Shown here: one piece after another, positions 1-64,000 of the stretch
How the letters are laid out: each line of letters begins with the position of its first letter
Position numbering within the stretch: position 1 is the first letter of the stretch
Source of the DNA: a virus
DNA length: 64,000 nt
Direction: 5' to 3' (one strand)
IMG/VR virus record: IMGVR_UViG_3300034683_000192
Coordinates: 135,881 to 199,880 of that record
Program-made: the position numbers and the translations under genes
Notes under the pieces: generated by a model
The model's input: only the letters and a program-made list of their open reading frames with translations
Databases searched by the model: none
Told to the model about the DNA's origin: nothing

Positions 1-256
1 GAATCACGTGAGGCGTTTCCTCCACTCCGAGAATTCCTCTGGGAGCTGCATCACCGATACTTCTCGGATCTCCATCGAGATAGTCGGCAACTTTCGAGAT
101 GTAGTCATGATCGAAGTTGAACAGAGACGGACGTATTGCTACTTCCGGCAACTGCTGCGCAGGAAACAAGTAGAGAACTGCGTTGCTCTTACTTGTCGAC
201 CAGGTCGTACGTCCTACAGTACGGCTAGGTCTCATACGGTCTTCGATTCCAAACAT
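1..256 (-). CDS. Partial ORF (N-terminus only; runs off the window); positional equivalent of phiKZ gp70
   Basis: ATG at 256 with GGAGG RBS; MFGIEDRMRPSRTVGRTTW... open to the window edge; directly downstream of the gp69-like gene. Confidence 0.6.
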   Translation of the reverse strand, partial: MFGIEDRMRPSRTVGRTTWSTSKSNAVLYLFPAQQLPEVAIRPSLFNFDHDYISKVADYLDGDPRSIGDAAPRGILGVEETPHVI

Positions 257-274
257 GCAGAAGGCCTCCGTGGG

Positions 275-1504
275 TTATTGTTCAACGAGAGATTTGGATA
301 CCAGCGGAACGATCGCGAAATCCGCGTGGTAGATGAATTCGAATACATTCGTGCGCATCGTAATCAGAAGTTCCCCATCAATGACAAGGAGTTCGATACG
401 GAGCACTTCACTGGCTTCTTCGTCAGAATGATCGAGAAGTTCCCCTATACCAGCAGAAGCATTGATTTCGTCAAATGTATCCTGAATGACACCTTCGACG
501 AATTCGCTGTTAAGTAGAAACTCTTCGACTTTCATCAGGAAGCTGATTTCTTTGGCTTCCGTGGTCTGAATTTTCTGATAAAGATTCGAGAGAACTGTCT
601 CATCCTGAACCTCGTTCCATGCATATCCATCGAATCTGAACGCAATCTTGATCACGTCGTATCCCGACGAAATAAGAATTTCGTACAGATCCATGAATCC
701 GCTGATCTCGGTAATACCACTCGAAGGAATTTGTGCGAGATTCTTTTTGACCTGCATCGTCTCTCGCAAATCGATCCATTCATTGTCCGTACGAATTTCC
801 GGACAAATCTTTTCTTCGATTTCTTTCGGAGAGATAGATGCTTTCTTGGTAAATTCCGAGAAGATGAGATTGTGACTCAGATCAATCGCAGGGGTTTCCA
901 CGATTTTGTCCAGCAACTCGTCGAGATGATCTTCACTATCGAATATACCATCTCGCAACCTCACATTCATGAGGTGTGCACGATCTTCGATTTCGTATGG
1001 AACTATTACTGAATCGCACATCCCGGAATTTTCCAGTATCGATGTGATTCGTGGAAATCTTGTCAATTCTGCGGTAGGATGATATTCGAGAATACCTTCG
1101 CGTACCTTTCGAAAAATATGCTTTGCTCTGGGAATCACTTTACGTGTTCCGGGCTTGCCGTATAGCCGTCTCACTGCGTTGATGCCATGGATATTCAGGT
1201 ACGGCAATGCCCCTGTATCCGAGGCCGTCCTTGGGTATACCAAGGTCATCACAGGATAAATCCTGTCAGCGAAACGCTCCGTAGATTCTGCAATTGCGAT
1301 ATGCCTCACGAGTAGATCATCGACGATGTGCGTAAACACATACTTATCGAGATCGACTTCCGTCTCGAATCTTCCTCCGATCATGTATTCTGCAGCATGC
1401 CGAAGAAAGCTGAGAAAGTGGTTTTGCTCTCTCCAGATCCCGGTGAGGGTTTCCAGAGATAAACCACCAGCATGAAAGATTGGGGTTTTTCGAACAAGGA
1501 TCAT
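275..1504 (-). CDS. Probable nuclear protein-import factor PicA/Imp1 (phiKZ gp69-like)
   Basis: 409 aa; 4-nt overlap with the gp68-like gene; assigned by conserved synteny and size only. Confidence 0.55.
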   Translation of the reverse strand: MILVRKTPIFHAGGLSLETLTGIWREQNHFLSFLRHAAEYMIGGRFETEVDLDKYVFTHIVDDLLVRHIAIAESTERFADRIYPVMTLVYPRTASDTGALPYLNIHGINAVRRLYGKPGTRKVIPRAKHIFRKVREGILEYHPTAELTRFPRITSILENSGMCDSVIVPYEIEDRAHLMNVRLRDGIFDSEDHLDELLDKIVETPAIDLSHNLIFSEFTKKASISPKEIEEKICPEIRTDNEWIDLRETMQVKKNLAQIPSSGITEISGFMDLYEILISSGYDVIKIAFRFDGYAWNEVQDETVLSNLYQKIQTTEAKEISFLMKVEEFLLNSEFVEGVIQDTFDEINASAGIGELLDHSDEEASEVLRIELLVIDGELLITMRTNVFEFIYHADFAIVPLVSKSLVEQ

Positions 1505-3096
1505 TCGATTTTTCCCTTAACGTAGGTGAATGAGACAAATTTCATGAGGTCGATCATGATCTTCTGGAAATCATGAATCGCTACCCCATTCTTTCCTTCA
1601 GTTCCTATCATCTCCCACACGGCAGGTGCAGTATTGTACGTCATGGTTCGTTGAACCAGAGTCGATGCAATATTTTTGAGTTTGGCATTCCACTCCTTCT
1701 CGCCGAATCCGGCAGGGAGAAGTTTCTTGCACTCAGTATACTCAAATGCGTTTTGCCATGCGTTATTGAAAATCAGATCCGATGGTTGAGATTCTCTCGG
1801 GGTCTCTGTCAGGTTTGCTGTCAGAATGTGTGCCAGTGTAGCACTACCCGAGGATGCCAAAATGAACTGGAAAGTGGCAGCCATATCACTTACCACAGCA
1901 GCATTTAGCATCGAAATTCCTGATCCTCCCCCGATCATAGGTCCGTAGTACATCGAGAGAAGATAGAGAGAAATGTCGTGGATGATCACCGGATTTCTTC
2001 GATAATACGCACGAGCAGATTCAAGCATTTCAGGATCAATTTCTTCATCCCTTGCTACTTTCTTCCACACGTTATTTGCCACGACTGAAATGATGATAGG
2101 AGTATCCGCAGTCTTTGCTGACTGTCTGGATTCTGCTTCCATTCTGGAAGTATTCCCTTCATCTTTTTCTTGATCGACTGGGTCAGTGATAATCTTTGCT
2201 GCGTTATTCGCAGCAATGTTCTTTTGTTGTGAATCAGCTGCACCTGTACCACAGCATGCGAGATACTTGATGATATTCCCATCTTCTTTGTGAAGAGAGA
2301 CACACACGAGCCGTTTTACGACTGCTGTATCCACTGCATGTCTGGCTGCACGTGCCAACGTGTTGCCGTTGTACATTGCAGTGGCATCACCTTTGTGATA
2401 GCCACTGACGAGTTTGGTGAGATAGCGATGAAGCTTCAGCAGAAGCTGCTGATACGTACGAGAATGAAGTTTCGTCAGAATCGCACGTGCGTGTGATTCT
2501 TTATATTCGTTGTCGATGACTTTGCTGTACTTGAAAATGAACGCTCCCATGATAGGAGAGATGAGTTTCATGAATACCGCAATAGCAGTCACAAGTACTG
2601 CTTCATCGTGGTGAAATGTCATCTCCGGAGTATCTTGAGGGCGAGAACCTGCATCATCCATCTTAGCGACAGGAATGCAGTCTTTGACGTAAGTCTCAGT
2701 TCTTTTGCAGAGGTTGATTTCTCGATCCAACCGATCGAGAATATCTCCTACTTTATCTTCAACTTCTTCGATGTCTGATGCATCATCTGCACCATTGCGA
2801 ATGAGTAGATGCGATTCGAGAAATGCATAGGCAATCTTCTCATGTTCTTCGACTGTGAATGATCTCAGGAAATGATTCACTGGGTCGTAGGCGACTTCTG
2901 GACCAGTCCCTATATCTCCGGACTCAGGATCATATTCCCTTCTGCGTGTGGTGAATGCAGAAAACGTCCGAATGTTGAAGAGCATGAGTTCTTCAATACC
3001 AGGAAGATCCGGTATTTCAAACCCACCACACACCATCCGGATGTATGGGTTTTGTGAGCTAAACCCATCCACAGGTTCAAAATGCAGCATGACCAC
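1501..3096 (-). CDS. Probable non-virion RNAP sigma-like subunit (phiKZ gp68-like)
   Basis: 531 aa; position in the SbcD-gp66-ChmC-gp68-gp69-gp70 block; size matches gp68. Confidence 0.65.
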   Translation of the reverse strand: MVMLHFEPVDGFSSQNPYIRMVCGGFEIPDLPGIEELMLFNIRTFSAFTTRRREYDPESGDIGTGPEVAYDPVNHFLRSFTVEEHEKIAYAFLESHLLIRNGADDASDIEEVEDKVGDILDRLDREINLCKRTETYVKDCIPVAKMDDAGSRPQDTPEMTFHHDEAVLVTAIAVFMKLISPIMGAFIFKYSKVIDNEYKESHARAILTKLHSRTYQQLLLKLHRYLTKLVSGYHKGDATAMYNGNTLARAARHAVDTAVVKRLVCVSLHKEDGNIIKYLACCGTGAADSQQKNIAANNAAKIITDPVDQEKDEGNTSRMEAESRQSAKTADTPIIISVVANNVWKKVARDEEIDPEMLESARAYYRRNPVIIHDISLYLLSMYYGPMIGGGSGISMLNAAVVSDMAATFQFILASSGSATLAHILTANLTETPRESQPSDLIFNNAWQNAFEYTECKKLLPAGFGEKEWNAKLKNIASTLVQRTMTYNTAPAVWEMIGTEGKNGVAIHDFQKIMIDLMKFVSFTYVKGKIE

Positions 3097-3185
3097 TCCT
3101 GTCTTATCTGTCGATCCTACATGGACCGTGTCGCGCTCATGTCATATTCAAAGCATGTCGGAATTTACATGATCACTCCAAGTAG

Positions 3186-3195
3186 GTAATATATA
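3186..3195 (-). promoter_or_regulatory. Putative early (virion RNAP) promoter TATATATTAC
   Basis: Matches the phiKZ early consensus TATATTAC; intergenic, upstream of the gp68-like gene; motif recurs 8 times on the minus strand. Confidence 0.65.
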
Positions 3196-3197
3196 CC

Positions 3198-3749
3198 TTA
3201 CTCATTGTTGGGTTCGGTACGTATTCTCTTTTTCAACTCACGAAGAGTATCCTCTTTCGACAGTCCGAGTTCTTTTTCAAGATACTCGAAATTTTCCATG
3301 ATCTGAGAAATGAATTTTTCGCGAATGGTTTGGAGAAGGTTCGTCGACGACGTACGTTCTCCCAAAAATTCAGTTGAAAGTTCATTAGGATCACACCTAC
3401 GTCTGGTATGCATGACTTTAGCTATGGCAGCACCGACTTCATGAACCGCAGAAATCGTCTCAACTCCTTTGGAGATATCGTAATAAAAATTCAATGATAC
3501 ACTTATTCCATTACGGATTCGGTGCAGATCGTCGAGAGATAGTTTTTCCAATTCAGCCAATAACCCATCGATGGACAACAACGCAAGATCGCGATATTTG
3601 GTTATCCCATCTCCGAATTTGAACGCACACACTTCATCCAGTAACTCAACGCAGATCAATTGGTTTAGGACTACTGGGTCCAGTATTTTCCATTCTTGCG
3701 TTGTGCTTACCAACACACTTGGTCGACTCATTTGATCTCTCATGACCAA
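3198..3749 (-). CDS. Hypothetical helical protein
   Basis: 183 aa ORF, GGAG RBS, tight operon packing. Confidence 0.75.
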   Translation of the reverse strand: MVMRDQMSRPSVLVSTTQEWKILDPVVLNQLICVELLDEVCAFKFGDGITKYRDLALLSIDGLLAELEKLSLDDLHRIRNGISVSLNFYYDISKGVETISAVHEVGAAIAKVMHTRRRCDPNELSTEFLGERTSSTNLLQTIREKFISQIMENFEYLEKELGLSKEDTLRELKKRIRTEPNNE

Positions 3750-3761
3750 TCTCCTGTACAG

Positions 3762-4085
3762 CTATTTCGTGCGTGATTTGCCGTTGCAACAAGACGATGA
3801 GGTAACTTCTATGACCGCATCAAGAACTCGTGCGTAATTGGGCAGCGTCGTTCTCGGTACTGCCATCACAAGACTACATTTTACGATATCTGCATCGACA
3901 GGAGATAGAGTCTTAAGATACTCGACCATATCGCCACGTGTCTTAACTTCTAAGTCCAGATATTTTGTCTTTCCATCTCCAACGCAGAAAAATACTTCGT
4001 CCTCTCCGACAACTATCGTCGGTTCTCCATTCGAAGGTACATACTCTCCCTCTATTGCTATCACATCTTTGACTTGAAGTTTCAT
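3762..4085 (-). CDS. Hypothetical protein
   Basis: 107 aa, GGAGG RBS. Confidence 0.75.
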   Translation of the reverse strand: MKLQVKDVIAIEGEYVPSNGEPTIVVGEDEVFFCVGDGKTKYLDLEVKTRGDMVEYLKTLSPVDADIVKCSLVMAVPRTTLPNYARVLDAVIEVTSSSCCNGKSRTK

Positions 4086-4097
4086 TGGTATTCCTCC

Positions 4098-4712
4098 TTA
4101 CCATTTGTTGATTCGTTTATACCTACGATTATGCATCGATTTCAATCGATTGATCCGTTTCTCTTCTTCGAGAGGATCATACGCAGGCTCTTCACATTTC
4201 GGACAGCGAAAGACCTGCGCTTGGTCTAGCGTCGAAACAATAGAGCTTCCTCTGAGTTTGGATATGGACATACCCATGTCAGAATTTCCAATAACCAGGA
4301 CTCCACCATTTGGGAATTGGTACAGCTCATTACACTCGTCGGTTTCATGATCGCTAGATTTGTACTGATTTTCCATTTCTTTGGCAACTCGATCAAACTC
4401 ATCTTCAGTGAGAATAACGACTTCGTCGCAGATGTCGTGTACTATCGCAGTGTGCATGAATTTGATCATAAGCATCGTGTTGATGATCCCAGACTTCCCA
4501 CATTGTCGGATTACCGTAACATCGTCCGTGTTCATGGGATCTGCGACTACACGACCATTTTCATCGATTACAGAAATGACCTGAGTATTTTCAGAATCTA
4601 CTGAAACCGATTTGAGATATTTACTCTCGTACGTTCCGTTGTAGGCTTCCTCCAAACTGACCGGTCCGAGAATTTTCTGCGCATCTACGGTCGTAAATAT
4701 GATTCTGACCAT
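4098..4712 (-). CDS. Hypothetical protein with C-terminal CxxC (CPKC)
   Basis: 204 aa, GGAG RBS. Confidence 0.75.
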   Translation of the reverse strand: MVRIIFTTVDAQKILGPVSLEEAYNGTYESKYLKSVSVDSENTQVISVIDENGRVVADPMNTDDVTVIRQCGKSGIINTMLMIKFMHTAIVHDICDEVVILTEDEFDRVAKEMENQYKSSDHETDECNELYQFPNGGVLVIGNSDMGMSISKLRGSSIVSTLDQAQVFRCPKCEEPAYDPLEEEKRINRLKSMHNRRYKRINKW

Positions 4713-4725
4713 TGGTATATCTCCA

Positions 4726-5001
4726 TCATTTGGTGATCAGTGAAAATGCAACAACCCCAGTCATTATTCCAAGCATGCATGAACCTATCCCAGACACAAC
4801 ACGTGCTTCATGCATCTCGATTGTTTCTTTCTTAAGCCGTCGGGTTATCATCGACAATACCCCAGCAGCGAACGTACCGAGTGCTATTCCGGTAAGAATC
4901 GTCACTGGCTGAAAATGATCTTCCACCAACAATCCCAGAGTCAGCATCACTGCATACGGAATACAAAGGAGTGATGCCGAATATACGTTTATTGCATTCA
5001 T
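4726..5001 (-). CDS. Small membrane protein (about 3 TM)
   Basis: 91 aa, three hydrophobic stretches, GGAG RBS. Confidence 0.7.
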   Translation of the reverse strand: MNAINVYSASLLCIPYAVMLTLGLLVEDHFQPVTILTGIALGTFAAGVLSMITRRLKKETIEMHEARVVSGIGSCMLGIMTGVVAFSLITK

Positions 5002-5029
5002 ATCGGCTCCTTCGGGTGTCTAGCGTATC

Positions 5030-5386
5030 TTAGATTTCGTAAAATACAGAGATAATCGCCAGACAGACAAAGGCGATCGTATTCATGAGATCCACTGGAT
5101 CACTTCGTTCAAAGTCATCGTTCACGTATTCAATTACGGAAACAATTCCCGTAGCCATTGCAAATATGTAAAGGAGTGTTGTTGACGCATTGACGATATA
5201 TTTACCACTCATCATACCCGATCCGACAATACACAGGTATCCGAGTACACCACTTACCCAGAATCTGGTATAATTGGAACTGTCTTTGTGCGTGGTCTGG
5301 TACCACAATTCCACGATGGCACCAATGATGAAAATTACAATACCCATGGTGTGAATGGGCTCGATAAGAAAAGTCACGTCAATCAT
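5030..5386 (-). CDS. Small membrane protein (about 4 TM)
   Basis: 118 aa, hydrophobic segments, AGGAG RBS. Confidence 0.7.
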   Translation of the reverse strand: MIDVTFLIEPIHTMGIVIFIIGAIVELWYQTTHKDSSNYTRFWVSGVLGYLCIVGSGMMSGKYIVNASTTLLYIFAMATGIVSVIEYVNDDFERSDPVDLMNTIAFVCLAIISVFYEI

Positions 5387-5440
5387 GCTAAACTCCTGTC
5401 AGTTAAAGGTTATAGTAAACTTACAATATATTTTTCGATA

Positions 5441-5471
5441 CATCCTAGGGCCCTTACGGGACCCTAGGATG
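5441..5471. terminator. Intergenic hairpin / terminator after the ChmC-like gene
   Basis: catcctaggg...ccctaggatg inverted repeat. Confidence 0.7.
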
Positions 5472-5489
5472 CGGAGTTTCTTCTGGTAA

Positions 5490-6113
5490 CTAGTAGATCA
5501 TGTCATCAAGACTGTCATCCGCGGCTGTCTGTTGCGCGGGAGGAGCAGATGGAGCAGAAGAACCACCAGAATTCTTCGATGCATTGGATCCACCACGAGG
5601 CGGCTGAACCGTACGGCACTTGATCGCGACGATTTCCCACGACGACATGATGAATCGGCACAGTTCCTTCGCGGATCTGCGGCTGCGTACCGTGGGACTG
5701 TTGTCTTCGGATGAGATCTCGACAGCACTGTTACCCTTGATCGGAAACAGTTCAGGAGCCTGTCCTTCGAAAACAACTTCGATGAAGATGATGCCGTGTT
5801 CATCCTTACCGAGGATGATGGTACAGTCTCTCTTGTACGTAGGACGCGGCTGAGCCTGAGCATCCCACTTCGACAGAATGATAGACGTCTTGGCACCGGG
5901 TGCTGCAGTCAGAAGAGCTTGCATGACTTCGCCCATAGCGAGACGAGTTTCATTCGCGATGACAATGCTCTTCGGACGTTCACCACGGCCTTTTCCCTGA
6001 AAGATCGTGAGAGTGGTATTTCCATTCCATGCGCCGAAGTGGAGTTCAGACTGCCCACTCGCGCTGCGGAACTTACGGACACCATTCGGATTGAAATCTC
6101 CGACATTGGCCAT
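5490..6113 (-). CDS. Probable nucleus-associated RNA-binding protein ChmC (phiKZ gp67/Imp6-like)
   Basis: 207 aa; beta-rich core plus disordered Gly/Ser/Pro tail ending in acidic DDSLDDMIY; follows the gp66-like gene; G/C-ending codon bias. Confidence 0.6.
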   Translation of the reverse strand: MANVGDFNPNGVRKFRSASGQSELHFGAWNGNTTLTIFQGKGRGERPKSIVIANETRLAMGEVMQALLTAAPGAKTSIILSKWDAQAQPRPTYKRDCTIILGKDEHGIIFIEVVFEGQAPELFPIKGNSAVEISSEDNSPTVRSRRSAKELCRFIMSSWEIVAIKCRTVQPPRGGSNASKNSGGSSAPSAPPAQQTAADDSLDDMIY

Positions 6114-6123
6114 GACGTACTCC

Positions 6124-7032
6124 TTAGAATTTGACCGTAGTAAGCATAGGTCTCATGACAAGACCAGATGCAACAGCATCCTCGATTATTGATGCTTCAG
6201 ATCGAGAAATCCATCGGTGGGATTCTGCTCTCTCTAATAGCAGTGCCTTAGTCTTTCTTTTTGCCATTGGTTCCACGAGGATATTGTCACCGAATAGCAA
6301 ATGTGTAGCTGAGTTAAATGGGACGGTATCGACCTTAAATACCTTTTTCCCAAAGCTTTCCAGAGATTTGATTTCTCCGGTAAAACTCTCGATTAGTGTA
6401 AACTTTTTGACATACCGTGCAAGATGAAGGTCGACGGCTTGTCTGCTGATCATCCCAATTCTTAAATCGAGGAGACCTAGCGTACTTTTGATTTTACCTA
6501 AAGTCATTTTCTCTTTGATGCTATTCATCACAAAAGAGAAAATATCCTGATGTGGAAAAGTTCTATTGGTTCCGGCATGCATAGTCACACATGTCATATT
6601 GCCGAATTGTGTGGCAACATCCGGTTTCATCGTGCGAGGAAAGTGCGCTTTTTCTATATCTTGTTGAATCTTAAGGATCCTGAGTTGTTCTTTGTTCGGA
6701 ATTCTTCGATGTACATTAGGAAGCGCATCGTAGTGTGGAACATACAGCACAAAGTGCGGATATGGTGAGGATACGCTAAGTACCTCTAAGTATTCATGGA
6801 ATGCGGCTATGATGTTATCGATATCCTCGAATGTCCATTTTGCAACTTCATCGTCTCGCGTACCCTTACCGAGATTGTTCCTGATGAGGGTATCGAGATT
6901 TACCAGAATAACATCCCACACTGGAGGATTTCTTCCAAATGCCAGAGATTTCAAAGTATCCAGAATTTTGAAGGTTCCAGTACCTCGAATTTTATCTGGT
7001 TGCGAATTTTCGAACATCATGGGATTACTCAC
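6124..7032 (-). CDS. Conserved core protein (phiKZ gp66-like)
   Basis: 302 aa between SbcD and the ChmC-like gene; synteny. Confidence 0.55.
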   Translation of the reverse strand: MSNPMMFENSQPDKIRGTGTFKILDTLKSLAFGRNPPVWDVILVNLDTLIRNNLGKGTRDDEVAKWTFEDIDNIIAAFHEYLEVLSVSSPYPHFVLYVPHYDALPNVHRRIPNKEQLRILKIQQDIEKAHFPRTMKPDVATQFGNMTCVTMHAGTNRTFPHQDIFSFVMNSIKEKMTLGKIKSTLGLLDLRIGMISRQAVDLHLARYVKKFTLIESFTGEIKSLESFGKKVFKVDTVPFNSATHLLFGDNILVEPMAKRKTKALLLERAESHRWISRSEASIIEDAVASGLVMRPMLTTVKF

Positions 7033-8173
7033 TTAGAATTTCGCGTATTCTTTCCGCGGTTATAGGTGATGTACCATATACCGTCTGGAGATGAAGAAAC
7101 ACATGTTCATGAATATTGGATTCATCAACTACAAATTCTTCTGTAGATAACTGCAGATCAAAATCTGTACTGATGATCTTTCTTTGTATATCGTCTTTCT
7201 TTGTGGATAAACCAGTAATCGAGAGATTGGTTCCATACGTTTGATTAGCGCACTGAATAAGGATCATTCTCTTTTCCGTATCTTCGTGTGCTATTCTCAA
7301 ATGTCCGTATGGATTTTCTCCAAACTTCTTCTTAATCTGATCATGCATGTCAAGAAGAAGTTCATCGATGTCTCCGTTATTCGATTTAGGATAAATCGTA
7401 AAGAAGTACATCGCTTCAGTATTTTCTTTGAAAGTCATTTTCCACTTATCATCAGCTAACCGAGTAAGTGTTAGATAACCTTTCTTTTCCTCTTCTCCAT
7501 GATTTAATCGTTCAAAGCTCCCCACATACACAACATTTTTGTGTACTGAATGCGTATGAACATGACCCACTAGTACCTTCCCCTTGACCCATCCTTCGAA
7601 CTGTTTCGCTCGATAAGTACGAGCAGGTTCTTTAGGTATGCCTTTGGGAAGGACATGATCAAAATATCCATGAGCTATGACTAGATCAACATACGTCCAT
7701 CCGGACTTTTCCATCGTTTCGTGTACAAGATCCAAAATCTCTTCACTTGTCTTGTATGGAAGATCGTCTGGAATGAACAGCAATCGAAGATCCATATCAG
7801 GAATGTATTCGATCGCGACATGATCGTAGTATTTGAGATCTGCCATCATGTCTGCGTATGTCAAATTGAGAGTATTTACTGTGGCAAGTTGACCTCTATC
7901 GTGGCTCCATGTACCACGAAGAATTCTGACCTTTACAGAATACTCTCGAGCAATGCGAAGTAGTTCGCCTATCGCAAGAAGTGCTTCCTGTGTTTGAACA
8001 TGATCGAGAAGAAGTAGCTTATCAAAAAGATCACCAGCAAATATCAGCAGTTTTGCTTGTTTGATATCTTCGTGTACGTCACGCAAATCGTAGCGTATTT
8101 TTCCTGCAGTGATCTTCGGATGCCCAAAATGAACATCCGAGATCACTACAGCGTCGTAGATTTTTTCCATCAC
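7025..8173 (-). CDS. sbcD: SbcD/Mre11-like metallophosphoesterase nuclease (phiKZ gp65-like)
   Basis: Motifs ISDVHFG, AGDLFD, GTWSHD, AHG, GHVH, GSFERL. Confidence 0.9.
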   Translation of the reverse strand: MMEKIYDAVVISDVHFGHPKITAGKIRYDLRDVHEDIKQAKLLIFAGDLFDKLLLLDHVQTQEALLAIGELLRIAREYSVKVRILRGTWSHDRGQLATVNTLNLTYADMMADLKYYDHVAIEYIPDMDLRLLFIPDDLPYKTSEEILDLVHETMEKSGWTYVDLVIAHGYFDHVLPKGIPKEPARTYRAKQFEGWVKGKVLVGHVHTHSVHKNVVYVGSFERLNHGEEEKKGYLTLTRLADDKWKMTFKENTEAMYFFTIYPKSNNGDIDELLLDMHDQIKKKFGENPYGHLRIAHEDTEKRMILIQCANQTYGTNLSITGLSTKKDDIQRKIISTDFDLQLSTEEFVVDESNIHEHVFLHLQTVYGTSPITAERIREILSE

Positions 8174-8775
8174 TATTCGTCAGAGGATTCGAAGAAATCC
8201 TCTACCGACTGTTCAGGTGAATCAATTTGTGCTTCCGATTCTTCCGGAAGATTCTTGACGAGTTCCGCATATTTTTCAGGATTCGTCTTCTTCAGAACCC
8301 CAAGAGACAGTTTGATGACAGCAGATTGTGCAGCTGCCAGCTTCCGCGGGTTATGCCCCTGGGATTGTACGAATTCTCGTGCGAGAATGTAGTACGCTTT
8401 CGTGTTATCGTCATGCGTTTCATTCTCGTTCTTGTTGTGGAGATATTCGAGACTGCCAGACTTCATCGAGTCGATGAGCGATGTCGGCATTCTTTCAGGA
8501 GGAATGGTAAATACCACGTTATCCTGATTGGTCGGATCCATCGGAGATCCGTCATGATAGACGGTGATGAACTTAGTGATGTCGAATCTTTCCTCGTATT
8601 CTGCTCGGAGGATCCGCATACTCTGCATTTCCGCTTCAGGAATAGATTCCTTGTTTCGGAAAAGCGGAGCGAATCTTGCGAACTCCGAAAGATATACTCT
8701 CGACTTTTCAAGTTCGACTTCTTGAATTGTCTTGAGCATCTCCTGAAATTCTCGACGGTTTTCTTCGTAGCTCAT
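8173..8775 (-). CDS. Hypothetical core-block protein with acidic C-terminus
   Basis: 200 aa, translationally coupled to SbcD. Confidence 0.75.
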   Translation of the reverse strand: MSYEENRREFQEMLKTIQEVELEKSRVYLSEFARFAPLFRNKESIPEAEMQSMRILRAEYEERFDITKFITVYHDGSPMDPTNQDNVVFTIPPERMPTSLIDSMKSGSLEYLHNKNENETHDDNTKAYYILAREFVQSQGHNPRKLAAAQSAVIKLSLGVLKKTNPEKYAELVKNLPEESEAQIDSPEQSVEDFFESSDE

Positions 8776-9206
8776 ATCTTCGTTCCTTTGAGCGAGAGTT
8801 CAAGTATTGAGTTTTGATTGACTTTGATCATTGCGTCAGTAAGAACCAAAGAATCGACATTACTCGAATCAGTGACCGTTACACGTACTTCGAGATTGTA
8901 CGACCCATCAGTTTCTTTTTCGGTAGAGGTTACTTCTACCCGAATATTTCCATTTGGAAAATATCTGGTAAGAATATCACCGAGCTGGTTCTGGTACGCA
9001 GAACAGAGCGCGTCTGGGTTATCGCCATATTGCGCCTGCAATTCGCGAAGCGACAACTTGATTCCAGGATAGAGATCGGTATCTTTTCCTGGTTGTGCGG
9101 TGGTATGTCTGATGACATACGCAGTAACATCCTGTATGGAAGTGATTATTCCAACAGATGCACTAAGAGTCGGAATGCATGGAATAGGATCAGTCGTCTG
9201 GCTCAT
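8772..9206 (-). CDS. Conserved core protein (phiKZ gp62-like)
   Basis: Start at 9206 with GAGGAG RBS; N-terminal IPTLS motif; synteny. Confidence 0.5.
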   Translation of the reverse strand: MSQTTDPIPCIPTLSASVGIITSIQDVTAYVIRHTTAQPGKDTDLYPGIKLSLRELQAQYGDNPDALCSAYQNQLGDILTRYFPNGNIRVEVTSTEKETDGSYNLEVRVTVTDSSNVDSLVLTDAMIKVNQNSILELSLKGTKI

Positions 9207-9249
9207 GGGCTTTCTCCTCAAAGAAAAATGAATATAAACGTGAGGTATA

Positions 9250-9286
9250 GAATCGAGGGGACCCTAGACGGGTATCCCCTCGATTC
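9250..9286. terminator. Intergenic hairpin
   Basis: gaatcgagggga...tcccctcgattc. Confidence 0.65.
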
Positions 9287-9287
9287 A

Positions 9288-9956
9288 TTAGCCCCGGATG
9301 TTATCGAGATCAGTGGGATCGAGGTACGTCGTTTCAACGACCTCTTCCATGAGTCTACGAGCACGATCCAGTGAGATGACTTCGTCTGGCGTAAGATCCA
9401 CGTCATCGTGATCTTCCGTATCGACGAATATGAGAATATCTTCTTCAGGAACTCCACGAAGTTCCGCAAGTTCTTTGCGCAGTTCTTTATCTTCTTCGTT
9501 CAGGAATTTGTCAGGGTCATCCAAATGAACGACTCCGTTGCGATCGATGAGTCGATCGTACATTTCTTTCTTCTGCACTAACTCATCAGCAGTATATCCA
9601 TACCCACTGATTCGACCTTGCTTCAGTAGAGAGAATACGGGATCCGTGGTGATTGTCGGGATGATCATGCAGGGAGGAAGTTCCCTGAGTTCCTCGATAT
9701 CGTCGATCCAGATGATATCGTCCGTACGCAGAAGCTTTCTTGCTACGAGATTGACAGCACGACTCGCTTCACGAATCGGCACTATGTACTTCGAAAGAAA
9801 TGAATCGTACTGTCTACCGTATCGGTCATCTTTCGACCCGAAATAGGTAGAACCAGTCAGTCGGTTGATCTGCTGAATAAGAGCAGCATCTCCTCTCGTA
9901 CCAAGGAGACTCGACATCGGTGGGATGCTGCTCAGTTCGGTGAGGTTACTCAACAT
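9288..9956 (-). CDS. Conserved core protein (phiKZ gp61-like)
   Basis: 222 aa, GAGGAG RBS, C-terminal DPTD motif; synteny. Confidence 0.5.
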   Translation of the reverse strand: MLSNLTELSSIPPMSSLLGTRGDAALIQQINRLTGSTYFGSKDDRYGRQYDSFLSKYIVPIREASRAVNLVARKLLRTDDIIWIDDIEELRELPPCMIIPTITTDPVFSLLKQGRISGYGYTADELVQKKEMYDRLIDRNGVVHLDDPDKFLNEEDKELRKELAELRGVPEEDILIFVDTEDHDDVDLTPDEVISLDRARRLMEEVVETTYLDPTDLDNIRG

Positions 9957-9996
9957 CAGTTCTCCTCAAACTTTTAAAGTTCCGATACTCATCAAA

Positions 9997-10005
9997 GTAA
10001 TATAT
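9997..10005 (-). promoter_or_regulatory. Putative early promoter ATATATTAC
   Basis: TATATTAC core about 40 nt upstream of the gp61-like gene. Confidence 0.6.
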
Positions 10006-10050
10006 TCCTATTCCTTTGACGAGCACAGAATGGTTATGTGTTATCTTCTT

Positions 10051-10314
10051 CTACATGAACTCGTCGTCGACATTGATCTCTACTTCGATTAATGCTACTC
10101 CAGTAGGAGTCTTTACTACTTTGCATGACAAATATCGCACACAAGGATCTTCTGCGTAAATGCTAAGATATCCCTTATTTCCAGCAAGTCCGATTCGAAC
10201 TTCACCATCGAGAAGAGCTTCTCTGAACCAAGCTGGATACTTCTCTGACATTATTTCAGCCTTATCTTCTTCTCGTATTGGACCGAAAATAAACTCAGTA
10301 ATCTGTGAACTCAT
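10051..10314 (-). CDS. Hypothetical protein
   Basis: ORF track start (10389) lies inside a hairpin; ATG at 10314 has a GGAG RBS. Confidence 0.6.
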   Translation of the reverse strand: MSSQITEFIFGPIREEDKAEIMSEKYPAWFREALLDGEVRIGLAGNKGYLSIYAEDPCVRYLSCKVVKTPTGVALIEVEINVDDEFM

Positions 10315-10374
10315 GATGCTCTCCATATGCTGAGTGTTATGACAGCAAAACAAATCACGATCGATATAATTGAG

Positions 10375-10410
10375 TTTGGGGATCTCCACCCTAAGATAGA
10401 GATCCCCAAA
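10375..10410. terminator. Intergenic hairpin
   Basis: tttggggatctc...gagatccccaaa. Confidence 0.65.
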
Positions 10411-10415
10411 TTGAA

Positions 10416-11351
10416 CTATTTCTTTTCGTCGTGATAACCAAGACCCTCTATTAGAGAATTCAATTTCATCAGACGATCATTGGCCACCTTGATGTATTTT
10501 TCATTACCAGGATGGCTCCAAAGATCAACCAAAGTCTCACGGATAGCAATAGCTTCTCTGCGATGGCCTGCGAGAGCTTTCTTGGACAGCTTCGGATAGA
10601 CGTTTCTTTGCTGTCCTTCCCAGCCACGAATTCTCGATTGGAACATCACGTCGAGGTGATTTACGAGTTGACCTTCTTTCTTGTCCATGGCGATACCAGT
10701 AATAAAGTACCGGTATTCCACAGTATCTCCACGGAACAGATACGTTTGTTCAATCCAACAATCTATTCCGGGAATCCCTAGGCATGATTGCATGGAATGT
10801 AGTACGTGTGCACGACAAATGAACAAATCAAATATCGCATACGGATACTTGAGAAGATCTTTCATCGTGCGTTCCGTGTGTGGAATTTTCTTTAATTCGC
10901 ACACATCGGATTCGCATCTTGCTGAGATGATTTTATCTGTAGCGTCCTTTTTGACTGGAGGACTTACGCACATGCTGAGAGGATCTACGAGTTCGACACC
11001 TTGTGGTTTGATTTCCATGAGCACATTGAGAAGCGCTCTTCTGCAGAGTGGAGGCATGCGAAAATCGATACCGCCTTTGATATCGATACTGGGGCGCATG
11101 CGTTTGATCGCAGTCTGCGGATCGGAGACTTCGACCTGACGAACTTCGGATGTCTTTGACCATCCGACAATTGGTGAATTCATCCGTACAGCGAAAAATG
11201 TACGAATAGATTTGACGCAATATTCTGCGTCACTGAAGAATGTCGCGAGAGCTTCCCTGAAACCATCGCTGACGGTAGAATCAGCGAGAGAATCGATTGT
11301 CGTTTTGTACGACTCGAAAATTTTGGGATACGAAATCTTGTCAGAAAACAT
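10416..11351 (-). CDS. Hypothetical protein
   Basis: 311 aa, AAGGAG RBS. Confidence 0.8.
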   Translation of the reverse strand: MFSDKISYPKIFESYKTTIDSLADSTVSDGFREALATFFSDAEYCVKSIRTFFAVRMNSPIVGWSKTSEVRQVEVSDPQTAIKRMRPSIDIKGGIDFRMPPLCRRALLNVLMEIKPQGVELVDPLSMCVSPPVKKDATDKIISARCESDVCELKKIPHTERTMKDLLKYPYAIFDLFICRAHVLHSMQSCLGIPGIDCWIEQTYLFRGDTVEYRYFITGIAMDKKEGQLVNHLDVMFQSRIRGWEGQQRNVYPKLSKKALAGHRREAIAIRETLVDLWSHPGNEKYIKVANDRLMKLNSLIEGLGYHDEKK

Positions 11352-11429
11352 GGGTTTCTCCTTTGTGGTGACTATTGACCGCCAAATGAGGTTAATGAAG
11401 CTTCTGGCCTAATGACGCTTATATTGTTA

Positions 11430-11456
11430 CTGGTGGGAGGAATTTCCTCCCACCAG
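11430..11456. terminator. Intergenic hairpin
   Basis: ctggtgggaggaa...ttcctcccaccag. Confidence 0.65.
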
Positions 11457-11462
11457 ATACAA

Positions 11463-11630
11463 TCACGAATTTTCTTTGTATGTGCATTCAGCAAATTCCC
11501 AGACGCACTGGTCAGCCATGTCCTGCTTTTCTTGTTCAGTCATGGCATTCCATTTTTCGTCATCGACTTCAATCGTAGTTTCTCGTTCTGAGCACATGTA
11601 CCCTGTGGATACAATAACTTTTATTTCCAC
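11463..11630 (-). CDS. Small acidic hypothetical protein (55 aa), not in the ORF track
   Basis: GTG start with AGGAG RBS; MEIKVIVSTGYMCSERETTIEVDDEKWNAMTEQEKQDMADQCVWEFAECTYKENS. Confidence 0.7.
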   Translation of the reverse strand: MEIKVIVSTGYMCSERETTIEVDDEKWNAMTEQEKQDMADQCVWEFAECTYKENS

Positions 11631-11641
11631 GAGCTAAACTC

Positions 11642-12157
11642 CTAGGGTTTCCACCACCCAAACAGCTGTTTAATATTCTCTTTGAGTGATGATTCACGAT
11701 TCTTTTGTTCGAGTTTTGTAAGAAGCTCAGAATTCTCCTTACGAAGATCCTTTACTTCTTGCATTATGCATGAATTGTAGAACCCTACGACATTGATGAA
11801 TAAGTATTCTTCGACATCGTGGAGGTATACAAAATCGCCCTCTGGTGAGGTATATTTTTTCAATCGATGGCTGTCGCTAGGTAATGGTAGACCTGGGTCT
11901 ATTTTCCATGCTGGGGAAACGTATCGAGTACGAAGCTCGATGATTCGTGAAGGATCTTCGATATATCCTAAGATTTTCCAATCATCTTCCGTTCTGACAT
12001 ATGCGACATACGTCATCTGGTTATTATCATCTCGTGCACCGACGATAATGACTGACCATTCCGGAGGAGAGAAGTACTTAAGAGTAGATTCATTCGTAGT
12101 GTAGTACACATCAGTATGCATCACTCTTATTTCTTCGCACGTAATGTTTTTAGACAT
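11642..12157 (-). CDS. Hypothetical protein with C-terminal coiled coil
   Basis: 171 aa, GGAG RBS. Confidence 0.75.
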   Translation of the reverse strand: MSKNITCEEIRVMHTDVYYTTNESTLKYFSPPEWSVIIVGARDDNNQMTYVAYVRTEDDWKILGYIEDPSRIIELRTRYVSPAWKIDPGLPLPSDSHRLKKYTSPEGDFVYLHDVEEYLFINVVGFYNSCIMQEVKDLRKENSELLTKLEQKNRESSLKENIKQLFGWWKP

Positions 12158-12171
12158 TTCGCTCTCCAGAA

Positions 12172-12597
12172 TCAGTTCTTTTTGAATTCTTCGTTCAAAT
12201 ATTCCTTGAACAGTTCTTTTGCTGCATCAGGAATTTCTCGAACAATCTCACTATTCGTCACAGTAGGTACCACGCGAATAGCGATCATTTGATTGGTGCT
12301 TGGGAGTACCCAAGTCACTATCCAGCATAATGCACCGATCACCGCGAATCGGATGATTGTCTTGTCAGATATCTTGTCGTCGTTGAATTCTTGAGCCTGT
12401 TTTCTGTGGTATTCGGGTTCCGAGGTGGTCGGATTATCTGCGTGGTTGTTATGTTTTTTGATCTTTTCGTTCATCTCGTTATTGTGGAACATCCCGAAAA
12501 CAGCAAGTACTAGAGTAAGTACCCCGGCAATAGCGAGTATGAGTCGAATTCCATCGAGTTTCAGAATCCAGTAAACTTCCCACGCGGTCATTTTCAT
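12172..12597 (-). CDS. Two-TM membrane protein of a common phage type
   Basis: 141 aa; two hydrophobic helices; LPS...MIAI.VVP C-terminal pattern. Confidence 0.75.
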   Translation of the reverse strand: MKMTAWEVYWILKLDGIRLILAIAGVLTLVLAVFGMFHNNEMNEKIKKHNNHADNPTTSEPEYHRKQAQEFNDDKISDKTIIRFAVIGALCWIVTWVLPSTNQMIAIRVVPTVTNSEIVREIPDAAKELFKEYLNEEFKKN

Positions 12598-12947
12598 TCT
12601 CCTTCGATACGAATGTTTGCAGCAGAAAGCAAATCCCGGAAATAATCGACGAATTCATTGGTACCTACAGGCGATGCTTCCATTAGCTTTACGCCTTGAA
12701 AATACAAAACTCGTGAAGTATCGATCGATACGACATTACTGACGTATTCGATCGTCATATTGATTGCCGCAGAAATAGCGGTCCCAGTGAGATCTTCTGT
12801 GGATTTCAGTACTGGGCACAGTCGATGAAGGAATTCTTCAGTGTACGGTACATTTGAACGCAATCGCGTTGACAGATCAGAAAGATGGATACAAAGATCT
12901 ATGAATTCATCTTCTGTTCTACCGATGAGAAATTGTTTGGTGTACAT
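12594..12947 (-). CDS. Hypothetical helical protein
   Basis: 117 aa, coupled to the next gene. Confidence 0.7.
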   Translation of the reverse strand: MYTKQFLIGRTEDEFIDLCIHLSDLSTRLRSNVPYTEEFLHRLCPVLKSTEDLTGTAISAAINMTIEYVSNVVSIDTSRVLYFQGVKLMEASPVGTNEFVDYFRDLLSAANIRIEGE

Positions 12948-12961
12948 GATTTTGTCCTGAA

Positions 12962-13240
12962 TTACAGATGAAACGCACGGAGTCTGGACAAGATCCGCTG
13001 AAGAGGAGCAGCTTCATTTATGTTGAAGGTGTCCGCAACTGGAATGTTCTGATTGATAAAATTCACGGCGAATTCGTGAACTTCTTCGACTGTGTTACAA
13101 ACCAGACGAATCTGATGTTCTGCGGTCTGTGCTGCATGATCTCCGAGTATCGTTTTGATGTATCGTGAGGCAACCTGCACAGACTCTTTAAGTGCATCAT
13201 TCATCACAATCTTTCTCCTCTTTAGGATTGCAGTACGCAA
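12962..13240 (-). CDS. Hypothetical protein
   Basis: 92 aa (start may be internal MNDALK). Confidence 0.65.
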   Translation of the reverse strand: MRTAILKRRKIVMNDALKESVQVASRYIKTILGDHAAQTAEHQIRLVCNTVEEVHEFAVNFINQNIPVADTFNINEAAPLQRILSRLRAFHL

Positions 13241-13388
13241 GAGAATCTAACACGATTTTTTGTTTGTAACGAGTTTTCACTGTCGTGAGTATTTCCGGTA
13301 AGGGTTGTTTCATATCGTCGACATTTTTCATAGTCAAACGAGTACCATCGGCATAAATGGTTCGAATGTCTATGGGAATATCTTTCAT
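13197..13388 (-). CDS. Small hypothetical protein
   Basis: ATGA overlap with the stop of the upstream gene at 13385-13388. Confidence 0.6.
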   Translation of the reverse strand: MKDIPIDIRTIYADGTRLTMKNVDDMKQPLPEILTTVKTRYKQKIVLDSLAYCNPKEEKDCDE

Positions 13389-13738
13389 TGGAGTTTCCTT
13401 GTTGCGCAATGTGTATCAAGTTCTTCGAAATACTTTTCTGCTTCGCGCATTGACAAAGAATTTATCGCGTCACTTTGATCAGGATTGTGGTGCATGAGCT
13501 TTACTGCTTTACCGCTCAAGATAACGGCAAGTACCATCCTTTTCATTGCCTCGTAAACCATATCTTCATCGATGCCATCGTTGGTGCGAAGAGAATTCAA
13601 GTATTCGCGAATACACTCGACGATTTTGTCACTGGGATAATCCACGAGCGTCAAGAATTTCTTCGTCAATTTGTCGTCATCTTCAGCGTGGTACAACTTA
13701 CAAAGTTCATCCACGAGATCGAGAGGAATTCTGATCAT
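13385..13738 (-). CDS. Hypothetical helical protein
   Basis: 117 aa, AGGTAA RBS, follows a terminator. Confidence 0.7.
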   Translation of the reverse strand: MIRIPLDLVDELCKLYHAEDDDKLTKKFLTLVDYPSDKIVECIREYLNSLRTNDGIDEDMVYEAMKRMVLAVILSGKAVKLMHHNPDQSDAINSLSMREAEKYFEELDTHCATRKLQ

Positions 13739-13759
13739 ATCGTTTTACCTATTTAAAGA

Positions 13760-13785
13760 GGAGGATCCCCTCAAAGGGATCCTCC
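13760..13785. terminator. Hairpin after the RNAP beta' gene
   Basis: ggaggatccc...gggatcctcc. Confidence 0.7.
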
Positions 13786-13794
13786 TTCCTGTTA

Positions 13795-15318
13795 TTACAT
13801 TTCGAACCTAACGTGTTTTGGCGTATCCATACCACACGAAAGGAATGAGTTGATGTGAACTGTCGCCTGGTTTGTAGGCATAACGAGTCCACCAACTGCC
13901 AAATCGGATTTCGACAGAATAGTCATCCTTGGATGAAGATTCTGAAGAAATGGCACCATCCCCATTTCTTTGATGAAGAGGATGTACATTTCGTCACCAT
14001 CAAAGTCAGCATTCGGGGCTTTGCAGATACGCGCAGAAATGGAGATTGTTTCATCCGCCATATCTGTTTTGACTTTGGTCATGTAAAGGAGCTGAATGGC
14101 TCCTAGGACCAGAGTCGGATTTCGTCCGACCAAAAGAGGTAGTCCCTTATAAGGACACTCTTCGATCAGTTTCATGATGATGCGGTGAATATCTTCGTCG
14201 AACACTACAAGTCCTCGCATGTACTTTGCGAGTGCCTCGTTGAGTGTATGTGGTCGTTTAACTTTGTATCCTGGGGATTCTTCCACAGGAATGAAAGATC
14301 GATTCATGAGAACATTAAGGATCTCTCCTTTAAGTGCTCCCATTGCAATTTTCATAGGGATATAGATTTCATCCCCTTCATGTGGACTGACGATTGGTAC
14401 AATGACTGAACGTGCAGAGAAGTGGACTCTAGCGCCCATGTTGTGGCGACGAGCCTGTGCAAATTTGTCACCGAATTTCTTTTCGATGATGTTTTCAGTA
14501 TAAGCGATGAGACTTTCGTAGACTTTCCACAACTGTCTGTCGACGTACGTTTTGTCAGTCAGACATCTCTTCGATTCGTATGCGAGTGTGGACAAGTCAG
14601 ATGCTGCTGACATCATGTGGCCTGCAGCGTTGTCAATAGCTTTCATCTTGCACTCTTTCGCGATTGGCGTAAGTACAGGATGAAGTGAAGGAAATTTGCG
14701 TATCCACATCAAGTGTTTGTATTGCTCATACATGTCTTTGACGTGGCATAAATCTTTCTTGCTCTTCGTCAACTTGTATGTGTTGAAGAAGAAGTCCATG
14801 ATTTCGTCTGTATGTTTCTCGAAATAGCGAAATCCTTGAGCACGGATGTGTGACCGCACACCGTGAGGAAGTTCTTCTGTAGGATCAAGGATTGCTTGGA
14901 GAAGAGGAATTTTTCGTACTTTCGATTTGGGTTTTTCGGACTTTACTTTGCCGAGCCATCTCGAAAGAACTGCGTAAAATACTGGATGCATGATCGATGG
15001 GAGATGATCAGGGAAGATGAGCCAGTTAACGCAGCCGAGTTTGCTCGTAAACTCTGTTGAGACAGTAGTTTTGCAGATCGGACAAACGTATCCTGCGTAG
15101 AAGTTCCCCCGATACTCCTTACACTCACAAGTAGCTACGAAACCAAGCTCAGGCTCAATATCGTAGAAGAGCTGTGAGATTCTTTCTTGAGTAAGCTTCT
15201 TTCCTGTAAGATCAGAATCGTTAAGAGCTTTTGCTCCTATCGATTCAGAATGAAGTTTCTCAAAATCTGTTAGCCGTACCCTATTTCGTTTGAGATACGG
15301 ACTTTTCTTTCCACTCAC
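13795..15318 (-). CDS. Non-virion RNA polymerase beta' subunit carrying the catalytic motif (phiKZ gp55-like)
   Basis: Zn finger CEC...CPIC; GARVHFSARSVI; GRNPTL; catalytic NADFDGD. Confidence 0.93.
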   Translation of the reverse strand: MSGKKSPYLKRNRVRLTDFEKLHSESIGAKALNDSDLTGKKLTQERISQLFYDIEPELGFVATCECKEYRGNFYAGYVCPICKTTVSTEFTSKLGCVNWLIFPDHLPSIMHPVFYAVLSRWLGKVKSEKPKSKVRKIPLLQAILDPTEELPHGVRSHIRAQGFRYFEKHTDEIMDFFFNTYKLTKSKKDLCHVKDMYEQYKHLMWIRKFPSLHPVLTPIAKECKMKAIDNAAGHMMSAASDLSTLAYESKRCLTDKTYVDRQLWKVYESLIAYTENIIEKKFGDKFAQARRHNMGARVHFSARSVIVPIVSPHEGDEIYIPMKIAMGALKGEILNVLMNRSFIPVEESPGYKVKRPHTLNEALAKYMRGLVVFDEDIHRIIMKLIEECPYKGLPLLVGRNPTLVLGAIQLLYMTKVKTDMADETISISARICKAPNADFDGDEMYILFIKEMGMVPFLQNLHPRMTILSKSDLAVGGLVMPTNQATVHINSFLSCGMDTPKHVRFEM

Positions 15319-15368
15319 AGATACTTACCTCCTAGACCGAAAAATTAAACCCTTTGGTCTAAAGAAAC

Positions 15369-15402
15369 AAGGGGAGGGACCCTTTGAAGGACCCCTCCCC
15401 TT
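15369..15402 (-). terminator. Terminator after chimallin
   Basis: aaggggaggg...ccctcccctt, followed on the minus strand by ttgtttcttt. Confidence 0.75.
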
Positions 15403-15436
15403 CGAACCGTTTCCTTAAGGCGTTTTCGTGTGTGGA

Positions 15437-17086
15437 CTATCTGTGACGGATGGTGCGACCACCCCAGATGCCAGAGCCCTGGCGAATGCTCTGCCCACGA
15501 CGAGTGTGGATGGACGTACGACCCATGATCGCAGAGATGTTGCGACCGCGGTCGAAGTAGGCGCCGATGCTGATGGGAGCATTGGTGTTGTAGTCGGTAC
15601 GAACGCGCAGCGAGCTGCCGGCGGCCTTCATGATGGCTTCGAGCGCATCTTCACGCAGCGGGCACATGTAGGTCATGTACAGCGGCTGGACATTCTTGTA
15701 GCCGAGGTCACGAATGGAGTCGATCCGGCGCAGCGCATCGTTGTCGTAGGTGAGGAAGTCCCCGAGCAGACGACGATCGCTGGTAGCCTGAATGGCATCG
15801 AAGTAGTCGATTTCGCGGGAATCGACCATGCGGCCTTCCTTGTTCACCAGAGTGGTGAGCATGCCGATCGGCTTGTCGAACATGGTATCCGGACCGTCAG
15901 TGATGTGATTGCTTCCGAAGAATTCAGCGAAGTCTTCGAGAATCGGGCCCTGCATCTTTTCGTTGGCCATGGCATACATGCCGGGCAGGGTCACGCGACC
16001 GGGCTGGATGTCGACCACGACGATCGGTTCGAACATGCGGTCACGGACGAAGCGATTGAGCTGATCGATGTTGGTAAGTTCTTCGGGACGACCATCTTCA
16101 TCGAACCACAGATTGCCGAGGTTCGGGCTGTTCGGGCCGAAGGATTGGAACGGAGACAGCCAGCCCTTATGGGTGATGGCGTAGTCCAGGAAGTTGGCCA
16201 GCAGAACGGGGAACATCCGAGAATGACGGATGTAGGAGGCCCATTCGGTGAGGTGCAGGATCGGCTGGTACATGAGGTCGCGGCCTTCGTAGACTTCATA
16301 GAAGTCCGTGAAACCGCCCATGGCGCCGAGTTCGATGTATTCGTCGCGACGATCACGATCATCACGATTACGATCACGGTCGCGAACATCGCGATCACGA
16401 TCGTCCGTCAGCATGTTCATGACGATGCCGACGTCGATGCGGCCGAGCACCTTGTGCGGGGTCAGCGCGCCGATGACGTCGTGTACACGGTTGGGATCGG
16501 TGACGATGTCGTAGCGGCATTCCTTCACCATCTTGTAGGTGATGTCGCTGTAGAGACCGCCGGTGAGTGCTTCCTTCACCGTGTCGAACCACTGGGTCGG
16601 CTTTTCGTAGTCGCCACGCAGAACGACGTAGACGTCCAGCAGCGATTCGGCATTGCCGATTTCCAGAGCGATGCGGAATTCGTCATGCACGCGGGAGACG
16701 TAGTCTTCGGTACCGCCGCGATAAGCATCGGGGCGCATGTGTTCTTCGAAGATCAGCGCGACGGCGATGCCGTCCTTGACGAACAGTTCGGCGCTGGCGG
16801 CGGGCATACGCACGCTCGTGATGCCGAGTTCCGGAGCCTTGGTGAAGGATTCCTTCAGCTGCGTCAGGAAGGTCGTACCTTCCGGCGACAGTGCCTGGTG
16901 CTGAGCCTTGCTGCGCACGTAGTGGATGAGCGATGCACCGCTCGAACCAGACGAGGAGGAAGCTGCACGTTCGGCGCGAGTGTCGTCCTGAACGGGCGAC
17001 ACGTTGTCATGAACGGATCCCACAGGGGATGCGATCGGATGACCCTGGGTCTTGTCATTGTCATCGATGGCGAATTCAACGGGCAT
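15437..17086 (-). CDS. chmA: Chimallin (major phage nuclear shell protein, PhuN/ChmA)
   Basis: 549 aa immediately upstream of the beta' gene (conserved chmA-gp55 synteny); extreme G/C-ending codon bias; own early promoter and terminator; disordered N-terminus; NLGNL motif. Confidence 0.78.
   Translation of the reverse strand: MPVEFAIDDNDKTQGHPIASPVGSVHDNVSPVQDDTRAERAASSSSGSSGASLIHYVRSKAQHQALSPEGTTFLTQLKESFTKAPELGITSVRMPAASAELFVKDGIAVALIFEEHMRPDAYRGGTEDYVSRVHDEFRIALEIGNAESLLDVYVVLRGDYEKPTQWFDTVKEALTGGLYSDITYKMVKECRYDIVTDPNRVHDVIGALTPHKVLGRIDVGIVMNMLTDDRDRDVRDRDRNRDDRDRRDEYIELGAMGGFTDFYEVYEGRDLMYQPILHLTEWASYIRHSRMFPVLLANFLDYAITHKGWLSPFQSFGPNSPNLGNLWFDEDGRPEELTNIDQLNRFVRDRMFEPIVVVDIQPGRVTLPGMYAMANEKMQGPILEDFAEFFGSNHITDGPDTMFDKPIGMLTTLVNKEGRMVDSREIDYFDAIQATSDRRLLGDFLTYDNDALRRIDSIRDLGYKNVQPLYMTYMCPLREDALEAIMKAAGSSLRVRTDYNTNAPISIGAYFDRGRNISAIMGRTSIHTRRGQSIRQGSGIWGGRTIRHR
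16341..16406 (-). repeat. Degenerate hexamer repeat (acgatc)n encoding DDRDRDVRDRDRNRDDRDRRDE within chimallin
   Basis: Directly visible in DNA and protein. Confidence 0.85.
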
Positions 17087-17189
17087 CGGAGTCTCCTTGA
17101 TGCAGTTGGTTGGTTTACGTTCCTGGCCAGAACTTATTAGTAGTTTTACCTAGATCGTACCAATTACAATCTAAGCAGGGTTCACAATA

Positions 17190-17199
17190 GTGATATATA
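17190..17199 (-). promoter_or_regulatory. Putative early promoter variant TATATATCAC upstream of chimallin
   Basis: Same variant at 34064; about 100 nt upstream of the ATG. Confidence 0.55.
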
Positions 17200-17297
17200 T
17201 GCACATTTCCCTTGGGGATTTGAGCACATGATATGCAACCCGTGTACGAAATGACATGGTCGCTTGACCCGCCTCATTATGTAGGAGGAAGGTATAC

Positions 17298-18461
17298 ATG
17301 CTACAAGACCTCGCGCACCACTTCCGTGTGGCATCACCTAAGGTCCTGCCCAAATGGGAGCAGTACGTGGATTTTTTGAAACTTCAGAAGCGCATACTCA
17401 AAACACGCTTCTTGAATCTTGACGGATTTGAGTCGAGAGGATTCTTCATACTGAAGCAGATCCTTAAGACTCTCGATCCAGATATAGAGTATCTGTCATT
17501 ACAGTCAAATGACTTTGCAAGATATCTCAACTATTTCAAAGAAATTCCATCGAATGCTAACGATATATTCGATCCTGCACGATCTGGTAAAGCCTATCGA
17601 AAAGCATTCTACAAGAAAGGATTATTCGCACCGAACGAATACATTTGTCCGGTATCCGATGTTGACCACATCAAAACTCTTCCTCTCGAAGGATCGTGGG
17701 AAGAGTGGAGTAAGGTCAAACCTATGCAAATATGGTATCACGATACTGACGAGTATACTCTCGACATATTTCAAGGACAAGTAGTTACGAAATACACACA
17801 TCCGAATTTCTCGATGATCTGTCTCGATACTACTGCTCTTCTTTTCAAATACTTCAAATATCTGACGATGGATGTACCCCAAGAAGAAGGAACAAAGAAC
17901 TTCCATACATTCATCTATAAACACGTCTATCCATTTATCATGGATGATCTACTCGAAATATGGTTATTCAACAGAATAACTCATATAGCAAATCTCGTTA
18001 CTGAAGGACCTTCCACTGCCAACTTAGTCCATATAGCACCATCATCCGATCGAGCATTCGGGTACGTGGGAAGCAGGTATGGAGAAGCAATGGAATCTCT
18101 TTACAGTGCGATGGAAGATGTCAAAAATGGTACAATTAACGTGAATTCAATCTTCTGTGCAAAATTGCTCCCGAGTGGATCAATAGTGGATAGAATGAAT
18201 TACGCCAATGAGTATCTCGATATTCCGAATACTGTACAATACAAACATGCGATTCTTTTGAGGGACATGCCGATCATTGATCTCATGGTAACCATGCACT
18301 CGTGGAGACCTGACGTCACCATCTATCAATCTCTCAGAAGAGATCTCAATATTTACCTGAGAAGAATGAAAATGAATCGTATATGGCAGAGAATCTATGA
18401 TTCGTCCGTACGGACGAAAGTAGAAGATTGGATTGAAAATTCGCAAAAGAAAATCGAGTAA
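17298..18461 (+). CDS. Conserved protein divergent from chimallin (phiKZ gp52-like, probably virion)
   Basis: 387 aa, GGAGG RBS; preceded by cattatg (possible late TATG start); synteny. Confidence 0.5.
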   Translation: MLQDLAHHFRVASPKVLPKWEQYVDFLKLQKRILKTRFLNLDGFESRGFFILKQILKTLDPDIEYLSLQSNDFARYLNYFKEIPSNANDIFDPARSGKAYRKAFYKKGLFAPNEYICPVSDVDHIKTLPLEGSWEEWSKVKPMQIWYHDTDEYTLDIFQGQVVTKYTHPNFSMICLDTTALLFKYFKYLTMDVPQEEGTKNFHTFIYKHVYPFIMDDLLEIWLFNRITHIANLVTEGPSTANLVHIAPSSDRAFGYVGSRYGEAMESLYSAMEDVKNGTINVNSIFCAKLLPSGSIVDRMNYANEYLDIPNTVQYKHAILLRDMPIIDLMVTMHSWRPDVTIYQSLRRDLNIYLRRMKMNRIWQRIYDSSVRTKVEDWIENSQKKIE

Positions 18462-18474
18462 TTGAAATGTGAAG

Positions 18475-18500
18475 AGAGGATGGTCTAATGACCATCCTCT
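18475..18500. terminator. Hairpin
   Basis: agaggatggtc...gaccatcctct. Confidence 0.65.
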
Positions 18501-18755
18501 TTAGTAGAAACTTTATGTTTATCTGTATATCTACGAGATCCTTTGATGGATCTCGTTTATCATTTTCCTCTTTCTTTTATCCTCCCCACCACCCACCCTA
18601 TAGAGGGTGTTTCCTTATTTAAATACTAAATACAAAATAAGGAAGTGTCTCACAGATATGCAGACTTCGTCTGCCTCCCATTTTCTCCGAAGAGAAATGT
18701 TCGCAAAATATAGATAGTCTCTGTAAAAAAATACAAAAGTTCATTCTGTAGAGAA

Positions 18756-18784
18756 ATCTAGGGGAGACACTGTCTCCCCTAGAT
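18756..18784. terminator. Hairpin
   Basis: atctaggggagaca...tgtctcccctagat. Confidence 0.65.
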
Positions 18785-18790
18785 GAAATG

Positions 18791-19612
18791 TTATTTCTCC
18801 GCATATTCCATGAGAATCGTGTTCAGAGTTTTCCCATTCCAGGATTCTCGGGTACATGACTTAAGCGCATTGTTGATGTACTCAGCGACTTCGGGATTGT
18901 TGAGTTCGGAAAGTTCATCAACTATTATTGCCAGTACGAGACCCTGATCCATATCACTTACCCGAGAGAACTCCTTCCTTACGAAGTTCGGATTGACGGT
19001 ATCCTTCACGTGCACGAATCCGTCATTTATGAGAAGCTCGGGAAATTGTGTCACGTCGTCGGGGTGCATACGAATCGTGCAGGTATCGATCTGCTGATCC
19101 ACATTACCGGGTTCCATCCATGTGTGTACTCGGATAGTACGAAGAGGAAACTTGGAATCCTCCGTCGGAATGATGATCAGCTTCTTGGAATTTGGATCAT
19201 CTTCTTTGAGTTCCCGGATGTGACGATATGCCGAACAAAAATCCGAGAATACCAGAACGAACTCAGGATGTACCCGATTGTGATTGGTAACACCCACATT
19301 GTACGGGTATCTCGAATGAAAATCCAGAATGAAACCAACCCCGAGGATTGGTTCGAGTTCGTAGGGGCCGCACAAGAAGTCGCAACGCGTGCAACTGATT
19401 ATTTCAGGATTCATTGCTCCAATCTTCATCTTTACAAATTCGATGATTTCGTCGAGAACTAATTCAACTGTACCATCTTCCATTTGACGGCGAATTGTTA
19501 TACGTTCGTATTCATCATTCAGAAGTACTGAAGTGAATTGCTCGACCTGCCCACAAAGATCTGTCGTACCGCACTGCGGACACACGGAAATACGTCTACC
19601 TGCGACATCCAT
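18791..19612 (-). CDS. Hypothetical protein with N-terminal Zn ribbon (CPQC...CTRC)
   Basis: ATG at 19612 with AAGGAG RBS. Confidence 0.75.
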   Translation of the reverse strand: MDVAGRRISVCPQCGTTDLCGQVEQFTSVLLNDEYERITIRRQMEDGTVELVLDEIIEFVKMKIGAMNPEIISCTRCDFLCGPYELEPILGVGFILDFHSRYPYNVGVTNHNRVHPEFVLVFSDFCSAYRHIRELKEDDPNSKKLIIIPTEDSKFPLRTIRVHTWMEPGNVDQQIDTCTIRMHPDDVTQFPELLINDGFVHVKDTVNPNFVRKEFSRVSDMDQGLVLAIIVDELSELNNPEVAEYINNALKSCTRESWNGKTLNTILMEYAEK

Positions 19613-19622
19613 GAGATTCTCC

Positions 19623-19895
19623 TTATTTTTTCTTGAGAGTTGCGGCTGCCACCAGTCGATTGTCTCGTTCGATGTACGCCATGAGAACATCGCCTTCAGC
19701 GTCGATGGTCACGACTGTGGATGCAAACCTTGCGGTCTGTGACAAAGTAGGAAGTTCTCCATGATGGCGCATGTACATCCTGGTGGCGAGTAGGGCATCG
19801 TGCACCCATGACCGATTGGCCATGTCCGGTTCAAGTATTTCTATCGACTGTAATTCACCAAGAGAGGCGAGGCTCTCTTTCGTGCGGACGAACAT
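19623..19895 (-). CDS. Hypothetical protein
   Basis: 90 aa, operon packing. Confidence 0.65.
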   Translation of the reverse strand: MFVRTKESLASLGELQSIEILEPDMANRSWVHDALLATRMYMRHHGELPTLSQTARFASTVVTIDAEGDVLMAYIERDNRLVAAATLKKK

Positions 19896-19898
19896 GTA

Positions 19899-20306
19899 CT
19901 ACCCCCGTACTGCTTCCATGGAAGTGATTCCTTCGTATCCGACGAACTCAGGAATGTGGATGTTCGTCTTGGTCATTGCGGTGATCATGCAGACCAGATC
20001 ATTCCCGCGGCCGACATAGACCTCGAGGTAGTATTCGGTGATTTGATCGTAACGATCCTTATCACCGTCACCGAGTTCAATGACGGAGACATCCACATCC
20101 AACCATTCGAATGCATTGAACCAGTAATTCGTGACGGTACCTCTACGCAGCTGCTCCATCGCAGCACGGAAGATGTTTATACCGATCATTCTGGTAATGG
20201 TCGGACAAAAGGACTCGATCTTCGTCGGAACTGCGAAGTTCATCAGCACCTGAAGGGCCTTCTGCTTTTCTTCCGTATCCGTCTTGCAAGTCACTTTCAT
20301 TCGCAT
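19899..20306 (-). CDS. Hypothetical protein
   Basis: 135 aa, GGAGG RBS. Confidence 0.75.
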   Translation of the reverse strand: MRMKVTCKTDTEEKQKALQVLMNFAVPTKIESFCPTITRMIGINIFRAAMEQLRRGTVTNYWFNAFEWLDVDVSVIELGDGDKDRYDQITEYYLEVYVGRGNDLVCMITAMTKTNIHIPEFVGYEGITSMEAVRG

Positions 20307-20349
20307 ATGTCATTCCTCCTACTGAATGAATAGTTTACGTTCTAATTCG

Positions 20350-20359
20350 GTAATATATA
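20350..20359 (-). promoter_or_regulatory. Putative early promoter TATATATTAC
   Basis: Intergenic, about 45 nt upstream of the ORF starting at 20306. Confidence 0.65.
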
Positions 20360-20394
20360 CTCAATCTAGGTATGATTAATACTTACAAACAATC

Positions 20395-20426
20395 TCTAGA
20401 TGGTCCCCGTGAGGAGACCATCTAGA
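20395..20426. terminator. Hairpin ending the structural operon
   Basis: tctagatggtc...gaccatctaga. Confidence 0.65.
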
Positions 20427-20430
20427 TACA

Positions 20431-21768
20431 CTAATCGTCGGTCGGAGAGAGCCGAAGTACGTAGGCTGTGTCAACTGTGTAAATGTACTTACTCTTTCTA
20501 TCGAAGATGCGTGTAGTCGATCTCACGGATTCAACTACACCTTCAGTCGTCTGGTACTGACTGTCTTTATCAAAGTGATAATGAACTCGTTCACCAGGAA
20601 TGAAAGTAAACGGTTCGGACATCAGCCATCCAGAGGAAAGAATCGTACAATCGTATTCTGCCATTTGACTGGCTAGAACGTATGCGTTGTTTGTCGATGA
20701 TTCGTAGAATGCACCTTGAGATTGTGCAGACATGCTTCTGTTTGCTGCAAGTCCACATCCTAAGATGTTCTTATCTGAAAATGTTCCTTTTGCTCCGTTG
20801 GTAGTTCTACCAATATCTAGAGCCATATCTGTGCGAGTGGTTACTCGGTAAGTACCGAATATCTCTGCACCTTTAGTGGCCATATCTACAGACTGCACAT
20901 CTACGTTATTCACGAGATGCATCACGTCGCCATCTTTGTAGTGATATCCTTTCATCCCTAAGTATTTCGATGAAGGGACGTTGTAGATGTGTGTTACTTC
21001 TGGCTTGATTGATTTGTCTGGTTTTGTCTCGTATGGTGGATAGATGTAGAATACACCACCTGTATAGTAGTGCGCTACGCCCTTACTATAGATTCCGAAG
21101 TTCTCTTGAATATACTCGAAGATCGTGGTAAGATCGTGCATTGGTGGAATAAGAAATGACTTCCTTCTCTGTTTGTTGTGAGGAGGAATCATCGAAATAT
21201 TCTTTATTCCCAATGCGTTGAGTACGTAGTAAATGACATCGAGTACTGTACAATCCTTAAGAAGAGCATTGATCTGTTTCTTCCTTAAATCGTACAAGTC
21301 TTTTTCGATAAGTTGAACTGACATGGATATCATTCGTCCATGTACAGATTCTGGAGTGTAATGTTCATCAGATTCGAGCATCGCTGATTTAGTGTACTGC
21401 TTAAGCAAATCACCAGCATTAGCGATGACAACTCTGTAGGTAAAACTTATTGGAAGACTACCGTCGATGATTTCAAATGGATCCAGATTGACTCTTGTGT
21501 ATTTTACGGTACACAAGAGATCTTGATAATTCTCACACAGAAGGATTGCTTCTGGCGCCGTTATTTCTAGGACCATCTGAATTTCATCTGCGAACTTTCT
21601 GACGAAATCCTGATGAACCTCTATTGTCGGAACATACCTCAACTGTATGTTCACTGAAGGATTTGAAGAAGAATATAGAGTACAGTCCATGATAAAGTAG
21701 TTGGATTCTACTTTAGTTAGTACGCTCTCTACATTCTTCTCCATGATGCGGCTCATCGGAGTAATCAT
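20431..21768 (-). CDS. Probable baseplate hub-like virion protein (phiKZ gp164-like)
   Basis: 445 aa; QDFVRKFADEI and IQENFGIYSKG...YIYPPY motifs recalled for this family; beta-rich. Confidence 0.55.
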   Translation of the reverse strand: MITPMSRIMEKNVESVLTKVESNYFIMDCTLYSSSNPSVNIQLRYVPTIEVHQDFVRKFADEIQMVLEITAPEAILLCENYQDLLCTVKYTRVNLDPFEIIDGSLPISFTYRVVIANAGDLLKQYTKSAMLESDEHYTPESVHGRMISMSVQLIEKDLYDLRKKQINALLKDCTVLDVIYYVLNALGIKNISMIPPHNKQRRKSFLIPPMHDLTTIFEYIQENFGIYSKGVAHYYTGGVFYIYPPYETKPDKSIKPEVTHIYNVPSSKYLGMKGYHYKDGDVMHLVNNVDVQSVDMATKGAEIFGTYRVTTRTDMALDIGRTTNGAKGTFSDKNILGCGLAANRSMSAQSQGAFYESSTNNAYVLASQMAEYDCTILSSGWLMSEPFTFIPGERVHYHFDKDSQYQTTEGVVESVRSTTRIFDRKSKYIYTVDTAYVLRLSPTDD

Positions 21769-22205
21769 GCGTTATGCGCCTGCTGAAGAAGTGTGGCAAA
21801 TGGAGATTTCTCAAACCTTTTCTGGTCAGGATACATCTTCGCCAATATCTCCGCCTTTGTACACATGACTTTGTAGAGCTCGTGTGCTTTCTTGTTGAAT
21901 TCGAGTATTGCTCGATCTCGTGGTTTCTCTTCGTGCATGTGTTCAAGATACCACTTGAGATTTCTCTTGATGTCGACGATATCCCCATTATAGAGAATGG
22001 TAAACGGGATCTTATTGAAATGCAGATCGACGAGATGAACTATCGCGTAAAGTCCACGACAGGTCTCACCATCGATTGGACTGTAGACAGGACCTGCGGT
22101 ATTCTCAGCAAAAAAATACGGAGAGAGTACTCCGTAGTTTGCAGGAACATCTCCTATTAGGTACCCACGATAATTGACGTGGTCGACTATGGACGCGAAA
22201 TACAT
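21765..22205 (-). CDS. Hypothetical protein coupled to the hub gene
   Basis: 146 aa, overlapping neighbours. Confidence 0.7.
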   Translation of the reverse strand: MYFASIVDHVNYRGYLIGDVPANYGVLSPYFFAENTAGPVYSPIDGETCRGLYAIVHLVDLHFNKIPFTILYNGDIVDIKRNLKWYLEHMHEEKPRDRAILEFNKKAHELYKVMCTKAEILAKMYPDQKRFEKSPFATLLQQAHNA

Positions 22206-23476
22206 CTGGATTTTCCTCGGAGTGTATTGATCGCCACATTTGCAAGTTCAATATAGATTGGGTATGTGTAAAACATCATCATGTCCGACATATGCTGAGT
22301 ATCTTTGACTAGTGTCAGTACTTCAGTCGGATTGATTGCACGATCGGTGATGTAGGTATAGAGAATCCTTTCAAGAGGAGTCATGCTGTCTTTGTTTCTC
22401 GTGTAGAATGCATTGCTCAGTACGTAGTATTCTTCGCCTTCTGGATCGAGTGCGATATACCATCGATTGATGAGTGCGGTATGGTCAACTGCCAGTGCAT
22501 TCGCAGCGAGATATTTCTTTTTGAATTTGGGTACAATTAGAGAAAACGTTTCGAGTATATCCGTTTTGAACTGGTACCAAATGGAGTCATCGTAATCCTG
22601 CAGACGACGGAAGATTTGTTGAGGTCGCATCTTCACTTCTTTGTACGTAAGCAGTTTCTTCATGAATTCGCCTACGTAAGGATCATACACTCCATCAGGT
22701 CGTACAAATGCTCTCCAATCTTCATTGAAGAACTTTCGAATATAGAGTTTTATCAGAGCTGCTCTGATTTGCTCAAACGACATTACGTCGAGGTACGTCT
22801 GCTCTTTGAGAAGTGTGTATGTGTCGTTTCCGGGGTAGGATACTTTTTCGAAGATGAATGTTTCTCTTACCCCAGAATCCAACCGACGGATGATCAGATC
22901 AGTAGCAAGATTCAGGATCTCGAAACCGATCTTGTAACAGCGATTCTGTCTGTAAGTCATTGGGGTCTTATCATTGACCTTGAACTCACCGACATTTCCA
23001 TCATCGAGCTGCATCAAGAACTGATCACCGACGTTCGGTTCAAATCCAGGATAAACGACAGCTTCACCATTCAGATCGAAACTATTGTCTTCTGGATTGA
23101 ATGTCGGCTGAAGAGAATCCTGCAGTCTCATTTCAAAGTGCAGAATCTTGGTAAAGTCCTTATGTACAGGATTCCCCATGGGCTGTATGTCCGCTGGGGA
23201 AGTGCGAATATCCTGCTCTGGCTGATTCACGTGGTAATACGTGACCGTGACAGGAATACCCTCGACATACGTCATGAGATCCCGAAAGGTATTCTCGTAT
23301 TGATCTATGTTGAGCGCAGTCCTTGTAGAGAAGGTATTCGATATGTGCGCAAGTGCAGCTAAGTCACCGTCGGTGGTGACATTATCGTTGTTCGGAATGA
23401 TCCGGTCAGTTTCTTTAAGTTCTGTATTTTGCGACGATGTCGCCGATGAGTTGCCGGAGCGGCCGATAAGAGTCAT
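22187..23476 (-). CDS. Virion neck/head-completion protein (phiKZ gp101-like)
   Basis: TYVEGIPVTVTYY, VYPGFEPNVGDQF, DDGNVGEF motifs; start 23476 with GGAGG RBS. Confidence 0.7.
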   Translation of the reverse strand: MTLIGRSGNSSATSSQNTELKETDRIIPNNDNVTTDGDLAALAHISNTFSTRTALNIDQYENTFRDLMTYVEGIPVTVTYYHVNQPEQDIRTSPADIQPMGNPVHKDFTKILHFEMRLQDSLQPTFNPEDNSFDLNGEAVVYPGFEPNVGDQFLMQLDDGNVGEFKVNDKTPMTYRQNRCYKIGFEILNLATDLIIRRLDSGVRETFIFEKVSYPGNDTYTLLKEQTYLDVMSFEQIRAALIKLYIRKFFNEDWRAFVRPDGVYDPYVGEFMKKLLTYKEVKMRPQQIFRRLQDYDDSIWYQFKTDILETFSLIVPKFKKKYLAANALAVDHTALINRWYIALDPEGEEYYVLSNAFYTRNKDSMTPLERILYTYITDRAINPTEVLTLVKDTQHMSDMMMFYTYPIYIELANVAINTLRGKSRCISRP

Positions 23477-24959
23477 TGAGACCTCCGAGGACGTTGAATT
23501 TCGGATCCTTGATTGTACCAGTGGAAGTATCCACGAGTCCATTATCCAGTAGATTCTGAATCTGTTTGGACACAGTAAAGAACGGCCACTTGTCAAGGAT
23601 TAGATCGTACCACTCAGGATTGAGAAACCGAATGTCCGTGATTTCATAAAGAACGATTCGGTATTGTTTGTGGATATTGAATCCAGGAAACTTAAGAGTG
23701 AGGTCCTCTGTAAGTTCGAGTTGTTCGACTTCTATCGGAATATCGTTCGCAAAAACCTCAATACGGACGAGACAATCATCTCTGAATGATTTTTGTCCTT
23801 GCCGTTTGAGTACTTCTACGATAGTCGGATGAAGTCTGTATCCTTCATCAGTGTCGAGTATTCCAGATAGATTCTCTGCTGTCATCTCGCCTGGAGTTTC
23901 ATTGACGATACATCCAGCGATAAGAAATTCCCGATACGACTTTTTGTAAACAATTCCTCTAGGAATCATCCAATCGTCGTAATAAGGAAGAACGATAGGA
24001 GTTGGACGAGGTCCAATGTTCTGAACTCGAAATTGTTCTTCCTGTTCTTTCTCCGGGAAAGTTCCATCGAGATTTCTGAAGGGAATATCTGTATCCCTTT
24101 TAAGGATCAGAAATTCAGGAATCATTTGGTTGTCAACAACGTGAGGATACTGCAAACACATACAGTCAACTCGATTGTACTGCATGTGCAGAACAAAGCG
24201 AGTCTGGTATGCATTCGGAGATCTTCCGTTCTTGACTTCTTCTGGTTTGTCTTCAGTATATTCAAGCTGTACTGTACAGTAGATGTTGGTCTTGGGAATA
24301 ATCAGTTCAACGTTTCGATTCACTTCGGATCGACTCACGTTTCGCTGAATAATCCCTTGTGATCCCGCTGTAAGGTAATCCCAAAATGACAAATTCGGAT
24401 TCTTAGTGAATCTGCGCAATTTGTAAAGACCATATAGCGACACCAGAATGTCTTGCGGTATCGGATAATCGTACTTTACAGTTTCTGTGTATACGTGACC
24501 ACCAGAAAATCTACGGTACAGTAATGTTGGTATTTCGTATGCTTGATCGCGGCTCACAAGTTCTATTTCAAATTCCATCGCGACATACGCAGGTACTGCC
24601 ATTTCGAGAAGTCGGATGGATGAAACGGGATCCACAAATACTGGTGGGTATTTGTTTCCAAGATCATGTTTATTGATGTATTGCCCGGTATGAACAGCTA
24701 CACCAGCAGCATCCCACTTTACATTCGCTGGGTTTGTATTGGGATGTGCTTTGACCATGATCTTGTTATTGCGGAAAATTGTACTGTGATCGTTGTCAGT
24801 AGCTTGTTGCGCGACACTGTACGATGTATCGATGTACAGCTTATTGTCCATCGGGGTTAATGGATTGATGTCGTTCAGGATCTTATGCACCATCTGTTTG
24901 ACCACAACATCGTGGATGTGTTCGGTCATTTCGGTAATCGGAGAATATCTGACCGGCAT
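23415..24959 (-). CDS. Virion structural protein (phiKZ gp99-like)
   Basis: MPVRYSP start with GGAGG RBS; upstream of the gp101-like gene and divergent from the gp98-like gene. Confidence 0.6.
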   Translation of the reverse strand: MPVRYSPITEMTEHIHDVVVKQMVHKILNDINPLTPMDNKLYIDTSYSVAQQATDNDHSTIFRNNKIMVKAHPNTNPANVKWDAAGVAVHTGQYINKHDLGNKYPPVFVDPVSSIRLLEMAVPAYVAMEFEIELVSRDQAYEIPTLLYRRFSGGHVYTETVKYDYPIPQDILVSLYGLYKLRRFTKNPNLSFWDYLTAGSQGIIQRNVSRSEVNRNVELIIPKTNIYCTVQLEYTEDKPEEVKNGRSPNAYQTRFVLHMQYNRVDCMCLQYPHVVDNQMIPEFLILKRDTDIPFRNLDGTFPEKEQEEQFRVQNIGPRPTPIVLPYYDDWMIPRGIVYKKSYREFLIAGCIVNETPGEMTAENLSGILDTDEGYRLHPTIVEVLKRQGQKSFRDDCLVRIEVFANDIPIEVEQLELTEDLTLKFPGFNIHKQYRIVLYEITDIRFLNPEWYDLILDKWPFFTVSKQIQNLLDNGLVDTSTGTIKDPKFNVLGGLNDSYRPLRQLIGDIVAKYRT

Positions 24960-25037
24960 TGTGGCCTCCAAAAATACCTGAATGTATGGAAAATGAATCG
25001 CATATCATGTAAGTTAGACCCTTAGGAGGGTAAAATA

Positions 25038-25850
25038 ATGTCCAACGATGAAGGTATAATGTCAGCGCTCTTTCATCTCGGAAATGATAATCCGAGTAAT
25101 CCTGTCGAACAGACCGCAGATACCGATATCATTGAATTGACCAATCCAGAACCAGCTTCTTCGAAAATCACAGACTTTGAAATAAAGTTTGTGGGTATCT
25201 CCAAAGCATCTGGAGAAGAACCACTTGCACCAAATCCCAAAACGTTGAAAATATTCCAAAAATTCAATGATATCGTTATCGCAATAGATGCACTCCATGC
25301 GGAGTATCTTGAACTTTTCGAGAACGAAAACGTACCTACGTTTACTATGGATCGAGTACTCACAGAAATGCAGTTGTGTTTCGTAGAGTACCTCTCGAAT
25401 AGAAAGACGAGACTTCATCCAATCGTCAACATGCTCACCATGTGTGAGAGTTTTCTTATTCCGAGGTTTTACAAACTCGCATACAACGATATTTCCGAAC
25501 CAGAAACTCGGAAACAGCATGGAGATCGAGTTCAGGCGATTGCCGCCATCATGAAGATGCTGCAAGTCACATTCTTTGAAAAATTCGATACTCCTGGTGT
25601 AGGAATGATTTCGCGATATACCGCGATCAGTCTTCACAAATACAATGAAGATTTGATTCCTACCGATAAGAATACACTCATCGATGTTATCAATCTCTGT
25701 ATGTGTCAAATGATACAGGGAAAGATTCCGACTGTTGACGTTACCGCTGATGTTACAATTCCCGACATGCTGTTCTGGTGTCTTACTGCGCTTGCAGAAC
25801 AAGAAGTCAATATCTTAGAAGAAGTCACTACTTACCTGAATCGCAGATAG
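25038..25850 (+). CDS. Probable head protein (phiKZ gp98-like)
   Basis: 270 aa, divergent from the gp99-like gene; candidate prohead protease site SGE/E. Confidence 0.45.
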   Translation: MSNDEGIMSALFHLGNDNPSNPVEQTADTDIIELTNPEPASSKITDFEIKFVGISKASGEEPLAPNPKTLKIFQKFNDIVIAIDALHAEYLELFENENVPTFTMDRVLTEMQLCFVEYLSNRKTRLHPIVNMLTMCESFLIPRFYKLAYNDISEPETRKQHGDRVQAIAAIMKMLQVTFFEKFDTPGVGMISRYTAISLHKYNEDLIPTDKNTLIDVINLCMCQMIQGKIPTVDVTADVTIPDMLFWCLTALAEQEVNILEEVTTYLNRR

Positions 25851-25861
25851 GAGCAGCATAA

Positions 25862-26722
25862 ATGCCCACTCTCATATCAACAGTAATTCTGAGATCGAAA
25901 ACTCACGCTGAATGGGATGCAGAAAATCCAGTAATACTTACCGGATATGGTGCATATTCCACAGATACCAGAGAAGTCAAAATAGGTGATGGTACAACTC
26001 ACTGGAGAGAGCTTACTTCCAGTCCTTATGGAAGTGTGGTTGGTCCGCACGCCGAACTTCATCTTCCAAATGGAATTGACCCAGTCACAGATGTGCAACT
26101 TGAAGATGGTTCGAGTGCAAAAGATCTCGGGCAACTCAAAGCACGACTCGGTGAGTTTGTTCAGAATGCACAACTCAATACATTCACCAAATCTGGAGCA
26201 TTTCCGATATCCGCTGTAGGTATGGTGGATGGTCCTGTTACAAATGCTGGAGGAATTCTCATCGTATTCGCGGTAAGCGAATCATACGTTTACCAAGAGT
26301 ACATTGAACTTGGTGTCTCCAAATTCCGGTACTGGAGAGTGAGTCAGGGTAGTGTCTGGACTTCATGGAAAGAAGTTGCGACTACTGCAGATCTTGCGGC
26401 TATTCGTGATGAACTTCTTCAGCAATTCAGTGACTATGTCAGTACAAATACTTTCGTTTCCGCAGTGGACGCAATAAATGCAGAACTTACATCCATTCGT
26501 GAAAACGTGTCTGACGAAATCTCACTTGACAATTCTGCGATCTTTGCATCTGCAAAATCTGTCAAGCTTTTGAATGATCAACTTACGACCGCTCTTGCTG
26601 GAAAAGCAAATACCGCACATACACATACTGCGGATCAGGTTGGACTTCCATATATCCAATACTCTACACTCGATCCTACGGGTGGTGTCAATAACACGAT
26701 ACACATCAAGCTGATTGCTTAG
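25862..26722 (+). CDS. Tail fibre protein: Mtd_N-like N-terminus, pyocin-knob-like domain, fibre repeat, HTH repeat
   Basis: AEWDAENPVI...TDTREVKIGDGTTHW; YQEY...YWRV..GSVWTSWKEV; SDEISLDNSAIFASAKSVK; KANTAHTHTADQVG. Confidence 0.8.
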   Translation: MPTLISTVILRSKTHAEWDAENPVILTGYGAYSTDTREVKIGDGTTHWRELTSSPYGSVVGPHAELHLPNGIDPVTDVQLEDGSSAKDLGQLKARLGEFVQNAQLNTFTKSGAFPISAVGMVDGPVTNAGGILIVFAVSESYVYQEYIELGVSKFRYWRVSQGSVWTSWKEVATTADLAAIRDELLQQFSDYVSTNTFVSAVDAINAELTSIRENVSDEISLDNSAIFASAKSVKLLNDQLTTALAGKANTAHTHTADQVGLPYIQYSTLDPTGGVNNTIHIKLIA

Positions 26723-26734
26723 AAAGGAGTCCAC

Positions 26735-27697
26735 ATGTCAACCACTTGCCTGTTCTACAATCAGCACACAGCTCTTGCTGTATACGATTCAATAATACTC
26801 AATCTCGAACCTACTGATCGACCAGTACTGAGAAGTATTGGTTCCCAGTATGATTTTTTGAAGTTTGATGAAATAGATGGCGTAGTTTTATCTGGTGGGT
26901 GCAATGTGACCACAGGGGGAATCGACGTTCGTCTTACTGAACAAGATATTGAAGATGTTCGTACATTTCTCCAACAGAAGTACGATGAAGAAAAGTACTC
27001 AGTATACTTGTTCGACAAAAATCGAAGATTTCTTCATGTCGCACGAAAATATACTGTCACCGATCCGGAAATGTCAGTAATTCCACTAACCATACGTACC
27101 ACCAAGGTACCATCTGAGACAGATATCATAATTCCAGGTACAGATACATTTGATCGAGCATATCTCGCTATCGATGCCGATGGTACATACTCGATCCTTC
27201 CTGGAGTACTGAAAGAATCTCACAAGGTTCTGTGTACTGAAGAAGAATTTCTCGAAAACTGGGATATACCAGAGCATCAATGCAAGTACGACTTTGCGTC
27301 GTCCGCATGGATAGATATTCGTTCTCTTGAATCGTATATGAACGAACTCTCACTTGAAATTCGTACTCATTTTGAAGGGGTTCGCTGGAAAGCGTGGAAT
27401 AAATACGTTCCTCAGTACGACCAAGCTACGTGGGCGTCACAGTTGACGGAAGCTACTGCATGGCTCAAAGACAACACAGAAGAAACGCCATACATTGATC
27501 TCTTCTTGGCTGGACGAGATACTCCTCCTACAAAAGAAGAACTGTGTTTGGATATCGTGAATAACAACCACCAGTTCAAATTGGTGATGGCACCAATAAA
27601 CTCAGAACAGTGGAATTGGCTCGATAAGATCAAAGTAGCCAAAACCAATTCCGAACTTGACACCATTCGTGCACAATTCCGAAACTCTGTGAAGTGA
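26735..27697 (+). CDS. Tail fibre assembly/chaperone-like protein
   Basis: C-terminal TWASQLTEATAWL...TPYID...KEEL...I pattern of Tfa-like chaperones; paralog of 61633..62574. Confidence 0.65.
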   Translation: MSTTCLFYNQHTALAVYDSIILNLEPTDRPVLRSIGSQYDFLKFDEIDGVVLSGGCNVTTGGIDVRLTEQDIEDVRTFLQQKYDEEKYSVYLFDKNRRFLHVARKYTVTDPEMSVIPLTIRTTKVPSETDIIIPGTDTFDRAYLAIDADGTYSILPGVLKESHKVLCTEEEFLENWDIPEHQCKYDFASSAWIDIRSLESYMNELSLEIRTHFEGVRWKAWNKYVPQYDQATWASQLTEATAWLKDNTEETPYIDLFLAGRDTPPTKEELCLDIVNNNHQFKLVMAPINSEQWNWLDKIKVAKTNSELDTIRAQFRNSVK

Positions 27698-27701
27698 ACC
27701 G

Positions 27702-27731
27702 CATGTGCTTGCCCGAAAAGGCAAGCACATG
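27702..27731. terminator. Hairpin
   Basis: catgtgcttgcc...ggcaagcacatg. Confidence 0.7.
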
Positions 27732-27779
27732 TTCTACCAAATATAATGTATCATAATCATTAACCAGTGGAGATTTACC

Positions 27780-28286
27780 ATGTCCGTTCTCGTAAATATT
27801 GGCGGCACGTGGAAGACGGCTGACAAGATATTTGTGAAGATAAATGACAGTTGGAAAGAATCTGAAAATATATTTGTCAAAACTAACGACATCTGGACTC
27901 CAGCATATTCCTTTTCTTGGAGTATTGGTAGTTGGAGTACTTGTACAGTTTCGTGTGGTGGTGGTACGCAGTCTCGTACTGTCGAGTGCCGTAGAAATGA
28001 CAACAAACTCGTAAATGACGCATTATGTACTACCACAAAACCAATAACTTCACAATCTTGCAATACACAAGCATGTGCTGCTCCAGAGTGTAGATATTCT
28101 GGAATGGACCCTAACTATACTTGGTTTATTACGTCTGGTCAGTCGTGGCTTTATTGGGGAGGAGCTTCTCCATTTGCAAAAATAAGTCAAAGTGCTACAT
28201 CTTACACATATGGCGGATATTTGTACACTAAAGGTGTACTTATGCAATCTACTACTCTATTTCAAATATGCCGTACACCAGTGTAG
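27780..28286 (+). CDS. Thrombospondin type-1 (ADAMTS-type TSR) domain protein; putative tail-tip adhesin
   Basis: WSIGSWSTCTVSCGGGTQSRTVECRRNDNKLVNDALC...PITSQSCNTQAC with 6 Cys and the WxxxxW, CSxSCG and RxR pattern; N-terminal (VKxNxxW)x3. Confidence 0.88.
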   Translation: MSVLVNIGGTWKTADKIFVKINDSWKESENIFVKTNDIWTPAYSFSWSIGSWSTCTVSCGGGTQSRTVECRRNDNKLVNDALCTTTKPITSQSCNTQACAAPECRYSGMDPNYTWFITSGQSWLYWGGASPFAKISQSATSYTYGGYLYTKGVLMQSTTLFQICRTPV

Positions 28287-28336
28287 ATACATACAAGAGA
28301 TAATTACCATATAGACTTTATACTGGGAGATCATAA

Positions 28337-29818
28337 ATGCAAAATCACATTCCGAATAGATTATTCGCACAATCATTTCTGTATCGTGTGAGTTTTGAGA
28401 AATCCACCAATACAGAGTACATGACAAAACTCATCTCGGAGTTTCGTTCAAAAAATCGTGATGTCATCTTCGATATACATCTGAATGATTCACAAACTCA
28501 GAAAAGTGTGTTTGAGATTTTCAAAGAAGTGGGACCCACTGAAAAGATACGATTCACGCAGAACCGTTCTTTTGATCAGAATGACTGGGTCTATTCTGGT
28601 GAAGGTGAACACATTGGATTCATTGCTCCAGACGAGCATACACTGCATCACATCACGTTGATGTCGATTCATTCGATTGGTGAACGAGAACCAGTCATGC
28701 TCGTCTACAATGGGAATGAAATCTATCTTCCTGTCGAAAAGATTCCTCCGAACATTTTGAGTCATTCGATCAACTTGATCTCCGGAGAAAAGATATCTTC
28801 GGACGGACTTTGTTCAGTCATTCCTGTACAGTCAAAAATGATCGGACCGAAAGGTAGAATCATCACTTCTGCACAGACAAGAGCAGGTCTCGTGTGTCAC
28901 GCATTTCAGGGTGAACTTCCTAGTCTGAATGTTCCTGGAAATATCAACAAGATCAATTTCCTTGAACAGTGGTTGACTGGGTCGACATCCCTTACATCTA
29001 AAGAATTCATTGGGTACGAATTTGAGAAGGATACTTTCCGTATTCGTTCCATCGAATTCATTGCCAGAGTTGGTGCTCCAGATGCTCCTGCGCAACTTAC
29101 CCCAAGACCAAAGACGATGCAGATATTCGGAAAAAAAGGAACCACCTGGATTCCTATTTCTACCGAATTTACTCTTCAGCCAGAACACTGGCAATTCTTG
29201 AGTCCGGTTGCACTCAATTTCACACCAGACGAAGATGAAGATTTTGAGTACTCTGGAATTCGTGTCGACATCTCTGAGTGGTATCCAGGTGCACATGACA
29301 AGATGGAACTTGGTCTCATGCGAATGATTGTACGCGGTATCCCCAAATACAGTCAAAACATCAAAGTTCCATTCATCACCCCTCCAGATAGTCAAATGCT
29401 GTACACCCAGTACAATCCCTATCTTCTGGAATATCCCAAGAATATTGGGGAAGAGATCATTCCACCGAATATCTCGGAAAAGAAAATCGATCTGACAAAG
29501 TACCTTCCTGTACCGAAAAAGATCGAGTTCGCCAACACGAAGATAAACTATCTCGAAGATCTTATCAATGTCACTGAACTTGAGTCTGGTGATGTTATTG
29601 AGATTCGTGCCAAGAAAGCAACAACTTTCCAGATAGGCAGAGAAACTCCGAAAGATGATCATTCGCGACTTCTTGCGGATCGTTGTCTTCTGCTTGCTGG
29701 ATACAAGTTCTCTCTCGGAGGATCGTCATATTTCACGGTGTACGGTAAAGTGCAACGGAATACCACGATCAGATTGACCTTCGACGCAAAAGAAAAAGTA
29801 TTCGTTATCGAAAAATAA
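28337..29818 (+). CDS. Tail-associated protein with a discoidin/F5-8C-like beta-sandwich
   Basis: HAFQ...QWLT...FIGYEF...IRSI...PKTMQIFG...W...YSGIRV pattern; tail cassette context. Confidence 0.55.
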   Translation: MQNHIPNRLFAQSFLYRVSFEKSTNTEYMTKLISEFRSKNRDVIFDIHLNDSQTQKSVFEIFKEVGPTEKIRFTQNRSFDQNDWVYSGEGEHIGFIAPDEHTLHHITLMSIHSIGEREPVMLVYNGNEIYLPVEKIPPNILSHSINLISGEKISSDGLCSVIPVQSKMIGPKGRIITSAQTRAGLVCHAFQGELPSLNVPGNINKINFLEQWLTGSTSLTSKEFIGYEFEKDTFRIRSIEFIARVGAPDAPAQLTPRPKTMQIFGKKGTTWIPISTEFTLQPEHWQFLSPVALNFTPDEDEDFEYSGIRVDISEWYPGAHDKMELGLMRMIVRGIPKYSQNIKVPFITPPDSQMLYTQYNPYLLEYPKNIGEEIIPPNISEKKIDLTKYLPVPKKIEFANTKINYLEDLINVTELESGDVIEIRAKKATTFQIGRETPKDDHSRLLADRCLLLAGYKFSLGGSSYFTVYGKVQRNTTIRLTFDAKEKVFVIEK

Positions 29819-29824
29819 ACTACC

Positions 29825-29855
29825 TGACAAATGCTGGAAATTCCAGCATTTGTCA
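29825..29855. terminator. Hairpin
   Basis: tgacaaatgctggaa...ttccagcatttgtca. Confidence 0.7.
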
Positions 29856-29908
29856 AATATTGCGCAAATATTATGTTCATCTAAATACCAATAAACTAGG
29901 AGGACGTA

Positions 29909-30991
29909 ATGCCAATATCAATTGAACTTGCAGACGCCGGTAGCAAGTTGCGTAAAAATTACAATAAAGAAGTAATCGCCGGTACTGAATTTAAATTTCC
30001 TACTCCGATGGAAGATTTCTTTTCCACTGGTGTAACTACTACGGATGAATTTGAATCTACTGTAGATGGAGATCCAGTTGTTCTTTCTTTCAAAAATATG
30101 ACCATCAACGCTGGTCATATTGTTCGACCTACAAATAGATGTAAAGGGATGTTCATTTACGTTGAAGGAGATCTCATCGTAAATGGACAATTGACCATGA
30201 CTGCACGCGGTGCCGCTGGTGCAGGTATGTTTGTAGGGATCGATCCTGAAGTTGGAGTTTACATAAACTCTGAAGATACCTTTACCGAACACGATCTTGT
30301 TGTCATATCTCCCAATGGTGGAAATGGTGGATCACGTCGAAGTATTGGTAGTGGAAGTGAAACTTCATACGGTGCAGATGGATATCCCGGATATGTCGGT
30401 ACCAACGGCGCATGTGGAGGCGGTGGTGGAGGCGGCGTAGCCCATCAAAATAGTGGTTCAAGTACATCAGGATCTGGATCAGCTGGTACATCTTTCTCTG
30501 GTGGAGCCGGAGGTGGTGGAGCAGCTTCTGCTGGTGTTACCATTACTGCAGAAAATGGTGCACTCGATGGTGGGGCTGGCGGCAATGCCAGAGCAGCTAC
30601 AATAAATACCTCGACCAAACGTAGAGCGTGTGGTGGTGGCGCAGGAAATCCTGGTGGTGCATTTCAGCGAGCTGCTCCTGTCGAATATCTTGCACAGAAC
30701 GGTGGTACTGGTGCCGGAGGATTGATCATTCTCGTTGTTAAGGGGAACATTATCCTTGGTACCAGTGGAAAAATAAGTTCAGATGGTGTTGTAGGTGGTG
30801 CTGGACACAATGCTGGTGGAGGAGGATCTGGTGGCGGAGCCATCCACATCTTCCACAAAGGTACGATCAATGATCTCACCAAAATCACTGCTACCGGTGG
30901 TAATGGTGGTGGATCTACTGGTGGATCTATTCCTTATGCTCGAGGTGGTAAAGGCGGGAATGGATTCATTGGTCGATATATCCTGGGATAA
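29909..30991 (+). CDS. Glycine-rich tail fibre/spike protein
   Basis: Many GGGGG/GAGG runs; MTINAGH..RCKGMFIYVEGDLIVNG N-terminal pattern. Confidence 0.8.
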   Translation: MPISIELADAGSKLRKNYNKEVIAGTEFKFPTPMEDFFSTGVTTTDEFESTVDGDPVVLSFKNMTINAGHIVRPTNRCKGMFIYVEGDLIVNGQLTMTARGAAGAGMFVGIDPEVGVYINSEDTFTEHDLVVISPNGGNGGSRRSIGSGSETSYGADGYPGYVGTNGACGGGGGGGVAHQNSGSSTSGSGSAGTSFSGGAGGGGAASAGVTITAENGALDGGAGGNARAATINTSTKRRACGGGAGNPGGAFQRAAPVEYLAQNGGTGAGGLIILVVKGNIILGTSGKISSDGVVGGAGHNAGGGGSGGGAIHIFHKGTINDLTKITATGGNGGGSTGGSIPYARGGKGGNGFIGRYILG

Positions 30992-31009
30992 TGGTTCCAA
31001 GTATAAACG

Positions 31010-31037
31010 AGATGAGGACCCATTTGGGTCCTCATCT
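31010..31037 (+). terminator. Terminator after the Gly-rich gene
   Basis: agatgaggaccca...tgggtcctcatct, then T-rich. Confidence 0.7.
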
Positions 31038-31106
31038 TTGTACCTATTTTTTTATGTCAGGTACTCATTATGTGTCTATACGAGTAATACATCTAAGGAG
31101 CCTCAC

Positions 31107-32453
31107 ATGAGTCTTTTCGATTCCGTTGGCATCAAGAATGCACAAATCGCTCCGTACATCAATACTGGTACTCTTTTCGATATCGCACTCGGTCAGTTTG
31201 AAAAGAGCTATGACGATCGCTGGATTCTGAATGGGGGTATTGCCCCTATCACTGGAGTCTGTGGTCGAGCTGGAACATACAAGTCGACTGTAGTCGACAG
31301 TATCATTATCCAGATTCTTCTTCGCTATCCACAAATCGAATGCTGGAAACATGACTCCGAGCAAAACGTATTCTCTCTCGTACGATTCGAGAAGATGGCT
31401 GATGGTAAAATCGATGTGAATACTCGATTCCGTCTGACCAATGCTACATCACACACATTTGCTGAGGTCATCGAAGGTCTTCAGGAACTGTGTGCATTCA
31501 AAGAAAAGAATCGAAAAGATTACATCGTTCCGTCGCCTTTCCTCGACCTTTCTGGAAATCGACTCAATACTTGGGTTCCGACTATCGTCGATATCGACAG
31601 CTTCACTTGTATGCGAACTGTACAGGAAGAAGGACAATCGGAAAAGGTCGGTCTCGAAGATGGTGCAAGAAACATGGACGATATGTTTGACGGGAAAGTC
31701 AAACGCAAGTTCATGTTCGACATATCGCGCTGGGCATCAAAGTTCGGCATTTACTTCCTGATGACTGCACATGTTGACGATACGTGCGACATTGATCCAC
31801 GTAGACCGGCACAAAAACAGTTGCAGTTTCTTCGTCAGGGTGATAGACTCAAAGGGGTCGGTTCTCAGTTTGAATTCCTCACAAACGTGCTCCTTCAGGG
31901 TACCTCCCCGACTCCCATCGTAGACGCCAAGAAGGGTCCTGAATATCCTACCGGCAACGAATCAAACATCGATATCAACGAACTCTCCGTAAAGATCCTT
32001 CGATGCAAGACAAATGCAACTGGGACAATTATCCCTCTTGTCATGTCGCAGCATCTCGGGATTCTTGGTCCTCTTACCAACTACCATTTCCTCAAGAATA
32101 ATGGGGATTATGGATTTGCAGTGAAAGGACATAACAGATATTCTCTGTTCTCTCCTGATCTTCTTCTCCACAGAAATTCCATTATCGAATCGCTGCACGA
32201 TAACTACGAAGCTTGTCGTGGTCTTGAGATTCTCGCACAGCTGAAGTGGGTAGCGATGTTCTGGAATACTAAGGCTCAGCCTGTGGATATTCCTGAAACA
32301 GCTACAGAGTTCGTCGAAAAGATTCATGCTTCGAACTCTATTGCGGTGGAGGATATCCTTAATTCCAGAGGTCATTGGTCTTTGGATGAAACCAAAGAGG
32401 ATCGCAAGTACATGAGTCTTTACGATATTCTTCAAATCATCGGAAAAAAATAA
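31107..32453 (+). CDS. uvsX: RecA/UvsX-like recombinase (phiKZ gp152-like)
   Basis: INTGTLFD, Walker A GRAGTYKST, Walker B IVDIDS, MTAHV; start MSLFD at 31107 with AAGGAG RBS. Confidence 0.9.
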   Translation: MSLFDSVGIKNAQIAPYINTGTLFDIALGQFEKSYDDRWILNGGIAPITGVCGRAGTYKSTVVDSIIIQILLRYPQIECWKHDSEQNVFSLVRFEKMADGKIDVNTRFRLTNATSHTFAEVIEGLQELCAFKEKNRKDYIVPSPFLDLSGNRLNTWVPTIVDIDSFTCMRTVQEEGQSEKVGLEDGARNMDDMFDGKVKRKFMFDISRWASKFGIYFLMTAHVDDTCDIDPRRPAQKQLQFLRQGDRLKGVGSQFEFLTNVLLQGTSPTPIVDAKKGPEYPTGNESNIDINELSVKILRCKTNATGTIIPLVMSQHLGILGPLTNYHFLKNNGDYGFAVKGHNRYSLFSPDLLLHRNSIIESLHDNYEACRGLEILAQLKWVAMFWNTKAQPVDIPETATEFVEKIHASNSIAVEDILNSRGHWSLDETKEDRKYMSLYDILQIIGKK

Positions 32454-32467
32454 CAAAGCCCAGTACA

Positions 32468-32497
32468 CTAGAGGTGCTCCATATGGAGCACCTCTAG
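32468..32497. terminator. Bidirectional terminator between convergent genes
   Basis: Perfect palindrome ctagaggtgctccatatggagcacctctag. Confidence 0.75.
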
Positions 32498-32500
32498 CAT

Positions 32501-32971
32501 CTAGGCATTAGGATCTTTATGTTCAGTGTACAGCATAAAGATCCCGTTATGCGAGTTTCCTCTCGTGTAGATCAACTTGTGTATGTCTTTGCACAGATCC
32601 CAGAAGTATTCATTCCGTACGTCTTCTTCCAGATCTGCGTCAAGCATTGTTTGATCGATTTCGAATGGGTATGCATTCGCGTCGTATATTTCACACGCGA
32701 TTACAACCGTGTCTTTTTCGATGTCCACATCGAATAACTGCGAAAATAACTTATTTGTGTTTTCTCGCAGTACGTGAACATTTACTTGTACTTTGTTGGA
32801 TTCTCGATTCATTTCGAACATAATCCACACTGGAAGCAGTACGTATGGATCCGCTGAGAATCGCTCTTGTATGGCATTTTCAATTCTTTTTCCAATGTCT
32901 GGATAATCTTGGAATGCCATTATGTCGTAAAATTCATCTTCGGTGATTACATAATCGCACATGTTCCGCAT
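32501..32971 (-). CDS. Acidic hypothetical protein
   Basis: ATG at 32971 with GGAGG RBS (ORF track start 32983 abuts a hairpin at 32984-33006). Confidence 0.75.
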   Translation of the reverse strand: MRNMCDYVITEDEFYDIMAFQDYPDIGKRIENAIQERFSADPYVLLPVWIMFEMNRESNKVQVNVHVLRENTNKLFSQLFDVDIEKDTVVIACEIYDANAYPFEIDQTMLDADLEEDVRNEYFWDLCKDIHKLIYTRGNSHNGIFMLYTEHKDPNA

Positions 32972-33011
32972 ATCTTCCTCCATACGGAGAGGGTAAACCC
33001 CTCCGTGATTG

Positions 33012-33425
33012 TTAGACCAATGTCAATTGTCCGTTTTCTTTACACTCGCTACGAACTACGAGTACCGTCGTTGGGGATGGATTCATCCACGAACAGGAGT
33101 ACCTTCGCTCATCTGCGATCCATGCCAGTATGGTATCACGTAATGCACGGAGTTTCCATGTCGTTTCGATCCGAAGTGGCATTGGTTTGTGGTATCGTCT
33201 CAGTTTTATATCCACCGCGATGACGACTTGGTTGTAGGTGTCTTTGATCATCGCAGTAACGTCGTCATTGGAACAAATGTCCCCTGGGGTATAATGAAGG
33301 CAGATACCGTCAGGATAGACAGAGCAAATTGCTCTATCTTCCGGAAGATACCATCGACCCTCATCGATCTGCTCAAGGGCCATTCCGTCACACATCGCAC
33401 GTATGGTCTGCTCGAGCTGATTCAT
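33012..33425 (-). CDS. Hypothetical protein
   Basis: 137 aa, GGAGG RBS. Confidence 0.75.
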   Translation of the reverse strand: MNQLEQTIRAMCDGMALEQIDEGRWYLPEDRAICSVYPDGICLHYTPGDICSNDDVTAMIKDTYNQVVIAVDIKLRRYHKPMPLRIETTWKLRALRDTILAWIADERRYSCSWMNPSPTTVLVVRSECKENGQLTLV

Positions 33426-33440
33426 TTTGGTTCCTCCAGA

Positions 33441-34022
33441 TTAGATATACTTAGTGAAGATCTCCTTCGGATCGAACCCGGTAACTTCCACCAGATTCAT
33501 CTGTTCCAGTTCAGAGATCTGTCCGTATACGGACTCCATATTACCCTTCGAGTAGCTTCCGGTGAAGTACACGTTGGCTACACCAGAAGCGCATAGCATC
33601 TTCAGACAGATGGGGCATGGCATCGTTGTGCAGTACACATCTGCACCTGCCAGACTGAATCCGAGTCTACTGGAGTTGGCGATGATGTTCTGTTCAGCGT
33701 GCATCGCTTTGCAGATGTCGAGACTCTTACCGGACGGAATGTTGTTGATCGTCCGGAGACAAGTTTCAGGAGTGCAGTGCTCATGATCACGAAGCACTCC
33801 ATTGTATCCTTCGGCGATGATGAGGCCATCCTTTACTGCGATCGCACCTACTTTCCGGCGGGTGCAGGTGGACCGCATGCTCACCACATGCGCGATCAGC
33901 ATGAACCAGTCGAGAGAAGAAATCCTCTCAGGCTGGAGCTTCTGCGCGTATGGTTTTGCGAGTCCACGCAAACCACCGGGAATCATCTGACCGCCAGGAT
34001 TTCCGTCGCGTTTGATGGGCAT
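33441..34022 (-). CDS. dCMP deaminase
   Basis: RSTCTRRKVGA, GYNG, HAEQN, PCPIC Zn motifs. Confidence 0.93.
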   Translation of the reverse strand: MPIKRDGNPGGQMIPGGLRGLAKPYAQKLQPERISSLDWFMLIAHVVSMRSTCTRRKVGAIAVKDGLIIAEGYNGVLRDHEHCTPETCLRTINNIPSGKSLDICKAMHAEQNIIANSSRLGFSLAGADVYCTTMPCPICLKMLCASGVANVYFTGSYSKGNMESVYGQISELEQMNLVEVTGFDPKEIFTKYI

Positions 34023-34063
34023 ATCTACTCCTTTTAAAAGGGTTAATTGTTAAGATCACTATA

Positions 34064-34073
34064 GTGATATATA
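34064..34073 (-). promoter_or_regulatory. Putative early promoter variant TATATATCAC
   Basis: About 40 nt upstream of dCMP deaminase. Confidence 0.55.
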
Positions 34074-34139
34074 TCCACGACAATGTTCATTGTCATAGTC
34101 TCGTCATGCTATGCATTTCGCACACAAAGGAGATTTATC

Positions 34140-35090
34140 ATGACGAAGACTGCTACTCTCTCTGGATGGCACAACATCTCCACAAACAATCACACTCGTG
34201 TGAATGGTGTGACTGTCCAAGATATCCTGAGTATCTTAACTTCAATCAGAACGAATAAGACTTTTGTCGAATGGACAGAAGCATACGAAGAAGCCTACCT
34301 TCATTTTATCGATCAGAATAACCCACACGAAGTAACTGTCGATCAACTCAAGACAAAAGTCATTCAGGTCATATATGAAACATGGCTCTCTGAAGGATAT
34401 CAGGGAAGTCTGCAGAATTTCATCGATCTGCTTTTTCAGTATATCGAAATTGCAGACGATGCAAAAATGCAAGAAGGTACATCTGAAGTAGCTGTACCAT
34501 CAGTCGCAGTATTTCAGCACGCCATTGATAGACACGATGAAGATCTTGGTGCACATGAAGAACTCATCAATCCAATGTTTCCTGGGAATGAAAAGATAGT
34601 AAGTCCGATACTTGTGCTCTCATCTTTGGTTGGAGCACCCAGAGATATAGCAAGTAATCTCACTAGCGACTCAAAGAAGTTCGCAGGAATTCTTCTTGAT
34701 GTCGGTAGTAAATCAGATGAATTTACTGTAGCAATAGCGTGCGATTTTGTCGAAGAATCGATTCTCGTACTTAAGTGGGCAGATACAGATACTGTCGAAG
34801 TATCATTTTCTCCTACTACCTCACAAGTGAATATTCGAAATGGTGTAACGTCATTTGTAATCACTCTTGACGAAATTCCCACAAAACTCGATATAGCTCT
34901 TTCTGTGTACGCAGGATATTTGACAGTACATGTTGGAGATACTTTTGTCAATATGGGAAATATCCCATTGACAGCAAGCGATGCTCTTACGTGTGATGTC
35001 ATTACCTTCGACGCACTTCATTCGTTCGTTGTCTATCCGGAAGCACTGACTCTGGATCAAATAGTTCACGTTTTTGAAATCCTCGATTAG
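34140..35090 (+). CDS. Tail/baseplate-associated protein, paralog of the next gene
   Basis: ATG 34140 with AAGGAG RBS; shares NPH.., WLSEG..G...F...LFQY..IAD, VPSV and AH..L...FPG.E with 35103. Confidence 0.7.
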   Translation: MTKTATLSGWHNISTNNHTRVNGVTVQDILSILTSIRTNKTFVEWTEAYEEAYLHFIDQNNPHEVTVDQLKTKVIQVIYETWLSEGYQGSLQNFIDLLFQYIEIADDAKMQEGTSEVAVPSVAVFQHAIDRHDEDLGAHEELINPMFPGNEKIVSPILVLSSLVGAPRDIASNLTSDSKKFAGILLDVGSKSDEFTVAIACDFVEESILVLKWADTDTVEVSFSPTTSQVNIRNGVTSFVITLDEIPTKLDIALSVYAGYLTVHVGDTFVNMGNIPLTASDALTCDVITFDALHSFVVYPEALTLDQIVHVFEILD

Positions 35091-35102
35091 GGAGATATTC
35101 TG

Positions 35103-36821
35103 ATGCCCCCAAAGAGACCGATAGGTACCATTACCGGATTCGAGCTCATCACCACGAATGATCTCGAAGAAAATACCACTCCACAATCAGAACACGAGTA
35201 CACTCTCGAGGATCTCTATCTCCAGTTGAAGAAACTGCGAGATTATCTGGATCTTGATCGTCTGACGTATATCGAAGGACTGATTACCAGACACATCCAC
35301 GATTTCAATAACCCACATCTTGACGATCTTAGCAAACTCGGAACAAGTGTTCTTCAGGAACTTTACAATCTTTGGCTTTCCGAAGGAAATACTGGAGAAC
35401 GTGAAGAATTCTTGAGAGTACTTTTCCAGTATGTGAAGATTGCCGATGTGATCACATCACTCGAAGGTAAAGCGCTCGATCAAGTACCTTCGGTGAAATC
35501 AGCTGCAGCAATGATTTCTGCGCACAATACCAGCGCAGATGCGCACGATGCTCTTTTCCAGACGCTCTTTCCTGGAGAGGAAGTTTCCATGACTCCGACC
35601 TTCGTCATCGATGCGATGGTCGGGCTTCCGAGAGACATGGAAATTGTTGCGGATACATCTATCTCGTTCATCGACGAACATGGACGACTCAAAGATGCTC
35701 CAGCTGGAGTCATTCCCATCGACTACCAGTTTGGTGAACCTACTTTTCCTTTGACTGGAGAATTCACAAACGAATTTCTCCATACCGAAGCATTCGACAA
35801 TCCGTACTGGATTTGTGAAAATGCGGAAGTTGTAATTGACAATACTCGAGATAACTTGAGAAAAATTGGCCCGATGTTTGTTCTTGTTGAGCATAGCTCA
35901 GAGAATCCCATTGAACATATTCTCAAGTGCGACAATGGTATCGAAGTAGAAGCAAACAAACTCTACACGATTTCGTTGTTCGTATCGGCACGAGAAAGAC
36001 ACAGTATCGGGATTCGTATACCTGGAGGATTCGTAGGATCATATCCTCAGGTACATTTCAATCTCGAAGAAAAAGCGATATTCATCAATGCCAACGCGGA
36101 TAAGACCAAACTGTATGGGGAACTCCACGAACTCCATTCTGGATATTACCGTGTAGCTGTAACGTTCCGTCCTGGTTCGGCTGGTCTCGTTGTTCCTGAG
36201 ATCTACGTACTCGACATCTATGACGGTGACTCGAACTACGTGGGAACGGATGGATACGGTATTGGTATCGATGCAATCGAATTCAATGAAGGTCCGATTG
36301 TTCCTTACGTGAAGAGTGAAGATACTCCAGGTATCTGTGGACAACATACCTTCAGGATGCCTACTGGAGCGTGGTACAACAAAGACGAAGGTACTCTTAT
36401 CGTAGAGTGTAATAACTCAAATCCTCTTCTTCCTTCAGGACCAAGAGTACTCTACTCCATCGGTGATGGCGCAAATGGAATGACTGTAACTGGTCAGTAC
36501 CCCACCAATCACAACAGAAGATTCTTCTTCAACGGTTACGATGAAAGAAGTATCTCCATGTATGGTCAGTGGAGTCCTACGAGTGCGAGAGAACTAGTTA
36601 CATTCATTCATGGTTATTCCGAACAGAAACACCTTATCGGTGGTTTTGACGGAAATGCATCAGAAATCGTGACGAATAAGAAGGTTTTCCAATCTCCGGC
36701 ATACCTGTATCTTGGAACCGACCGTCTCGGAAAATATCCATTCTACGGATGGCTGAGAAGAGTCTGGTACTATCCCGGAATCTGCACTCTGAAAAACGTC
36801 AACTTCTTCTTGGGAGAATAG
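35103..36821 (+). CDS. Tail spike/fibre protein with CBM/LamG-like domains
   Basis: TNEFLHTEAFDNPYW, WYNKDEGTLIVE, YLYLG...GWLRRVWYYP patterns. Confidence 0.7.
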   Translation: MPPKRPIGTITGFELITTNDLEENTTPQSEHEYTLEDLYLQLKKLRDYLDLDRLTYIEGLITRHIHDFNNPHLDDLSKLGTSVLQELYNLWLSEGNTGEREEFLRVLFQYVKIADVITSLEGKALDQVPSVKSAAAMISAHNTSADAHDALFQTLFPGEEVSMTPTFVIDAMVGLPRDMEIVADTSISFIDEHGRLKDAPAGVIPIDYQFGEPTFPLTGEFTNEFLHTEAFDNPYWICENAEVVIDNTRDNLRKIGPMFVLVEHSSENPIEHILKCDNGIEVEANKLYTISLFVSARERHSIGIRIPGGFVGSYPQVHFNLEEKAIFINANADKTKLYGELHELHSGYYRVAVTFRPGSAGLVVPEIYVLDIYDGDSNYVGTDGYGIGIDAIEFNEGPIVPYVKSEDTPGICGQHTFRMPTGAWYNKDEGTLIVECNNSNPLLPSGPRVLYSIGDGANGMTVTGQYPTNHNRRFFFNGYDERSISMYGQWSPTSARELVTFIHGYSEQKHLIGGFDGNASEIVTNKKVFQSPAYLYLGTDRLGKYPFYGWLRRVWYYPGICTLKNVNFFLGE

Positions 36822-36824
36822 CCA

Positions 36825-38279
36825 ATGGCTGTCACGACCATAGATCTCGTGGAAGGTGTCTGGATCAAACTCGAAGGAATCGACGGATCATTCACGATTC
36901 GTAATCGTTCCGGACATCCCGTCAGTATCGTTCTGTCCGATGTCGATGAAGTTCCTACTGACGCAGGACTCGCCGAGCTCGGAATCAATCCCATGGAAAT
37001 TGGTGGACATATTTTCGAAGTAAGTACTTCGGAAGCATATCCCTTCGCTTTCGCAAAAGCTGGGGATAGTCAAGCATCAATTACCATTCGACCATTCGGA
37101 TCTATCGATCCATCAGAAGACATCACGTATCTTTCGCAGTTGCTCGACGCAATCGTCGTGACTGTGAATGATCACTTGGCTAACAGAAACGATCCGCACG
37201 ATGTGACGAAAGAACAGGTCGGTCTTTCGGATATTCCGAATTCGATTTCGGATGATCCTGAAACTAACGATGGGCAGACTCTCGCAACGACCGCTCTTAC
37301 TCATCTCATCCTCGAAGTTCTGACGACTCATATTCAGACAGTCGAAGGTAATCCGCATGGTGTTACCAAGGCTGACGTGGGTCTTTCGAATGTGGAAAAT
37401 TATTCTCCAGCTACTGTGGAGACTGGGTCAGATCAGACCAGAGATGATCTTTACATGACACCAAAAGCCACGTATGATGCAGTTCGTGCGTGGATTCCGG
37501 TGAATATGGCAATGTCGCCTCAATCGATCATCAAGTGCAAGATGGGACCGAGACCTTCCGGTTGGTCCAATATCGATTGTACTCAACCATCCATTCCTGT
37601 CGAAAAGGTGAATGATACCAGACTGATCGTCAATTCTGGTCTCATGGTCGCATTTGCCGATCTTGGGAAAGTACGGGAAAGCTTCGAACTGACGCAAGCA
37701 GTTGAACTGGTTCTTCCGAATAATGTTGCAGACGGCATGTACTACGTGTACGGCAATCTGACTGACAAAGCAGCATTCGCAGATTTCGCTATCTCGAATG
37801 TCGGATACAAAGAAGCGCCTTACCGTGATGGACATTACGGCGACTTCTTTGATACCGCGAAGTGCGTGATGTATGACCAAGACAATAACACGATCAGACG
37901 TGTATACCTTGCAAAGGTCATTGTCATTGGTGGTATCATCGCACAGATCATCTGTGTTCCTCTTGGAAACACAGTAACCATTCCCGCAACGATTCCTCTG
38001 ATGCTCGGAGGACGCGATCTTTACTACAATCCATTCATGTCTCCTGTAACGACGCAAGTCGAAGTCGAATACAATTCGACATGGGGAGAACCTGGATGGA
38101 ACGACCAGATCGGTGTAGCAGCAAGACCTCATCAGACTGGTCCTGAAGAACGAATCATTCTTCAGGCTGGGTTGATGGGATTTCTTGCGTGCGGTCGAGA
38201 ATCTGGATCTGCATTTGGTGCAAATTTCCAGACGGTCACCACTCCGATTCGCGCACGCATTGTCGTCAAAAAGAAATAG
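36825..38279 (+). CDS. Tail fibre protein with NPHxVTK.QVGL.NV repeats
   Basis: NDPHDVTKEQVGLSDIPN; GNPHGVTKADVGLSNVEN; YMTPKAT. Confidence 0.8.
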   Translation: MAVTTIDLVEGVWIKLEGIDGSFTIRNRSGHPVSIVLSDVDEVPTDAGLAELGINPMEIGGHIFEVSTSEAYPFAFAKAGDSQASITIRPFGSIDPSEDITYLSQLLDAIVVTVNDHLANRNDPHDVTKEQVGLSDIPNSISDDPETNDGQTLATTALTHLILEVLTTHIQTVEGNPHGVTKADVGLSNVENYSPATVETGSDQTRDDLYMTPKATYDAVRAWIPVNMAMSPQSIIKCKMGPRPSGWSNIDCTQPSIPVEKVNDTRLIVNSGLMVAFADLGKVRESFELTQAVELVLPNNVADGMYYVYGNLTDKAAFADFAISNVGYKEAPYRDGHYGDFFDTAKCVMYDQDNNTIRRVYLAKVIVIGGIIAQIICVPLGNTVTIPATIPLMLGGRDLYYNPFMSPVTTQVEVEYNSTWGEPGWNDQIGVAARPHQTGPEERIILQAGLMGFLACGRESGSAFGANFQTVTTPIRARIVVKKK

Positions 38280-38288
38280 GACTGTCGA

Positions 38289-39203
38289 ATGCAATATACT
38301 CTCGCTACGACATACCCCGATTACGATGAGATACCTGAAGGAGATTGCGTTTCCTTTATGGATCTCGAGAAACAGGCAGAGAGAGATCTTGTTTATCTCG
38401 AGAAGTATCTGCAATCGATGTACGGTAAGGAGTTTTACAGTCCCAATGGATTGACGAGGCTTCTTGCTGGGGTACTCAACACATTCGGGCATATCGCGAA
38501 CACATTCAAAACCAATCTCTTCAGATCCTATCGGGTACTCAAGAGAACAGAACTCATCTATTACGGTGAGGCGAATGTCGCGACGCTTCCACGGATACTG
38601 AATACCCAGTACGAACTAGTCAGAAATCTCGAGATCCCTGTACCAGACAAGATGTCTGTCCCTTACTTCGATGCGGCGGATCAGGGGTATGGACTTCTGA
38701 CACTGCTCGACATGAAGAATACGACAAACATGTTTGTCAAGGATCTCGAGGAAGTTCTTGAAAAAGTGATGGGTGCAACTACACCTACACTAGTTCTTCG
38801 AGTACCCGATAGGCTCCCTGCGATAGTGAAGAGCTTCAAAAAGTTCGACTCGTATTTTAAGGGACCCAAGAAACAAACATATCCATTCACCAAGATGTTC
38901 CGGACAATGGATGAATTCCGTAGCGTACACCGAACTCTTGTAGGTGCTGCCGAATTTCACTATTCCGTAGAACGAATTGTTTCGAATATGGATAAATGTA
39001 CGAATCTTCTGAAAACCATTCTGTCGTTCATGGAGAAAGATGGAGCGGAACTTCCGAAAGAAACAATCGTACGTCTATCCGAAATGGCAATGTACTACGC
39101 GAAGGTTTTCGATATGTTCGGAGTAGCCATCCAAGATATGGCGAGAATCGAACATAACTTCGTTGAAGTACTGAAAAGCATCAGAAAAGAGCTCAATTTG
39201 TAG
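38289..39203 (+). CDS. Probable internal head protein with cleavable propeptide
   Basis: 304 aa helical; acidic N-terminal ~48 aa ending at GKE/F. Confidence 0.5.
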   Translation: MQYTLATTYPDYDEIPEGDCVSFMDLEKQAERDLVYLEKYLQSMYGKEFYSPNGLTRLLAGVLNTFGHIANTFKTNLFRSYRVLKRTELIYYGEANVATLPRILNTQYELVRNLEIPVPDKMSVPYFDAADQGYGLLTLLDMKNTTNMFVKDLEEVLEKVMGATTPTLVLRVPDRLPAIVKSFKKFDSYFKGPKKQTYPFTKMFRTMDEFRSVHRTLVGAAEFHYSVERIVSNMDKCTNLLKTILSFMEKDGAELPKETIVRLSEMAMYYAKVFDMFGVAIQDMARIEHNFVEVLKSIRKELNL

Positions 39204-39214
39204 ACATGAACATA

Positions 39215-39247
39215 CCGATGAGGAGAGCCCTAGGGCTCTCCTCTCGG
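39215..39247. terminator. Bidirectional terminator
   Basis: ccga(t)gaggagagccc ta gggctctcctctcgg between convergent genes. Confidence 0.7.
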
Positions 39248-39260
39248 ATATGCTTTTCTA

Positions 39261-39617
39261 TTAGATCTTCTTGTACTTTTCTCGAACTTCGAGCATCTTC
39301 TCCGAGATGGTCCGAAGCTTCGTATCTTTGCCTTGGTAGTACTCGACCAAAGCTTCAAGTTGTGCCTCGATAGGAGCTATTCGGAGATATTCCGCTTTTC
39401 TCTGACGCCGAACTTCTTCGTTATAAAGTTCAGTGTAATTGTCGGCAGGGATTTCCCACTCACCTGCTTCGGTAGCCACCATTACGGTATCTCCGTTATT
39501 CGGAGGAAGTCCGGACATCTTCACGTATCCTGAAGGAATGTCGGATTCAAACATCACTCGTCCCCAGGTACAGGTGCCTGGTTTTGCCACGACTATCATT
39601 TCAAAATTTTCAGTCAT
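39261..39617 (-). CDS. Tail fibre assembly protein (Tfa-like)
   Basis: 118 aa directly after a fibre gene; RRQRKAEY...EAQLEAL...VREKY pattern. Confidence 0.65.
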   Translation of the reverse strand: MTENFEMIVVAKPGTCTWGRVMFESDIPSGYVKMSGLPPNNGDTVMVATEAGEWEIPADNYTELYNEEVRRQRKAEYLRIAPIEAQLEALVEYYQGKDTKLRTISEKMLEVREKYKKI

Positions 39618-39620
39618 TGT

Positions 39621-41894
39621 TTACTCCCACACGTAGCGATGGAGGATTTCGTTTCCTTCAGGAATCTGCAGGTACTTCGCCTTTACATACTTGTACTCTA
39701 CAGTGTTTTCATCTATGAGCTGTTTCGGAACACGGAATGTAGTAGAATCATCTCCGTGTGAATAGTTGTCAGTGTATCCATTGGTAGTATTCTCATCCTG
39801 CCAAGTAAGATCACTGACAATCTTTCCTGACTCTACTGCGTAATTGTAAAGCTCAGGATAACTCGTCCGGAGAAGTTCAGATCCATCGTACCTGATCCAC
39901 CCAGGAACTGTATCCATGGTGTATCTGGTAACTACCATTCCGACAGGTGTTGCATCTATGACAAGTGCAGGCGACTGGGTCGTCTGTACAAGTTCAAATA
40001 CGGTGATCTCTACTTCGATGGGATTTCCATCGATAGAGAAGAATACCAGACTCTCGAGTATGGTAGATTCCGGAATCGGATATTCAGGGCAAGAAGAAAT
40101 CACGGATGGATATGCAGAGTCGACGACTTCTTCGTAATTCTCATCAAGGATTCTTCCATGAAGAGTACCCGACAGCGAGAATGTGGATGAGTCGAATGTG
40201 AATTGTCCATTACCACTATTCATTCCCATTGATGAGAGCATGAATTTATAGTGGTTATCTTTGGACTTGTCCCAGCCCATAAGTTGGATGGACTGTCCAG
40301 AAATATCCAAAGTTTTGGCTGTGAGAGTATTGTTTCTTATGGCAAGATCAGACGTCTTCGTGTTGATCGCCATTCCAAGATTCTTCAGATCTTTACCCAT
40401 TTCAAAATTCACCATGATCTGGTAAATTCTGTCAGGATAGACGATTATCGACTGATCCTCAGATGTACCTTCAAAAAGAATTTTGGCTCTATGTACTGGA
40501 GCCACTTGGACGTTTGTATATCCGCCGCCACCAAGAAGATTGATGAGAACGGCACGATTGTTTACCGGATTCATGTAACAGTCAGATCGTACACCATCGA
40601 TGGCTTCTTGTTCTGTCGCCATCGGACCATTCACCACATCAGCAAGACCTACTTGCTGTTTGGTGACATTGTGGCTGTTGGTCTGATCATCGACATGCGT
40701 ACTTAACGCACTATTCACCAGCAAAGTTTCCTGACGTGCACTCTGGATTGCTGCATATACGTCAGTGAACTGCTGATCGAGTAAATTCAGATCGGATATA
40801 TCCGAAAGTACGTGATTGTGATTGACAGGTGCTGCACCACAATCGCCGGGTATATGAGTATGCGTTTTGTTCGCTTTATCTGCGAGTTTTGTCTCTGTAT
40901 CGAGTCGCAGTGAATTTACTGCTTTCGATGACGCGAGACTATTACTTGAGTTCAGATTGATTTCGTCTGAGACGTTAGTCGGAAGATTCAAATCGATGAT
41001 GTCTGCCGCAGAGTGAGTATGTTCTTCTTCTGCGGCATGAATCATTTCTGGAGTAACACCATGCACATTGTCCGTACGATTGTTCATGTGATTGATGAAC
41101 TGTTCGTTGGATGCAGTCAACTGCGTATCGGTATACTGTTGAGCACGGGACAACGTGGTGGTCGCTGTAGTTGTCACGAATTCTTCAGATGCGAACCCTG
41201 AACCACCCGACAACATTTTTGATGCCACGTAATCCATGTATCGTTCAAATGCAGTCTTAACGTAATGTACGTAGATACACACAATCCCACATGTTTCGTT
41301 GGGGCTCATGTTGTCTACGACAAAGTCAAGAAATGCAATCGACGGTTGATCTACATCAAATTCGAATGAGTACTGTCCAGGAAGAGTGATCTCTTTGATA
41401 AGTTCACTCTTCTCGTTCATGACTCTGATTTTTCCTGAAGGAAGCGCAGACACAATGAGATACACGAAATGTGTACCAGTAGATTTGAATGCTTCTGAGA
41501 GAACTCTCAGTCGAGCTTGTTCCAATGATACTGGTTTTCTATTGACATAAAGAAGAGTATCGAGATCGATGTAGAATTCATCCATTCCCCACTTCTGATC
41601 CACGAAGAATGGATTCAGAATAGGATCGGACAATACCGGAGAAAGATGGATTTGATCGAGTGAGTTCTGTACATTTTGCAGATCTCGTCGTACTCCGAGC
41701 ATTGCAGAATTCATCGCAGCGCTCGATACAAGTTTGTCAGGAGCATTGCATTCAGGATCTTGGGTGATACCTGACATCTCTGCACCGGACATGACAAACT
41801 TACCAGTATGTGTTTCGTTAGTCACGACCTTGGAAGTCGCAATTGCCGTAGGAGTAAGAGTCGATCCAGGGATGTTCTGATCGGTATCGCTCAT
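39621..41894 (-). CDS. Tail fibre protein with C-terminal tail-collar domain
   Basis: HTH repeats; SDEINLNSSNSLASSKAV; SHNVTKQQVGLADV; collar PVGMV...GWIRYDGSEL.RTSYPELY...GDDSTTFRVP. Confidence 0.85.
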   Translation of the reverse strand: MSDTDQNIPGSTLTPTAIATSKVVTNETHTGKFVMSGAEMSGITQDPECNAPDKLVSSAAMNSAMLGVRRDLQNVQNSLDQIHLSPVLSDPILNPFFVDQKWGMDEFYIDLDTLLYVNRKPVSLEQARLRVLSEAFKSTGTHFVYLIVSALPSGKIRVMNEKSELIKEITLPGQYSFEFDVDQPSIAFLDFVVDNMSPNETCGIVCIYVHYVKTAFERYMDYVASKMLSGGSGFASEEFVTTTATTTLSRAQQYTDTQLTASNEQFINHMNNRTDNVHGVTPEMIHAAEEEHTHSAADIIDLNLPTNVSDEINLNSSNSLASSKAVNSLRLDTETKLADKANKTHTHIPGDCGAAPVNHNHVLSDISDLNLLDQQFTDVYAAIQSARQETLLVNSALSTHVDDQTNSHNVTKQQVGLADVVNGPMATEQEAIDGVRSDCYMNPVNNRAVLINLLGGGGYTNVQVAPVHRAKILFEGTSEDQSIIVYPDRIYQIMVNFEMGKDLKNLGMAINTKTSDLAIRNNTLTAKTLDISGQSIQLMGWDKSKDNHYKFMLSSMGMNSGNGQFTFDSSTFSLSGTLHGRILDENYEEVVDSAYPSVISSCPEYPIPESTILESLVFFSIDGNPIEVEITVFELVQTTQSPALVIDATPVGMVVTRYTMDTVPGWIRYDGSELLRTSYPELYNYAVESGKIVSDLTWQDENTTNGYTDNYSHGDDSTTFRVPKQLIDENTVEYKYVKAKYLQIPEGNEILHRYVWE

Positions 41895-41942
41895 GGGAAA
41901 TATGCCTCTCGAATAAAAAATTTAGGGCATATTATCTGAAAA

Positions 41943-41972
41943 TGAGGGCTCCCCGCAATGGGAGAGCCCTCA
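41943..41972. terminator. Hairpin
   Basis: tgagggctc...gagccctca. Confidence 0.65.
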
Positions 41973-41984
41973 CTCTATTTCGAC

Positions 41985-42614
41985 TTATCCGCGTTGAAGT
42001 TCAAGGATCTTGTCGGCAAGAAGTTCTGCGAATTCGTCGGAATCGAATGCCAACTTGGTCATGTAGATCAGCTTTTTCACAGATTTGTTTACCGCGCAGC
42101 TGAACCACTTTCCTTCCTGTGAATACGGAAACGGTTTCCCTTCATCGAGCGAAATATGCTCCTCTTCCGCTATTGTCCGGTACGTCTTGATGACACAATC
42201 CGTGACACCACCGAAGAAGTCTCTCACATTACCAGGAAGGAGGGTATTCGAATGAACCGTGAACTCGAACGACTCCATGTCTTTGGAGCTCACATGTGCC
42301 ACAGGTACCGACACGTAGAAGTTCTGCGGCTTGGTGAATTCGATGCCGTAATTATTCAGACGTTTCGCGAATGCTTCAGTGAACCGGATACCGGCATTCG
42401 AGTCATCATACAGCTGATCCATTTCCGCCCCGACGAAAACGATGTCATCGTCGTGGAATACACCAGGTCCGACCGAAGGTTCCGGTGAGTCCACGAAATA
42501 GATTCCGTGATCTTCCAGAGATTCAATCAGTTTGATGAAGGGATCCACTTCCACTTCCAGTTTCTTGGGGAAAGCGAAAATGGTACACGACAGATTGATT
42601 TTGGGTTCGTTCAT
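41985..42614 (-). CDS. Hypothetical protein (tandem family member 4)
   Basis: 209 aa, GGAGG RBS. Confidence 0.8.
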   Translation of the reverse strand: MNEPKINLSCTIFAFPKKLEVEVDPFIKLIESLEDHGIYFVDSPEPSVGPGVFHDDDIVFVGAEMDQLYDDSNAGIRFTEAFAKRLNNYGIEFTKPQNFYVSVPVAHVSSKDMESFEFTVHSNTLLPGNVRDFFGGVTDCVIKTYRTIAEEEHISLDEGKPFPYSQEGKWFSCAVNKSVKKLIYMTKLAFDSDEFAELLADKILELQRG

Positions 42615-42643
42615 GAGAATCCTCCGAGATTCGTCGTTGGGTG

Positions 42644-43210
42644 CTATCGGGTGTAGTTAGCGATGACTTGGACGAGTTCATCAATCGCTTGTACGTATTC
42701 CGATTCCTTTGCGAAAAGTGTTCCAGCTACTCGAGTATCGTCGCAGACAAGAACATGATCGTCGTTTTCGACAGTACGATAAAATTTCATCAACCCGAAC
42801 GTGTAGATGATTTCCTTCGTGACACGCTGAATCAGTCCTGATGGTCTGTTCCAATCGGAACGACAAAATTCGTGCAACACACTTCCAGTCGTAATCATGC
42901 CGCAGTATTCGTCGTTACCAAGACCATACGAGTAGTCGATGCAGTGCTCGGAGAACTTCGTTGTCACCAGATGCGAGAAGCGAAAATTCTTGATTTCGTC
43001 GCATTTGGTTTCGAGAATTCCGAGACAAACAATTGGAACAGAGTCGATCATCACTGTTTGTAGGGTATCTTTGTGCGAATATTCCCCACAAATATGTGGT
43101 TGTGATGCGATCTGCTCGAATATCTTCTCGACGTCGTTCTCCGTAAATTCCTTATCGAAAGATACCGGAAACTCAAATGTCGTGAGCTTGATCGATCCGT
43201 AGTTATCCAT
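42644..43210 (-). CDS. Hypothetical protein (tandem family member 3)
   Basis: 188 aa. Confidence 0.75.
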   Translation of the reverse strand: MDNYGSIKLTTFEFPVSFDKEFTENDVEKIFEQIASQPHICGEYSHKDTLQTVMIDSVPIVCLGILETKCDEIKNFRFSHLVTTKFSEHCIDYSYGLGNDEYCGMITTGSVLHEFCRSDWNRPSGLIQRVTKEIIYTFGLMKFYRTVENDDHVLVCDDTRVAGTLFAKESEYVQAIDELVQVIANYTR

Positions 43211-43217
43211 TACCGAT

Positions 43218-43772
43218 TTAACCCCTTTCAGGTGAAACGGTGACTTTGATGATTGCTGCGAGTTCCATGATGTGTTCCCCGATATTTCTCACCGGAGCAG
43301 TGATAATTGCTTCGATGTGGAAATAGTCGAAGATGGTGATGTATGCATTCGGATGTCCGGAATCAGTAGATGCAGCCAATTCCATCGCTTTTTCTTCGAC
43401 GCTATTGTTCAGCATCCCTAGCTGCCGAAGACGATGACATTGTTGATAAAGGTACTGGAGATGGAACATGTTCCCTTGTTTACGAAAATCCGATCCTTTC
43501 ACGATCGGAAGTTCGTTCGCTATGAATATTCCTTCGAGACCACGTTGAAAATGGAACTGATGATTGACTGTTTCGCTGATCACTCCAAGAACCAGGATGG
43601 GTTCATCGTGAATGACGTATACCGGACTGCACGGAGCATGCTGTGCACTTACCGTAAGAAGTTCCGACCCCGCGATTTTGTCAAAAATCGGACCAACGTG
43701 ATCTTTGGTGAGACCTTCGACTTTCAGTGGAAACGATATCGTTGTGTTCAGATTATCGATCGTAGTAAACAT
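43218..43772 (-). CDS. Hypothetical protein (tandem family member 2)
   Basis: 184 aa, GGAGG RBS. Confidence 0.75.
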   Translation of the reverse strand: MFTTIDNLNTTISFPLKVEGLTKDHVGPIFDKIAGSELLTVSAQHAPCSPVYVIHDEPILVLGVISETVNHQFHFQRGLEGIFIANELPIVKGSDFRKQGNMFHLQYLYQQCHRLRQLGMLNNSVEEKAMELAASTDSGHPNAYITIFDYFHIEAIITAPVRNIGEHIMELAAIIKVTVSPERG

Positions 43773-43797
43773 CGTTACCTCCGGTATCGAGGGTTAT

Positions 43798-44379
43798 CTA
43801 GGAACTTGCGTTTTCCATCAGATGCTTCACGAACGGCATCACGAATTTTTTGTGTTCGTATGCCGATTTGGTTACGTAGATCGTTTCGAAGATTTCGTCA
43901 TCCCCGATCATCGTGAAGTAGTTTCCTTCCAGAGGAATATCCTTATCTACGGCATTGCGGTGAAGGTTCATTTCGAGATCGATGAACTGCATGATGTCAT
44001 CAACCTTCGTATCAGGCATCATCAGATCGAGTTTGTTTTCTCGATAGGTGTTCATCGCACGGAGATCGACTGTCAGAAATTGGCAGTATTTCGGATTTTT
44101 CGATTCGAGGATCTTGATGTTCCCGCCGCAAGCTACGGAGTTGTCAGAGATCATCTCGGCGAATTCCTTGGTGAAATAGTACCCATGTGCAGTACCGATA
44201 CCGACGATTACCACTTCTTCGTCGTGGGTGAATGACGAAATCCACACTCCGAGCTGTTCGTAGTTGCTGTTGAAGATTCCCTGATCATTGAATTGATCGA
44301 TAGCTTCCCTGATGACATCGTCATGAATGTCCACCACGAAAGGAAATTGTTCAGCAGTGATTTCTGTGGAAATTTTCAT
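43798..44379 (-). CDS. Hypothetical protein (tandem family member 1)
   Basis: 193 aa, ATGA coupling to the upstream gene. Confidence 0.75.
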   Translation of the reverse strand: MKISTEITAEQFPFVVDIHDDVIREAIDQFNDQGIFNSNYEQLGVWISSFTHDEEVVIVGIGTAHGYYFTKEFAEMISDNSVACGGNIKILESKNPKYCQFLTVDLRAMNTYRENKLDLMMPDTKVDDIMQFIDLEMNLHRNAVDKDIPLEGNYFTMIGDDEIFETIYVTKSAYEHKKFVMPFVKHLMENASS

Positions 44380-44855
44380 TTGAAGGCTCCGTTGTTGCGA
44401 AGTTTTTGAATTTCTTCAATAGACGTTGCATTTCTGATTGCAGGTGCACGCAGGAACAATTCGTGGTAACCACGTTTCTCGAGAATCTCATTATACGCTT
44501 CACATCGGTATATCTCCAATTCGTCAGATGATAGAGATTCTTCCGAGTCCGGTAAATCGATTGATATACTACTCGCGATTGCACCACGTACAATCGCATC
44601 GATTTTTTCTTTTGTGGTCGCGTGATATACATCATCCGAGTACGTCTGAATTTTGTAGGGATCTTCGAGTGTTTTAACAATCGTATTCCATGCATGAATA
44701 CGATGAAATTCCAGATCCGCATCTAGGGAATTTGTTGACTTGTGATGTTTGGACATTCCCCACACGAATAACCACACCGACACAACTAGTGCTACCGTAC
44801 AAATGACGATAGCTTCCAGTAATGGGTGCATTGACATCATTTCTAAAAATTCCAT
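44376..44855 (-). CDS. Single-pass membrane protein
   Basis: ATG at 44855 with AGGAGG RBS; N-terminal TM helix AIVICTVALVVSVWLFVWG. Confidence 0.75.
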   Translation of the reverse strand: MEFLEMMSMHPLLEAIVICTVALVVSVWLFVWGMSKHHKSTNSLDADLEFHRIHAWNTIVKTLEDPYKIQTYSDDVYHATTKEKIDAIVRGAIASSISIDLPDSEESLSSDELEIYRCEAYNEILEKRGYHELFLRAPAIRNATSIEEIQKLRNNGAFK

Positions 44856-44872
44856 CACACCTCCTTTAGAAA

Positions 44873-44902
44873 CGAGAGGGGTGGGATATCCCACCCCTCT
44901 CG
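44873..44902. terminator. Hairpin after the 729-aa gene
   Basis: Perfect palindrome cgagaggggtgggatatcccacccctctcg. Confidence 0.7.
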
Positions 44903-44929
44903 GATTGATCGTTAATGCGGTGCCGTCAG

Positions 44930-47119
44930 TTAGACGGAGGATTCACGAATGGCGATGCCCACGTTCTTCACGTAGTACCGTTCATTGGACGAACGAGAGA
45001 TCAGCGTGAGCGAATCGTTCAGGTCCACGCAGATTTCGTAGTTCTTATCCTGGTCGATCCGGAACAGCTTGGTGTTGCGCTGGTCACCGGACGGTTCGAT
45101 GGTGAGTTCTTCGTCAGTTTCGCGATCAACGATCACCATGTTGACGAGACTCACGGCTTCGACGCTGATGACCCCATTGAGATCCTGCAGCGTGGTCGAA
45201 ATCCAGTTGGACTTCTTGTCCTGGTTTTCGTACTGGGTCACTACGTTGATCGGGGCTCGGGTTTCTTCCTTGGTCGGAACTTCCGCTTCTTCCACGACGA
45301 TGTCGTCTGCTTCCAGCTCGATCGGATCGCTGTCACTTTCCGGATCGTCCGCAGGTTCCTGCATCATCGCATCCACGACTGCCGGGGCAGGGTCAGCGAA
45401 CGACTGGTCATCGACGATGTCTTGAACGAATGCGTCATCCAGCGGCAGACTGGTATCCATCTGCACAGGTTCGGACTGTTCCGAGTCCTGAATGGGGGAA
45501 GGCTCGGAAGCTTCCTGATCCTTGCAGGTGCAGTTGTCGCACGGAGTTTCGCAGTCGCAGACGGAACCTTCGTCTTCGGTGGAAATCGTCACCTGATCCG
45601 GATCAGTGTAGACGATTGAAATGGACTGATCCCCGTTGTCCACGACTTCGAGCCCGGTGGGGACATATTCGTCCTGATAGGGTTCATCGGTCGATTCCGT
45701 CGGAGTGACATCAGCAGCATGCTTCACGACCGTTTCGGTGATCGTCGAAAGCGGTACTTCGATCGTGGGCTGTTCTTCGACCGCTTCGGTTTGTGCGGTC
45801 GTAACTTCTTCCGACGCGATGACCTGCGGACGATCTTCAGTCGGAAGGGTCTGCACCTGTTCGGTGATGTTCGACAGCTCCTGCGCAGGAACTTCGGGTT
45901 CCTTTTCGGCAGGAATGGGAGCTTCTTTGGCGGGTGCGGGTTTCTTCACTTCCTTCTGCTTCTTCGGCTTGGATTCCTTATTGACCAGATGGTCAGGAAT
46001 CAGCTCTTCTGCCGGAATGTCGGCGACTTCATCTGCCGACAACTGACGATTTGTCGACTTGGCGAAACGGCAGATGTTCGTGATGGTCGTCTGACCGACT
46101 TCCCCACGTTCCTGATCCTTCTTGTAGATCATCTTCAGCAGGTCACCCGGGAGAATGGCCTTGCCGAAAATGGTCCGTGTGAATTGATTCAGGTACCTGG
46201 CGAAGAATTCGGACATGGCGGTCACGTCGTCGTTCGACAGGATCCAGCATTCGTAGAAACGCTGCACATCGATGGAGATGGGCGCATTCTTGCCGTAGTT
46301 GTTGTAGAGCAGCCTTGCCTGGCACAGGAATTCGCCGGGGCGCGCCTGGTGGAAGCCGAACTGCATCCAGACGAATTGATTCCCGTTCATGTGCAGGTCA
46401 TTGGCATCATTGGCGATCTGGGTCATGAACACGGAGAAGTTCGCGCAATCGTACACGACATCCACGTATTCGTCACCGATCCCCGATTTTTCGAGGGTAT
46501 GCTTCGAATCGTCCGCGCCGTATACGTTGGCGTACACGTCACGAGCTTCGTCGCGAGTTACGTCGTGGAATTGTTCCACGTACATCGCCTCCGTGCAGTT
46601 GAAGGTGAACAGTTTCTTGTAGAGGGCATCGAACGCATTCTTGAGCGCAGGATGCACCGCTATCAGAGAATCCAGCCACGAAGAGTCGAGACCGCGCTTG
46701 CCAGCGACATGCCCCTTAACCAGGGACAGCTTTGCGGTACCGAACTGTTGTTCTTTCTTGCAGGGTTCGGTCGACTCGATGCGGTAGACGGCGAATCTGG
46801 CCGAGCCCATGCGGTGGTAACCCACGAGCACCATGCAGCCGGGCCAGATATCCACGGAAGCGTGGAGTGAGTTGAAATTTCGGAACGGAAGAATCTTCGC
46901 GTGCGACGGATGGCCACCAGGTCCGGTTACCACGATGGCGAATCCGCTGTTGTCACGTTGACCACCCATCTCGAAGAGACCGCCACGCCCACCGGTATTG
47001 ATCTCGATTTCCTGCGGAAACTTCGGATGCTTTTCCGTCAGAAATCGAAAGGAGTGGAAGTAGCCGGAGTGCAGAGCCTCTCTCCATTTCTTGGGTGCCC
47101 CATTCTTACGATCGTACAT
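44930..47119 (-). CDS. Large early hypothetical protein with long acidic disordered linker
   Basis: 729 aa, GGGAGG RBS, strong G/C-ending codon bias, own promoter and terminator. Confidence 0.85.
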   Translation of the reverse strand: MYDRKNGAPKKWREALHSGYFHSFRFLTEKHPKFPQEIEINTGGRGGLFEMGGQRDNSGFAIVVTGPGGHPSHAKILPFRNFNSLHASVDIWPGCMVLVGYHRMGSARFAVYRIESTEPCKKEQQFGTAKLSLVKGHVAGKRGLDSSWLDSLIAVHPALKNAFDALYKKLFTFNCTEAMYVEQFHDVTRDEARDVYANVYGADDSKHTLEKSGIGDEYVDVVYDCANFSVFMTQIANDANDLHMNGNQFVWMQFGFHQARPGEFLCQARLLYNNYGKNAPISIDVQRFYECWILSNDDVTAMSEFFARYLNQFTRTIFGKAILPGDLLKMIYKKDQERGEVGQTTITNICRFAKSTNRQLSADEVADIPAEELIPDHLVNKESKPKKQKEVKKPAPAKEAPIPAEKEPEVPAQELSNITEQVQTLPTEDRPQVIASEEVTTAQTEAVEEQPTIEVPLSTITETVVKHAADVTPTESTDEPYQDEYVPTGLEVVDNGDQSISIVYTDPDQVTISTEDEGSVCDCETPCDNCTCKDQEASEPSPIQDSEQSEPVQMDTSLPLDDAFVQDIVDDQSFADPAPAVVDAMMQEPADDPESDSDPIELEADDIVVEEAEVPTKEETRAPINVVTQYENQDKKSNWISTTLQDLNGVISVEAVSLVNMVIVDRETDEELTIEPSGDQRNTKLFRIDQDKNYEICVDLNDSLTLISRSSNERYYVKNVGIAIRESSV

Positions 47120-47173
47120 TGTTCCTCCCGGGAATTTGTGTGTTGTAGATTAGAGTAACGATCGATCATGGAG

Positions 47174-47183
47174 GTAATGTATA
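47174..47183 (-). promoter_or_regulatory. Putative early promoter TATACATTAC
   Basis: About 55 nt upstream of 47119; identical 10-mer at 59802. Confidence 0.6.
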
Positions 47184-47248
47184 CCTCCAATTTTGTCGAA
47201 TAATTCTGAGCGCACTATACTAGTAAATAGTTACATCAAAAAGTACGG

Positions 47249-47280
47249 AGAAGAAGGGGCGGGAAACCGCCCCTTCTTCT
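47249..47280. terminator. Hairpin
   Basis: agaagaaggggcgg gaaa ccgccccttcttct. Confidence 0.75.
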
Positions 47281-47284
47281 TTAT

Positions 47285-50173
47285 CTACCAGATTCTTGAA
47301 ATGCGCAGAGAATATCTGCCAGCTGACATCGATACAAACTTGATGTAGTCTTCATCAATTTGCTCGACGCTTCCGACAGGATTCGATCCATTCACAGACA
47401 AAGAGAAGACAGTGAAGTCAATTCTCTTCGTATTGAAAGGATTGGGAATGTAGTGTGTTTTTATTCCCTGTGGCTGAGCATTGAAATGGTCGATAGGTAC
47501 GTGACAATAGTCGCCGAGGACTACTCCACTATGAATGAATCCTTCCCAGGAATTATCGTACGCTTTCACGTATTCAATCTTTCCAAGAGGGAAAAGATTT
47601 TCAGGTTCCATCGAACACGTCCGAATGTTGTAGAACGCACTTTCGAACATGGGGATGAGTTTCCACATCCCAAGTTTGGCCTGTCCCTTTGTTCCACGCA
47701 TCGTCAGGATGTACTTTACAACATTCCGGTGATACGTGGGATATTTTTTGATCCACCATGCACGATCTTTGGTACCATCACCAATAGCTGGGAGATATCC
47801 ATTGACCGTTTCAACTATGACCTGAGTTCCATCAGAATATTCGACTTTGAATTCCCACTCGTCAGGTACTGCATTTTCGGCAATGACATCATCAGAGAAA
47901 ACAATCCGATGTCCCACAAGTACCATGGAAGTAACGAACTCGTGAGTAATCGTGACTTCAGTGGCATTTTCTGACAAAAAGAAATCCATGTTCTCTTTAT
48001 ACAGATTTTCTACCGGATGAGTAGGATCTTCGGATGTCACCGAAACAGTTCCCCAGTGAACATTCGTCTTTCCACTGAATTTATCCATGAGTCCAGGAAT
48101 ACCCGATTGGATTTCACTGAACTCGGCACGAAGAGGACTGACGATGTATTCAGCATCAGTAGCTCCGTTGTACTGAATGAACAAATAGAGTGGAGTATTG
48201 ATTTCGCTTATTCCTGGATCTATTTCTGGGATAGCTTCGATATCGAGTGTACGTACACCAGCATGTGTTGCTGAGGCGATCGAGATTGGCGAGGTAGTAG
48301 CAATCTTTCCTGCAGATACATCAGAGAAAGAGAACTCTATCCTCATACCCCAATGCATGCTAGCATCGAGATGCACTTTCGAAATCACGAACGAAAATCT
48401 ACGCCCACGTATAGGGGAAGTGAGAGTATCTTTTACAAAATCTGCTGAACTGTACCATCCAGCAAAGTCCGCACCGGTCGTACGAACAACCACACCATCT
48501 ACAATGAGTATCCACTCTTCAGGTACACCACCAATAGCGGAGGTACTATCCTTAAAGAAGGTATAAGCATCAATCTCTCTTTCGGTGTGGAAGTAGTATT
48601 CGACTAGTACTTCAGGAGAGAGTATTTCATTTGCTGACAAGAATGCTGCTACGTTTGCAGTATGATCTGCTTCAGTAAGGTGTTTCTTGAAAGCGTATTG
48701 GATCGCATGTCCATCGATGGTAGGAATATTGGTAGAAGCCTGACCCTCGTAATAGTCATATTCCCCTGAAGATTGATGCACGATGTATGGGAAAATGACT
48801 GGACAGATTGGAGGAGTCAAACTACTTTCTTCCATTCCTATCGGGAGACTTCCCTGTTCGTACGCAGAAATTGTCAAAGGACTGAGAGAAGGAGTAGTCA
48901 GATTTTCAAGATCATTGAGAGCTGTCGCAATGATCGAATTGACTTCTTCTTCTGTCGTATATTCGTCGTGGGTATGAATTCTATCTGCTGCTCCGATATC
49001 TTCGGGGAGATGGGAGTGATCTTTTGCTGCGGCATTGAGAGAATTCAGCGTATGTGTATGATCGATAGGAGCCGCACTCACTTCGACCGCAGTGTGCGTA
49101 TGGCCTACTTCCGACTTATGATCGAGTTCATTCGTCAGAAGCATGAGAAGATCGTGCACTGCTTTTGATGATGCGATGGTCGTACTGCTATCAAGATTGA
49201 TCGCATCGGAAATATCTGTAGGTACATCACCAAGACCAACTTCGTCTGGTGTATGAGTATGTCCTACTTTGGATGCACCAATGAGATCGCAGTTGATTCC
49301 GTGTGGGTTTGTCGATTCAAGATGAATCTGCAGATTGTCCGAAATAGGGAAGATGAGATCAGTGATAAGCTGTTGAGTCAGCTCATTCGACTCAGCAATT
49401 GCTGTTTCAAGTTCTTGTCTGCTGATCCCCATTCCTCCACCATCAAGGAAGAGGAACTTCATGTACTCTTTAAGTCTCGGAGTAACGCGATGGAGCCAAA
49501 CTGAGGATACTCGAATGATCTCCCCAGGAAATACTCCTTCAGCTACTATCTTCAGCCCAGCGATAGTGGGATCAGTGACAGTGATTTCAAATGACGCTGT
49601 TCCATATGAATCAATCTCGGCGAGAATATCCCCACCGGTATTGTAGATCTTGAGTACCCCAGAATCAAGTCTCGGGACAATCACATGGAGAAAGTAATAT
49701 CCTGCAAAGGCAAATGCTTCTCCGGGAAGTCCAAGATAGTTCGGTTCGTTGAGATTCCTCGTTCCTGTGAAGTACGCGTGACCATCAACAATTTGCCAGT
49801 TCGCAATTTCCCATTCATCATCGTTTTCGGTAAACGATTGAGCAATGAGAGGAAGAGACAGAACTGTATTGTCGAGGAAGAAGTTGTTATTGGGATCTAT
49901 TTCATTGATTGCTCGCTCGAGATCTTGTTGGGTCTTTTTGTGTGCTGCCCCAGATACAAGTTCACTGAGCTTACCTTCTACCTCATCAGTAGAGATCAGA
50001 TCAATCTCCACTGAACCATTGAGTACCATCCGATCTATATCGGCTTTACCGGCACTGATGCCTGCGCCAGACAAGGTGGCACCCGGACGAGGAAGAAGCT
50101 GAAGAACCTTTGCTGCATTCACGGGGAACCCCCTATAGGTTTCAAAAATATCACAAAGCATAGTATTTCGCAT
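47285..50173 (-). CDS. Long tail fibre protein with HTH repeats and two discoidin-like domains
   Basis: N-terminal half paralogous to 39621 (SDAINLDSSTTIASSKAV; NPHG; five HTH/HSH motifs); C-terminus similar to 36825. Confidence 0.8.
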   Translation of the reverse strand: MRNTMLCDIFETYRGFPVNAAKVLQLLPRPGATLSGAGISAGKADIDRMVLNGSVEIDLISTDEVEGKLSELVSGAAHKKTQQDLERAINEIDPNNNFFLDNTVLSLPLIAQSFTENDDEWEIANWQIVDGHAYFTGTRNLNEPNYLGLPGEAFAFAGYYFLHVIVPRLDSGVLKIYNTGGDILAEIDSYGTASFEITVTDPTIAGLKIVAEGVFPGEIIRVSSVWLHRVTPRLKEYMKFLFLDGGGMGISRQELETAIAESNELTQQLITDLIFPISDNLQIHLESTNPHGINCDLIGASKVGHTHTPDEVGLGDVPTDISDAINLDSSTTIASSKAVHDLLMLLTNELDHKSEVGHTHTAVEVSAAPIDHTHTLNSLNAAAKDHSHLPEDIGAADRIHTHDEYTTEEEVNSIIATALNDLENLTTPSLSPLTISAYEQGSLPIGMEESSLTPPICPVIFPYIVHQSSGEYDYYEGQASTNIPTIDGHAIQYAFKKHLTEADHTANVAAFLSANEILSPEVLVEYYFHTEREIDAYTFFKDSTSAIGGVPEEWILIVDGVVVRTTGADFAGWYSSADFVKDTLTSPIRGRRFSFVISKVHLDASMHWGMRIEFSFSDVSAGKIATTSPISIASATHAGVRTLDIEAIPEIDPGISEINTPLYLFIQYNGATDAEYIVSPLRAEFSEIQSGIPGLMDKFSGKTNVHWGTVSVTSEDPTHPVENLYKENMDFFLSENATEVTITHEFVTSMVLVGHRIVFSDDVIAENAVPDEWEFKVEYSDGTQVIVETVNGYLPAIGDGTKDRAWWIKKYPTYHRNVVKYILTMRGTKGQAKLGMWKLIPMFESAFYNIRTCSMEPENLFPLGKIEYVKAYDNSWEGFIHSGVVLGDYCHVPIDHFNAQPQGIKTHYIPNPFNTKRIDFTVFSLSVNGSNPVGSVEQIDEDYIKFVSMSAGRYSLRISRIW

Positions 50174-50204
50174 GATCTACTGGCCCTTGTCAGGCCAGTA
50201 GATC
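50174..50204. terminator. Hairpin between DnaB and the fibre gene
   Basis: gatctactggcc...ggccagtagatc. Confidence 0.6.
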
Positions 50205-50213
50205 TTTGTTCAT

Positions 50214-51821
50214 CTAAAGCAAAGCACTGAATTCGAGTTCATTTCCGATTTGTTCTGTCTGACCCTGAACAGCGTAAATGTCTGTGACATACAGCTGCTC
50301 TTCTATATCCTCATCACTAACAATTCCGAACTCAGTGAATGGATATGCAAAATACTTCCAAGCTTCTGGAGTGTCATCGACGTATCGATGTTTGCCTCGC
50401 TGAACTGTCAGATACTTGGTACCAAGATGATTTGTCTCGAGATGTACAAACAATTCGAGGTCGATTTCTTGTGACGCACCAATACTGTTTCCAGCAAATC
50501 CTGCAGTAAACTTTTTAACGTGATTATTACCTGGTCCTGCAACAGCTTTCATTGCTTCTCGGTTGAGCTGATGTGCAGTTATGAACAGGATACCACGAGT
50601 CTTGGTAAATGTACAAAGTTCATTGAAAAGATCAGTGATGAGAAGGTCATCACGTTTGTTTTCTTTTGAACCAGGAGTTCCTTTCTTCATCTTGGAAGCA
50701 TAGTCGACGAGCGCAACGACGATCTCAAACCCTTGTGCTTCGTATGCTTCAACCGTATCGATGAACTTCTGTGCATCAAATTTGGTACCTTCCCATCTTT
50801 CGACAAAAAGGTTCCATCCTCTATCTGCGTAAAGGTTCTGTACCTTTGCGATAATTTCTTCTTCTGTCTTTCCTCGTGACGATTCTCGATAGATGCCTTC
50901 ATACATGGTTTTGTAAAACCACATCATGTTTTCGTTGGCTTCGTTCTCGAGACTGATGAAGAGTACTGTAGGTTTACCCTTACATCCTGTCGGAGGATCA
51001 TTAAAACAGACAATACCTCGAGCAATCGTCATGAGTAGACCAGATTTGAAGTTGTGGAGAAGTGCGTAAATACATACAGACTCTCCTCTGGCAAGTCCAC
51101 CTCTACGACCACAAGCTTTATCCAGTCCTTTAAGACCGGTCTTGAGAATACCGAAAACTTTACGTGCACGATATCGTGCAAGAGCTTGCTGAACTGATTC
51201 TGGGTCAGACATATCGACTCGTTCGACACATCCCTTTGCCAGTCTGTCTGTACCTTTGGTAATTTCAACGAGTTCCCTTGCGATATTGATGACATCATTA
51301 AGATGCTGTTCTTGAGTTTCTATATCTGTGGTTAAGTTACACGCACTAAGCTTTCCGTACATTCTCTTGACCATACGGTTAGCTTTATTCCAGAGAGTCG
51401 TATGAATGAGTTTTCTTCTGGAATCACTGAGTATGTCTAGTTTGGTTTCTTCGTTGCTATTGCTGATTGTATCGAAGACATCCTTCATCGCTTTGTAAAA
51501 GAGATCGTCTGCCTTTACGATAGGATCAGCAAAAAATCCAAGAATGAGAGTAGATTTTTCCAACTTACCTTTATCGGTATTAGGAATAGTTTTGAGCTTA
51601 TCGAGAAGAGTAACGAACTTTCTTGACAGACCATTGTCCATCGCAGTATTATTTTTCATCTCATCGGTATAGATGACGATGAGTTCATCGATGATAGCTA
51701 CATCTTCTGGTGTACCAGAATTTGCAAGAAGTGCTACTGCATCGAGAAGAATTTCTGTGGTGATCGCCGACATTGCGAGTGACTCCAGGTTAGGCATGGG
51801 AGGGCGCGACATACTATTCAA
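50214..51821 (-). CDS. dnaB: DnaB-like replicative helicase (phiKZ gp118-like)
   Basis: GGLARGE, phiKZ-type Walker A ALLHNFKS, FISLEN, LVDYAS, TAHQLNR, RGKHR. Confidence 0.9.
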   Translation of the reverse strand: MNSMSRPPMPNLESLAMSAITTEILLDAVALLANSGTPEDVAIIDELIVIYTDEMKNNTAMDNGLSRKFVTLLDKLKTIPNTDKGKLEKSTLILGFFADPIVKADDLFYKAMKDVFDTISNSNEETKLDILSDSRRKLIHTTLWNKANRMVKRMYGKLSACNLTTDIETQEQHLNDVINIARELVEITKGTDRLAKGCVERVDMSDPESVQQALARYRARKVFGILKTGLKGLDKACGRRGGLARGESVCIYALLHNFKSGLLMTIARGIVCFNDPPTGCKGKPTVLFISLENEANENMMWFYKTMYEGIYRESSRGKTEEEIIAKVQNLYADRGWNLFVERWEGTKFDAQKFIDTVEAYEAQGFEIVVALVDYASKMKKGTPGSKENKRDDLLITDLFNELCTFTKTRGILFITAHQLNREAMKAVAGPGNNHVKKFTAGFAGNSIGASQEIDLELFVHLETNHLGTKYLTVQRGKHRYVDDTPEAWKYFAYPFTEFGIVSDEDIEEQLYVTDIYAVQGQTEQIGNELEFSALL

Positions 51822-51919
51822 TCCGAGGTAGAAAAAGAAAACATCCAGTATATGCAGTCCACTAAATATATGTTATGCACTACTTTACTCATATCTTCCT
51901 TTTTCGGGAGGTCCCACGG

Positions 51920-53401
51920 ATGATTCAATTTCTTTGTGTGAACAAAATTTCCCAGGTGAATGGTCCTGGTTCTCTTCCCGGAGAAATGCACAGCATATCC
52001 GAGTTTGCGAACAGTACCAAATTCACACCACAAGATCGCATCAAAATGCTTGCATCTCAAGCATTCCTTGCGAACTACGTCAGCGGTATGTGTGAATCAC
52101 ACTGTCCGTCGATGAATGAATATCGTGAACAATTGCAAAGATTGTTCGCGACGTGCATTCCTCAAAAATGTGATAGTATGGACGCGTCTCTCTATGAGAG
52201 ATACAGATCTGTATTGTCCGATATTCTTGAAGATAAGGTGTCTGATCTGAATGGGATACGTATGCTGTTCGATGACTGCATCACGTGCAATCCTTCGGTG
52301 AATCAGCTCCCAAGGGGGTTCTATGAACCGCTTCTTCAGGTGCTCTCCAAAGGACATAAACGCAGAGGGTTCTACTCAGGAGCAATCCTCCTTGTACCCT
52401 ACCTCCAGAAGTGCTCTGGGGGTCATTCTGTCGTATTTGTCCCGAAGACATTTGCGACCTGCGATCTCGAAGCAACCTCAGACTTCTCAGTAAACCCATC
52501 ACTCGAATTCTTCCATCGACTCGATTGGACTGGTTCGAACTGGATCGGTTTTACTGGAACTCTGCAGAACTTCTTCATTGAACCAAGAATCGGGTTCGAT
52601 TCTTTTAAGTCGATGGCTGGAACTCTTCGTGCTATCACGCACAGAAGTGCGCATCCTTCGATGGTCAAATCTGGTGTGCGAAACCTGTTTGTGCGTTCAC
52701 TGAAAACGCTCGAAACACGTTATCGTATAAGAATGGACGCTTTTGAGTCACTTGGTTTTATTCTGTCCGGTTTCGGATATGAATCTACTGGGTTTCTCAC
52801 TACCGCCATTCCGTCAAACAAAGACGTGGCAGGGTTCGAGCAATATGCTGAACTCGCATTTATCAAACCTCATAAGCTGCAGGCTGCAATGGAGGCAGAC
52901 GAACAGGATAAAGACGAAGACGATCCTGAAGAGACGCAGGATGAGAGTACCGCCGATTCTGATGCAGACAAAGATCCTTTGGAGGATGATCCGGAGACAG
53001 ATCCGGATACCGAAGGTGATGATGCGGAAGATCCCGGCGATGGTACCGACGACAGTGCAGGTGATGACCTTGGTGGTGATGATCTCGGTATGGGAGATGA
53101 CGAAAGTTCAGACTCTTCTGGTTCGGGCGATGTCGCCCCTCAACTGACAGACACAGTGAAAGAACCCGAAGATCCACTGGCAATCGTATTCCGTATCGTG
53201 AATGCAGAAACCTTCTCGGACTACCTGTTCCGAAAATCGGCTAACGCTGCTCTCAGCGCTCTGATCGAGAGTCCCCCGCCGAACATGTCCAGTGAAACTG
53301 TCGCCTTCTTGAAAATGTGGTTTACGGACTGGATTGATATCGTGGATACTGATACCACGCGATCCGTCCTCCGCCAGTTTGCAGTTGAAATCGATGTATA
53401 A
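51920..53401 (+). CDS. Head protein upstream of MCP (phiKZ gp119-like) with Asp/Glu-rich tract
   Basis: ATG 51920 with GGGAGG RBS; between DnaB and MCP; long acidic low-complexity region. Confidence 0.6.
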   Translation: MIQFLCVNKISQVNGPGSLPGEMHSISEFANSTKFTPQDRIKMLASQAFLANYVSGMCESHCPSMNEYREQLQRLFATCIPQKCDSMDASLYERYRSVLSDILEDKVSDLNGIRMLFDDCITCNPSVNQLPRGFYEPLLQVLSKGHKRRGFYSGAILLVPYLQKCSGGHSVVFVPKTFATCDLEATSDFSVNPSLEFFHRLDWTGSNWIGFTGTLQNFFIEPRIGFDSFKSMAGTLRAITHRSAHPSMVKSGVRNLFVRSLKTLETRYRIRMDAFESLGFILSGFGYESTGFLTTAIPSNKDVAGFEQYAELAFIKPHKLQAAMEADEQDKDEDDPEETQDESTADSDADKDPLEDDPETDPDTEGDDAEDPGDGTDDSAGDDLGGDDLGMGDDESSDSSGSGDVAPQLTDTVKEPEDPLAIVFRIVNAETFSDYLFRKSANAALSALIESPPPNMSSETVAFLKMWFTDWIDIVDTDTTRSVLRQFAVEIDV

Positions 53402-53448
53402 GAAGTGCACTTCATTAACATCAACCTCCCTGTAGAGGAGCCTCATCG

Positions 53449-55761
53449 ATGAGTAATGCTATTCTCGCTGCGTTCGAAAAAGATCTGCGCGCATACGCCG
53501 AAAGAAACGAAGGCGAAAAGCTCGTTTACGTCGGCAAGCCCGTGTTCGACAAGAGCGTGTCTGTTTCCGACCGTACCATGGTTGGTCAGGCCTATTCGGC
53601 TGTGGTCAACTTCCTGAACAACAACAACATGTACGGGTCGGAAATGTGGACCACCACATTCTGCCCTACCACCGATGCGGCTCTGGAGAACATGAACGTC
53701 ACCAACTTCAGTGACGCCACTCTCTCCAACGACATCGTGACCCAGCTCGGCGAACTGTGCGTGAAGGCGAAGGTGCCGAATTCCCGTCGCATCGAAACCA
53801 TGCGCGCTCTGCACAAGACCCTGCATGACTACCTGAGCCGCAAGGTCGGTGTGGAACACTGGATCTCCGAAAAGGACACCAAGTTCGTCGGCATGGAAAC
53901 CATGTACCCCTCCGGTGCGCTGAACAACGTGACCTTCGGTGAATACATGCCCGGTAAGGAAGCTTTCGGTTCCTCGATGGACACCGTGCTCCCCGACGTG
54001 CGTCTCGCCATGACCATCAACCTGCTGAAGCCCCACAAGGGCGTGATGAGCCGTCTGCTCCACCGCCACACCCTGGTGGGCTCGGTCATCCAGTACGTCA
54101 TTCACGCCGACGAATTCTACGACCTCACCAAGTCGCAGAACCCCTCCGGCGACGTGCGCAACAGCTACGAACATCGTCTGCCCATCGTGTCGCTGTACCG
54201 GAATCCTGAGCCGGTGAACATGCTGCTGCAGCCGATCGTTCCCCAGAAGTCCAAGGACACCAAGGGCCAGCTCATCGAAGATGGTGTGATGGTGTTCGGC
54301 AAGACCATCAACATGATGGACCTGACTCTGGATCCCGGCAAGGTCGGCTACAATGCCCTGAACTACACCGACCTCGTGTCCGAAGGCGTGCTGCTCCAGA
54401 AGATCGTCTTCGAAATCACGAAGCCAGCTGCCGGTTCCGATCCTGCCGTGGTGGAACGCTACGTCGCGGAAGTGGACACGCAGAAGAAGGCCCGTCTCGT
54501 GATGCCCACCCAGGTCGATGACTCTGGTGAACGTGCGACCAACCTGACCATCCGCGCTCGGATGAACAAGGCCTCGAAGCTGTTCAACGACCACGCTACC
54601 GAGATCTTCGAGTCGCTGTCTGAATCCGGTACCGAACTGGTCGACGCCGTGATCACTGTGGCTCCTCAGATCAACCTGAAGACCGGTATCGCTCACGCTC
54701 TTGGTCAGATCTACCTGGAAGCCGCTACCACCGTCAAGGGTGGCACTCCTCTGCAGGCGACCAAGGACTTGGCTGCTGGCCTGACCGCTACTCTCGTCGG
54801 CTACTCGCTTGACGCGAAGTTCTCCGACGAAAACATGCGTAAGGTCAACATGGCCGTTCGCACGCAGACCTACACCGCGCATTACGAAATGCCGCAGGGT
54901 AAGGCCATCGTCGTCGACTTCTCCATGCAGCAGACCGTCGCTGAGCACATCCTGAACACCGGTCAGGAAGTCCAGGCTCTGGGTATCGACCATCGCAACA
55001 TTCAGGCCTTCCTGAAGCTGATGCGCATGGTGCATGACCAGGGTAAGCTGGAAGCCGCTGATCCCAACTACCGTGAACGCAATGGTGGCGCCACGCTGAA
55101 CACCGCCTTCGTGTCGGGTCAGCGCGTGAACCCCACTGTCATCATGGGTTCGATCGACCTGCGCAAGATCGTCAACTGGCGTTCGAGCGACATGTTCGGT
55201 GACATCCGTCAGTACATGGACTCGTACCTCCTGAAGGCGATCTCCATCCTGCACGTGAAGTCGCTGTACGTGCAGCAGCTGAACAACGGCGAAGTGCCCA
55301 CCTACAAGGTGCTCACCTCCGGTCCGATCATCGAGAACCTGTTCTCGATCCCGCACATCCACAACCACATGATGCCGAACGGCATGGACAAGGAAAAGAT
55401 CTACGCTGAGAAGACCCCCGGTGAACCGGTGGAATTCGTGCGTATTCTCGCGTCTGGCGTGCGCCTCGAGTGCATCACGACGACCTTCTCCTACATGGCC
55501 GACAAGATCATGATCATCCCGTTCCACGCGGCGGATCCTTCTTCGGAACTGTCCTTCGCGCACAACTGGGATTCCGGTCAGTTCGTGGCCAACTACACCC
55601 CGGTCGACGGCAACCAGGTCAACAAGCGCATGTACATGAACTCGCGCGAATGGGCTGTGCCGCTGTGCCCCTGCGGTCTGCTGCTGAACGTCATCGGTCT
55701 CGAGGAAGTTCTCCCCGATATCACCGGTGCATACGAACAGCCCGCACCCGTCACCCCCTAG
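53449..55761 (+). CDS. Major capsid protein (phiKZ gp120-like)
   Basis: 770 aa, extreme codon bias, GAGGAG RBS, propeptide site GKE/AFG, DnaB-gp119-MCP synteny, strong terminator. Confidence 0.88.
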   Translation: MSNAILAAFEKDLRAYAERNEGEKLVYVGKPVFDKSVSVSDRTMVGQAYSAVVNFLNNNNMYGSEMWTTTFCPTTDAALENMNVTNFSDATLSNDIVTQLGELCVKAKVPNSRRIETMRALHKTLHDYLSRKVGVEHWISEKDTKFVGMETMYPSGALNNVTFGEYMPGKEAFGSSMDTVLPDVRLAMTINLLKPHKGVMSRLLHRHTLVGSVIQYVIHADEFYDLTKSQNPSGDVRNSYEHRLPIVSLYRNPEPVNMLLQPIVPQKSKDTKGQLIEDGVMVFGKTINMMDLTLDPGKVGYNALNYTDLVSEGVLLQKIVFEITKPAAGSDPAVVERYVAEVDTQKKARLVMPTQVDDSGERATNLTIRARMNKASKLFNDHATEIFESLSESGTELVDAVITVAPQINLKTGIAHALGQIYLEAATTVKGGTPLQATKDLAAGLTATLVGYSLDAKFSDENMRKVNMAVRTQTYTAHYEMPQGKAIVVDFSMQQTVAEHILNTGQEVQALGIDHRNIQAFLKLMRMVHDQGKLEAADPNYRERNGGATLNTAFVSGQRVNPTVIMGSIDLRKIVNWRSSDMFGDIRQYMDSYLLKAISILHVKSLYVQQLNNGEVPTYKVLTSGPIIENLFSIPHIHNHMMPNGMDKEKIYAEKTPGEPVEFVRILASGVRLECITTTFSYMADKIMIIPFHAADPSSELSFAHNWDSGQFVANYTPVDGNQVNKRMYMNSREWAVPLCPCGLLLNVIGLEEVLPDITGAYEQPAPVTP

Positions 55762-55787
55762 TCCTAACAGACTAGTACGGTAAACTT

Positions 55788-55823
55788 AAGGCGGAGGGCC
55801 CTTCGGGGCCTTCCGCCTTTTTT
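55788..55823 (+). terminator. Rho-independent terminator after MCP
   Basis: aaggcggagggcc cttcg gggccttccgcc tttttt. Confidence 0.85.
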
Positions 55824-55900
55824 ACTGTATGTTTTATTTCTGATGCCAGACACTAATGGTATAGTTCCCTGTCAGACTACTGAAGAAAGGATTAAGTGAA

Positions 55901-57694
55901 ATGGGTGAACTTACCGCCAGACAATGGATTCATGGTTGTTACGTCAGAAATGATTTTGGTAACAACATGGTCGTCAAAGAGAAAGTCGTAACTATCGACG
56001 AAGATACACGAGAAATTCTGTCAGTCAAAAATAGATTGACGTTCGATGATAAAGCTCTTCTTAATCCGAAGAGAAGAATATTTGTCACAAAGCCACAATT
56101 TCGAAATCATCAGTACAAGAAAGAGACAGAAGAATTAAGTAAGGTCGACATGTACATCTGTGAAGATAAGTACTTGAAAGATGACCTTAAAAAGATTCTA
56201 GATATTCCCGAATACTCAAGAATCAATCTTCGGAAGATTTGTAATTCTCCTTATGTTTACAACGCTGACGTTAGCATGGAAGCTCTCGTCAGGATGCACT
56301 ATAACAAGGTTCGTGCACATCCCATCACACCACTGTCTTTTGGTGGGTTTGACATCGAAGCAAGTGTGCTCGGGTGTGGTAGAATTAACATCATTACTTA
56401 CATTACGAACGATACGATCTATACCACAGTTCTTCGTGACTTTATGCACAAATATGTGCAAAATGAAAATAAGTCTACTGAAGAATTTGGTGGAGACAAT
56501 TTTCTATCTAAACAAGCTAATAAGAAGAAAAAAGTCGCCACAGAAGACGACATCTACGATTGCATTGAAAAGTATCTTGGACCTATGGCAAGTCCGAATC
56601 ACATTCGGATCAATCTTCCCTACAAAGATAAGAACGGTAATCCAAAGCCAGTACAGAAAGATTACGCATTTCAGTTGCAAGTATGCGATACTGAACTTGA
56701 ATGTCTTTTCTGGATATTCGAACAAATTCATAGAGAAGAAACTGACTTTATCGGGATCTGGAACATTGACTACGATATCCCGAAAATCATCAGTCGTCTT
56801 AATTACTATGGAGTAGATCCGAAAAATCTGTTTTGTCATCCTTCAGTTCCAGATAGATGGAAGTTGGTGGATTACCGACAGGATAAGAAAAAGACTCAAC
56901 ATGTGAACGATAAGTGGCACTGGTTTTATTGTACTGCTATGTCGCAGTTCATCGACTCAATGTTACTCTATTCCAGAATCAGAAAGACCAAGAGAAAGCA
57001 GCCTACCTATCGGCTGGATGCTATCTCTAAGATCGAACTTGGTTTTGGTAAGATGACATTCGGTGACGATGAGATCAGTTGCTATGCACATGACCACCAC
57101 TATATGCAGAAATATCACTTTTGTGAGTATGTCGTTTACAACATTCAGGATGCTCTCCTGATGGTACTCATGGAAGAGAAGAACCATGATACGACTGCTA
57201 TGTGGAACCTCACCGGAGATAGTCCTCTGAGTGCTTTTTCCAAGCAGTCTGTCATGCTGCGTGATGGATACTATAAGTTCGGTCTCGAAAATGGTCGAGT
57301 CTTTGCCACTACCGGTGATGACATGACTGGACCGTACGATCATCTTCTTGGTAAAGTTGGTGGTGCTGTTCTTCGAGCGGACTTATGTTCAGATATTGGT
57401 GCGAGATGCATCAAGGAACGACCTGGATTTGAATCCATGATCTTGGTTGGTGCATCTGACCTTGACTACAAGGCGATCTATCCATCATTTAAGTCGGGAT
57501 ATGGAATATCCAAAGAAACCAAAATTGCGACTACTGTGGCAATCGAAGGTGTCGATAAAGAACTCATTGAACCTCTGTTCGGGGGGATTGCAAATCCCGA
57601 GGTAAATGCAGTTTGGATTGGACACGATTACTTTGGTTTGCCCAACTACGAAGAGATGGCTGAAATTGCTCAAAAGGAATTCTTTCATCCTTAG
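55901..57694 (+). CDS. Split family B DNA polymerase, exonuclease + motif A half (phiKZ gp82-like)
   Basis: Exo I FDIEA, Exo II WNIDYD, Exo III YNIQD, motif A DLDYKAIYPS; ORF ends about 70 aa later. Confidence 0.88.
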   Translation: MGELTARQWIHGCYVRNDFGNNMVVKEKVVTIDEDTREILSVKNRLTFDDKALLNPKRRIFVTKPQFRNHQYKKETEELSKVDMYICEDKYLKDDLKKILDIPEYSRINLRKICNSPYVYNADVSMEALVRMHYNKVRAHPITPLSFGGFDIEASVLGCGRINIITYITNDTIYTTVLRDFMHKYVQNENKSTEEFGGDNFLSKQANKKKKVATEDDIYDCIEKYLGPMASPNHIRINLPYKDKNGNPKPVQKDYAFQLQVCDTELECLFWIFEQIHREETDFIGIWNIDYDIPKIISRLNYYGVDPKNLFCHPSVPDRWKLVDYRQDKKKTQHVNDKWHWFYCTAMSQFIDSMLLYSRIRKTKRKQPTYRLDAISKIELGFGKMTFGDDEISCYAHDHHYMQKYHFCEYVVYNIQDALLMVLMEEKNHDTTAMWNLTGDSPLSAFSKQSVMLRDGYYKFGLENGRVFATTGDDMTGPYDHLLGKVGGAVLRADLCSDIGARCIKERPGFESMILVGASDLDYKAIYPSFKSGYGISKETKIATTVAIEGVDKELIEPLFGGIANPEVNAVWIGHDYFGLPNYEEMAEIAQKEFFHP

Positions 57695-57728
57695 AGACAG
57701 TCATCTTTAGTTCAAAGGTTTTACTCAC

Positions 57729-58454
57729 ATGCCCGGAATCCAACTTCCTACTACTCGTGTACTTTCTATTGATCCTGGTACAACAAACTTGGGATGGGCG
57801 ATAGGTGAGTACACATTCCAACCGACTAATTACAACGTACTTGCGTACGATGTATTACAAGCAACAAAAGCGGCAAAGAAACAAAAAGAAGATGTTCTAT
57901 TTCACGGACAGAGACTCATAGCGCTCGATATCGTGGAACAAGAAATCATCAAACTAATAAAGAAATTTCAGCCACGGTATGTCGTGACTGAGGATACTTA
58001 TTTTAATTCTCGTACGCCTCAGGCGTATGCTGCACTTCTTCTCTGCATACACGTAATCCATCGTACTCTTCTTGGATTGTACCGTAGAGATGAGCTTAAA
58101 TATGAATCAGCTGGTCGACTCTACAAGCTTGCACCATCGACGATCAAACTGATCGCGACAAACAAGAGTACGAGCGATAAAAACATGATCATGACTTCTC
58201 TTCTTGAGAATCCTGAAGTGACATTTTCCGATCGTCCAGTACTCAAAGAAGAGTATCTTTTGAGTGGTGGTATTCTTCTCAGTGAACATGCTGCAGATGC
58301 GATCTGCGCTGGATACAGCTTTGCAAAGACGGAGATGGAACAAATCCTGATCAATGACTTGGAAACTGAAAGAAACAAATCAGTTGAACAGGTTGTCACG
58401 GATACGTCTCTTGTACAAGCAATGCTCGAGACAAAAAAGAAAAGAAAGTCTTAG
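57729..58454 (+). CDS. ruvC: RuvC-like Holliday junction resolvase
   Basis: LSIDPGTTNLGW, VVTED, SEHAADA. Confidence 0.88.
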   Translation: MPGIQLPTTRVLSIDPGTTNLGWAIGEYTFQPTNYNVLAYDVLQATKAAKKQKEDVLFHGQRLIALDIVEQEIIKLIKKFQPRYVVTEDTYFNSRTPQAYAALLLCIHVIHRTLLGLYRRDELKYESAGRLYKLAPSTIKLIATNKSTSDKNMIMTSLLENPEVTFSDRPVLKEEYLLSGGILLSEHAADAICAGYSFAKTEMEQILINDLETERNKSVEQVVTDTSLVQAMLETKKKRKS

Positions 58455-58465
58455 TTAGAGAAGTA

Positions 58466-58497
58466 CCAGGTGGCACCCTCATCGGGGTGCCACCTGG
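58466..58497. terminator. Bidirectional terminator between convergent genes
   Basis: ccaggtggcaccc...gggtgccacctgg. Confidence 0.75.
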
Positions 58498-58503
58498 CAT
58501 TCA

Positions 58504-59568
58504 TTACTGCAGGTTCTTCTCGGGGGAATTCGATGACGGCATGCCGCCGCCGTCGGATTCGTCGAGCTCGACCTTGATGGCGGGGATGATCACCGGCGTC
58601 TGGCCACCGGCTGCGGGTACGGAAACCGCGCTCGGCGTGGTGATGGTCTCTTCGCCGTTCAAGATCACGCGGCGCCCACGCCGTGCGCGAGGAGCGGCAG
58701 CCTGCTGAACCGCTTCTTCGGGCTTCTCGGCACCGGAAGAAACCGCAGCGGCCTGTTCTTCAGCCGCTTCGGTCGCTTGCACCTGGGGAGCATTCGGATC
58801 GGTGCCGGGTACGGAAGGCTTCGCGAAGATGTCTTCGATGTTGACGTCGGACGTGTCAACGTCAACGTCGTTGACCTGCTCCGAGCTGACGAGCTCGTCA
58901 GCGAGGCTCTCGAGAGCCTCGCTGATCTTGTTGCCGACAAAGTCGGCTTCAAGGTTGAGTTTCTTGGCCTGCGCCGAAAGCCGCTTCGTCAGCCACTTGA
59001 CTATGGCTGCGTTGCGGTTGACCGTCTGCGGCTGGCTGATCAGTTCCGCCAGTTCGGCGAGTTCCTCTTCGGGAACTTCACCCACCTTGAGATGGTTGAA
59101 GTTTTCCGACTTGACCATCGACGCATTCAGCTTGTGCGAGGATTCGGCCTCACCAGGCACCGCCATCGTCACGATGACGCAGGTCTGCGCGCAGACCTGC
59201 TCGGTGAGTACGACTTCCTGCGCGGTGATGTTGATGACCCTGCCGCGCAGCTTACTGTTCACGACGACTTTCTTGGCGACGAGGTCGAGGGACTCCTGGT
59301 ACGGGTACCAGCCATCGACGACGATGGTGTCGGCATGCACCATCAGACGGTTGCCGAACAACTCGTTGAATATCGAGTTGTTCAGATAGACGGTTTCGCC
59401 CACCTTCATGGACGTCTTTTCGCCACGGCAGTCCGTGGCGTATTCCCCGGACAGCATGACCGAGGTCCCGAGATGATCGACGTTCTTCTTCGCATCGGCT
59501 TCGCGCATCTTGGCGAAAATGCCGGTGGGGGTCTTGGACGCTTCGGGGGTGGTTACGGTGATCTTCAT
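58504..59568 (-). CDS. Highly codon-biased early protein; N-terminal beta-solenoid (bactofilin-like), acidic disordered C-terminus
   Basis: 354 aa, AAGGAG RBS; repeats VHADTIVVDG / LVAKKVVVNS / ITAQEVVLTE / VCAQTCVI. Confidence 0.8.
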   Translation of the reverse strand: MKITVTTPEASKTPTGIFAKMREADAKKNVDHLGTSVMLSGEYATDCRGEKTSMKVGETVYLNNSIFNELFGNRLMVHADTIVVDGWYPYQESLDLVAKKVVVNSKLRGRVINITAQEVVLTEQVCAQTCVIVTMAVPGEAESSHKLNASMVKSENFNHLKVGEVPEEELAELAELISQPQTVNRNAAIVKWLTKRLSAQAKKLNLEADFVGNKISEALESLADELVSSEQVNDVDVDTSDVNIEDIFAKPSVPGTDPNAPQVQATEAAEEQAAAVSSGAEKPEEAVQQAAAPRARRGRRVILNGEETITTPSAVSVPAAGGQTPVIIPAIKVELDESDGGGMPSSNSPEKNLQ

Positions 59569-59801
59569 GATAAGGCTCCTTTCGATTGATTTTGTTCATC
59601 CTGGTGGAAGACTAAAAAGAACTTGCGGCTTTGATATTTAGTTCGTAGGAGGATGCTCCACAATGGAAGCATCCTCCGATCCAAACCACAAGTTACGGGA
59701 GATCTCCCGATGAAATCTCCCGCATCCTTCCCTGAATTGACTGTACGTTTTCCCACGATGGTACTAACGTGAAGGAAGGAATTTTCTAATTCATCAAAAC
59801 T

Positions 59802-59811
59802 GTAATGTATA
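59802..59811 (-). promoter_or_regulatory. Putative early promoter TATACATTAC
   Basis: About 230 nt upstream of 59568; downstream of the terminator of the previous gene. Confidence 0.55.
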
Positions 59812-59852
59812 CGTCATTTCAGACGAATGACATTATTCTGCATAAAGCATAA

Positions 59853-59888
59853 AGATCTGAGACACCCCGAAAGGGATGTCTCAGATCT
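59853..59888. terminator. Hairpin
   Basis: agatctgagaca...tgtctcagatct. Confidence 0.7.
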
Positions 59889-59919
59889 CTGGGAATCGTG
59901 GCGTGTTATGAGCGATCTA

Positions 59920-60396
59920 TTAACCGCCCATGGCCGCCTTGATGCGGTCGCTGATGGCGGTACGATCGGCCTTCGAGAACAGACGCGAAGTACGCATGTC
60001 CAGCTTGGTACGGCCATAGGAACGAATTTCGTTCCCGGTGATGTTGTCCTTGCGCAGCTTGGTGCTGATCTGGGAAACGACCATACGGCCGTCTTCCACG
60101 TCCACCTTCATGACGGTGGTGAAGGGTGTTTCGTTCAGATCCGTGCCGGCTTTCTTGGCATCGGCGATGCGCGATTCGGTCGCACGGGTAACGACTTCGA
60201 CGGCGCCCTTGGCGAGCAGGTCGTTGGCGTTGTGCATCTGTTCGAGGGCCTTCATCGGGATGCCGGCCTGACCGAAGAATGCGCGAGTATCGGCACGCTT
60301 CAGGGTCATGACGCCCTTGTCATTGACGGAGGCACGTTCCTGGATGAACTTGATGGCATCTTCGATGTTCGCGATGGTCCCGGTAACTTCAGACAT
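59920..60396 (-). CDS. Small, highly codon-biased early protein, possible nucleoid/DNA-binding protein
   Basis: 158 aa from ATG 60396 with GGAGG RBS; basic C-terminus with RKDNITGNEI. Confidence 0.8.
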   Translation of the reverse strand: MSEVTGTIANIEDAIKFIQERASVNDKGVMTLKRADTRAFFGQAGIPMKALEQMHNANDLLAKGAVEVVTRATESRIADAKKAGTDLNETPFTTVMKVDVEDGRMVVSQISTKLRKDNITGNEIRSYGRTKLDMRTSRLFSKADRTAISDRIKAAMGG

Positions 60397-60520
60397 GTGA
60401 TTCCTCCACAAGCGCTTGTGAATTTTGGTTAAGGGTTGATGGATGTACACACGAATATTTTGGAAGTTGTGCACAGTATTCGTGTGTATGTGTTTTAAAT
60501 TACATGCATAATTCAAAAAA

Positions 60521-60530
60521 GTAATATATA
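60521..60530 (-). promoter_or_regulatory. Putative early promoter TATATATTAC
   Basis: About 125 nt upstream of 60396. Confidence 0.65.
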
Positions 60531-60549
60531 ATTCACAATTCAATGGATC

Positions 60550-60581
60550 CTGAGTAGGAGGGGAATTCCCCTCCTACTCAG
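60550..60581. terminator. Hairpin
   Basis: ctgagtaggagggga...tcccctcctactcag. Confidence 0.7.
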
Positions 60582-60589
60582 AATTATAT

Positions 60590-61498
60590 CTACCATCGAA
60601 GAATTCCTTTTGATTGCATTCTGTAGAAGTCCTGTACGTTATCCTGACAGTCTCGAAAGAAACACATCATTGGGTAGAACATCGAGTCATTCATGTAGGG
60701 CATGGGGTCTTCCCCACGAGTACCTATTTCAGATACCCAATCGAGAAAACTTTCTACCGAATCAAATGAATCAATTCGTTGTTCATCCATGTATGGAGGA
60801 GTTCCATCGAAATATGTCGAATATGTCGAGTAGTTGATATTGATGGATTTCAAATAGACTGAGAGAGGAATCTTTCCCCGAGACGCTTGTATCGTCTCGA
60901 CAAAATCTGCTGCGATGTTTTCATGAACTCCAAGACTAGTAAGAGTCGATTGGTTGATGGTGTAAAGTCCAGGTACACTCTTAAGTATTCCGTATCCGAT
61001 AAGCGCACGGACGATTACGATCACGTCGGTACACTCAAATATTTCCGGAATAGCAGCATCGAGATACTTATCGATTGATACGTACAACTGAGCAGAACAT
61101 CTTGCATTCAGACAGTGTACACCGAACTCGTCGATCACTGGAACTGAATCACAGCATGGGCATCTGTCTGGGGTTGTGTCAAGTGGTATTGCATGGTGGA
61201 TCCGATTGTCAGTCGCACCATGTCTACGAAAGATCCAGTATTCTTCGTATTGTGTATCGCACTCGATAAGGTATACTTGAAAGATATCTCCAGTACTCAT
61301 CTCTCTGACATTTGCAAATTGGACAATTGGTTTGTCTCTCCGATCAAATCGAACCTGACGATAGTAAGGATCGAACACTTGAATCCTGATTGAGATATTT
61401 CCATTCTGGTCAGTAACATATCCGACGTCATGAACGGAGATATCTCCAACAAGAGCTTCTTCGTGAAGATCCTTGTCGATAGTTTCAACGTATTGCAT
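60590..61498 (-). CDS. NAD-dependent DNA ligase-like fragment (OB fold, C4 Zn finger, HhH); no adenylation domain
   Basis: PDRCPCCDS...HCLNARCSAQL...IRALIGYGILKSVPGLYTI...SLGVHENIAADFVETIQASR...LSVYLKSINI parallels the LigA C-terminal region. Confidence 0.7.
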   Translation of the reverse strand: MQYVETIDKDLHEEALVGDISVHDVGYVTDQNGNISIRIQVFDPYYRQVRFDRRDKPIVQFANVREMSTGDIFQVYLIECDTQYEEYWIFRRHGATDNRIHHAIPLDTTPDRCPCCDSVPVIDEFGVHCLNARCSAQLYVSIDKYLDAAIPEIFECTDVIVIVRALIGYGILKSVPGLYTINQSTLTSLGVHENIAADFVETIQASRGKIPLSVYLKSININYSTYSTYFDGTPPYMDEQRIDSFDSVESFLDWVSEIGTRGEDPMPYMNDSMFYPMMCFFRDCQDNVQDFYRMQSKGILRW

Positions 61499-61589
61499 TG
61501 ATGATGCCTCTTGATTTGCGAATGCCCCTCGTATACCATTCGTGAAATCTATAAAAAACTACAAATACTTAGTTTTATAAAAGTACAAC

Positions 61590-61617
61590 CAGGAAGGATG
61601 CCGAAGCATCCCTCCTG
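61590..61617. terminator. Hairpin
   Basis: caggaaggatgc cgaa gcatccctcctg. Confidence 0.65.
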
Positions 61618-61632
61618 ATTGATCTTTTTCGA

Positions 61633-62574
61633 TTACTTGAGCAGATTTTCGATCTCAGCATACGCTGTTTGTGCGTACGCTTCAATATCTTCTTTCGCCT
61701 GAAGCTTGTCTTCGAAGTTACGACGAGTCTGCTCGATCTCAAAGAATCTTGCAAGAATGTCGAACTTCTTTCGCATGATCGTTCGGTAGTCGTCGGTGAA
61801 CGAAATGAGATTGGTGTTGTTTTCCCAGTAATCGCAGCTGAGAATGAACTCCAACTGTGGCAACATGTATGCGCCATCAATATGAATCACATACTGAAGT
61901 CCGTACGATTCGAGTTTGTCCGCGATCAGACGATCGATACGGAAATGCAGTTGAGAATACACCGACTGGATGATTGTATCCAGTCCTCTGATGTCTACCC
62001 ACTCACCAAGTTCCGTATCATACCGAAGTGCGTCCTGAAGCAGGAGATCCTCGTTCGGCTGAGGAAATGCCGCCCATTCGGCTTCAGTCAGAAAAATCAC
62101 ACACCGGTCGCAGTAGCTACCTGGATCGAGAATGAGTGAACCATCGTCAGTGATGATTGCCGCGACTTTTTCCCATGTATCCGAGTCGGTATTGTATTTG
62201 GATACCGGAAGATCCGGTTTCTTCAGTACAGGAACAAATTGCTTTGTTCTTGCATCTGCGATAGAAAACTCACCAGAATACACATTGTATCTGTTGGGAT
62301 CATAGGTAGAAAATTCGATACCTACGAGTTCAGGGAGAATCTGCACGAATGCCTTCATGGTGTCATATTGGACATCGGACATCCGTTTGTCCCATTTGTC
62401 ACCATAGACACACTGTTCTCGATCGCGTTCGAACTGTATTGTCTTTCCGGGATGGAACGGAAGATCATTCACATCAAAACCAGACAGTACACATGTACCG
62501 AGTCCAGTGATGACGAGATGTGCATTTCCGCCAACTTCAAACTTGAACGCAACGACTGCTTCTTCGATTTTCAT
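61633..62574 (-). CDS. Tail fibre assembly-like protein, paralog of 26735..27697
   Basis: AIITDDG..I.PG...C...TE.E...YD....WVDIR.L shared with 26735. Confidence 0.65.
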   Translation of the reverse strand: MKIEEAVVAFKFEVGGNAHLVITGLGTCVLSGFDVNDLPFHPGKTIQFERDREQCVYGDKWDKRMSDVQYDTMKAFVQILPELVGIEFSTYDPNRYNVYSGEFSIADARTKQFVPVLKKPDLPVSKYNTDSDTWEKVAAIITDDGSLILDPGSYCDRCVIFLTEAEWAAFPQPNEDLLLQDALRYDTELGEWVDIRGLDTIIQSVYSQLHFRIDRLIADKLESYGLQYVIHIDGAYMLPQLEFILSCDYWENNTNLISFTDDYRTIMRKKFDILARFFEIEQTRRNFEDKLQAKEDIEAYAQTAYAEIENLLK

Positions 62575-62582
62575 GTGAACCT

Positions 62583-62957
62583 CTAGTTATCGATATGCTC
62601 GATGTACACGTCTCCGACTTCACCCTGTGACTCTGATGGAGGAGTAGCGAATGTCGTCTTCCCGTACACGGTTTGAATCATCTTCACTTCGTGTGGATTG
62701 TCTCTACGTTGTTCGTGTACACCAAACGAATCAGCGAGAGCATCAATTCGATCGGAAAGTTCCTGACGAAGTGCGTCAATTCGCGCATTGAGCGCTGCGA
62801 CATTTTGCGTAAGTCTCGCATCGAGATCATCGATGAGTGCCTTCAGCCATGCCACATCTTTCTTCCAGAGATCCCTCAGGTTCACGATATATGGGTGTAT
62901 CGTGTTCTTGACGAATGTCTGAACGTTCTTGTACTGGATAGCCATTGACTCCTCCAT
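62583..62957 (-). CDS. Mini fibre-like protein (coiled coil + NPHEV + PSxxxGxxGDVYI tail)
   Basis: 124 aa (start may be MAIQY); HEQRRDNPHEV; TPPSESQGEVGDVYIEH. Confidence 0.65.
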   Translation of the reverse strand: MEESMAIQYKNVQTFVKNTIHPYIVNLRDLWKKDVAWLKALIDDLDARLTQNVAALNARIDALRQELSDRIDALADSFGVHEQRRDNPHEVKMIQTVYGKTTFATPPSESQGEVGDVYIEHIDN

Positions 62958-63054
62958 TTGAATAGAGTAGTATTGTTATTTTTGAGAACACATAGAATTA
63001 GCGCATCAATTAGTACACAATACTGGAATTTTATACATTAGCTGGAGGATTTAC

Positions 63055-64000
63055 ATGCGCATCATTTCTTCTCTTTTCCACAAATTCATTCCATTTAAAT
63101 TTGCAGACATTACTACTCTGAGTATGGAGATTACTTCTCCGATTCAAATATTCATAGGTGACAATGGAAGTGGAAAAAGTTCTCTCTTGAATGAACTTCA
63201 TCCATTTGCGGCAATCAAACCAATGTATGAGAAAAATGGAGAAAAACGAATAGTACTCGATCATAAAGGATCGATATATACGTTATCTTCTGATTTTGGA
63301 AAAAGTGGACATGCGCACTCATTCATCAGAGATGACGAAGAACTGAATACTAGTGGGACGTCTGGTGTCCAAAATGAACTAGTCGAACATTACCTTGGGT
63401 ATACTTCACTGGTTCACGGTATAACACACATGAACTACAAGATGTGTCAGATGGGTAAAGCAGAAAGAAAGCAGCTACTCATCAATATCAATCCTGTAGA
63501 TCTTTCTCTTGTACTTGAGAAGTTCAAACTTATTCTTTCGAAGATCAAAGAATGTAAAAACAACATTACCTTACTCTACAAGAAATCACAAGAAATTCAA
63601 ACCAGTCTTCTTCCTGACAGTGTGAGAGAAGATCTGGAGAATCGTAGAAAACAACAATCCGAACAATTGACTACATTGACAAGTGAATTGTTCCACCTAA
63701 ATGCACTCAAAGAAGACATTCAGAGAAATCTCTCCGAATTGGTCGAACCAGTATATCAACGATCTATCGAATTAGAAGATATCCCCAGATTCTGCAAAAC
63801 AAAACTGATCAAATACATCGTCGATCTTAAAGATGTAGATCGGTCAAAATCAGAGAAAGAACATCAAGAAGAATGTACAAAACTCAGAGTGGAAGTAGAC
63901 CACAAAGAAAACATTCTGAGTGAAAAACATCGTACACTCGGAAATATTCAAAATGATATCGAGATCTATACAAAACACATGGAAGAACTGGATTCGTCTG
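63055..64000 (+). CDS. sbcC: SbcC/Rad50-like ATPase, partial (phiKZ gp165-like)
   Basis: ATG 63055 with GGAGG RBS; Walker A IGDNGSGKSSLL; followed by coiled coil; open to the window end. Confidence 0.88.
   Translation, partial: MRIISSLFHKFIPFKFADITTLSMEITSPIQIFIGDNGSGKSSLLNELHPFAAIKPMYEKNGEKRIVLDHKGSIYTLSSDFGKSGHAHSFIRDDEELNTSGTSGVQNELVEHYLGYTSLVHGITHMNYKMCQMGKAERKQLLININPVDLSLVLEKFKLILSKIKECKNNITLLYKKSQEIQTSLLPDSVREDLENRRKQQSEQLTTLTSELFHLNALKEDIQRNLSELVEPVYQRSIELEDIPRFCKTKLIKYIVDLKDVDRSKSEKEHQEECTKLRVEVDHKENILSEKHRTLGNIQNDIEIYTKHMEELDSS

What the first reader, a model, noticed from the sequence alone, without database searches (positions are those of the whole stretch)
27780..28286. Eukaryote-like ADAMTS thrombospondin-1 domain in a jumbo-phage tail-tip gene
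Seen: a complete TSR (WSIGSWSTCTVSCGGGTQSRTVEC...LC...P...QSCNTQAC) with six Cys, between a triple VKxNxxW N-terminus and an aromatic-rich C-terminal domain. It lies in a visibly AT-rich gene behind its own hairpin within the tail cassette. Known: TSRs are animal extracellular-matrix and apicomplexan adhesin modules that bind glycosaminoglycans and are disulfide-stabilised. Inference: the virion may display a TSR for binding mucosal glycans or host surface polysaccharide, analogous to Ig-like mucus adherence of T4 Hoc. Disulfide formation after lysis would be needed. I recall TSR-annotated proteins in Desulfovibrionaceae prophage tail regions (unverified), which may hint at the host.
Basis: partly seen in the sequence, partly recalled or inferred. 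Interest (0 to 1): 0.8.

Follow-up and report, generated by a model that had tools for sequence, protein, structure and literature searches.

The report
Thrombospondin repeat in phage fibre module
A small gene in the tail-fibre region of an uncultured jumbo phage really does encode a thrombospondin type-1 repeat, a domain best known from animals. It belongs to a phage protein family whose far end varies sharply between close relatives, as host-binding tips do. The same domain is scattered through uncultured bacteria and archaea, so it is not evidence of a recent capture from a eukaryote.

Summary
Observation confirmed. Window 27780-28286 (+) is a 168-aa ORF. Residues 47-99 match Pfam TSP1_ADAMTS at 55.6 bits (cut-off 23.8). 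The AlphaFold model (pLDDT 89.7) superposes on THSD7A, TSP-1, semaphorin-5A and ADAMTS13 repeats (best Z 7.5, rmsd 2.1 Å over 54 residues).

The protein has three parts:
- an N-terminal module of three Trp-bearing beta-hairpins;
- the repeat (TSR), with six invariant Cys;
- a 69-residue aromatic-rich beta domain clamped by two more conserved Cys.

The gene follows a tail-fibre gene and a gene whose model resembles DUF4376 fibre chaperones. The chaperone-like gene and the TSR gene are adjacent in five phage lineages. One is a lambda-like prophage in a Desulfovibrionaceae genome, where the TSR gene is the last tail gene before the endolysin.

In a close relative the upstream protein is 99% identical, while the TSR protein is 86/82/25% identical in its N/TSR/C parts.

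Best reading (about 0.55): a virion adhesin carried on the fibre, built like gp38, with the TSR as a disulfide-stapled stalk.

The "eukaryote-like" framing is weak. 146 prokaryote loci encode related repeats, and the tree is unresolved. Mucus binding is untested. No cultured phage in INPHARED has this domain, and I found no paper describing it in phages.

The parts
25862..26722 (+). Tail-fibre gene (286 aa) with an Mtd_N-type N-terminal anchor
   Evidence: Pfam Mtd_N at E 7.5e-6, 26.2 bits, just under the 26.3-bit cut-off. N-terminal residues 7-56 hit many PHROG tail fibre, tail spike and tail protein families. tblastn matches the N-terminus of a Gordonia phage tailspike/tail protein. A syntenic homologue lies in L002.
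26735..27697 (+). Chaperone-like gene (320 aa): N-terminal beta region plus C-terminal helical bundle, with DUF4376-like fold
   Evidence: phrog_2618 at E 2e-11. AF2 model pLDDT 90. Foldseek against BFVD hits DUF4376 phage proteins with probability 0.95-1.0 and E from 2.5e-3; the best row, an unnamed phage protein, has E 2.5e-5. There is no Pfam PF14301 match by sequence. It is adjacent to the TSR gene in L002, L003-5, L006, L015 and L105.
27701..27732 (+). 13-bp stem-loop immediately after the stop of the chaperone-like gene; possible terminator or RNA-stabilising hairpin
   Evidence: -23 kcal/mol, z -6.7, 0 of 200 shuffles fold as well. Sequence shown.
27769..27772 (+). GGAG ribosome-binding site, 7 nt before the ATG
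   Evidence: Read directly from the sequence.
27780..27911 (+). N-terminal module (aa 1-44): three 14-residue beta-hairpin repeats, each with a conserved Trp
   Evidence: AF2 strands 4-7/10-13, 18-21/24-27 and 32-35/38-41, pLDDT 81-90. W11, W25 and W39 are nearly invariant. phrog_25859 and phrog_36019 match residues 1-48. About 40-column matches at rmsd 1-2 Å to uncharacterised phage proteins in BFVD. The ESM Atlas shows the same module on phage proteins with GP38, Gly_rich_2 and ALK_LTK_GRD domains.
27912..28076 (+). Thrombospondin type-1 repeat (aa 45-99), ADAMTS-type, six invariant Cys
   Evidence: PF19030 at 55.6 bits against a 23.8 cut-off. PDB sequence hits to the ADAMTS13 and TSP-1 repeats. 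VIA-align Z 7.5, rmsd 2.1 Å over 54 residues to THSD7A 8oxr_A, followed by a long run of TSRs. Foldseek top hits are all TSRs.
28077..28286 (+). C-terminal aromatic-rich beta domain (aa 100-168) with conserved C103 and C164, then the stop codon; highly variable between relatives
   Evidence: AF2 pLDDT 82-94 with 7 strands. No clear solved fold; best Z 3.7. Only 25% identical in a relative whose upstream gene is 99% identical. C103, W126, G146 and C164 are conserved in the core family.
28337..29818 (+). Downstream 493-aa ORF with no hairpin separating it from the TSR gene; function unknown
   Evidence: No Pfam or PHROG hit. Homologue in syntenic L002 at 41% identity. No stable fold in the 28284-28340 spacer. 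Weak ESM Atlas lead to F5/8 type C (discoidin), score 0.86, not confirmed by Pfam.
29825..29855 (+). 14-bp stem-loop closing the putative two-gene unit
   Evidence: -21.7 kcal/mol, z -7.7. Also picked up by the terminator scan.

Best explanation
The gene encodes a small adhesin that rides on the virion's tail fibre, built on the same plan as gp38 of T2-like phages.

Proposed mechanism:
- The conserved N-terminal three-hairpin module docks the protein onto a fibre or baseplate partner. The likely partner is the product of the fibre gene two genes upstream.
- The TSR forms a short, rigid stalk stapled by three disulfides.
- The highly variable, Cys-clamped C-terminal beta domain makes the specific contact with the host surface.
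- The DUF4376-like protein encoded between fibre and adhesin serves as the assembly chaperone or cap of this module.

Shown here:
- the domain architecture and the TSR fold;
- the invariant Cys;
- the linkage of the TSR gene to the chaperone-like gene in five phage lineages, with a fibre-like gene next to them in four;
- its position as the last tail gene before the lysis genes in a prophage;
- the divergence of the C domain between near-identical relatives;
- the N module shared with other phage proteins that carry receptor-binding-type C-termini;
- the lack of a signal-peptide-like N-terminus.

Inferred: presence in the virion, the docking partner, the oligomeric state, what the C domain or the TSR binds, and that the eight Cys become oxidised only after lysis.
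For: TSR identity:
-, as set out in the observation check.

Tail-fibre context:
- The fibre gene at 25862 is followed by the chaperone-like gene at 26735 and then the TSR gene.
- DUF4376 proteins are experimentally supported fibre chaperones in Alteromonas phages V22 and A5 (PMC7289586, PMC10579305).
- The chaperone-like gene is adjacent to a TSR gene in L002 (a 221-kb syntenic jumbo contig), L003-5, L006, L015 and L105.
- In L105 the order is central fibre J, tail proteins, a 1189-aa tail fibre, the phrog_2618 protein, the TSR protein, endolysin, and further on an integrase.

Diversification of the kind seen in receptor-binding proteins:
- P0204, the upstream protein of a relative, is 318/320 identical to the window's.
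- P0003, the TSR protein recorded on a contig of the same length (16,461 b), is 86/82/25% identical in its N/TSR/C parts.
- L006 carries three TSR paralogues in tandem.

N module as a general adaptor:
- Ralstonia phage RSF1 ORF061 and ORF062 have the same Trp repeats followed by unrelated, Cys-free C domains.
- BFVD and ESM Atlas neighbours of residues 1-46 carry GP38 (PF05268), Gly_rich_2 or ALK_LTK_GRD domains.
- A second phage TSR family joins TSP_1 to Gly_rich_2.
- Gp38 adhesins are monomers with a conserved N-terminal attachment domain and variable distal loops (PMC12032242).
Against: - There is no direct evidence that the protein is in the virion: no proteomics and no cultured relative.
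- The protein would be made in the reducing cytoplasm, yet it needs four disulfides. No Erv1 or thioredoxin gene was found in the 73%-complete genome record.
- The N-module link to gp38-type proteins rests on matches between short predicted structures (TM 0.57-0.80 over 42-46 residues), which are leads only. The protein has no PF05268 match.
- In L007 and L008 the family member is not next to a recognisable fibre or chaperone gene.
- The chaperone-like gene does not match PF14301 by sequence.
Confidence: 0.55

Rival explanations
1. One reading: a Hoc-like virion decoration. The TSR itself binds glycosaminoglycan-like or mucin glycans of an animal mucosa, or host exopolysaccharide. This would hold the phage where hosts are, rather than determine infection.
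For: - Animal TSRs bind sulfated glycans; semaphorin-5A repeats solved with sulfate and sucrose octasulfate are among the structural matches.
- The TSR is the best-conserved part of the family, at 51-82% identity, as expected for a part with a constant ligand or partner.
- Family members occur in Mailhella and other Desulfovibrionaceae genomes. Mailhella is a gut genus by my own knowledge.
- Jumbo phages are known to carry animal-type adhesion domains on their fibres (PMC7824862).
Against: - No binding data exist.
- The sample's environment is unknown.
- The gene sits in the tail-fibre/chaperone module, not with head genes.
- The strong divergence is in the C domain. That points to a strain-specific target and does not fit a constant mucosal ligand.
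- The TSR has only one Arg (R66) where TSP-1-type repeats have the Arg ladder, as read from the sequence.
- Related TSR architectures occur in viral contigs and MAGs of diverse phyla, several from water samples by their record titles.
Confidence: 0.12
2. An assembly factor or transient cap that is absent from the mature virion. The protein would act with the DUF4376-like protein to fold or cap the fibre tip and would be released before or at host contact.
For: - It is tightly linked to the chaperone-like gene in five lineages.
- In L006 the TSR paralogues come before the chaperone-like gene rather than after it.
- Alteromonas phage fibre chaperones behave as transient caps (PMC10579305).
Against: - An assembly factor working in the cytoplasm has no obvious use for eight invariant Cys in an extracellular-type, disulfide-dependent fold.
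- Strong divergence of the C domain while the upstream protein stays at 99% is typical of receptor-binding parts, not of chaperones.
- The N module also occurs on proteins with adhesin-type domains.
Confidence: 0.13
3. A non-structural phage protein released at lysis. It would act outside the virion, for example by binding host or competitor surfaces or debris, and its fibre neighbourhood would be incidental.
For: - L007 and L008 carry family members away from recognisable fibre genes.
- Cellular TSR proteins in CPR bacteria, DPANN archaea, Bdellovibrionota and Myxococcota look like secreted surface proteins with signal-peptide-like N-termini.
- The window gene is separated from the fibre/chaperone-like pair by a strong hairpin.
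Against: - It has no signal peptide.
- It has a conserved phage-type N module shared with fibre-associated proteins.
- Its position in the tail module is conserved from a jumbo phage to a lambda-like prophage.
Confidence: 0.1
4. An artefact: eukaryotic DNA mis-assembled into a viral contig, or a chance Cys-rich ORF.
For: Only the domain's reputation as belonging to animals and apicomplexans (PMC3417536).
Against: - A bacterial-type ribosome-binding site and GC close to the neighbouring genes.
- Homologues in the same syntenic position on independent phage contigs and in a prophage.
- HMM E-value 6.6e-15.
- 14 family members with invariant Cys.
Confidence: 0.01

Closest known systems
Thrombospondin type-1 repeat, ADAMTS-type (Pfam PF19030; solved examples: THSD7A 8oxr, ADAMTS13 3ghm, TSP-1 1lsl, semaphorin-5A 8ckg)
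   Same: - Full-length HMM match.
- Cys spacing C-x3-C-x10-C-x12-C-x10-C-x4-C.
- The W...W and Q-x-R core motif.
- The CxxSCxxG stretch.
- An elongated three-strand fold, Z 7.5 and rmsd 2.1 Å.
   Different: - A single repeat in a 168-aa phage protein with no signal peptide, made in a bacterial cytoplasm.
- Flanked by a phage hairpin module and a new small beta domain.
- No POFUT2-type glycosylation is expected in a bacterial host (my knowledge).
- The ligand is unknown.
Gp38 tail-fibre adhesins of T2/T6/S16-like Straboviridae (Pfam PF05268)
   Same: - A small protein encoded right after the fibre and chaperone genes.
- A conserved N-terminal part and a variable distal part.
- Its N module has the same predicted structure as the N-termini of an ESM Atlas cluster of phage proteins that all carry PF05268.
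   Different: - No PF05268 match and no glycine-rich motifs.
- The middle domain is a TSR, not a beta-helix.
- The distal domain is a Cys-clamped aromatic beta domain, not a polyglycine sandwich.
- Attachment to a fibre tip is not shown.
DUF4376 tail-fibre chaperones (Alteromonas phage V22 gp27, A5 gp9), for the neighbouring gene 26735-27697
   Same: - Encoded immediately after a tail-fibre gene.
- A C-terminal helical domain whose model matches DUF4376 phage proteins in BFVD.
   Different: - No PF14301 sequence match; a true DUF4376 gene lies elsewhere in the genome.
- Larger, at 320 aa, with an extra N-terminal beta region.
- Its activity is untested.
Animal-type adhesion domains on jumbo-phage fibres (discoidin, laminin G3, SPRY, C1q), surveyed by Iyer et al. 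2021 (PMC7824862), and the Ig-like Hoc decoration of T4
   Same: The general theme: an extracellular adhesion domain known from animals sitting in a phage fibre or decoration protein.
   Different: - TSP1 is not among the domains listed in that survey.
- The TSR depends on disulfides, unlike those lectin and Ig folds (my knowledge).
- The gene is in a tail-fibre module, not a head-decoration module.
Ralstonia phage RSF1 ORF061/ORF062 and similar small proteins of phiKZ-like jumbo phages
   Same: - The same N-terminal Trp-hairpin repeats.
- Similar length (167 aa).
- Tandem copies that follow a virion structural gene.
   Different: - No TSR and no Cys.
- Unrelated C-terminal domains.
- Sequence similarity is confined to about 45 residues, with E values from 3e-6 upward in a small pairwise search.

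Membership tests
TSP1_ADAMTS / thrombospondin type-1 repeat | Profile HMM score above Pfam's gathering cut-off over the whole domain | tested here: met
   55.6 bits against 23.8, profile positions 1-55 of 55. 57.9 bits in the six-frame genome scan.
TSP1_ADAMTS / thrombospondin type-1 repeat | Six conserved Cys with TSR spacing | tested here: met
   C55, C59, C70, C83, C94 and C99 are invariant in 14 family members. The spacing aligns with the ADAMTS13 repeat.
TSP1_ADAMTS / thrombospondin type-1 repeat | Elongated three-strand TSR fold | tested here: met
   AF2 model pLDDT 88-95 across the domain. Z 7.5, rmsd 2.1 Å over 54 residues to 8oxr_A, then more than 15 further TSR entries. Foldseek top hits are all TSRs.
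TSP1_ADAMTS / thrombospondin type-1 repeat | Stacked Trp/Arg layers in the core | tested here: inconclusive
   W47, W52, Q64 and R66 are present, and W52, Q64 and R66 are invariant. That is the ADAMTS-type reduced ladder. I could not inspect side-chain stacking in the model.
TSP1_ADAMTS / thrombospondin type-1 repeat | Disulfides formed, protein extracellular | not testable with these tools
   No signal peptide. No phage Erv1 or thioredoxin found. This needs biochemistry.
Gp38-type tail-fibre adhesin | Match to Pfam GP38 (PF05268), glycine-rich motifs | tested here: not met
   The Pfam scan at E up to 0.1 returned only TSP1 families. The sequence has no glycine-rich motifs.
Gp38-type tail-fibre adhesin | Conserved N-terminal attachment part and variable distal part | tested here: inconclusive
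   Close relatives are 86-93% identical in the N part and 25-41% in the C part. The N module resembles the N-termini of a GP38-domain cluster, TM 0.66 over 46 residues; this is a lead only.
Gp38-type tail-fibre adhesin | Bound to the distal tip of the fibre in the virion | not testable with these tools
   Needs virion proteomics, cryo-EM or a pull-down.
DUF4376 tail-fibre chaperone (gene 26735-27697) | Match to Pfam PF14301 | tested here: not met
   No Pfam hit at E up to 0.1. The genome scan at E up to 1 finds PF14301 only at G000:C1:87399-87698.
DUF4376 tail-fibre chaperone (gene 26735-27697) | Fold resembles DUF4376 proteins; encoded directly after a fibre gene | tested here: met
   Foldseek against BFVD: several DUF4376 phage proteins at probability 0.95-1.0 and E from 2.5e-3; best row overall E 2.5e-5. 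The gene starts 13 nt after the fibre gene ends.
Hoc-like head decoration | Ig-like domains plus a capsid-binding domain, encoded with head genes | tested here: not met
   No Ig-type Pfam hit. The neighbours are a fibre gene and a chaperone-like gene.

The most novel reading that the evidence does not exclude
The TSR may be an old prokaryotic and viral surface-adhesion module. On this reading it circulates on phage fibre cassettes and in the surface proteins of bacteria and archaea that live attached to, or prey on, other cells (CPR, DPANN, Bdellovibrionota, Myxococcota). The animal and apicomplexan repeats would then descend from this pool, not the reverse. The phage family would also be a case of a disulfide-dependent extracellular fold built into a virion that assembles in the cytoplasm, including that of a nucleus-forming jumbo phage. 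That would imply an unknown route to oxidative folding.
Probability: 0.15. Interest if true: 0.8.

Novelty: new variant of a known kind. Interest (0 to 1): 0.55.

Why it matters
The thrombospondin repeat is treated in the literature as an adhesion module of animals, passed on to apicomplexan parasites (PMC3417536). A 2021 survey of animal-type adhesion domains on jumbo-phage fibres does not list it (PMC7824862).

This work shows a coherent phage family that places the repeat between a fibre-docking module and a highly variable tip. The family is linked to a fibre chaperone-like gene in phages as different as a phiKZ-like jumbo phage and a lambda-like Desulfovibrionaceae prophage. A second phage architecture uses the spondin-type repeat.

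If the reading is right, three things follow:
- A compact new scaffold for receptor-binding proteins, useful for predicting or re-targeting host range in laboratory phage-bacterium systems.
- A concrete hook for asking where the TSR came from.
- A testable puzzle: how does a protein with four likely disulfides mature in a cytoplasmically assembled virion?

Tried and rejected
- **Cultured phages.** Megablast of 25000-31000 and tblastn of the protein against 50,697 INPHARED records gave no TSR relative, even at E 10. Only weak N-module matches appeared. The chaperone-like protein also had no match there.
I could not fetch the metagenome contigs holding P0002-P0004 or P0204. The claim that P0003 and P0204 share a contig rests on equal contig lengths.
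- **Phage-encoded disulfide machinery.** No Evr1_Alr match was found, though the control genomes also gave none, so that search says little. No thioredoxin match was found either, and there 13 of 14 controls matched. The genome record is 73% complete.
- **Fold of the C-terminal domain.** Nothing convincing among 48,161 PDB representatives: best Z 3.7 to a Diels-Alderase and about 3.2 to Rhs-core hairpins. I do not claim a new fold, because the domain was not modelled alone.
- **Fold of the N module against PDB.** It was hardly tested, because the TSR filled the hit list.
- **Fold of the 26735 protein against PDB.** Only generic helical bundles, Z 7.1 or less.
- **Direction of transfer between eukaryotes and prokaryotes.** A 130-row tree on 55 columns had only 8 of 120 branches well supported. 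It cannot decide.
- **Downstream ORFs.** The glycine-rich ORF 29909 does not match Gly_rich_2 by sequence, and ORF 28337 does not match F5/8 type C.
- **Contamination by eukaryotic DNA.** Rejected on synteny.
- **Host of the window's phage.** Not determined. The Desulfovibrionaceae elements share only the two-gene module with it.
Full report
**1. The observation**

Window 27780-28286 (+) is an ATG-started ORF of 168 aa. GGAG lies 7 nt upstream of the start.

Pfam places TSP1_ADAMTS (PF19030) on residues 47-99, covering profile positions 1-55 of 55. E is 6.6e-15 and the score 55.6 bits against a cut-off of 23.8. The sister models TSP_1 and TSP1_spondin score below their cut-offs. A six-frame scan of the whole 199,880-base viral record finds this one site only. 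The same search matches none of 14 control genomes.

The upstream hairpin is real: 27701-27732, 13 bp, -23 kcal/mol, z -6.7. Equally strong hairpins follow the next two genes, at 29825-29855 and 31009-31038. So this is the local punctuation style, not a private feature of the gene. No hairpin follows the TSR gene itself, so the TSR gene and the 493-aa ORF 28337-29818 lie together between two hairpins.

The gene's GC is 0.404. That is below the window mean (0.454) but close to its neighbours at 0.41-0.44, so "visibly AT-rich" is a mild overstatement.

**2. The genome**

The window is the last 64 kb of an IMG/VR contig of 199,880 bases that CheckV rates 73% complete. It encodes:
- a phiKZ-type RNA polymerase beta subunit (phrog_2987);
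- a UvsX-like recombinase;
- virion structural proteins (phrog_3013, with phrog_3289 and phrog_3245 nearby);
- several fibre-like proteins.

Earlier first-stage notes of this scan call it a divergent nucleus-forming (Chimalliviridae-like) phage. I checked only the RNA polymerase hit.

The phage is far from cultured phages. The best tblastn identities are 21-24%, to jumbo phages of Ralstonia, Xanthomonas, Serratia and Erwinia.

**3. Structure**

AlphaFold2 on a 14-sequence family alignment gives mean pLDDT 89.7. The model shows:
- three beta-hairpins (residues 4-41);
- the TSR (residues 45-99);
- a seven-strand beta domain (residues 103-167).

Against the PDB, every top Foldseek hit is a TSR: THSD7A, TSP-1, semaphorin-5A, ADAMTS13, properdin and BAI1. 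An exhaustive alignment to 48,161 representatives gives THSD7A 8oxr_A at Z 7.5, rmsd 2.1 Å over 54 residues. More than fifteen further TSR entries follow at Z 2.5-4.7. A sequence search of the PDB independently finds the ADAMTS13 repeat (E 3.4e-4) and the TSP-1 repeats.

The C-terminal domain has no convincing solved counterpart; the best Z is 3.7.

The motif C55-T-V-S-C59-G-G-G fits the animal O-fucosylation consensus CxxS/TCxxG. I take this as a retained family feature with no implication for a bacterial host (my knowledge).

**4. The family**

Searches of metagenome proteins, IMG/VR and 185,579 species genomes recover full-length relatives. In the 14-row alignment the following are invariant or nearly so: W11, W25, W39, W52, all six TSR Cys, G60-G62, Q64, R66, K87, P88, N95 and T96. 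The core family also keeps C103, W126, G146 and C164, within a terminal C-R-x-P-V. Eight conserved Cys argue for four disulfides. The pairing C55-C94, C59-C99, C70-C83 plus C103-C164 is my inference from TSR precedent.

Identity to the window's protein differs sharply by part:

| Relative | N module | TSR | C domain |
|---|---|---|---|
| P0002 | 93% | 82% | 41% |
| P0003 | 86% | 82% | 25% |
| distant members | 30-43% | 51-71% | 14-41% |

The upstream protein of one relative (P0204) is 318/320 identical to the window's. P0204 and P0003 are each recorded on a single Logan contig of 16,461 bases. They are therefore very probably on the same contig.

A near copy of P0003 sits on a 1,647-base contig. 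So does an upstream protein that is only 80% identical to the window's.

A nearly unchanged neighbour beside a replaced C domain is the pattern of receptor-binding tips.

**5. Gene context**

L002 is a 221-kb viral contig that is syntenic with the window from 20.4 to 39 kb. The shared order includes the fibre gene, the 320-aa gene, the TSR gene and the 28337 homologue.

The 320-aa gene (phrog_2618) is adjacent to a TSR gene in four further lineages:
- L003-5;
- L006, which has three TSR paralogues, two of them before the 320-aa gene;
- L015, a contig of a Mailhella MAG;
- L105.

L105 comes from a second genome of the same GTDB family as the Mailhella MAG. It is a clear prophage. Its gene order is central tail fibre J, tail proteins, a 1189-aa tail fibre, the phrog_2618 protein, the TSR protein, endolysin, and further on an integrase.

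It does not assign a host to the window's phage. Only the two-gene module is shared.

**6. The neighbouring 320-aa protein**

Its model (pLDDT 90) has a beta-rich N-terminal part and a C-terminal helical bundle. In BFVD it matches many phage proteins of about 200 aa. Several are labelled DUF4376 and a few "tail fibre assembly" or "tail assembly chaperone". The best row, an unnamed phage protein, has E 2.5e-5 and probability 1.0. The DUF4376 rows start at E 2.5e-3, with probabilities of 0.95-1.0 for the better ones.

DUF4376 proteins are the experimentally supported fibre chaperones of Alteromonas phages V22 (gp27) and A5 (gp9), described as transient caps (PMC7289586, PMC10579305).

By sequence the protein does not match PF14301. 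A true DUF4376 gene lies elsewhere in the genome. I therefore call it chaperone-like, not a member of the family.

**7. The N-terminal module**

Residues 1-48 hit two PHROG families of unknown function. The model's N-terminus matches about 40 residues of uncharacterised phage proteins at rmsd 1-2 Å. These include proteins of cyanophages MED4-213 and S-SKS1, Roseobacter phage CRP-5 and Vibrio phage JSF10.

tblastn finds the same about-45-residue module, weakly, in hypothetical proteins of phiKZ-like phages RSL2/RSF1, FLC6/8, Moabite, Totoro and FBKp24. In RSF1 two tandem 167-aa genes (ORF061, ORF062) carry the Trp repeats and then unrelated, Cys-free C domains. They follow a gene annotated as a virion structural protein.

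In the ESM Atlas the structural neighbours of residues 1-46 are:
- a TSP1 cluster whose few taxon records are mostly Thermodesulfobacteriota;
- phage clusters carrying Gly_rich_2;
- phage clusters carrying GP38 (PF05268 in 100% of members, TM 0.66);
- phage clusters carrying ALK_LTK_GRD domains.

These are leads, not proofs. They agree that the module is a general N-terminal adaptor placed in front of small adhesin-type domains.

Gp38 adhesins are monomers whose conserved N-terminal domain attaches to the gp37 tip and whose distal loops vary (PMC12032242). The present protein works on the same plan but is not a gp38 family member, because it has no PF05268 match.

**8. How eukaryote-like is the TSR?**

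The pattern scan of species genomes found 146 loci encoding relatives. Of the 78 loci kept, the counts are:

| Group | Loci |
|---|---|
| CPR/Patescibacteria lineages | 28 |
| Pseudomonadota | 17 |
| Bdellovibrionota | 8 |
| Myxococcota | 5 |
| DPANN archaea | 5 |

. Most of these are long proteins with signal-peptide-like N-termini and tandem TSRs. NCBI already names some of them "thrombospondin type-1 domain-containing protein".

Prevalence is low. Four of 201 sampled genomes of the Paceibacterota MAG's phylum have the domain. In the Desulfovibrionaceae sample, 2 of 201 genomes hold a full-length family member.

An exhaustive profile search counts 3,661 representative proteins at E up to 0.001. 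The list is headed by giant multi-TSR proteins.

The nearest TSR sequences to the window's repeat are:
- a metagenomic protein at 68% identity;
- a Paceibacterota protein at 65%;
- a metagenomic protein (JGI/ENA) at 64%;
- a protist ADAM-like transcript at 61%;
- fish ADAMTSL3 at 43-46%.

A 130-row tree on 55 columns is poorly resolved, with 8 of 120 branches well supported. It puts the window's TSR with other members of its phage family, inside a mixed bush of prokaryote, phage and fish ADAMTSL3 repeats. The second phage architecture falls in the spondin-type bush.

The data therefore do not support a recent capture from an animal. They also cannot give the direction of ancient transfer.

**9. 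A second phage architecture**

Viral contigs L010-L013 and the MAG contig L064 encode proteins that start "MALQSSGQIKLSEI...". These have a TSP_1/spondin-type repeat at about residue 65. In two of the three L010 copies a Gly_rich_2 domain follows. L010 and L011 each carry three tandem copies. Phage fibre-like proteins have thus recruited TSRs at least twice.

**10. Mechanism and its weak points**

The best reading is a fibre-borne adhesin:
- the N module docks the protein;
- the TSR is a rigid stalk of about 5 nm (my knowledge of TSR dimensions);
- the C domain binds the receptor;
- the DUF4376-like protein assists assembly.

The main difficulty is oxidative folding. There is no signal peptide, and neither Erv1 nor thioredoxin was found in the record. 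Disulfides would have to form after lysis or by an unknown route.

Nothing here shows the protein in virions. It fits the variable C domain poorly.

**11. Novelty**

Full-text searches gave the following:
- Thrombospondin with bacteriophage, phage or tail fibre found no paper describing a TSR in a phage.
- The one hit in a jumbo-phage survey is a reference title. That survey lists discoidin, laminin G3, SPRY and C1q domains on fibres, but not TSP1.
- A 2012 review treats TSP1 as an animal domain transferred to apicomplexans.

Automatic annotation does already label such proteins. The finding is therefore a new variant of a known kind, the modular phage adhesin. It has moderate interest for the evolution of extracellular adhesion domains and for phage receptor-binding design.

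Noticed in passing
L010:9836-13453, L011:4848-8416, L012, L013, L064: A second phage TSR architecture. The N-terminus starts 'MALQSSGQIKLSEI...', a TSP_1/spondin-type repeat sits at about residue 65, and in two of the three L010 copies a Gly_rich_2 (PF21722) domain follows. L010 and L011 each carry three tandem paralogues.
   Followed up: partly
window 28337-29818 (+): A 493-aa ORF with no hairpin between it and the TSR gene; the pair is bounded by hairpins. It has no Pfam or PHROG hit. The ESM Atlas points weakly to F5/8 type C (discoidin) carbohydrate-binding domains (score 0.86, a lead only). The Pfam PF00754 scan was negative.
   Followed up: partly
window 29909-30991 (+): A glycine-rich 360-aa protein. 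Only its first 125 residues are conserved in the syntenic contig (L002:1379-2443, 52% identity), so it looks like another fibre or adhesin with a swapped distal part. It has no Gly_rich_2 match.
   Followed up: partly
window 61633-62574 (-): A paralogue of the chaperone-like gene 26735-27697, 17% identical in the alignment, with BLAST hits to the L003, L006 and L015 homologues. It lies far from the fibre genes.
   Followed up: no
window 27701-27732, 29825-29855, 31009-31038: A series of strong 13-14 bp stem-loops (-21.7 to -26.6 kcal/mol, z -6.7 to -7.7) directly after consecutive plus-strand genes. None has a clear U-tract.
   Followed up: partly
L014:1791-10450 (IMGVR_UViG_3300043414_000623, 139 kb): Three consecutive large Cys-rich proteins (1176, 789 and 885 aa) with one to four TSR motifs each, on a viral contig.
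   Followed up: no
L037, L039, L040: Nearly identical or identical TSR proteins sit on contigs binned into MAGs of three different phyla (Patescibacteria group, Gammaproteobacteria, Clostridiaceae). This suggests mis-binning or a mobile or viral element.
   Followed up: no
G000:C1:87399-87698 (-), outside the window (L094): A true DUF4376 (PF14301) gene at 40.5 bits in the same phage genome, separate from the chaperone-like gene next to the TSR gene.
   Followed up: no
L093:7028-8089 (Ralstonia phage RSF1 ORF061, ORF062): Two tandem 167-aa genes of a cultured phiKZ-like phage carry the same N-terminal Trp-hairpin module but Cys-free C domains. They could serve as a tractable model for testing what the module docks to.
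   Followed up: partly
G342:C6:157840-160137 (L097-L104): A 992-aa open frame with at least seven TSR matches in a genome of the same family as the Mailhella MAG. This is a cellular-type multi-TSR protein, unlike the phage family.
   Followed up: no

Follow-up and report, generated by a model that had tools for sequence, protein, structure and literature searches.

A strongly codon-biased orphan gene in a divergent phiKZ-like jumbo phage

The DNA analysed here, referred to as the window, is the final 64 kb of a 199,880-bp IMG/VR virus record with an estimated completeness of 73%. On its minus strand, beginning with an ATG at 59568, lies an ORF of 354 aa whose product we call P0001 (Table 1). 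The record contains a match to the phiKZ-type major capsid protein (MCP; PhiKZ_MCP, PF25620, E 3e-23) and RNAP beta and beta' fragments (PF00562, E 1.3e-17; PF00623, E 1.1e-11), and this combination of split multisubunit RNAP genes with a phiKZ-type MCP places it among the phiKZ-like RNAP-encoding jumbo phages. Its family-B DNA polymerase shares only 26-30% identity with the polymerases of cultured chimalliviruses, and a RuvC-like resolvase is encoded convergently with the P0001 gene. As these two features occur together with the phiKZ-type MCP and the RNAP fragments, we regard the source as a deeply divergent phiKZ-like jumbo phage.

The neighbourhood of the P0001 gene comprises genes for a DnaB-like helicase, the DNA polymerase, the RuvC-like resolvase, a ligase-like protein and an SMC/AAA-like protein, with the MCP gene 2.7 kb away. 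Immediately upstream on the same strand lies a gene for a 158-aa protein that has only faint similarity to IF-1/OB and that is co-conserved with P0001 in related phages, as described below.

Table 1. Features of the P0001 locus, in window coordinates.
Feature	Position	Strand	Description
P0001 coding sequence, stop codon included	58504..59568	-	354-aa orphan protein; GC3 0.786
N-terminal domain, whole (aa 1-165)	59074..59568	-	predicted beta-solenoid, low confidence
Repeat core of the beta-rich N-terminal domain (aa 59-135)	59164..59394	-	four h-x-A-x-x-h-h-h motifs, ~18-19-residue spacing
Three-helix segment (aa 166-230)	58879..59073	-	AF2 helices 167-177, 183-203 and 208-228, pLDDT 51-69
Acidic Ala/Pro-rich tail (aa 231-354)	58507..58878	-	low-confidence region; basic RARRGRR patch inside
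NIEDIF, short acidic-hydrophobic motif (aa 243-248)	58825..58842	-	read from the sequence
Shine-Dalgarno AAGGAG	59576..59581	-	7 nt before the ATG; read from the sequence
Structured leader, ~230 nt	59569..59801	-	hairpins at about 59694-59724 and 59648-59677
Promoter-like motif TATACATTAC (class TATAYATYAC)	59802..59811	-	233 nt upstream of the P0001 ATG
13-bp GC-rich hairpin	58466..58497	.	just 3' of the P0001 stop, between the convergent RuvC-like gene and P0001
Co-conserved upstream neighbour	59920..60396	-	158 aa; GC3 0.76; own motif copy at 60521-60530

Codon usage and flanking signals suggest early and abundant expression

The GC3 of the P0001 gene is the second highest in the 199,880-bp record, where the background is near 0.43; only the MCP gene ranks above it (0.799), and a 549-aa chimallin candidate lies below it (0.742). 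Judged from this codon bias, P0001 looks very highly expressed. The TATAYATYAC-class motif found upstream of the gene occurs seven times in the window against 0.38 copies expected, and 18 times in the whole record, every copy being on the minus strand. Other copies precede the genes for dCMP deaminase, RNAP beta, topoisomerase II and the 549-aa chimallin candidate, and an exact copy is absent at two virion genes of high GC3, those for the MCP and for a 360-aa internal-head-protein-like product. In RNAP-encoding jumbo phages a conserved AT-rich motif of ~10 nt is present at early promoters (PMC7598289). Because the motif is common to the deaminase, RNAP beta and topoisomerase genes, has no exact copy at the virion genes and resembles the published early signal, an early promoter is a reasonable inference, and P0001 is by analogy probably transcribed early. 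A scan for sigma-70 promoters found nothing.

The leader between the motif and the start codon is predicted to fold at -81.8 kcal/mol, as compared with -59.3 ± 4.8 for shuffled sequences (z -4.7), and when searched with Rfam it contained no family above threshold. The hairpin just 3' of the stop codon lacks a T-run and is therefore missing from the terminator-scan list, and more hairpins follow the gene upstream of P0001. A monocistronic layout is consistent with these flanking hairpins. The first-pass annotation of this locus had described a monocistronic gene with an early promoter and a codon bias as strong as that of MCP or chimallin. The GC3 values bear out the codon bias and, with its own motif copy and the hairpins on either side, the gene has an arrangement compatible with a monocistronic unit; of the promoter claim, the promoter-like motif itself stands, with "early" resting on analogy.

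The 549-aa chimallin candidate itself returned no match in PDB, Pfam or PHROG searches, and neither it nor the MCP had a tblastn match among 50,697 phage records. When compared directly with phiKZ gp54 it gave a BLASTP E of 0.32, and its gene lies upstream of the RNAP beta' gene as gp54 lies upstream of gp55 in phiKZ, such that only position, the TATAYATYAC motif and GC3 speak for its identity. P0001 resembles this candidate in that both genes have the motif and are strongly shifted to G/C-ending codons, and differs from the early non-virion proteins of chimalliviruses in that it has no sequence relation to any named protein of these phages.

P0001 has a single close relative in sequence databases

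Word-indexed searching of 5.8 billion proteins with P0001 identified one homologue, P0002, which is 94% identical and whose differences from P0001 cluster at aa 207-235. A second search of this kind with aa 40-145 as query (E<=10, 5.8 billion proteins) gave no further match, and exhaustive phmmer against 1.84 billion representatives likewise found no homologue other than P0002. No Pfam family matched P0001 at E<=10, while PHROGs yielded just three weak rows of unknown function (best E 0.009), and neither collection connected it to any anti-defence, SSB or gp32 family. There was also no match by tblastn against 50,697 phage records, by PDB sequence search with P0001 alone or with a profile, or by pattern scans of IMG/VR and JGI metagenomes, and a feature search of the ESM Atlas gave no usable match. 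Per-genome searches at E<=10 found none in phiKZ, PS119XW, Xoo-sp14 or four related IMG/VR records.

Several candidates for a relative were examined individually. In phiKZ, gene gp50 encodes the DNA polymerase, gp51 a 239-aa protein and gp52, which runs on the other strand, a head protein of 348 aa, which made gp51 and gp52 possible counterparts by position; neither is similar to the window's genes. P0001 also showed no similarity to the internal-head-protein-like gene of its own genome, of which it might have been a paralogue, and a 363-aa ORF that adjoins a DNA polymerase gene at another IMG/VR locus (L193) proved unrelated to it.

Positional orthologues are retained in two related lineages

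Using an alignment of the DNA polymerase as query, we retrieved 80 IMG/VR loci, two of which (L188 and L189) keep the gene order found around P0001: MCP, DNA polymerase and RuvC-like genes on one strand, and genes for ~350-aa and ~157-aa proteins on the other. L188 lies in record G019, which is 220,982 bp long, has direct terminal repeats and is 100% complete, and its DNA polymerase is 71% identical to that of the window. The ORF in the P0001 slot there, P0006, encodes 349 aa and has a GC3 of 0.62 over a background of about 0.47, and the 158-aa partner beside it is 35% identical to the window's (E 5e-32). L189 belongs to record G020 (156,029 bp, 54% complete), where the DNA polymerase is 37% identical, as is the RuvC-like protein; its slot ORF, P0016, encodes 361 aa with a GC3 of 0.59 over a background of about 0.33, and the partner is 21% identical (E 5e-4). 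The position between the RuvC-like and 158-aa partner genes is thus conserved in three lineages, in all of which the slot ORF exceeds its genome's background in GC3. Scans for close relatives with both orthologues returned only the queries themselves.

P0001 shares ~20% identity with the two slot ORFs, to which it is alike in size and architecture, and database-scale BLAST with P0001 did not find P0006. The N-terminal domains of P0001 (aa 59-128) and P0006 (aa 56-125) nevertheless align pairwise without gaps, with a Smith-Waterman score of 64 as compared with 30 ± 5 for shuffles, none of 1000 of which scored as high, and within this ungapped alignment the repeats keep their pattern of inward and outward residues. 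The similarity of P0016 to P0001 is marginal (P=0.02-0.055) and to P0006 there is none; its orthology rests on synteny, size, architecture and GC3. In all three proteins a beta-rich region with small-residue/hydrophobic repeats leads into helices and then a disordered tail, whose composition varies from Ser/Thr/Asp-rich in P0006 to an Ala/Pro-rich end in P0016. By eye, the NIEDIF motif of P0001 has counterparts in DIPDLF of P0006 and NIVDFF of P0016.

To place this divergence on a scale, 116 of the 195 ORFs of the window's genome have a BLAST partner in G019, with a median identity of 50%, and the genes that flank P0001 stand at 57-71% as against its own ~20%. The P0001 gene is among the most diverged of those that still hold their place relative to G019. 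A needed function can be argued for because the gene persists across lineages whose DNA polymerases are as little as 37% identical.

Architecture and predicted fold of P0001

Two structural elements named in the first-pass annotation, four consecutive hydrophobic-x-A-x-x-V-x-V repeats and a helical segment followed by an acidic Ala/Pro-rich tail, are both present. The repeats lie at aa 77, 96, 114 and 125, and the helices span aa 167-228; in the tail (aa 236-354), Ala makes up 15% of residues and Pro and Glu 10% each, and the net charge is -10. The repeat expression, a pattern defined after looking at the sequence, is found four times where shuffles predict about 0.09-0.19, and with the less specific pattern A..h.h the P value is 0.02-0.04. 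Compared pairwise by window, the repeats scored no higher against one another than shuffles did, and neither periodicity nor internal repeat similarity was significant for P0001 on its own. In each of the three lineages, a hydrophobic lag of 18-19 is among the strongest (z 1.66, 2.23 and 2.43).

Models of P0001 from AF2 and the ESM Atlas were single-sequence, the one homologue from the database searches being 94% identical and giving no usable alignment. For aa 1-165, the overall AF2 pLDDT was 44, rising to 50-63 in aa 58-135, where strands are modelled at 75-84, 94-103, 111-121 and 130-135; in the full-length model only the helices at aa 167-228 exceed a pLDDT of 50, and the N-terminal domain lies at 25-30. 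Foldseek with the AF2 N-terminal domain returned a best E of 1.6 and a weak list rich in beta-helices, including the bactofilin TtBac (6ria) at rank 4 and MinC. Comparison with 48,161 chains using VIA-align gave 13 rows at Z>=5, all 13 of them beta-helix or solenoid-repeat proteins (Z 5-7.4), as are nearly all of the best 50 matches listed. The top rows were the FHA secretion domain (7.4), HpmA (6.3), HxuA (6.2), VacA (5.5), and the bactofilins BacA (5.5) and TtBac (5.3), with CAP-C and MinC after TtBac. As Z-scores of 7-8 are typical for unmatched models, the 5-7 reached by P0001 falls within the noise band, and we give weight to the homogeneity of the list and not to the scores. The ESM Atlas model (pLDDT 0.48) reached best TM values of 0.52-0.53 over aa 13-163, its nearest neighbours being hemagglutinin-repeat and DUF583/bactofilin clusters, one of the latter archaeal (TM 0.52). 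Two low-confidence predictors therefore agree in modelling the N-terminal domain as a beta-solenoid, which on balance it probably is; we treat this agreement as a lead, not as proof.

P0001 resembles bactofilins in fold class at most

The main proposal of the first-pass annotation was that P0001 may be bactofilin-like. There are points of resemblance: bactofilins are stand-alone beta-rich domains of ~100-130 aa with ~18-residue repeats and h-x-A-x-x-V-x-V-like strings, they have disordered terminal tails, with a Pro-rich tail in common with P0001, and BacA (2n3d) and TtBac superpose on the low-confidence P0001 model at Z 5.3-5.5. Unlike bactofilins, P0001 has an additional three-helix segment and a ~120-aa tail, and aligning the bactofilin domain to that of P0001 would require two long insertions. 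A bactofilin domain is a right-handed beta-helix with a triangular core and about six windings of ~18 residues each, an architecture for which the P0001 models stay below confident thresholds. Translated in all six frames, the genome contained no PF04519 match at E<=10. A custom bactofilin HMM, built from 20 domains of 10 bacterial genomes and run with all filters off (--max), scored P0001 at 3.1 bits, a value equalled or exceeded by 30 of 500 shuffles. Using P0001 and P0002 as query, hhalign gave probabilities of 0.3-0.9% (P 0.06-0.13) and, once the orthologues were added, 0.3-1.0%; since real homology normally improves with more sequences, this lack of gain counts against remote bactofilin homology. 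Finally, we used a hydrophobic lag of 6, corresponding to three strands of ~6 residues per winding, as an operational bactofilin signature. It was the top period in all six bactofilin controls (z 2.6-3.6), whereas P0001 gave z=1.19 and the strongest lags of the orthologues were 19, 13 and 18. P0001 as a detectable member of PF04519 thus fails in Pfam, custom HMM, hhalign and lag-6 tests.

Other solenoid families were compared in the same way. The AF2 model is matched best by TPS/FHA-type beta-helices (1rwr, Z 7.4, 125 residues, 3.7 Å, a Z within the noise band), followed by further right-handed beta-helices at Z 4.3-6.3 (HpmA 4w8q, HxuA 4i84, and the C-domains of MinC and CAP), and the ESM Atlas model has a TM of 0.53 to the hemagglutinin-repeat cluster. 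Members of these families serve as domains of secreted adhesins or toxins, or regulate division or actin, and P0001, unlike TPS proteins, has no signal peptide, TPS motif or Pfam match. Toastrack mini beta-solenoids were also considered; DUF2807 and DUF4097 clusters are among the weak ESM Atlas neighbours. They showed no HMM similarity, with custom models for DUF4097 (PF13349) and DUF2807 (PF10988) giving scores of -1.2 and -0.5 bits and more than half of shuffles as high, and an hhalign probability of 0.1-0.2% as compared with 96.8% for the positive control of DUF4097 against DUF2807.

The annotation had also set the proposed filament against the tubulin-like PhuZ. Searches with a Pfam model and phiKZ PhuZ as queries found no tubulin or PhuZ in the window's record (73% complete) or in the complete G019, while in control genomes phiKZ was matched at 2.6e-8 and Asesino was negative, as it should be. 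PhuZ is absent from a clade that holds 24% of known chimalliviruses, and Asesino, which lacks it, shows no active positioning of the nucleus (PMC11724907). As PhuZ-less chimalliviruses are common and Asesino shows no active positioning, the absence of PhuZ gives no reason to expect a substitute filament; it is compatible with P0001 forming one and is no evidence for it. Taken together, the check for PhuZ that the annotation had proposed found none in either genome, and a bactofilin-like beta-solenoid fold class is weakly upheld by the low-confidence models and the 18-19 period. Family membership is supported by none of the homology tests, including the proposed profile comparison with PF04519 (hhalign <=1%), and the AF2 and Foldseek comparison yielded beta-helices, TtBac among them, with no E-value below 1.6. 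The likeness of P0001 to bactofilins is at most one of fold class.

Discussion

The explanation that we favour, tentatively and with somewhat less than even confidence, sees P0001 as a self-associating scaffold or adaptor without enzymatic activity that is abundant and expressed early. The gene would be specific to a clade of uncultured phiKZ-like jumbo phages with a multisubunit RNAP and without detectable PhuZ, and its product would be made early and in bulk, and be located in the cytoplasm or in association with the shell. The N-terminal domain of ~130 residues, with its ~18-19-residue repeats, is probably a small right-handed beta-solenoid and could act as a self-association or stacking module, while the tail motif (NIEDIF/DIPDLF/NIVDFF) may recruit a partner. 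That P0001 is non-enzymatic is our best guess, given that its sequence matches no enzyme or known family.

Four other explanations were weighed against this one. P0001 could be a host-takeover or counter-defence effector, an early bulk product whose rapid evolution would follow changes in a host target, and its ~20% identity against a genome median of 50% and flanks of 57-71%, the early-type motif with high codon adaptation, and the clustering of the few differences from the 94%-identical P0002 within a single stretch (aa 207-235) would all fit such a role. Counter-defence genes are, however, usually gained and lost, whereas P0001 has kept its place in phages with DNA polymerase identities down to 37%, and no PHROG or Pfam match leads to an anti-defence family, such that we consider an effector unlikely. 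An abundant virion-internal protein packaged with the DNA, whether an internal head, inner-body, ejection or scaffold protein, is about as persuasive and we judge it likewise unlikely. P0001 is acidic, helical and disordered and evolves fast, as do the internal head proteins of T4 and phiKZ, and it contains many S/A/G-x-E sites of the type cut by phiKZ-type prohead proteases, a feature that does not discriminate. A GC3 at the level of the MCP and an MCP gene 2.7 kb away would fit a virion-internal protein too. Set against a place in the virion are the motif that P0001 has in common with the deaminase, topoisomerase and RNAP genes, and that has no exact copy at the MCP gene or the internal-head-protein gene (genome 44414-45496, PHROG E 1e-5, GC3 0.75), and the lack of similarity of P0001 to that internal head protein, to phiKZ gp52 or to any head-category PHROG.

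A replication or recombination accessory factor, SSB-like or mediator-like, whose acidic tail motif docks partners in the replisome, would suit the DnaB-like helicase, DNA polymerase, RuvC-like, ligase-like and SMC/AAA-like neighbours and an arrangement in which a linker joins a beta-rich domain to an acidic tail, and the structured ~230-nt leader could allow translational autoregulation like that of T4 gene 32. DIPDLF and NIEDIF resemble DDDIPF, the tip of SSB, and this likeness is a lead only. Both fold models are solenoid-like and not OB, though, P0001 matches neither SSB nor gp32 families, NIEDIF is internal and not C-terminal, and the divergence is far beyond that expected of a core replisome protein, making such a factor quite improbable. 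Least probable of all, in our estimation, is that P0001 is a far-diverged bactofilin or a convergent analogue of one, polymerising without nucleotide into filaments or sheets that provide an alternative scaffold or cytoskeleton for a nucleus-forming phage lacking PhuZ. The model superposes on BacA with Z 5.5 and an rmsd of 3.1 Å over 88 of 103 residues and on TtBac with Z 5.3 over 69 of 90, both being among the VIA-align matches with the best target coverage; the domain sizes are similar, the DUF583/bactofilin cluster reaches a TM of 0.52, all three orthologues have an (I/V)F(A/G/S)K-like motif close to the N-terminus, and no PhuZ was found in either genome. Against this stand the missing PF04519 match, the HMM score of 3.1 bits, the hhalign probabilities of 0.3-1% and a lag-6 z of 1.2, as well as hemagglutinin/TPS, MinC and CAP beta-helices that match equally well or better, and the frequency of chimalliviruses that lack PhuZ, Asesino among them without active positioning (PMC11724907).

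As it stands, P0001 is an interesting orphan gene and not a demonstrated cytoskeletal element. If the predicted fold is true, it represents a previously undescribed small family in which a mini beta-solenoid is followed by helices and a long disordered tail, and that is represented by three lineages, all from metagenomes. Codon bias predicts an expression level that puts P0001, like the capsid protein, in the top rank of the clade's genes, and the combination of a fixed position with ~20% identity points to a protein that is functionally required, yet either loosely constrained or under diversifying pressure. Because the clade is without PhuZ, an abundant self-assembling scaffold of this kind would readily suggest itself as an organiser of infection and, should P0001 prove to polymerise by itself, which we think improbable, it would constitute a second, unrelated kind of phage cytoskeleton.

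Genes associated with the promoter-like motif

The promoter-like motif, read as early-type by analogy with RNAP-encoding jumbo phages, occurs at 18 sites in the whole record, all on the minus strand, and has the longer form G-TATAYATYAC-N5-TG(A). Genes lying downstream of its copies include topoisomerase II, RNAP beta, dCMP deaminase and several unknowns of high GC3. One copy was observed just 7 nt ahead of the start of an endolysin-like gene, an odd position if the motif is an early promoter.

Among the motif-bearing genes is the 549-aa gene that the first-pass annotation had named chimallin. No match to its product was found in PDB, Pfam, PHROG or by phage tblastn, and BLASTP against phiKZ gp54 gave an E value of 0.32; a 35% identical homologue, P0004, was recovered from a Logan assembly. 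An RNAP beta' gene lies directly downstream of this candidate, just as gp55 follows gp54 in phiKZ. A second motif-bearing gene of high GC3, encoding 729 aa, belongs to a six-ORF block for which no BLAST counterpart was found in the complete relative G019; the genes flanking the block do have counterparts there. This block looks like a variable region encoding abundant unknown proteins. Elsewhere in the genome, beyond the window, lies a 360-aa gene with internal-head-protein PHROG matches (E 1e-5); it lacks the early-type motif, and its product has no similarity to the target protein.

Coordinates of features discussed
Feature	Position	Strand	Remarks
Motif sites in window	3186, 17190, 20350, 34064, 47174, 59802, 60521	-	
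549-aa gene	window 15437-17086	-	GC3 0.74
Six-ORF block	window 41985-47119	-	
729-aa gene	window 44930-47119	-	
NIEDIF	window 58825-58842		aa 243-248 of target protein
Leader (~230 nt)	window 59569-59801	-	two near-perfect 12-13-bp hairpins
158-aa gene	window 59920-60396	-	GC3 0.76; own motif copy at 60521-60530
360-aa gene	genome 44414-45496	-	GC3 0.748
Endolysin-like gene	genome 89656-90324		
DIPDLF	gene at L188 12467-13516		aa 303-308
NIVDFF	gene at L189 12526-13611		

Conserved features of the target locus

The 158-aa gene is co-conserved with the target gene at L188, the locus in G019 (35% identity), and at the more distant L189 (21%). Its product resembles, and only faintly, IF-1 and RNase R OB domains (E 0.04-0.05 in PDB, 0.17 in Pfam), so a role as a small nucleic-acid binder with an OB fold is possible. 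The tails of the target protein and its two orthologues, otherwise unalignable, have in common a short acidic-hydrophobic motif, whose DIPDLF version may echo both DDDIPF, the tip of SSB, and LDIPAFL, the C-terminal peptide of FtsZ.

The leader of the target gene has a folding z of -4.7. Because both orthologues likewise carry a strong hairpin, placed between an AT-rich promoter-like element and the start codon, the leader hairpins suggest conserved post-transcriptional control or RNA stabilisation.
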